From assembly GCF_000009965.1 (NCBI RefSeq), contig NC_006624.1, positions 30,001 to 62,000 of the forward strand: a DNA stretch of 32,000 nucleotides, given 5' to 3'. Source of the stretch: Thermococcus kodakarensis KOD1. GTDB lineage: Archaea > Methanobacteriota_B > Thermococci > Thermococcales > Thermococcaceae. The notes beneath the pieces were generated by a model. It did no database searches, had not been told where the DNA came from, and saw only the letters and a program-made list of their open reading frames with translations. The stretch's first letter is position 1, and the number at the start of each line of letters is the position of its first letter. Positions 1 to 32,000 of this stretch are shown here, one piece after another. Made by a program: the position numbers and the translations under genes.

Positions 1-681
1 TCCTCGGGGTTCCCATCGGGGTATTCTTTCTCGCACCAGTTTGGGTCGCTCTACGCGTTCTCCCTCGATGGAAGGCCCCTATGGAACATAACCCTCGGCC
101 ACTGGGTCAGGGACATGGAGGTGTGGAACGGCAGTGCGCTCCTGGGAACGGGCTTTGACAATTCAAGGGGCGAGATTTATCTGGTGTCCCCCAATGGAGA
201 AGTACTGATGAAGGGGAGTGCCTTCTATGTGGAGGACATCCTCGTGGTTGGGGACACCGCTTATGTCTCGGGGTACAATGGGCAAAACGGCAGTGTGATG
301 TCCTTGAAGCTTCCGTCGGGCCAGGTGATCTGGGAGCAAGAGCTTCCATATAGGGCCAAAGTGATGGCCTACTCAGACGGTCTCCTCCTGGTTGGCGTGG
401 GTAAGTTTGAGCAGAAGACCGAGAACGGTACAACGTACATCTACAGCGTCGGTTCCCTCTATGCTCTTGACCCAGAGAGCGGAGAAGTCGTTGGAAGTGT
501 CTCTAACACCGGCTATGTAAGGAGCATCGCAGTTCTCGGTGACAGAGCTGTTGTTGGGACTGCCAGTTCGGAGTTCTACGTGATTGACGTCAGTGCCCTC
601 AAGGGCAAAAATGGAACGTGTGGGCCGGCGGGTATAGTCCTGCTGGCTGTACTATTTGGGCTTCTGATTAAGAGACTTTGA
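1..681 (+). CDS. Surface/secreted PQQ-like beta-propeller repeat protein, 5'-truncated by the window edge, with CGP-CTERM-type anchor
   Basis: Frame 1 is open from nt 1, with no stop before the listed M at 115, so the CDS enters from upstream. Blade-like motifs recur (SLYAFSLDGRPLW, EIYLVSPNGEVL, SLYALDPESGEVV). The C-terminus GTCGPAGIVLLAVLFGLLIKRL is Cys-Gly-Pro, a hydrophobic helix and a basic tail. Confidence 0.6.
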   Translation, partial: SSGFPSGYSFSHQFGSLYAFSLDGRPLWNITLGHWVRDMEVWNGSALLGTGFDNSRGEIYLVSPNGEVLMKGSAFYVEDILVVGDTAYVSGYNGQNGSVMSLKLPSGQVIWEQELPYRAKVMAYSDGLLLVGVGKFEQKTENGTTYIYSVGSLYALDPESGEVVGSVSNTGYVRSIAVLGDRAVVGTASSEFYVIDVSALKGKNGTCGPAGIVLLAVLFGLLIKRL

Positions 682-684
682 GAA

Positions 685-699
685 TTTTGCTTTTTTCTT
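685..699 (+). terminator. Oligo-T terminator after the propeller-protein gene
   Basis: TTTTGCTTTTTTCTT lies 4 nt after the stop (679-681). Archaeal RNAP terminates on T-tracts. Confidence 0.4.
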
Positions 700-842
700 A
701 ATCTATTTGTCGAACAACCTGTGTTGGATATCCTGCAACTGATTGGTAATAAAATTCTATGTTGAAGGGTGGCAATGTGACTGGATGTTCTCTTATTAAT
801 GGGCGTTAAGGCTAAATAAGGGACATAGTCTATACGAAAAAG

Positions 843-849
843 TTATATA
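843..849 (+). promoter_or_regulatory. TATA box of the wHTH regulator gene
   Basis: AAAAGTTATATAC has a purine-rich BRE-like 5' flank. The predicted TSS is ~870-876, just upstream of the 880 and 937 candidate starts. Confidence 0.45.
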
Positions 850-936
850 CTTTTCAACCGCTAATAAAACTGTGGCAACATGCTCAGTCAATATCAGCAG
901 GCTACAATCAGCCACAGAATTTCCGGAGGTGACAGG

Positions 937-1266
937 ATGAACTCGGTAGTAATCGAACCACAGGTATTGCGCTCCCTTCACCGCAGCGAGCTCAGAAAGA
1001 GGATATTGATGTATCTCAATGAGATATACCCATCCGCAACTTACCTGTCCGAGATAGCTCGGGTAATCGGCTCGGACCCCTCCAACGTCCGTGGGGCGCT
1101 GGTGGGTCTTGGGAATAGGTACAACAACGAAAGCTCCCTCGTTTACCTGGGTCTTGTCGAGGAGATAAGCAGGAACGGCTTCAAGTACTACCGTCTCACA
1201 GAGTACGGCAAGAGGGTCGTGGACTACCTCAGGGAGTACCACCGCTATTATCGGCGCTTCCTGTGA
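937..1266 (+). CDS. Small winged-helix transcriptional regulator linked to the archaellum operon (the hth gene position of the Pyrococcus fla locus)
   Basis: ATG at 937 is preceded by GGAGGTGACAGG (strong SD). The ORF-track start at 880 is an alternative, near-leaderless start. The sequence LRKRILMYLNE...TYLSEIARVIGSDPSNVRGALVGL...YYRLTEYGKRV fits HTH plus wing. It sits directly upstream of the methyltransferase and flaB genes. Confidence 0.7.
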   Translation: MNSVVIEPQVLRSLHRSELRKRILMYLNEIYPSATYLSEIARVIGSDPSNVRGALVGLGNRYNNESSLVYLGLVEEISRNGFKYYRLTEYGKRVVDYLREYHRYYRRFL

Positions 1267-1275
1267 GGTGGAGAG

Positions 1276-2235
1276 ATGCCCACCTCCCTAGTTCGCGCCG
1301 TCGATACCAACCTAGACCTTATGACCGAGATGTCCCTATTTTTTATAATCTCCCTTGGGGTAAAGCGCGGTATTTTTTCAGCGCTTTCAAAGCGGCCGTC
1401 CCTTTCAAGGTTCATGGACGAAGTTAGGATCCCAAACAGAAGGCTCCTTTCCCGCTTTCTGGCGACCCTCGACAGACTGGGCATGGTCAAAACGACCAAC
1501 GATCACATTGAGCTGGCGGAATTCTCTCACAACCTTGTCGTTGCGGCAGAACGGTACGGTGCCCTGGTTTCAGACTGGGCATCCGTTCTTGAGGAGATAT
1601 ACAAGATGGCTGACTACGCTTTCATAACCCCCACTCATCCCCAGATCCTTATGGACTTCGATAAGGACGCCGACTTCTGGGACATGAGAATGAGCACCTC
1701 ATTTTCCAACCTCTATCGTAGGGCTATAGCCGAAGTTGCAGAGATAAAACCTGGCATGTCGGTCCTGGATATCGGCTGTGGGTCGGTTTCTCCCTCTTAT
1801 TTCGGCAGGCTCGTTGGCTACAACGGCTTTTATCTGGGTTTGGATTACTCTTATGCCCTCCTGGACATAGCCCGGGCCAGAATCGCGGGCGAGGCCCTCC
1901 CCGTTGTCCTCAAGGAGATTGATGCTACCATTATACGCCCGGTGAACTCTTACGACGTTGTGATAATGAGCTTTGTCCTTGAGTACATCCAGAACAGGAA
2001 AAGGGCCATAAAAAACGCCCTTGAGGGCCTCAGGGAAGGGGGAAAGCTCGTTATCGTTGATCCCTTCCGGGACAGGTTTAAGTACGTCCCAGCGCTGGAG
2101 TTTTTTGAGGCTCTTAACAAGGACTTTGTAGGGTTTCCCTCGGTTTCAGAGATAGAGGGGATAGTTTCCAGTTTGAACTTCAAAGTGAGTGTAAGGTCTC
2201 CGAGCAGGAGCGTTCTTCTTCTGGAAAAATTATGA
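1276..2235 (+). CDS. Class I SAM-dependent methyltransferase with N-terminal wHTH/dimerisation-like domain (fla-locus met gene)
   Basis: SD GAGGTGGAGAG precedes the ATG. SAM motif I is VLDIGCGSV and a post-I acidic residue occurs in LGLDYS. The N-terminal ~90 aa resemble the wHTH dimerisation domain of COMT-type O-methyltransferases. The start is 9 nt after the regulator stop. Confidence 0.8.
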   Translation: MPTSLVRAVDTNLDLMTEMSLFFIISLGVKRGIFSALSKRPSLSRFMDEVRIPNRRLLSRFLATLDRLGMVKTTNDHIELAEFSHNLVVAAERYGALVSDWASVLEEIYKMADYAFITPTHPQILMDFDKDADFWDMRMSTSFSNLYRRAIAEVAEIKPGMSVLDIGCGSVSPSYFGRLVGYNGFYLGLDYSYALLDIARARIAGEALPVVLKEIDATIIRPVNSYDVVIMSFVLEYIQNRKRAIKNALEGLREGGKLVIVDPFRDRFKYVPALEFFEALNKDFVGFPSVSEIEGIVSSLNFKVSVRSPSRSVLLLEKL

Positions 2236-2238
2236 GTT

Positions 2239-2253
2239 CTTATTTTTTTGTTT
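2239..2253 (+). terminator. Oligo-T terminator after the methyltransferase gene
   Basis: TTATTTTTTTGTTT lies directly after the stop at 2233-2235. Confidence 0.45.
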
Positions 2254-2277
2254 GTGTACCTACATATGTAGGTACAC
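2254..2277. promoter_or_regulatory. Perfect 24-bp palindrome upstream of the fla promoter (candidate activator/operator site)
   Basis: GTGTACCTACATATGTAGGTACAC equals its own reverse complement. It contains TACATA on both strands and lies ~33 bp upstream of the fla TATA box. TACAC half-site-like copies follow at 2273 and 2285. Confidence 0.6.
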
Positions 2278-2309
2278 TCCTACTTACACTACCAACAACA
2301 AAAAAGGCC

Positions 2310-2319
2310 TTTATATAAT
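2310..2319 (+). promoter_or_regulatory. fla operon BRE/TATA promoter
   Basis: AAAAAAGGCC-TTTATATAAT. The predicted TSS is ~2340, the SD AGGGGGTG is at 2351-2358, and the flaB1 ATG is at 2367. Confidence 0.65.
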
Positions 2320-2366
2320 CCCGTTGTAAAGATTAGTGCAAAGAACCCCTAGGGGGTGCGTGGCTA

Positions 2367-3251
2367 ATGAAGACCAGAACAAGGAAAGGTGCGGTTGGTA
2401 TTGGAACCCTGATTGTTTTCATAGCCATGGTTCTAGTGGCGGCAGTGGCCGCGGCAGTGCTGATCAACACGAGCGGCTACCTGCAGCAGAAGAGCCAGGC
2501 TACTGGAAGAGAGACCACCCAGGAAGTAGCCAGCGGAATAAAGGTCGAGAGAGTCGTCGGTAAGACAGACCTCCCGTATACCAACATTGGATCCGATTCA
2601 ACGGAGCTTGATTACATAAGGCAGCTCGCCATCTACGTCAGCCCGAACGCCGGAAGCTCGGGAATCGACCTCAGCAACACCAAGGTCATTCTCAGCAACG
2701 GTGAGAAGGAGGCCGTTCTCAAGTACGCTGGTGGACCGGATGATGATTACGACGCATTCACCAAGGGCGTCCAGAACGACATTTTTGACCTGTACTTTAA
2801 GTATTCATCAGATGGTACCAACTGGAATAATGAGCACAGTGGTCTCGCCGCTTGGAAGAACCTCTACTACACGGGTACCAACCACGACCCGGCCAAGAAC
2901 TTCGGTATCATCGTCATCCAGGACGCCGACAACAGCCTCACCGAAGACTACCCGACCCTCAACAAGGGCGACCTCGTAGTCCTCACGGTCCTCGTTGGAA
3001 GCCTTGAGGAGTACACAGGTAATCCTTCAAATGACGACAATGCTGTCTACGAAACTGGTGGCGCCAAGTACGACTACATTGACGTTAATGGCAATAGCGA
3101 TACTACTGATACCATACAGGGCGTCTTCGGCGAGGGAATCCCCGCCGGTACCAAGATCACCGGTGAGGTCGTTCCGGAGTTCGGCGCTCCTGGCGTCATC
3201 GAGTTCACCACCCCGAGCACCTACACTGAGGCCGTTATGGAGCTCCAGTGA
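2367..3251 (+). CDS. flaB1: Archaellin FlaB1 (ArlB family), 294 aa
   Basis: MKTRTRKG|[34 protein letters not shown] is a class III signal peptide plus the archaellin hydrophobic N-domain. The shared C-terminal block is [25 protein letters not shown]. Confidence 0.95.
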
Positions 3252-3284
3252 TGTCATTTCCTTTCCACATTATTGAGGAGGTGA

Positions 3285-5033
<1,749 letters not shown>

Positions 5034-5047
5034 GGGGGTGATGAGAG

Positions 5048-5824
5048 ATGAGGTTCCTTAAGAAGCGTGGTGCGGTTGGTATTGGAACTTTGATAGTGTT
5101 CATCGCCATGGTGCTCGTTGCGGCAGTTGCCGCGGCAGTGCTCATCAACACCAGCGGCTACCTCCAGCAGAAGAGCCAGAGCACTGGAAGGCAAACCACC
5201 GAGGAGGTAGCCAGCGGAATAAAGGTAACGAGCATCGTTGGCTATGCACCATACGACGATAGCAACAAGGTGTACAAGCCAATAAGCAAGCTTGCCATCT
5301 ACGTCAGCCCGAACGCCGGAAGTGCCGGCATCGACATGAAGAAGGTCAGGGTAATACTCAGCGACGGCAGTATCGAGGCCGTGTTGAAGTATGACAATTC
5401 GGACGCTGACAGTGATGGAACGCTTGACAAAGACGTCTTCGCCGTCGGCATGCCCGACAACGTGTTTGAGGATGACACCGGCACAACGGCCTACGATGGC
5501 GATCAGTACATCACCTGGAGCGAACTCAACGACAAGACCTTCGGCATCATAGTCGTCCAGGACAGCGACGGCTCCCTCAAGCCGCTCACCCCGACCCTCA
5601 ACAAGGGTGACATCGCCATAATCGCCGTCAGGGTTGGCAATTATTACGTTGACAGCAACGGTAACCTCCAGGCATACTCACCCACACCAGATGGCGTCTT
5701 CGGCGAAGGCATCAAGCCCAACACCCACATAACCGGCCAGGTCGTTCCGGAGCACGGTGCCCCTGGCGTCATTGACTTCACCACACCGTCAACCTATACC
5801 CAGAGCGTCATGGAGCTCCAGTGA
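5048..5824 (+). CDS. flaB3: Archaellin FlaB3, 258 aa
   Basis: MRFLKKRG|[35 protein letters not shown]-terminal [36 protein letters not shown]. Confidence 0.95.
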
Positions 5825-5881
5825 TTCCAGCGGCTCTTCTTTCTCCCTTTCGTTCTTTAACAACCCTTTGGAGGTGGTGCT

Positions 5882-6541
5882 ATGCGTAGGAGGGGAGCAA
5901 TAGGCATCGGCACGCTGATCGTCTTCATCGCAATGGTGCTGGTTGCTGCAGTGGCCGCAGGGGTCATCATCGGTACAGCGGGCTACCTTGAGCAGAAGGC
6001 TCAGGCCGCTGGCAGGCAGACCACACAGGAGGTAGCCAGCGGAATAAAGGTGCTCAACGTCTACGGCTACACCAACGCCACACCCCCGAGCAACGGCACA
6101 ATAGAGAGGATGGCTATCTTCATAACTCCCAACGCAGGCAGTGAGGGCATCGACCTGAGCAACGTTAAGATAGTTCTCAGCGACGGAAGGAGGCTGGTCG
6201 TTTACAACTACTCGGGTAGCTTCCAGAACGCCGAGAGCGTTAAGGACCTCTTCAACATGACCTACGTTGGCGTGTGGAACAGCACAAATGGAACGGCCAG
6301 CTTTGGCATAGCCGTCATCAACGACATAGGCAGCGAGATGCAGGGAACCCACCCGACGCTTGAGTTCGGTGACATGGTCGCGCTATGCGTCTGGACGACG
6401 ATGTTCGAGTACGAGGATAAGGACGGCATAGGCCCGAGCACCAGGATAACCGGAAAGGTCATCCCCGAGAGGGGCGCCGCCGGTGTGCTCGACTTCACCA
6501 CGCCGGCCACGTTCAGCTACAACGTGATGGTGCTCCAGTGA
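5882..6541 (+). CDS. flaB4: Archaellin FlaB4, 219 aa
   Basis: MRRRG|[35 protein letters not shown]-terminal [34 protein letters not shown]. Confidence 0.95.
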
Positions 6542-6552
6542 GGTGATGTGAG

Positions 6553-7380
6553 ATGAGGAGGGGAGCAATAGGCATTGGAACGCTCATCGTGTTCATTGCC
6601 ATGGTGCTGGTTGCCGCGGTGGCCGCTGGAGTGCTCATAAGCACCAGCGGCTACCTCCAGCAGAAGGCAATGAGCGCCGGCAGGCAGACCACCCAGGAGG
6701 TCGCGAGCGGAATTAAGGTGCTCAACGTCTACGGCTACATCAACGGTTCAACACCCGGCGCCCACAATATAACCAGACTCGTCCTCTACGTCAGCCCGAA
6801 TGCCGGATCCGGTGGCATTGACCTTGCCCACGTTAAGGTCGTCATAAGCGACGGCAAGAGGATGGCCGTTTATCGTTACTACGACCCCAATGAGGACAAA
6901 AACAGTGATATCCAGCCAGCTTACATCCACTACACAGGGGACATCGCTAACGTCTTTGCCTATGAGAAGTGGGAGCCGTACTATAAAGGTAAGTACCCCA
7001 CCGGGTTTGACCCCAACAATAAGTTCTACATAACGGACAACATCGACATAAGCGCCGTCTGGTGGAACCTCTACAGCGCCTACAACAAGACCAGTAATAA
7101 TGATAAGGACTACGGTAAACTCCTCTTTGGAATTGCGGTCGTTCAGGACGGTGACGAGAGCCTTGACAGTGAGAACCACCCCAGCCTCAGCTGGGGTGAC
7201 ATAGCGGCCATTATGCTGTGGACGTTCCCGTTTGATGATAACAACAATCCGATCGATGGATTCGGTCTGCCACCGAGCACCAAGGTCACCGGAAAGGTCA
7301 TACCTGAGAACGGTGCGGGCGGCGTCATAGACTTCACAACACCATCGACGTATACTGACAACATACTGGAACTCCAGTGA
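6553..7380 (+). CDS. flaB5: Archaellin FlaB5, 275 aa
   Basis: MRRG|[35 protein letters not shown]-terminal [38 protein letters not shown]. Confidence 0.95.
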
Positions 7381-7393
7381 TGGGGGTGGGCTT

Positions 7394-7870
7394 ATGGCGC
7401 TAGATTTCCTTTCATCTTTATTCAAGAAGAAAAAGACGGAAAGCCCCGCCCCCGAGGAAGAGCACATCGACCTGGAGGAACTTGAAGAGGCCGTCGAGAA
7501 CAGGGAGGAGAACGAACAGCTGAACCAGCTTATGGAGAGGGTCAACGAGATAGAGAACGACCTCCCGAGGATAAAGATAGGCATTGACACCCTCAAGAAG
7601 CAGATGCAGGAGCTGAGGGACGAGATAGACAGGCTTGACAAGACCATCAAAGACGTCATGATGCTCTACGAGGTCATAAGCCAGGAGATAAACCCGTTCA
7701 AGGAGCAGATGAGCCAGGAAAACCCGCTCTCCAGCGAAATTCAGGACATCAGAAAGGAGCTTGAAGACCTCAAGCTCGAAATAGCACAGATCAAAAACGA
7801 CATTAAGGTGCTCGCAGGATATGGTGTTGATCTGGACTCGATCATATACGAGGTCCTAGCGGAGGTGTGA
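7394..7870 (+). CDS. flaC: Archaellum accessory protein FlaC (coiled coil)
   Basis: 158-aa heptad-rich acidic protein (ENDLPRIKIGIDTLKKQMQELRDEIDRLDKTIKDV) in the canonical position after the archaellins. SD GGGGGTGGG. Confidence 0.8.
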   Translation: MALDFLSSLFKKKKTESPAPEEEHIDLEELEEAVENREENEQLNQLMERVNEIENDLPRIKIGIDTLKKQMQELRDEIDRLDKTIKDVMMLYEVISQEINPFKEQMSQENPLSSEIQDIRKELEDLKLEIAQIKNDIKVLAGYGVDLDSIIYEVLAEV

Positions 7871-7873
7871 CGC

Positions 7874-9298
7874 ATGGAGATGGCAAGGCTCGTCACAGAG
7901 GCAGACATCAACGCCAAGCTTTCAGAGCTGAAGGGCAAGGTTCCCAGCGTCATAATCAACGAACTCAGGGAGAAGCTCATAGCCAGAAAGGACAACCTCA
8001 CCTACGAGCAGCTGGAGAAGATAGTCAAGAAGGTGCTGGAAACCTACGGCAACCAGGTGACCAAGTACGAGGAACTCAGCAAGAGAGTTGACGAGCTCGG
8101 CAAGAGGCTGACCGACCTCAGCATGCAGCTCACCAGGCTCGTTGAGACCCTTGAAACAGCAAAGTTTGACGTCCACGAAAAGAAGGCTGAGAAGGTCTCT
8201 GAAAAGGTAGAGGAAGTCCACGAGAAGATCGGAAAGCTTGAGGAAATCCTTGAGGGTGGAGAAGAGAAGGAAGAAGTTCCGTCTGAGGTTGTTCAGAAGC
8301 TCGAAGAGCTCCACAAGAAGATCGAGGAGCTTGAGGAGAAGGTGGAAGCTAAGACCGCTGCCGAGAAGCTTGAAGAAGCCCAAGAAAGGCTCGAAGAGCT
8401 CCAGGAGAAAATACGGGCTGGAGAAGAGGTCAGCGAGGAAGAGCTCGCTGAGGCCGAGAGGGCGGTTGCCGAGGCCCAGGAGGAAGTTGCCCGCGCCGAG
8501 GAGCAGGAAATCGAAGAGGCACCGATTCCGGCGGAAGAGAGTGAGGAAGTCTCAATTCCTGCGGAGATAGAGGAGGTCCCCACGGAGGAGACCGTTGAAG
8601 TCCCCGCAGAGGTTGTTCCTGAAGAAGCTCAGCCTGAGGCTGTAGAAGAAGTTCCCGAGGTTGGTGTCGAGGAGGTAGCCCCCGAAGCGGAGGAAGCACC
8701 TTTGGAGGTGCAGCCTGAGGAAGTTGTCCCGGCCGAAGAGGCCGCTCCCGAGATGGAAATGGAAGTTGAAGCCCTCCCGCAGGAGGAAGCCCCCGAAGAG
8801 GTTTCGGTTGAAGAGGTTCCCGCTCACGAAGTTGTTGAGGAAGAAAAGAAGGAGGAAGGTGGTGTTGAGATGGCAAGCCAGCTTCAGATTCCCGAGGATA
8901 TAGCTAGTCTCCTCTTCGAGGAGGAGCCGAGGAAGGCCAGGCTTGAGAAGCTTCCCGAGGACATAGTCTCGACCATGATAGCGCTCAAGTGGCTCGGCTT
9001 CCTGATTGACAGGGTCGGAATACAGAACCTTGAGAGGGTGCTGGAGTTCTACTACGAGATAGGCTGGATAAGCGAGGAAGTCCTTAACCAGCTCCTCAAC
9101 TACGCCAGGGGAACAAGGCCGCACCACAGAGACCCAGAGTGGAAACCAGCCGAGAAGCTAACTGTCCAGGACCACCTCATAAGCCTGCTCTTCATCGAGA
9201 GGCTCAGGGGTCTCAAGATAAACAGGGCAGTCCTTGACAAGCTTGAAAGGGAAATCAAGATGCTCGAAAAGACCCTCGATGAGTTCTACGGAATCTGA
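7874..9298 (+). CDS. flaD: Archaellum accessory protein FlaD (FlaD/E family) with long acidic Glu/Pro/Val-rich linker
   Basis: N-terminal coiled coil. The C-terminal segment ALKWLGFLIDRVGIQNLERVLEFYYEIGWISEEVLNQL matches the conserved FlaD/E domain. SD GGAGGTG overlaps the flaC end. Confidence 0.85.
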   Translation: MEMARLVTEADINAKLSELKGKVPSVIINELREKLIARKDNLTYEQLEKIVKKVLETYGNQVTKYEELSKRVDELGKRLTDLSMQLTRLVETLETAKFDVHEKKAEKVSEKVEEVHEKIGKLEEILEGGEEKEEVPSEVVQKLEELHKKIEELEEKVEAKTAAEKLEEAQERLEELQEKIRAGEEVSEEELAEAERAVAEAQEEVARAEEQEIEEAPIPAEESEEVSIPAEIEEVPTEETVEVPAEVVPEEAQPEAVEEVPEVGVEEVAPEAEEAPLEVQPEEVVPAEEAAPEMEMEVEALPQEEAPEEVSVEEVPAHEVVEEEKKEEGGVEMASQLQIPEDIASLLFEEEPRKARLEKLPEDIVSTMIALKWLGFLIDRVGIQNLERVLEFYYEIGWISEEVLNQLLNYARGTRPHHRDPEWKPAEKLTVQDHLISLLFIERLRGLKINRAVLDKLEREIKMLEKTLDEFYGI

Positions 9299-9322
9299 GG
9301 CACAAAAATCGGGGGGCGGCCT

Positions 9323-9847
9323 ATGGGGTTCAGCGTGTCAGCGAGTGCAGCGATCATCTTTATCTCATTTTTAATAGCCGCCAGCACACTCTATACTGCA
9401 TGGGACAACACCTACACCACTGTCCAGGCCGCCCGGGAGGATTGGTACGAGCTGAAGCTTTCCCAGCTGAATACGCTCGTTGGATTGAACGCGTCGGTTG
9501 GAGAGTATTCGGTTTCCATCACTAATGGATATTACAACGTCACGCTCTACATTCAGAACTCTGGGGACACCCTCTATGTTTCAGGTTGGAGCGCGATTTA
9601 CGACGGTAAATATGCCACGATATACGACGTCTCCGACGATAACGTTGGTCTGCTTGATTATCGTCCATATCTGCTTCCGTCGGAGAGCGTTCCCATCAAC
9701 GTGACGAACATAAAGAGTGATAGTACCGTTCACAACCTCACCGTGGTGTTTGAAAACGGGTGTTGGCTCAGGATGAGCTGGCACTACACGGGAAGTTCTG
9801 TGGTGCTCGATGGCACCAGCGAGGGTTGTCCAGCGGAGGTGGGATGA
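9323..9847 (+). CDS. flaF: Archaellum protein FlaF
   Basis: MGFSVSASAAIIFISFLIAASTLYTAW is the archaellin-like N-terminal helix typical of FlaF, followed by a beta-rich domain. Operon position fits. Confidence 0.85.
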   Translation: MGFSVSASAAIIFISFLIAASTLYTAWDNTYTTVQAAREDWYELKLSQLNTLVGLNASVGEYSVSITNGYYNVTLYIQNSGDTLYVSGWSAIYDGKYATIYDVSDDNVGLLDYRPYLLPSESVPINVTNIKSDSTVHNLTVVFENGCWLRMSWHYTGSSVVLDGTSEGCPAEVG

Positions 9848-10332
9848 TGGCCGCAGGGGGACCAGCGAGCGAGCTGATAATGTTCATGGTGGCAGTGCTC
9901 GTCGCGGGGAGCGTCGCGGGGGCACTGGCCTATGTAACCACCGACATAGCTAACGGCATGAACGACAGAGGCGCTATGCTCGCCGATCAGCTCAGGACAG
10001 ACTTCGCGATAATCAACGATCCCACCAATATACCGGTAGCGGGAACTGGGCCGTACACATATACGTTTTACATCAAGAATATTGGCAAGACATCCATCCC
10101 GTTCACATCCGACGCCATTCAGGTCTTCATCAACGGGGAGATCGTACCTCCCGCAAACCTAGCCTTTACTGATGTTAACGGCAACTCAATAACATCCTTG
10201 CCCCCCTACGAAGTTGGGGTCATAGTGGTTACTAGGGAAACTGCCTTAACTCCAGGAAATTACTACAAGCTCACAGTGGTTCTTGAGAATGGCAAGAAGC
10301 GCAGCCTCGTGTTTAAGGCTCCATCTCCGTGA
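9844..10332 (+). CDS. flaG: Archaellum protein FlaG
   Basis: ATG at 9844 overlaps the flaF stop (ATGA) and follows GGAGGTGGG. MMAAGGPASELIMFMVAVLVAGSVAGALAY is a FlaG-type N-terminal helix. The ORF-track start at 9760 lies inside flaF and was rejected. Confidence 0.85.
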   Translation: MMAAGGPASELIMFMVAVLVAGSVAGALAYVTTDIANGMNDRGAMLADQLRTDFAIINDPTNIPVAGTGPYTYTFYIKNIGKTSIPFTSDAIQVFINGEIVPPANLAFTDVNGNSITSLPPYEVGVIVVTRETALTPGNYYKLTVVLENGKKRSLVFKAPSP

Positions 10333-10359
10333 GACCTGGGGTTAAATAACACCTTCCCG

Positions 10360-11070
10360 GTGGTGGTCACGTTGGTCGAGGAACTACTCAAGATAGAGCT
10401 CAAGGGAGACGAGCTGCACAGGCGCCTTGGCGGTGGAATCCCCGCCGGGACAATAATGCTAGTCGAGGGTGATAGGGGTAGCGGTAAGTCTATATTTGTC
10501 CAGAGGCTCCTCTACGGCTTCCTAATGAACGGCTACACGGCCAGCTACATCTCAAGTCAGTACACCACCGTTGAGTACATCAAACAGATGGAGTCTCTGG
10601 GTTACGGCATAATCCCTTTTCTAATCAGAAAAAAGCTGGTTTTTGTGTCGCTTTACCCCCTTCTCTCGGGTGTGAGCGAGAAGAGGAAGTTTTTGAGCAG
10701 GCTTTTCGGCGAGCCAAGGTTGTGGGAGCCAAACGTTATGATCATCGATGCGTTTTCATCCCTGCTCTCCAGGGAGCAGGACCCCGATGCCGTGAGGGAT
10801 TTTCTCCTCTACGTCAAGAAGATGGCCTCCCTGGACAAGGTGATAATCCTCACCGCCAACACTGAGGAAATAGACAGGGACTCGCTCTTCGTCCTTGAGG
10901 AAGCCTCGACCATGCTGATCCGCCTCAACGTCAAAGTCTTCGGCGGTGATCTGAAGAACTCCGCGACTATTGTGAAGTACAACAACGCTAAGGGAGTCTT
11001 CCAGAAGATAATACCCTTCCGCGTTGAGCCGAAGGCCGGGCTTATAGTAGAAATAGCGGCGGTGGTGTGA
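10360..11070 (+). CDS. flaH: Archaellum RecA/KaiC-like ATP-binding protein FlaH
   Basis: Walker A is VEGDRGSGKS. Size is ~236 aa and it sits before flaI. The GTG start is uncertain by a few codons (GTG 10360/10363, TTG 10372). Confidence 0.9.
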   Translation: MVVTLVEELLKIELKGDELHRRLGGGIPAGTIMLVEGDRGSGKSIFVQRLLYGFLMNGYTASYISSQYTTVEYIKQMESLGYGIIPFLIRKKLVFVSLYPLLSGVSEKRKFLSRLFGEPRLWEPNVMIIDAFSSLLSREQDPDAVRDFLLYVKKMASLDKVIILTANTEEIDRDSLFVLEEASTMLIRLNVKVFGGDLKNSATIVKYNNAKGVFQKIIPFRVEPKAGLIVEIAAVV

Positions 11071-11071
11071 T

Positions 11072-12694
11072 ATGGCGCAGGCGGTTATCAGTGACACCCT
11101 CGAAGACGCAATGGCGAGGAACCCCCACCTTAGGAGGTACATTGAGCAGTTCAGAAAGAAGTACGGTAAGATGCCGGAGTTTCACGCCCAGCTCAGCAGG
11201 GACATGAAGGACATACCGTATCCCAACATACTCTACCCCGTCGGAGACCCAATATTCGTCCACATCTATACGGACCCCGCCACCGCCGAAAAGCGCTACA
11301 TTGTCATAGAGCCGAGGATAGAGAGCGCTGAGGAGGAGGAAAAGTACAAGCTCATCAAGGACAAGATACTAGAGCTTGCGCCGACCAGGGACATCCCCGA
11401 GGATCAGGAGGAGTTCGAGAGATTCCTCGATGCCCTCTTCGATGAGGCCGTCCTCAGCCTGGCGAAGGGAAGGAGGGCAAAGTTCACCATAACCAAGGAC
11501 GAGATGGAGAAGTTCCGCTACCTCATAAAGCGCGACATCATCGGTATAGGCCCGCTGGAGCCAATAGCCAGGGATCCGTACATTGAGGATATCCACATCA
11601 TAGGTGCCCACAACGTTTCCCTCGTCCACAAGATATTCGAGATGATGCAGACCAACATAGACTTCGGCGACGATGTCAAGCTGGCCGACTACTTCAAGAA
11701 CATGGCGGAGCGCATAGGAAGGCCTGTGAGCGACAGGACGCCTATAGTCGACGGTGCCTTGCCAGACGGCTCCCGTATCAACATCATCTACTCACCTGAC
11801 ATCTCAATAAAGGGTCCGAGCGCGACCATCCGTAAGTTCTCGGCGACACCAATAAGCATAGTCCAGCTCATAGGTTGGGGCACGCTCAGCGCCGAGGTGG
11901 CAGCCTACCTGTGGATTGCCCTTGAGTACGGCATGAGCGTCTTCGTCTGTGGTGAGACGGCCTCTGGTAAGACTACTCTCCTCAATGCCATAATCCCGTT
12001 CATCAAGCCTGGGTCAAAGATTTATACTGCTGAGGACACTCCTGAGGTCCAGGTTCCCCACCCGGTCTGGCAGAGACTCATAACCCGTGAGAGGGGCCCT
12101 GAGGAGAGCAGGGTTACGCTCTTCGATCTCCTGAAGGCGGCGCTGCGTTCGAGGCCGAACTACATCATCGTCGGTGAGATTCGTGGTGCCGAGGGTGCCA
12201 TAGCCTTCCAAGCAATGCAGACCGGCCACCCGGTTATGGCGACCTTCCACGCGGGCGACATCAAGAAGATGATCCAGCGTTTTACTGGCCACCCGATCAA
12301 CGTTCCGATAACCTTCATCGACAACCTGAACATAGCGGTCTTCCAGCAGGCGGTCTACGTTAAGGGCAAGTTCCTCAGGAGAACAATCAGCGTCGTTGAG
12401 ATTGAGGGCTACTACGAGGAGCTTGGCGGTGTGGCAACGAGGAACGTCTTCGAGTGGGACTCGGTATCTGACAGACACATCTTCCGTGGATTCAACAACT
12501 CGTACATCCTGGAGAGGAAGATAGCGGAGATAGCGGGTTATGAGGATCCCAAGGACATCTATAACGAGCTTTTCCTGAGGGCAAGGATACTCCAAAGGAT
12601 GGTCGAGCTTGGCATAACCAACTACTGGGACGTCTACAGGGAGATCAAGGCCTTCTATCTCAAGGGTATCGAGGGCCTCAGCTTCAGGATCTGA
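11072..12694 (+). CDS. flaI: Archaellum motor ATPase FlaI (type II/IV secretion ATPase superfamily)
   Basis: Walker A is CGETASGKTT, Walker B/Asp box is YIIVGEIRG, and a His box occurs in MQTGHPVMATFHA. Length 540 aa. Confidence 0.95.
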   Translation: MAQAVISDTLEDAMARNPHLRRYIEQFRKKYGKMPEFHAQLSRDMKDIPYPNILYPVGDPIFVHIYTDPATAEKRYIVIEPRIESAEEEEKYKLIKDKILELAPTRDIPEDQEEFERFLDALFDEAVLSLAKGRRAKFTITKDEMEKFRYLIKRDIIGIGPLEPIARDPYIEDIHIIGAHNVSLVHKIFEMMQTNIDFGDDVKLADYFKNMAERIGRPVSDRTPIVDGALPDGSRINIIYSPDISIKGPSATIRKFSATPISIVQLIGWGTLSAEVAAYLWIALEYGMSVFVCGETASGKTTLLNAIIPFIKPGSKIYTAEDTPEVQVPHPVWQRLITRERGPEESRVTLFDLLKAALRSRPNYIIVGEIRGAEGAIAFQAMQTGHPVMATFHAGDIKKMIQRFTGHPINVPITFIDNLNIAVFQQAVYVKGKFLRRTISVVEIEGYYEELGGVATRNVFEWDSVSDRHIFRGFNNSYILERKIAEIAGYEDPKDIYNELFLRARILQRMVELGITNYWDVYREIKAFYLKGIEGLSFRI

Positions 12695-12695
12695 G

Positions 12696-14440
12696 GTGAT
12701 GCAAATGCCCGAAGAGAAAGCCAGCGTCTTCACCAAGGCCGACCTAAGCATGGAGGCTTACCTTAAGGGCATTCTTCTGCCCTACCTTGGAATCTCAGCG
12801 GTGCTTTTCATAGTCATCGGATTTATAACGAGGATTCTTCCTGTTGCCCGGAGTCTCCAAGTTTTAATGTTCTTAATCCCGATAGTTCTGATAATCTACG
12901 CTGCTGCCTATCCGTACGTAGTGGCCGACTCCAAGAAGATTTCGATAAACTCGAAGATGCCGTACTTCATCACGTACTTTGCGGTTCTCTCCACGAGCGA
13001 GATGGGCAGAAGCGATCTTGTGGCAGTACTCGCCAAGGATCCAAAGCTGGGTGCAATAGCAAGTGAGCTGAAGAAAGTCCACACGATTGTTAACAAACTC
13101 CACCTCTCGATGCCGGAAGCATTCCGCTTTCTCGCCAGGAGAACCCCGAGCAAGATGTTCGCAGACTTTCTCGACAGGCTTGCCTACTCCCTTGACAGCG
13201 GTGTTGACCTGAAGGAATACCTCTTCCAGGAGCAGAAGACCGTTATGGACGACTATGAGACCTTCTACGAGGGAGCGCTTTATGATCTCGATGTTTTCAA
13301 GGAGATATACGAGTCGATCATCATTTCAGTCGTTTTCATAGCGTCGTTCATCATCATCGGTCCGATCATTACGGGAATGGACATAGGCAGGATGGGCCTC
13401 TACGCGCTCCTCATGATCATAGCGGCAGAAGTCGGTGTTCTGCTCGTCGTCAAGTTCAGGATGCCAGAAGACCCGATCTGGGCCGACAGCAGGGGAATAA
13501 GGGATCCCAAGAGGGAACGCATCAAAATGGCGGCGATTTACTCCAGTATTGGAACCGTTATCCTGACGTTGGTTTATCTCCTGTTTATCAGGCAGAGGTT
13601 CAGCATTCCCGAGCCGTTCGTGGTGGCCATGGTTCTTACCCCGTTCTACTACCTCGGAATGGTGGTCGACAGAGAGGAAAAGCGCATCTTCAGGAAGGAC
13701 GAGAACTTCCCGGCCTTCATCAGGAGCCTCAGCTCTTCCCTTGCCGCCAGCGGTGCATCCCTCGTCCTCGTTCTCAAGTACCTCAGCGCCCACGACTTTG
13801 GGTCACTCACGGACGACATCAAAGCTCTCTACAGGAGGCTCGCCATCAGGGTTGACAGGGACAGGGCTTGGGACTTCTTCATCGCCGGAACTGGAAGCTG
13901 GCTCATAGGAATATTCTCCGAGATATTCAGGGAGAGCCTGCACATGGGTGCCGAGCCAGATTACGTGGGTCTGGTCATAAGCAGGAACTTCGAGAGGATC
14001 GTTAGGCTCAGGAGGAAGAGGCAGCAGAGCATAGCGAGCTTTATAGGTATAATCTACGGTCTTACTGGAGCGTTTGCTTTTGCTCTCGCGGCGTCCTTTC
14101 AGGTGGCTGTTTCAATAAACGATCTGTTCTCGAAGATGGATCTCGGAGCTGCCGCGAACTACATTGGCGACATAATACACGTGATACCTCCGACTGGTAT
14201 GACTTTTCTGATGTACATAATGCTGACGATGATGGTTCTCCACTCATTGCTCTCGGCCCTGGTTATCAAGCTGGCCGATGGGGGGCACATACTAGGCTCC
14301 GCCAAATACTTCGTCATTCTGGCTTGGATATTCGCCGTCGGGATGTATCTCGGCCAGACCTTGATGGCGAGGATGATGGGCACGAGTAGCGGAGGTACAG
14401 AAGTTGCCCAACTTGTGGGGTATCTGCTGGGGGTGATGCC

Positions 14441-14444
<4 letters not shown>
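12696..14444 (+). CDS. flaJ: Archaellum polytopic membrane platform protein FlaJ
   Basis: Multi-TM protein with two T2SS-F-like cytoplasmic domains, directly after flaI. The likely true start is ATG 12699 or 12705, behind GAGGTGAT (12694-12700). Confidence 0.9.
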
Positions 14445-17128
<2,684 letters not shown>

Positions 17129-17170
17129 CCTTTTAAGTAGACTACTTCCTCCATTTATTCAGGTGGTAAA

Positions 17171-17800
17171 ATGGTCAGGCTCATAGCTTTTGACCTTGAG
17201 GGCACGCTTGTTAGGTCAGTTTCGGGATGGGTCGAACTCCATAAGAGGTTTGGGACTTGGGAGAAGGGAAAGGAGTACGCGGAGGCCTTTTTCAAGGGCG
17301 AGATAGACTACGCCACGTGGCGAGACTGGGATGCTTCCCTCTGGAAAGGGCATACCAAAGACGAGATACTGGAGTGGGTCAGCTCCGTTGAGTACATGGA
17401 GGGTGCGAAGGAGTTAATCGAGCTCCTCAAGGAAAACGGCTTTAAAATAGCCATCTTGAGCAGCGGACTTATGTGCCTCGCTAAGAGGGTCGGCGAAGAA
17501 CTTGGTGTTGACTACGTTTACGCTAACGAGCTGATTTTCGACGATGAAGGGAGGATAACCGGCGAAGTTAACCCGGTTGTTGATTTCCAGGGAAAAGGCG
17601 CTATACTTCGCAGGCTCAAGGAGGAGCTGAAGCCGGAGCTGACCGTGGCCGTTGGCGACGGCTACAACGACATCAGCATGTTCATGGAGGCCGATGTGGC
17701 AATAGCCATAAACCCCCATGAAGGCGTTGAGGGCGACCACAACGTCGAGAGCCTCTACGAGGTCAGGGAGATAATCGAAGAGCTGATACGGGGTCAGTGA
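17171..17800 (+). CDS. HAD-IB family phosphatase (phosphoserine phosphatase-like)
   Basis: Motif I is IAFDLEGTL, motif II ILSSG, and motif IV GDGYNDISM. Length 209 aa. TATA TTTTAAGTA is at 17131. Confidence 0.8.
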   Translation: MVRLIAFDLEGTLVRSVSGWVELHKRFGTWEKGKEYAEAFFKGEIDYATWRDWDASLWKGHTKDEILEWVSSVEYMEGAKELIELLKENGFKIAILSSGLMCLAKRVGEELGVDYVYANELIFDDEGRITGEVNPVVDFQGKGAILRRLKEELKPELTVAVGDGYNDISMFMEADVAIAINPHEGVEGDHNVESLYEVREIIEELIRGQ

Positions 17801-17846
17801 AGGGCGTGCTCATCACAGTCAGCAAAGCAAAAGCTCTTCATCCCCC
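17790..17846 (-). ncRNA. C/D box sRNA (2'-O-methylation guide)
   Basis: Minus strand reads GGGGG-AUGAAGA(C)-12 nt-CUGA(D')-2 nt-GUGAUGA(C')-12 nt-CUGA(D)-CCCC. Both guides are exactly 12 nt, a terminal GGGG/CCCC stem is present, and the GA dinucleotides of all K-turn boxes are intact. The 3' part overlaps the HAD stop codon on the other strand. Confidence 0.8.
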
Positions 17847-17848
17847 GG

Positions 17849-17907
17849 TGTAGGCCTGGCAGGAAGCCCCGGTTCACGTTTCCCCGGGGAGGGCGGGACG
17901 CCAGGCC
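17849..17907 (-). ncRNA. Candidate single-hairpin H/ACA-type sRNA (pseudouridylation guide)
   Basis: Minus strand reads GGCCUGGC (lower stem)-GUCCCGCCCU (5' pocket)-CCCCGG (upper stem)-GGAAACGUGAA (GA-rich K-loop-like apex)-CCGGGG-CUUCCU (3' pocket)-GCCAGGCC-U-ACA. The ACA lies 15 nt from the top of the 3' pocket strand. A TATA-like TTTTAAAG sits ~24 nt upstream. Confidence 0.45.
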
Positions 17908-17927
17908 CAGAGACTTTTGGTTTCAAT

Positions 17928-17935
17928 CTTTAAAA
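17928..17935 (-). promoter_or_regulatory. TATA-like element driving the H/ACA + C/D sRNA pair
   Basis: Minus strand reads TAA(stop)-AGTTTTAAAGATT immediately after the peptidase stop, ~24 nt upstream of the first stem of the H/ACA-like hairpin. Confidence 0.4.
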
Positions 17936-17937
17936 CT

Positions 17938-19140
17938 TTAAAGGCCCATCATTTTAAGCTCCAGCCACCAGAAGATGTCCCCCCAGAAGTAGCTTATCAG
18001 GAAGCCGAGGAATATGGCAGGTGCAAAGGGCATCGCCTTCTTTCTCAGGAACCTGTTTTCCAGCTTCCCCTCTTCAACGAGCTTCTTCAGCTCTTCGATC
18101 TGCTCCTTGGTGAGGCCCTCGGCGGTTGGTGAGGCTACCACTCTTCCCACTTTTGGCCTAATCTCGGAGAAGTCCCATGTCGAGAGTGCTCTCTTGAACC
18201 TCTCAATGGTCCCTTCTCTCTCGCGCTTTACCTCGCCGTTGAGCTCGTGAATGGTCTCACCAAGGATATCCCATTCGTGGAGCTCCTCAACTGGGACTTC
18301 TTCCACGAGGACTTTTCCCCGGAGTATTTTTGCCGTCGAGAGAAGAACCTTCACGGCGTAAATAGTTGCAAGCACCTTTAGCAGGGCGAAGAGGGTCGTA
18401 TCTGGCTGGAGGTACGTCAGGTAGAGAACGCCCGCAATTCCGAGGATGTCCCCCACTGTGCGGTATCTGAGGAATATCGGAAACGCAAGGATGGTCACGA
18501 GAAGTCCGAGCAGGGGTCTGTTGAGGTTCAGCAGGGCAGTAACTGCTATCCCGAACATTATCCACAGCGTTGCTTCAATTGTTGTCCTAATGCCTTCAGT
18601 GAAAACTCTTTTGATATCTTCTGTTTCCTTCCGCACCACCAGTACTCCAAGCGCGTAGGCTATTATAAACGGAAAGACCGCAAGGATGCTGTTGAACAGT
18701 ATTGCGACTGGATAAAACGGGTATCCATCGCCGTACGGTGGCACAATCTTGGCGGTCGGGGGGGCCAGGGGGAGAAGCGCGGAGAACGCGGCTAGTATTA
18801 CTACATCACCGCTGGCCCAGGCGCCGATGTAATACAGGAAAAGGCCGAGTCCAAAGCCCACAAAAAGCCCAATGAGTCCGGAGAGCGCCAGGAGAACGTC
18901 CCCGCTTTTGAGTCCGAGGTATAGGTAGTAAAGAATTCCGATCTCGGCGGAGGGTATGATTATCCTTTCAATCCATCTGGGAAGTCCAACGTCCTCTTCC
19001 TCCTCTTCCCATCCGAGCAGTTTTCCAATGAGCTGAAGTGTTGGGAACGCGTGGACATCGAAGACAAAGCCCGTTTTTATGTCCGTATATGACGTTAAAA
19101 TACCAGTTAGGAGGCCCATCAGAAGAGGTATCAGCTCCAT
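17938..19140 (-). CDS. A24-family aspartic prepilin/prearchaellin peptidase (FlaK/PibD/EppA-like) with inserted soluble domain
   Basis: Polytopic. The first Asp motif is SYTDIKTG in TM1 and the second is IGAWASGDVVILAAF (GxGD-like). The last TM is MPFAPAIFLGF. A ~90-aa hydrophilic insert precedes the last TM. SD GGTGAT. It lies 13 nt downstream of the pilin gene. Confidence 0.8.
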   Translation of the reverse strand: MELIPLLMGLLTGILTSYTDIKTGFVFDVHAFPTLQLIGKLLGWEEEEEDVGLPRWIERIIIPSAEIGILYYLYLGLKSGDVLLALSGLIGLFVGFGLGLFLYYIGAWASGDVVILAAFSALLPLAPPTAKIVPPYGDGYPFYPVAILFNSILAVFPFIIAYALGVLVVRKETEDIKRVFTEGIRTTIEATLWIMFGIAVTALLNLNRPLLGLLVTILAFPIFLRYRTVGDILGIAGVLYLTYLQPDTTLFALLKVLATIYAVKVLLSTAKILRGKVLVEEVPVEELHEWDILGETIHELNGEVKREREGTIERFKRALSTWDFSEIRPKVGRVVASPTAEGLTKEQIEELKKLVEEGKLENRFLRKKAMPFAPAIFLGFLISYFWGDIFWWLELKMMGL

Positions 19141-19153
19141 TCTATCACCGCCA

Positions 19154-19321
19154 TCACAGGTCTTCTAGGATTTTTTTCCTAATCTCCTTTGTATAGTTTG
19201 TAACCGACTTGTTCAGCTCGTTTGTCGAGTTCGTCGCCACTCTAATGGCTATCGCTACGAGAACGAGAACCGCCGCAAGCATGAACAGGTACTCCAGTGC
19301 CCCCTGTGCCCTGCGCCTCAT
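19154..19321 (-). CDS. Small class III signal peptide (type IV pilin-like) protein, 55 aa
   Basis: ATG at 19321 follows AAGGTG. MRRRA|QGALEYLFMLAAVLVLVAIAI fits the QxSxExxxL-type class III signal motif (Q+1, E+5). The ORF-track TTG start at 19351 is less likely. Confidence 0.75.
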   Translation of the reverse strand: MRRRAQGALEYLFMLAAVLVLVAIAIRVATNSTNELNKSVTNYTKEIRKKILEDL

Positions 19322-19393
19322 TTTTTGCACCTTATATTTTTTAGACTCCAAACCTTTAAAAGTTTCTATTTGAGCTTATCTCGGTAGGGAAAA

Positions 19394-19732
19394 ATGAAGG
19401 TCTACAGGCTCTTTGTCAAGGACGAGTATCTAAATTTCATCCGTTCGGGTGAGAAGAGGATTGAGGTTAGGGTTGCATACCCCCAGTTCAGGAACATTAG
19501 GCCGGGGGACAAGATAATATTCAACGACTCCATCCCGGCCGTCGTAACGGAAGTGAAGAAGTACGAGACATTCAGACAGGTTCTCAGGGAAGAACCAATA
19601 AAGAAAATCTTTCCAGATGAGCCGAGTTTCGAACGGGCTGTGAAGAGGTTTCACAACCTCTACCCCAAATGGAAGGAGAACCGCTACGGTGTGATTGCTA
19701 TCAAATTCAAGCTCCTCGGTGAGGGGAGATGA
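19394..19732 (+). CDS. ASCH (PUA-like) domain protein, 112 aa
   Basis: [37 protein letters not shown] is the typical ASCH N-terminal beta-barrel motif (G-x-K-x-x-E-x-R). Confidence 0.7.
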
Positions 19733-20298
19733 GGCACCTCGAATTCGACGGGAGGTATGCGGAGGACATACTGAGGGGGAAAAAGCGGGCGACTGTTAGA
19801 CTTGGCAGGAAGCCAAACCTCAAGGAGGGCGACACAGTGCTCATCCACGCTGGTGGCTATGCCCTTGGGAAGGCAGTCATAGAGAGAGTTGAGAGCAAGA
19901 CCGTCGGTGAGCTTACGGACGAAGACGCCTTTCTGGACGGTTTCTCCAGCAGGGAAGAGCTGATAAGGGCGCTCAAGGAGCACTATAAGTACGTAAACGA
20001 TAATTCCCCTGCTCATGTTATTGTCTTTCGGCTCATTGAGAAGTTTGATAGGCCCGTTATGAGCTCTGACTACGCCTACGAGGGCAACCTGCCGGTTGAA
20101 ATCGCGGAAAAGGCCCTTAAATATCTCGATCTCCCAGAGGAGGACAGAAAACTGATAGAGCTGTTCCTCAGAACGGGAAGCCTGAGAAAGGCCGCCTATA
20201 GGCTCGGCGGATTGAACAAAAGGTACCTGATAAGGGAGGCCCTGAGGAGGGCCTATGAAGAGCTGAAAAAGAAGGGTATCATGGGGCCGAAACTTTAA
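19729..20298 (+). CDS. ASCH domain protein fused to a C-terminal HTH-like module, 189 aa
   Basis: The start overlaps the upstream ASCH stop (ATGA). [31 protein letters not shown] is the ASCH core. The C-terminal [42 protein letters not shown] resembles a sigma-70 region 4/LuxR-like HTH. Confidence 0.7.
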
Positions 20299-20557
20299 CG
20301 CTCTCCAGGATCGTTATCTTCTCCTCTCCGTTTACATCAGTTTTACTCGCCGAGAGCTTTACTGGCATGAGCTTGAACGTGTTGCCGTTTATGATCTTTC
20401 TAAGGAGCCTCTCAAAGTCCTCCATCTCGGAGTCGCTGGAGAAGTCCACCCTTGCTATGAAGTCGTACTCTCCGTAGAGCCACTGCCCCTCGACGGGAAG
20501 TTCCCTCAGGATTTCGTCCCTCACGCCCCATACGAGCAGTATCGCCTCGATATCCAT
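20279..20557 (-). CDS. Stand-alone Lrp/AsnC-type ligand-binding (RAM) domain protein
   Basis: MDIEAILLV..DEILRELPVEGQWLYGEYDFIARVDFSSDSEMEDFERLLRKI fits the beta-alpha-beta-beta-alpha-beta RAM pattern (y.vtG.yD..l.v). No HTH is present. The 3' end overlaps the convergent ASCH gene by 20 nt. Confidence 0.5.
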   Translation of the reverse strand: MDIEAILLVWGVRDEILRELPVEGQWLYGEYDFIARVDFSSDSEMEDFERLLRKIINGNTFKLMPVKLSASKTDVNGEEKITILESVKVSAP

Positions 20558-20708
20558 CACCTCTGGTTTGTGCTCAACTGGGAGTTATATCTTTTTCCAA
20601 AGATTTTCTGAATTTGTGCCCAGTTGTCCAACTATTTTCGGTCTATTGTTGTCATAATGTCAGAAAGCTCTTTTAAGATATGGAGAATAAGGAGTGCTGG
20701 TGATACTA

Positions 20709-21413
20709 ATGAAAGCTGTCTTCTTTGACTTCGTTGGCACGCTCATAACGAAGGCTGGCGAAAACGTGACTCACCTGAACATAGTCAGGGAAGTACTGAA
20801 AAAAGCTGGCCGGGGCGACCTGGACGCTGAAGAAGTTTGGAGGGCCTACGAGGAAGAGAGCTCCGCGCTCTTCTCAGAACTCGCGGGTAAGGAAGCAGTG
20901 AAAATAAGGGATGTGGACACTGAGGCCATGAGGAGGGTCGCTGAGAGATACGGCTTTACAGTGCCCAAGGACTTCTGGGAGATAAGCATAAGGATGCACG
21001 AAAAATACGGCCAGCTCTTTCCAGATGCAGTGGATACAATAAAAGCCCTCAAGGGTATGGGCCTTCATGTAGGTATAATCACCGACTCTGACAACGATTA
21101 CATCACTGCCCACTTGAAGGCCCTCGGAATATACGACCTCTTCGACAGCATAACAACGAGTGAAGAAGCTGGCTTTTTCAAGCCCCATCCGAGGCCGTTT
21201 CAGCTCGCTCTGGAAAAGGCTGGTGTCAAGCCAGAGGAAGCTCTTTACGTCGGGGACAACCCGAAAAAGGACTGTGTAGGGGCAAAAAACATTGGAATGA
21301 CCAGTGTGCTCCTCGATCCAAATGGGGAAAAGAGGGAGCTGTGGGAAAACTGCGACTTCATTGTCTCAAGACTTTCAGAGGTCGTGGGGATAATTAAGGG
21401 TCTAAAGGGTTAG
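20709..21413 (+). CDS. HAD-superfamily hydrolase, subfamily IA (PH0459-like)
   Basis: ATG at 20709 follows GGTGAT. Motif I is VFFDFVGTL, motif II ITDSD, and motif IV YVGDNPKKD. Confidence 0.85.
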   Translation: MKAVFFDFVGTLITKAGENVTHLNIVREVLKKAGRGDLDAEEVWRAYEEESSALFSELAGKEAVKIRDVDTEAMRRVAERYGFTVPKDFWEISIRMHEKYGQLFPDAVDTIKALKGMGLHVGIITDSDNDYITAHLKALGIYDLFDSITTSEEAGFFKPHPRPFQLALEKAGVKPEEALYVGDNPKKDCVGAKNIGMTSVLLDPNGEKRELWENCDFIVSRLSEVVGIIKGLKG

Positions 21414-21476
21414 GGGGTCAGCAACGGCAGGGCTCTTCATCGTTTGCCTCGTTTAGCGAAATTATCATCATTCCCC
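21413..21476 (-). ncRNA. C/D box sRNA (2'-O-methylation guide)
   Basis: Minus strand reads GGGG-A-AUGAUGA(C)-UAAUUUCGCUAA(12)-ACGA(degenerate D')-8 nt-AUGAAGA(C')-GCCCUGCCGUUG(12)-CUGA(D)-CCCCC. It starts 7 nt after the stop of the CDP-alcohol phosphatidyltransferase gene. Confidence 0.75.
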
Positions 21477-21483
21477 TCTTCTT

Positions 21484-22062
21484 TCACTCCTTGAGCCTCT
21501 GATAGGCCGCCCACATTCTCTGGAAGACCGTTATCCACGCGAGCACGCCGACGATGTAAACACCCCACTTCACGTACTCTGCCCCAGCAAGGGAGAACGC
21601 CATCAGGATCAATAACCTCTCAGCCCTCTCGGCTATTCCAACTGCGAGCGTTCCTGAGCCTGCAAGCTCTGCCCTACAGCGCTCGTAGCTGACGAGGTAT
21701 GCACCCATAAAGGTCAGGAAAGTCAAGCGCCAGTCCGCGAGGTTGCCGAGGGCTATTCCAAAGAGGACTGCACCATCGCTTATCCTGTCAAAGGTAGAAT
21801 CCAGGAACGCTCCAAAGCGGCTCGTTTTTCCAGTCATTCTTGCCAGCGTTCCGTCGAGGGCATCTATGGCAGAGCCTATGAGGAGGATCACTGCGGCGAG
21901 CCTTGGGCGCTGGAGGTAGAAGAGATACGCTCCAAGCAGGCTTATCAGGAGGCCTATGAACGTTATCGTGTTCGGTGTGACACCGGCTTTTGCTAGAGGT
22001 TTTACGATGGCCTCAAGGTAACCTTTGACGTTCTCCCTGTACCTGTTGAGCATCTCTGCCAC
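21484..22062 (-). CDS. CDP-alcohol phosphatidyltransferase family protein (archaetidylinositol-phosphate synthase-like)
   Basis: The signature D-x2-D-G-x2-A-R-x8-G-x3-D-x3-D is present as DALDGTLARMTGKTSRFGAFLDSTFDRISD. Length 192 aa, multi-TM. Confidence 0.85.
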   Translation of the reverse strand: MAEMLNRYRENVKGYLEAIVKPLAKAGVTPNTITFIGLLISLLGAYLFYLQRPRLAAVILLIGSAIDALDGTLARMTGKTSRFGAFLDSTFDRISDGAVLFGIALGNLADWRLTFLTFMGAYLVSYERCRAELAGSGTLAVGIAERAERLLILMAFSLAGAEYVKWGVYIVGVLAWITVFQRMWAAYQRLKE

Positions 22063-22063
22063 C

Positions 22064-22597
22064 TCATTCGAGCTGAAGGACCTTCTTACCTCGCTCCTGG
22101 GGGACTATCTTGAGCTTCGCATTATGGAATTCCTTCCTAAGGCCGGCACCGTCGAGCAACCTGTCTAGAAAGACAGCCAGAGCTGCAACCTCGCTGTGGG
22201 GCTGGTTGCCGACGGCCACGTTGTAGTCCGCCATCTCATAGACCTCTCTCGGCACCTTTTCTGCACCGACGACGATAAGGAGGTCTTTTCCAGATTTCAG
22301 CTCATCCTTTATGCGGGGAATTGCGTCATCAATGTGTATTCCGTACATAGTGAGGTGAACTATGATTCCCCTATCTTTCCACTCTCTCAGGATTTTCTTC
22401 CAGCTGGGGTTGAATTCAATTTCAAAAGGACCGCCCCAGCGGTTCACAACGTCTTCCACGCTCTCTTTGACATGCTCGTCCTCTTCTGCGGCTATTATTA
22501 TTTTATCGGCTCCAAAGGCCCTTGCCGTCAGTGCTACGTGTGTCGTTATCCTCTTGTCCCTCTCAGGCCGGTGTCCAAGTCTGAGGACTGCGATCAT
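22064..22597 (-). CDS. trm56: tRNA (cytidine56-2'-O)-methyltransferase aTrm56 (SPOUT)
   Basis: [36 protein letters not shown]...[41 protein letters not shown] closely matches my recollection of Pyrococcus aTrm56 (PAB1040/PH0461). ATG at 22597 lies behind GGTGAGG. Confidence 0.85.
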
Positions 22598-22602
22598 CTT
22601 CC

Positions 22603-25021
<2,419 letters not shown>

Positions 25022-25026
25022 AAATA

Positions 25027-25066
25027 TTGAACGAAAGGTTCAAAAATCTTGAACGGGAGTGTTCAC
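25027..25066. promoter_or_regulatory. Tandem inverted-repeat operator over the MNT/HEPN promoter
   Basis: TTGAAC-N5-GTTCAA (25027-25043), then TTGAAC-N6-GTTCAC (25049-25066), with a 22-bp register. It overlaps TATA TTTAAAAATATT (25017-25028) and the start codons at 25059/25068. Confidence 0.5.
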
Positions 25067-25607
25067 CATGATCCACAGGATCGCATCAACGGAAAAGAGG
25101 GAAAGGATTCTTGAATACATACTGGAGAAAGAGGAGTTTGGGGTTGAGGAGGTAAGTGGTGCACTGGGAATCAGCAAGGGGCTGGTTTCGCTTTACCTCA
25201 AAGAACTCCTTGGGCTTGGGCTGCTGGAGAAAAAGGGGAGGAAGTTCTTCTTAAAGTCTGGGGCAGAGCTCAGGGAAACGAAGAGGTTCCTCAACTTCTG
25301 GATGCTCAGGGATAAAATTCTTCCACTAAGAGAAGAGTGGATGCTCGCCCTCGGTGTTTACGGTAGCTTCGCTCGCGGTGAAAACGGGCCCGAGAGTGAC
25401 CTCGACATATGGGTTTTAGTTGAAAAAAACGACCCGCTCAGGATTATGGAATTCAAAGAGGAGCTTGAAACTGTTACTGAGAGGGAAATCGATCTTCTCG
25501 TGCTTACGAGGGAAAAACTGGCCCGTTTGAAGGAAGAAAACCCGTACCTATATTGGGGTATCAAACTTTCCTCCCTTGTCCTGTGGGGTGAACTCGGTGA
25601 GGTTTGA
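25059..25607 (+). CDS. wHTH-fused minimal nucleotidyltransferase (MNT) antitoxin-type protein
   Basis: The N-terminal wHTH is ILEYILEKEEFGVEEVSGALGISKGLVSLYLKELLGLGLLEKKG. The NTase motif is GVYGSFARGENGPESDLDIWVLV (GSxxRGx5-7SDxD). The start is GTG 25059 or ATG 25068. Confidence 0.8.
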   Translation: MFTMIHRIASTEKRERILEYILEKEEFGVEEVSGALGISKGLVSLYLKELLGLGLLEKKGRKFFLKSGAELRETKRFLNFWMLRDKILPLREEWMLALGVYGSFARGENGPESDLDIWVLVEKNDPLRIMEFKEELETVTEREIDLLVLTREKLARLKEENPYLYWGIKLSSLVLWGELGEV

Positions 25608-26019
25608 GGAGTGCGTAGAGAAGGGCTATCTGAGGCGAATGGAGCCCCAGCGAGAACTAGCTCGCCTTAGCATTCGCAAGGCACGTTCCTTCTTGGAGTC
25701 ATCCCGAAAGAACCTTGAGATGGGGATATACGACGGTGCACTCGTAATGGCTTACCTTGCAATGTTTCATGCTGCGAGGGCTTTGCTTTTCAAAGATGGA
25801 TGGCGGGAGAAGAGTCACGCTTGCATTTCAGCTTATCTCAGGGAATTCTACGTAAAACCTGGCCTTCTCGACGTTAAGTGGGTGAGGTATCTGGACTACG
25901 TCAGAAACCTGAGACATCAAACCCAGTACGACGTGGGTTTCTCTCCAGACCCTGAGGAAATCACGGACATCCTTCCGAAGATTGAGGAGTTTATAGGAGT
26001 TGTTGAAAAGCTGGTATGA
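25597..26019 (+). CDS. HEPN domain protein (toxin-type partner of the MNT)
   Basis: The helical N-terminus is ARLSIRKARSFLESSRKNLEMGIYDGALVMAYLAMFHAARALL, and the conserved motif is YVRNLRHQTQYD. It overlaps the MNT gene end. The likely GTG start at 25597 (or 25588) is behind GGTGA. Confidence 0.8.
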   Translation: MRFEECVEKGYLRRMEPQRELARLSIRKARSFLESSRKNLEMGIYDGALVMAYLAMFHAARALLFKDGWREKSHACISAYLREFYVKPGLLDVKWVRYLDYVRNLRHQTQYDVGFSPDPEEITDILPKIEEFIGVVEKLV

Positions 26020-26063
26020 GAAAACGTTATCAGTCCTGAGGAAGACATGGGAGTGGTGGGAAG

Positions 26064-26264
26064 ATGGGAGAGGTGAACGTTAGGGTAGTAGTCCCTGATG
26101 GGATGGAAGAAATTTTCAAAAAGGAACTTTCGGTGCTCCTGGAGGCTCTTTGGAAGGCCAAGAAAAAGCCGAGAGTGAAAGTTAAGGACATATTTGGAAT
26201 GATGCCCTCAGAAAAATCGGCAAAAGAGCTGAGGATGGAGTTCTATGAAGAGGTATTTGGTTGA
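26064..26264 (+). CDS. vapB: VapB-type antitoxin candidate, 66 aa
   Basis: Small charged ORF overlapping the PIN gene start by 20 nt, the classic TA arrangement. No family motif was recognised by eye. Confidence 0.6.
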   Translation: MGEVNVRVVVPDGMEEIFKKELSVLLEALWKAKKKPRVKVKDIFGMMPSEKSAKELRMEFYEEVFG

Positions 26265-26709
26265 TTCTTCGGTCATTCTGGAGGCCCTCAGAGGAAATCC
26301 CCAGGCGAAGGAACTGCTTGAGTCCTTAGAAGATAATCCAAAGTTCATAAATCCCATAATCTTCAGCGAGGTTCTCTTTGTGTTCATTAAACAGGTAACC
26401 GGGAAGAGTTACTTGACACTCAGAAACAGCGTTAGGGAAATAAATGCATACGGAGATAAAATCGAAAAGCTCTACCTCTTCTTAAGGGACAACTTTGTAG
26501 AACTGCCGATTACCGAAGAAATCAGCGATATGGCCTTTGGTTTTCTAAAGAAATACGGCCTCCTGCCGAACGATGCAATTATCCTTGCCACAGCCAAGTT
26601 TTATGAGCTTTCACTAGTCACTATGGACTCGGATTTTAAGAAAGCATCAACTGAGGAGGGAGTTGAGTGCGTTTGTGGTTTGGGCAATGGAGGTGATTCA
26701 AATGGTTAA
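26245..26709 (+). CDS. vapC: PIN-domain ribonuclease toxin VapC
   Basis: The acidic quartet context is RYLVDSSVILE (D7), INPIIFSEVLF, LLPNDAIILATA and LVTMDSDF. Confidence 0.85.
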   Translation: MKRYLVDSSVILEALRGNPQAKELLESLEDNPKFINPIIFSEVLFVFIKQVTGKSYLTLRNSVREINAYGDKIEKLYLFLRDNFVELPITEEISDMAFGFLKKYGLLPNDAIILATAKFYELSLVTMDSDFKKASTEEGVECVCGLGNGGDSNG

Positions 26710-27268
26710 GCGAGGCCTCTTCGTCGGCCGCTTCCAGCCCGTCCACAACGGCCACATAAAGGCTCTTGAATTCGTTTTTTCGCAGGTCGATGAGGTAATC
26801 ATTGGCATCGGTAGCGCTCAGGCCAGCCATACCTTGAAGAACCCGTTCACAACGAGCGAGAGAATGGAGATGCTGATAAGGGCGCTTGAGGAGGCGGAGC
26901 TAACTGAAAAGAGATACTACCTAATCCCGCTCCCTGACATAAACTTCAACGCCATATGGGCGACCTACGTTGTGAGCATGGTTCCGCGCTTTGACGTGGT
27001 CTTCACTGGTAACTCCCTCGTTGCCCAGCTATTCAGAGAGAAGGGCTACGAGGTCATCGTCCAGCCGATGTTCAGGAAGGACATTCTCTCTGCTACTGAG
27101 ATAAGGAGGCGCATGGTCGAGGGTGAGCCCTGGGAAGAGCTCGTTCCCAGGAGCGTTGCAGAGTTCATTAGGGAGATCAAGGGCGTTGAGAGGATAAAGA
27201 TGCTTGCAACGAACCTGGAAAGCTCGGAGAAGGAGCTTCAGGCGCCGATAAGGATTCCAGAATTTTAA
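26702..27268 (+). CDS. nadM: Nicotinamide-nucleotide adenylyltransferase (archaeal NMNAT)
   Basis: ATG at 26702 follows GGAGGTGAT. MVKRGLFVGRFQPVHNGHIKALE contains the (H/T)xGH nucleotidyltransferase motif, and ISATEIRRRM is the ISSTxxR-like motif. The start overlaps the vapC end by 8 nt. Confidence 0.9.
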   Translation: MVKRGLFVGRFQPVHNGHIKALEFVFSQVDEVIIGIGSAQASHTLKNPFTTSERMEMLIRALEEAELTEKRYYLIPLPDINFNAIWATYVVSMVPRFDVVFTGNSLVAQLFREKGYEVIVQPMFRKDILSATEIRRRMVEGEPWEELVPRSVAEFIREIKGVERIKMLATNLESSEKELQAPIRIPEF

Positions 27269-27603
27269 AGTTGCTCGGGCGTCTCTTCTTTTTCTTCCTG
27301 ATAAACCTTCCCGATGTAGCCCATTACGTCGTGAATTATGAAAAAGCTCATAGCGGCGTCCACCGCGTACAACAGCGCTCCTGATATCAGGTAGAAAAGC
27401 GCCATCAGGAACTCAAGGCCAGCAAAGACGAGTGCAATTTTAACAGCGGTTCTGTTTCCTTTACCTGTCCCGTATGCCAGTGCCAGAGCAAACAGTGAGA
27501 ACGCCAGATAAACCTCGGAGCCCGTTCGATAGTAATACGCCATAAACATTAGCCCGTAGATGGTCAGGAGGAGCGTTGAGATCATAAGGGGTTTAAGCCT
27601 CAT
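27265..27603 (-). CDS. Small integral membrane protein (3-4 TM), 112 aa, acidic C-terminal tail
   Basis: Hydrophobic segments are ISTLLLTIYGLMFMAYYY, VYLAFSLFALALAY, IALVFAGLEFLMALFYLISGALLYAV and AAMSFFII. The ATG overlaps the cas4-like stop (ATGA 27600-27603). Confidence 0.6.
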   Translation of the reverse strand: MRLKPLMISTLLLTIYGLMFMAYYYRTGSEVYLAFSLFALALAYGTGKGNRTAVKIALVFAGLEFLMALFYLISGALLYAVDAAMSFFIIHDVMGYIGKVYQEEKEETPEQL

Positions 27604-28247
27604 TCCGAGTCCTCCCAGTCCCTATCCGGATAGCAGATGTGCCTGTAGGGGCAGAACCTGCAGGCATAGCTCTTCCAGCCCTCGGGAAGACGGTCGTTTT
27701 CGTAGGCTTTCTTAACCTTGTAGAAGTGGCGAAGTGTTTCCTTGAACAGGGATTTGTCGTAGGGCACCTCAAAAACCCTGAAGTTGGGGCCCTTTATCAC
27801 GGGGAAAGACGAGATGTCCAGCTTGTTGATGATTTTCATCGGTTCTTCGTGTAGCTTTATGTAATAGAGGTAGCCGTATTCAGCCTCCGCCCATCGAAGA
27901 TAGACGTTGAGCTGGGCAAGGTGGTAGTCGTAGGGCACCTTTGGCAGGCTGGTCTTTCCCTTAATCTCGATTGGAAAGTCTTTAAATGCATCTATCCGCC
28001 CGTGTATCTCGAATCCGAGCTTGCTGGAGCGCAGGACAAGGTGCTTTTCGAGTTCAACGCCAAAGCGCTCCTGAAGTATCTGTCCGAGTATCTGGTGGGT
28101 GTTGATGCCCTGGTTGAGCCTGACCCTCACGAACTCCGGCCACTTTTGAGGATATCCCTTGAGCCTGAAGTAAATCCTCCTCGGGCAGGTTAGGGCCTCG
28201 CTGGCGTAGAACTCGATGAGGCCGTCGCCCTCTTCGTTGCCGTTCAT
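27600..28247 (-). CDS. cas4: Cas4-family PD-(D/E)xK nuclease with 4-Cys Fe-S motif (stand-alone)
   Basis: The N-terminal Cys is in SEALTCPRRIYF. The nuclease core is HGRIDAF...PIEIKGK (D...ExK) followed by QLNVYL. The C-terminal motif is CRFCPYRHIC (CxxCx5C). ATG at 28247 follows GGAGGTGAAGCG. Confidence 0.8.
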   Translation of the reverse strand: MNGNEEGDGLIEFYASEALTCPRRIYFRLKGYPQKWPEFVRVRLNQGINTHQILGQILQERFGVELEKHLVLRSSKLGFEIHGRIDAFKDFPIEIKGKTSLPKVPYDYHLAQLNVYLRWAEAEYGYLYYIKLHEEPMKIINKLDISSFPVIKGPNFRVFEVPYDKSLFKETLRHFYKVKKAYENDRLPEGWKSYACRFCPYRHICYPDRDWEDSE

Positions 28248-28300
28248 CGCTTCACCTCCATAAGCGGGGCGGATCATCGGCCCGCAAACCTCCCCGCCCC

Positions 28301-28357
28301 TGCGTCAGCTAATACCGACGTCATCACAGTTCAGACTGGGCAAGGGTCGTCATCCGC
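28301..28357 (-). ncRNA. C/D box sRNA (2'-O-methylation guide)
   Basis: Minus strand reads GCGG-AUGACGA(C)-CCCUUGCCCAGU(12)-CUGA(D')-ACU-GUGAUGA(C')-CGUCGGUAUUAG(12)-CUGA(D)-CGC. Spacing is canonical 12/3/12 with a short terminal stem. Confidence 0.8.
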
Positions 28358-28380
28358 GAAGAAAAGTTGAGGGAGGGAAG

Positions 28381-28388
28381 AATTTAAA
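28381..28388 (-). promoter_or_regulatory. TATA box for the C/D sRNA (and possibly the cas4 unit)
   Basis: Minus strand CCTTTAAATTC is centred ~28 nt upstream of the sRNA 5' end and immediately after the stop of the 119-aa gene. Confidence 0.5.
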
Positions 28389-28402
28389 GGTTCTGGTTTG
28401 AA

Positions 28403-28762
28403 TCAGAGGACAACTCGTCTTTTCCGCTTTATCGAATAGCTCAGCCCGTAGGCCGGCCAGAGGCTCGGGGGGCTTTCATAGTGGTGCAAATTCCTTAAAA
28501 CCTTCTCGGCGTTCTTCTTATTTCTGGCCTTGACCCTCAGTCTGCCCTCGTCAAGCTCAATATCCGCGTCGGGAAGGTGTACCACGAGCTTCGAGCCCAT
28601 AACTTCGGGTCTGGCCCTCATCAAAAGCCGGCGGTAGTTTTCGTAGGCCTCCCTGCTGAGGGTCTGCTCCAAAACAGCCTCTTCTTTCTTCTTACCCAAA
28701 AGGCCGAAAAACCGACTATTCGGGGGTTCGTCCTCCATACCCTTCATCGACCTCCGGTTCAA
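28403..28762 (-). CDS. Hypothetical small basic protein (114-119 aa)
   Basis: The ORF has coding-like composition. GGAGGT lies upstream of ATG 28747/28738 (the TTG at 28762 is less likely). The basic tail is SIKRKRRVVL. No motif was recognised. Confidence 0.45.
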   Translation of the reverse strand: MNRRSMKGMEDEPPNSRFFGLLGKKKEEAVLEQTLSREAYENYRRLLMRARPEVMGSKLVVHLPDADIELDEGRLRVKARNKKNAEKVLRNLHHYESPPSLWPAYGLSYSIKRKRRVVL

Positions 28763-28867
28763 ACGTTGTCTATTTTTATCTCTCGCCGTTTCATCTTTTA
28801 AGCCTTTCTCATCGTTTTTTGACGAAACGACGGAACCCTTTTAAAGCTCATCCCCGTGTTTACTCCG

Positions 28868-29704
28868 ATGCGGACGCAGGTAATCAAGCCTCGAATACGG
28901 GAAATACTCTCAAAGGAGCTTCCTCCTGAGCTTGTATCTCTCCTCCCCAAGCACTGGGTTCAGATAGGGGACGTTTTAATTCTCCCGCTAAGACCCGAGC
29001 TTGAGCCTTACAAAAGGAGGATAGCCGAAGTTTATGCTCAAGTTATCGGCGCAAAGGCAGTATTGAGAAAAGGCCACATCCACGGCGAAACAAGGAAGCC
29101 CGACTACGAGCTCTTGTATGGGAACGACACTATTACGGTTCACGTTGAAAACGGCGTTAAGTACAAGCTGGACGTTGCTAGGATAATGTTTTCACCCGCC
29201 AACGTAAAGGAGCGCGTTAGGATGGCAGAGGTAGCCAAGCCTGGCGAGCTTGTAGTTGATATGTTCGCCGGAATCGGTCATCTCAGTCTTCCGATGACCG
29301 TCCACAAGGGTGCTAGGGTCATTGCAATCGAAAAAGACCCCTACACCTTCCGCTTTTTGGTTGAGAACATCTGGCTCAACGGCGTTCAGGATTTGATGAC
29401 GCCGTACAACATGGACAACCGCGACTTTCCCGCAGAAAACATCGCCGACAGGATTCTCATGGGGTATGTTGTCACTACCCATGAGTTCATCCCAAAAGCC
29501 CTGAGCATAGCGAAAGATGAGGCAATAATCCACTATCACAACACCGTTCCAGAGAGGCTAAGGCCTGAGGAACCCTTCGCAACCTTCAAGAGAATCGCAA
29601 GGGAGCACGGCTACGAGGCTGAGAAGCTGAAGGAGCTGGTGATAAAGCGCTACGCCCCAGGAGTCTGGCACGTTGTTGTCGATATCGGGGTTTACAAGAG
29701 GTAG
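28868..29704 (+). CDS. taw2: tRNA wyosine-derivative biosynthesis aminocarboxypropyltransferase Taw2 (TYW2/Trm5 family; PH0793-like)
   Basis: MRTQVIKPRIREILSKELP..., the SAM motif VVDMFAGIGHLSLP, and NMDNRDF (NPPY-like region). Size is ~278 aa, shorter than Trm5a. TATA TTTTAAAG (~28840) predicts a leaderless mRNA starting at ATG 28868. Confidence 0.7.
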   Translation: MRTQVIKPRIREILSKELPPELVSLLPKHWVQIGDVLILPLRPELEPYKRRIAEVYAQVIGAKAVLRKGHIHGETRKPDYELLYGNDTITVHVENGVKYKLDVARIMFSPANVKERVRMAEVAKPGELVVDMFAGIGHLSLPMTVHKGARVIAIEKDPYTFRFLVENIWLNGVQDLMTPYNMDNRDFPAENIADRILMGYVVTTHEFIPKALSIAKDEAIIHYHNTVPERLRPEEPFATFKRIAREHGYEAEKLKELVIKRYAPGVWHVVVDIGVYKR

Positions 29705-29860
29705 CTACTCCCTTTCTCCCCAGAGAGGCTCCCAGTCGTCGCAGACGAAGTTCATGTGAACGGTTTTCATGTGCTTCCTGCATATCCCGTGGTTCGGCAG
29801 GCAGGAATCTATCGGGCCGAACCAGCGGCAGTTCTTGCAGGCTTTTAGGTTCTGATTCAT
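29705..29860 (-). CDS. Small cysteine-rich protein, 51 aa (putative metal/Fe-S binding), downstream of the AOR-family gene
   Basis: MNQNLKACKNCRWFGPIDSCLPNHGICRKHMKTVHMNFVCDDWEPLWGERE has 5 Cys including CxxC. The ATG is 38 nt after the AOR stop. The longer ORF-track version (to 30079) overlaps the AOR gene and was rejected. Confidence 0.5.
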   Translation of the reverse strand: MNQNLKACKNCRWFGPIDSCLPNHGICRKHMKTVHMNFVCDDWEPLWGERE

Positions 29861-29898
29861 TGGGATCACTGGGGAAGAAGGGGAAATAAAAAGAGGGC

Positions 29899-31800
29899 TC
29901 AAATTCCAGCCCCGATGTCCTCCGCGATGTCCGGGAGGTCGAGGGCGATGAGCTTGGCCTTGGTCGGGATTCCGTCCCTGCTCCAGCCACGGGCCTGGTA
30001 GTACTCGTCGAGCATCCTGTCGAGCTCCCACGGCGGGACGTGCAGGCCCTTGCTGACTCCCTCCGGGATCGGCTCCCACATGATCCTGTACGGGAGCGTG
30101 TCGTCCTTCCTGCTGAAGCCTTCCCTGACGTTGAAGGCCCTGGCTATGTTCATTATCCTCTCGCCGATGACCATCAGCTCTGCCTCGCCGATGTTCATGC
30201 CGGTAACGGCCTCGATGAGCTCAGGGAAGCCCTCGAGGAAGTACATGTGCCTTGAGAACTTGCACGTTCCGGTGGCGTCGTAGATCGCCATGAGGTTCTC
30301 GTGGAAGGCTATCTCGAATCCCTTGTTCTCGCCCTTCGTCCTGTCAACGCCGTCGAACTTCCACCACCTGCCGACGAGCTCGGTTCCGTAGGCTCCGGCT
30401 GTGAGGTGGTCGGCACCGCGGACGCTGACCGCAAAGGCAAGCGCCATTCCCTTTATGCCGCGGACATCGTAAGCTGGCGGCTCCATGCCCTTGACGTGCA
30501 TGGCGAACTTCCAGCTCTCCTTTCCAAGCCTCTCGCTGGCCCTCTTGACACCGTCAGCAAGGAGCTTTCCGAGGTTGCCCTCGCGGTAGGCCATCTTTCT
30601 GAGGGCCTCAACTGCCGCCTCGCCGTTGCCAAAGGTGAGCTCTATGCCATCGGTGTCCTCTTTGGTGAGGAGACCGCGCTCGTAGGCTTCCATGGCCCAT
30701 GCGATTGTGACACCCGCGGAGATTGTATCGAGACCGTACTGGTCGGCGAGGTAGTTGAGATAAGCTACTGTCTCAAAGTCGTCTATTTCCAGCACACCGC
30801 CAAAGGAGTAGAGGGTCTCGTACTCTGGGCCGTCGACCATGAAGGTGCCCCACTTCTTGCTCTCGACCTTCACGTACTGGCTGCACGGCTTGTTACAGAG
30901 CGGGCACGGCCTCCTTCCAGCGCGGTACTTCGGCGCCCAGAAGTAGGGGTCTATGCCGATGTGCTCCCTTCCCTCCTCCTTGGCTTTCTCGTAGGCCTTC
31001 TTGAAGAAGCCCATCTGCCAGTTCCTGACCGGGAAGGTTCCCCTCTCGCGGTTCATCCAGTCGAGGAACTCGCCGCTTCCATACTCCATGTCGGCCTTTG
31101 TAGCAGGGTGGTCCTTGAAGATGAGCGCCCACTTCTTTATCAGCTCGCGGAGCTTCTCTGGGTCGGCTATCGGGACCTTCTTGCTACCCTTGACGAGGAT
31201 TCCCTTGAGCTTCTTGCTTCCAAGGACCGCACCGGGGCCGCCCCTGGCCGCCTGCCTCTCGTCGGTCTCAATTATTGAGATGAGGCTGAGCCTCTCACCG
31301 GCCGGGCCGATGAAAGCGGTTGCGTAGCCTGGGTACTCCTCCTTGGCCTTGCTCCTCGCCTCACCGGTGGTGAGGCCCCAGTAGGCATCGGCGGGAACTA
31401 TCTTAACCTCGTCATCGTTGATAACCAGAAGGACGGGCTCTTCGCTCTGGCCCTCGATTATGAGCATGTCGTAGCCGGCCCTCTTGAGCTGGACGCCGAG
31501 CTCGGCACCGGCCATTGCCCTACCGTAGCCGCCTGTGAGTGGACTCTTGAAGTTAAAAGCGGTCTTTGAGCCGGTTCCTATACCTGTGTCAACGAAGAGA
31601 CCGGGTGTTATTATCATCTTGTTCTCGGGCCCGAGCGGGTCGGCTCCTTTTGGAACCTCCTCGTAGAGAACCCTCGTTCCAAAACCGACGCCGCCGAGGT
31701 ACTTCCTCGGGAACTCCTCGGGAAGGGGCTCGACTTTGACTTCCTTGGTGGTTAGGTTAACTCTCAGAATCTTTCCCCAGTATCCGCCCTTGGCTTCCAT
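29899..31800 (-). CDS. Tungsten-containing aldehyde:ferredoxin oxidoreductase family enzyme (AOR/FOR/WOR-type), 633 aa
   Basis: N-terminal GYWGKILRVNLTTKEVKVEP. The Fe-S ligands are CPLCNKPC (CxxCxxxC) plus DATGTCKF. Also GPEYETLYSFG and LGLDTISAGVTIAWAME. SD GAGGTGAT. The paralog within the family cannot be assigned by eye. Confidence 0.9.
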   Translation of the reverse strand: MEAKGGYWGKILRVNLTTKEVKVEPLPEEFPRKYLGGVGFGTRVLYEEVPKGADPLGPENKMIITPGLFVDTGIGTGSKTAFNFKSPLTGGYGRAMAGAELGVQLKRAGYDMLIIEGQSEEPVLLVINDDEVKIVPADAYWGLTTGEARSKAKEEYPGYATAFIGPAGERLSLISIIETDERQAARGGPGAVLGSKKLKGILVKGSKKVPIADPEKLRELIKKWALIFKDHPATKADMEYGSGEFLDWMNRERGTFPVRNWQMGFFKKAYEKAKEEGREHIGIDPYFWAPKYRAGRRPCPLCNKPCSQYVKVESKKWGTFMVDGPEYETLYSFGGVLEIDDFETVAYLNYLADQYGLDTISAGVTIAWAMEAYERGLLTKEDTDGIELTFGNGEAAVEALRKMAYREGNLGKLLADGVKRASERLGKESWKFAMHVKGMEPPAYDVRGIKGMALAFAVSVRGADHLTAGAYGTELVGRWWKFDGVDRTKGENKGFEIAFHENLMAIYDATGTCKFSRHMYFLEGFPELIEAVTGMNIGEAELMVIGERIMNIARAFNVREGFSRKDDTLPYRIMWEPIPEGVSKGLHVPPWELDRMLDEYYQARGWSRDGIPTKAKLIALDLPDIAEDIGAGI

Positions 31801-32000
31801 ACCAGAATCACCTCGAAGGATTTTCGAATCAAAGATTATAAGCTCATCGAAAGAAGTTCTGTTTTATAAAAACCGAAACATTAAGCTGTTGTGTTATCCT
31901 CCAGTGTATCTCGTACTCTCTACGGGGCTCAATATTGGATATCGAGGAGAAACAACATACTTCATGGAAATATCAGCGACTAGGGTTCCGCGAATCTAAC

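Follow-up and report, generated by a model that had tools for sequence, protein, structure and literature searches.

Described relatives and identity of the locus

Pab21 of Pyrococcus abyssi, the orthologue of the RNA discussed here, is a standard laboratory H/ACA guide. It is equivalent to Pf1 and is conserved in T. kodakarensis (PMC2377435), and it has been assigned to RF00065 with coordinates 230,449-575 and 230,517-575 (PMC4652768), which agree with the family matches in genome G005. The architecture of the family is published: a single transcript carries an H/ACA guide and, behind it, a C/D guide (PMC2377435, PMC4652768). Binding of L7Ae to the K-loop, particle assembly, pseudouridylation of 16S rRNA and the existence of long and short forms have all been shown for Pab21 (PMC2377435, PMC3726423).

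We analyzed a window of 32,000 nucleotides of the Thermococcus kodakarensis KOD1 genome (positions 30001-62000 of a single-contig genome of 2,088,737 bases), and positions below are those of the window unless marked otherwise. Minus-strand positions 17779-17908 match Rfam snoR9 (RF00065) along the entire model (positions 1-128 of 128), with a score of 126.1 bits (cut-off, 90). Given the E value of this match (1.7e-29) and family matches in 73 of the 81 sampled Thermococcales genomes, the tandem RNA is not a product of chance. The locus is snoR9/Tko21, orthologue of P. abyssi Pab21 and P. furiosus Pf1; its 5' half guides one 16S rRNA pseudouridine and its 3' half most likely guides two 23S rRNA ribose methylations.

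An initial annotation, made from the letters alone, had read this stretch as an H/ACA-like hairpin abutting a C/D box sRNA. Every element it listed was found at its place on the minus strand, and the Rfam search it proposed returned the full-length, above-cut-off match. The novelty it implied was overrated: the RNA belongs to a known Rfam family, has been named at this same locus, and has a biochemically well-studied orthologue in P. abyssi. As a discovery, then, the fused RNA of T. kodakarensis does not matter, being already cataloged and named, but the locus is a good positive control for sequence-only reading, its anatomy having been rebuilt correctly from raw letters.

Promoter, transcript and neighboring genes

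The RNA is encoded on the minus strand behind a gene for a 400-residue A24 prepilin-peptidase-like protein (17938..19140, minus strand; weak EppA and FlaK model matches, below cut-offs) and converges with a HAD-IB phosphoserine-phosphatase-like gene (17171..17800, plus strand; TIGR01491, 186 bits against a cut-off of 151.9). The A24 stop codon TAA (17940-17938) abuts the promoter. Its TATA box, TTTTAAAG (17928..17935, minus strand), lies 25-19 nt 5' of the published start, and the purine-rich stretch before it, which includes the A24 stop codon, is likely a BRE. The transcription start has been mapped to 17910 (genome 47910, minus strand), where it is listed as snoR9, TKOcandSno19 and Tko21 (PMC4247193, Table S5), two bases ahead of the hairpin. 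It lies 25 nt from the first T of the TATA box; the median TATA-to-start distance in T. kodakarensis is 23 nt (PMC4247193). The TATA-like element noticed initially after the A24 stop is thus present, but the spacing of about 24 nt given for it is slightly off, the distance from the end of the TATA box to the hairpin being 20 nt. A bacterial promoter scan of the locus was set aside because it does not apply to this system.

With the H/ACA part 5' of the C/D part and a single published start at 17910, the arrangement is that of one transcript, and the proposal that one transcription unit yields both guides agrees with the published descriptions of this family (PMC2377435, PMC4652768) and with the mapped start (PMC4247193, Table S5). 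The promoter just behind the A24 gene would produce one RNA of ~120-130 nt from 17910, a start taken from published dRNA-seq. Northern blots in P. abyssi revealed two in vivo forms of Pab21, one that has the C/D motif and one that lacks it (PMC2377435), and the T. kodakarensis RNA may likewise occur with and without its C/D part. The expectation of separate species of ~57 and ~60 nt is borne out only in part: the P. abyssi H/ACA RNA occurs both joined to the C/D part and free of it; for accumulation of a free C/D half we found no statement in the literature. The next two starts of Table S5, at genome positions 51477 and 58356, are named Tko-sR01 and Tko-sR02/03 (PMC4247193). They coincide with two further C/D sRNAs that Rfam models detect in the window with weak sR39 and snoPyro_CD matches (21416-21475 and 28302-28357, both minus strand), both already known.

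The last 11 nt of the HAD open reading frame are antisense to the 3' end of the C/D part, with the HAD stop codon complementary to the final 3 nt of the D guide, confirming the overlap first noticed there. It is highly improbable that the RNA is mainly an antisense regulator or terminator of the HAD gene acting through these 11 nt, even though the overlap covers the stop codon and the A24 and HAD genes flank the RNA, with the HAD gene convergent, in all inspected loci outside genus g2. This flanking occurs in 0 of 9 g2 loci, where neither gene lies nearer than 1.5 kb although the RNA has its highest scores there; since it is kept in g2 without a HAD neighbor, the overlap is not what keeps it. 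The conserved parts, moreover, are the rRNA-matching cores, and overlap of sRNAs with the 3' ends of convergent genes is common in T. kodakarensis (16 cases, PMC4247193). Elsewhere in the window, an open reading frame for a protein-L-isoaspartate methyltransferase (16470-16991, plus strand) encodes 173 aa and spans only positions 9-171 of a 217-position model.

The H/ACA hairpin

The H/ACA motif, orthologous to that of Pab21/Pf1, occupies 17849..17908 (this and all positions in this section on the minus strand), its hairpin running from 17908 to 17853, and consists of a lower stem, a pseudouridylation pocket, an upper stem, a K-loop and an ACA box. The lower stem pairs GGCCUGGC with GCCAGGCC over 8 bp (17907-17900 with 17860-17853). 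Above it lie the pocket strands of 10 nt (17899-17890) and 6 nt (17866-17861), topped by an upper stem of 6 bp (17889-17884 with 17872-17867). The 11-nt apex, GGA-AACG-UGAA (17873..17883), is a K-loop with tandem G.A pairs, as in archaeal H/ACA guides, and by orthology would be the L7Ae site; L7Ae binds the K-loop of Pab21 (PMC3726423). A U at 17852 precedes the ACA box (17849..17851), with 14 nt between the box and the top of the 3' guide, in line with the rule that places ANA boxes 14-15 nt from the pocket top (PMC4652768).

Across 19 distinct homologues, the two stems are 97.5% paired; in five pairs both partners have changed, and none of the 500 shuffles and no slid register reaches the covariation score. 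These measures are inflated by kinship among the sequences and by derivation of the structure from the same sequences. In this alignment the pocket core never changes, nor do the ACA and the GA and UGA of the K-loop, while the loop otherwise varies. Archaeal H/ACA motifs are described as having a lower stem of 8-9 bp and a covarying upper stem, and the T. kodakarensis hairpin shows both; its lower stem includes a compensatory U-A. The hairpin alone is not unusually stable relative to shuffles (z -1.38), and its minimum-energy fold differs from the functional fold. The evidence is therefore conservation and not folding energy, and minimum-energy folding was discarded as uninformative. That the hairpin is a chance GC-rich stem serving as leader for the C/D RNA, as the unremarkable folding energy and the many relatives with the C/D half alone might suggest, has a practically negligible probability beside an invariant pocket, K-loop and ACA, covarying stems and the published in vitro activity of Pab21, which contradicts it. 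Judged from the covarying stems, the K-loop, the ACA distance and a target equivalent to P. abyssi U891, the H/ACA assignment is not tentative, and the initial annotation underrated it in calling it so.

The T. kodakarensis hairpin has one peculiarity. Position 17866 carries C where most relatives in the alignment carry G, which leaves the upper stem without its bottom C-G pair, a point against the reading of a working guide. This pair is C-G in 15 of the 19 distinct homologues, including the closest sister, and C.A in three; C.C occurs only in T. kodakarensis. The upper (GA) stem comprises three G.A layers, six pairs and a C.C or U.C mismatch, to be set against the ten stacked layers of the archaeal criterion.

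Probable pseudouridylation target in 16S rRNA

Among all U residues of the 16S and 23S rRNAs and the tRNAs, the best two-sided site for the pocket is 16S U870 (genome 2023733), with 5 + 7 pairs; we take this position, like P. abyssi U891, to correspond to E. coli U920. The site reads AGGAA-UU-GGCGGGG. The 3' pocket guide UUCCU (17861..17865, minus strand) pairs with AGGAA, 5' of the target U, and seven nucleotides of the 5' pocket guide GUCCCGCC (17892..17899, minus strand) pair with GGCGGGG, 3' of the UU that is left unpaired. Alone, this complementarity does not exceed chance, as 58 of 300 shuffles score equally well. A scan of all tRNA U residues yielded no competitive target.

Counted from the mature 5' end, the position equivalent to U870 is 879 in genomes G005 and G012 (genus g2), and P. 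furiosus 879 is paired with P. abyssi 891 in Table 1 of PMC2377435. In P. abyssi, U891 was identified as a pseudouridine in vivo by CMCT, Pab21 is active in vitro, the neighboring U892 was negative, and the site was placed at the 16S central pseudoknot (PMC2377435). We rejected the adjacent T. kodakarensis U871 as the pocket target because its equivalent, P. abyssi U892, is negative.

Mechanistically, the hairpin would bind L7Ae at its K-loop and Cbf5-Nop10-Gar1 at its lower stem and ACA, and the pocket would clamp 16S rRNA on both sides of U870, leading to the pseudouridine that has been shown at P. abyssi U891 and that we infer at U870 in T. kodakarensis. Genes for Cbf5 and fibrillarin occur in the genome of T. 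kodakarensis. Separately, genome G021 (genus g4) contains two full 16S rRNA copies, compared with one in the other complete genomes checked.

The C/D box half and its predicted 23S rRNA targets

The C/D box sRNA (17790..17846; all positions in this section on the minus strand) begins 2 nt after the ACA. It is closed by a 4-bp terminal stem, GGGG with CCCC (17846-17843 with 17793-17790), and contains boxes C (AUGAAGA, 17841-17835), D' (CUGA, 17822-17819), C' (GUGAUGA, 17816-17810) and D (CUGA, 17797-17794), the four boxes and 12-nt guides being as first described. The form AUGAAGA is a common variant of box C. The two 12-nt guides are the D' guide (17823..17834), which forms 11 Watson-Crick pairs with 23S rRNA and whose N+5 target is G207 (genome 2024796), and the D guide (17798..17809), which forms 10 such pairs and whose N+5 target is G55 (genome 2024644). 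Both show the 9-10 or more base pairs with rRNA or tRNA and the Watson-Crick pair at D+5 by which C/D guides are recognized. Each site is the best for its guide in all rRNAs and tRNAs; one of 150 shuffled D' guides did as well, against 16 of 150 shuffled D guides, which is weakly above chance. The exact 12-mers initially predicted as targets are absent from every rRNA and found only at the locus itself; pairing with 23S rRNA takes in only 11 of the 12 nt in the D' guide and 10 in the D guide, as is usual. Candidate tRNA targets were limited to G-U-rich pairings with tRNA-Ala/Val that score below the 23S site.

Positions in 23S rRNA were counted from genome 2024590; in PDB 6SKF numbering the targets are ~G63 and ~G215 (P-loop: +8). 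Because the numbering checks disagreed (offset 0 versus +8 at the P-loop), the targets are given by genome coordinate. Both target sites are identical in five relatives, and since they do not vary, compensatory change between guide and target is not seen. Variation among 52 loci falls in the flanks, the boxes and the D'-C' linker and spares the 10-nt guide cores (the D core is kept in 51 of 52, with one G-U), a conservation that is partly circular because these loci were picked by similarity.

L7Ae, Nop5 and fibrillarin would assemble on the 3' part of the RNA, at the C/D and C'/D' motifs, and fibrillarin would then 2'-O-methylate 23S G55 and G207, the predicted ribose methylation targets. No publication was found that maps methylations at these two 23S positions, or that maps the modifications of 16S U870, 23S G55 and G207 in T. 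kodakarensis. With pocket complementarity not above chance and the D guide weakly so, the case for targeting rests on orthology. We hold with high confidence that one promoter drives the snoR9 locus, that its H/ACA half directs pseudouridylation of 16S U870 and that its C/D half, by prediction, directs methylation of 23S G55 and G207. None of the outcomes that the initial annotation had named as fatal to its reading was encountered, because its proposed searches gave the pocket and both guides best sites in rRNA (16S U870, 23S G207 and 23S G55) and because compensatory changes accompany the conservation of hairpin and ACA.

Patchy distribution of the hairpin among relatives

Both halves are present in about 55 of 79 Thermococcaceae genomes (the counts given here cover 78 of these, all but one incomplete genome), namely 52 above the cut-off, of which 31 were inspected, and three with a longer D'-C' linker. 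The hairpin is eroded or partly deleted in 4 of 79, with the C/D half kept, and in 15 of 79 only the C/D half is found (all ten genomes of g5, both of g4, the single g6 and two of g1). In 4 of 79, neither the syntenic site nor a pattern search showed either half. In genomes lacking the hairpin at the locus, the hairpin model found no displaced copy among the 150 candidates scored per genome; weak matches elsewhere belong to the other H/ACA families Pab35, Pab40, Pab91 and Pab105. We found no published account of this patchy distribution.

Several loci illustrate how the RNA varies. In L035, L036, L037 and L044, which resemble snapshots of hairpin decay, the pocket and half stems are deleted or replaced and remnants of the ACA or K-loop persist. 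In five genomes of one genus (L032, L033, L034, L058 and L068), a GC-rich insert of 19-21 nt, apparently hairpin-forming, replaces the 2-4 nt D'-C' linker, with the guides unchanged. The C/D-only RNA of L068 (G076) begins right at the A24 stop codon with no intergenic TATA ahead of it; it may therefore arise by cleavage from the 3' end of the mRNA or from a promoter inside the A24 gene. In L066, L067, L069 and L070 (four genomes of one genus, one of them a single closed contig), the A24 and HAD genes almost touch and the whole sRNA gene is gone, with no copy detected by pattern search.

The patchiness itself is an observation. Erosion within genera that mostly keep the hairpin points to repeated loss; for the deeper pattern, a six-taxon 16S tree is unrooted and too small for ordering gain versus loss. 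We propose tentatively, as a possibility less probable than its negation, that the H/ACA half is an optional module repeatedly lost in Thermococcaceae while the C/D half is kept, that several genera would accordingly be naturally knocked out for the pseudouridine by the 16S central pseudoknot, and that the T. kodakarensis hairpin may be a weakened guide. Relatives without the hairpin would offer a simple comparison for the need of this pseudouridine.

A stronger version, in which only the C/D half works in T. kodakarensis and the hairpin, without the pair closing its pocket top, is in early decay as in the eroded relatives, seems unlikely to us. It would fit the C at 17866, a position at which the sister genome and most others have G, the four eroded and fifteen hairpin-free genomes in which the C/D half persists, and the finding that a single base change can alter the specificity of a guide in this family, as in Pab40 motif 2 (PMC2377435). 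Yet the remaining features are intact (the 8-bp lower stem with its compensatory U-A, the K-loop, the 14-nt ACA distance and the 12 target pairs), the 6-bp upper stem has the commonest functional length, three other distinct homologues also lack the closing pair (C.A), and the T. kodakarensis copy was treated as conserved in PMC2377435. A working H/ACA half remains our preferred reading.

Comparison with known guide RNAs

The other Thermococcales H/ACA guides, Pab19, Pab35/HgcF, Pab40/HgcG, Pab91, Pab105/HgcE and Pab160, share the lower stem, pocket, upper stem, K-loop or K-turn and ACA with Tko21, but their pockets and targets differ. In the parts of the published descriptions available here, a C/D motif is described only for Pab21 among these guides. 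Pab19 was also seen just upstream of the 16S gene at L031:224-327, as already described (PMC4247193).

On the C/D side, the stand-alone sRNAs of Pyrococcus and Thermococcus (clan CL00132, snoPyro_CD) have the same C, D', C' and D boxes, two 12-nt guides and a short terminal stem but, unlike Tko21, are not preceded by an H/ACA hairpin; in genera g4, g5 and g6 the C/D-only form looks exactly like them. With snoR9/Pab21/Pf1/Tko21, the T. kodakarensis locus shares its architecture, the order of its parts, its pocket and guide sequences and its 16S target. It differs from these relatives in one additional nucleotide in the 5' pocket strand, in C instead of G at 17866, in an ACA-to-box C spacing of 7 nt as against 3-5 in most of them, and in its position between A24 and HAD genes, where the P. 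abyssi-like copies of genus g2 are not found.
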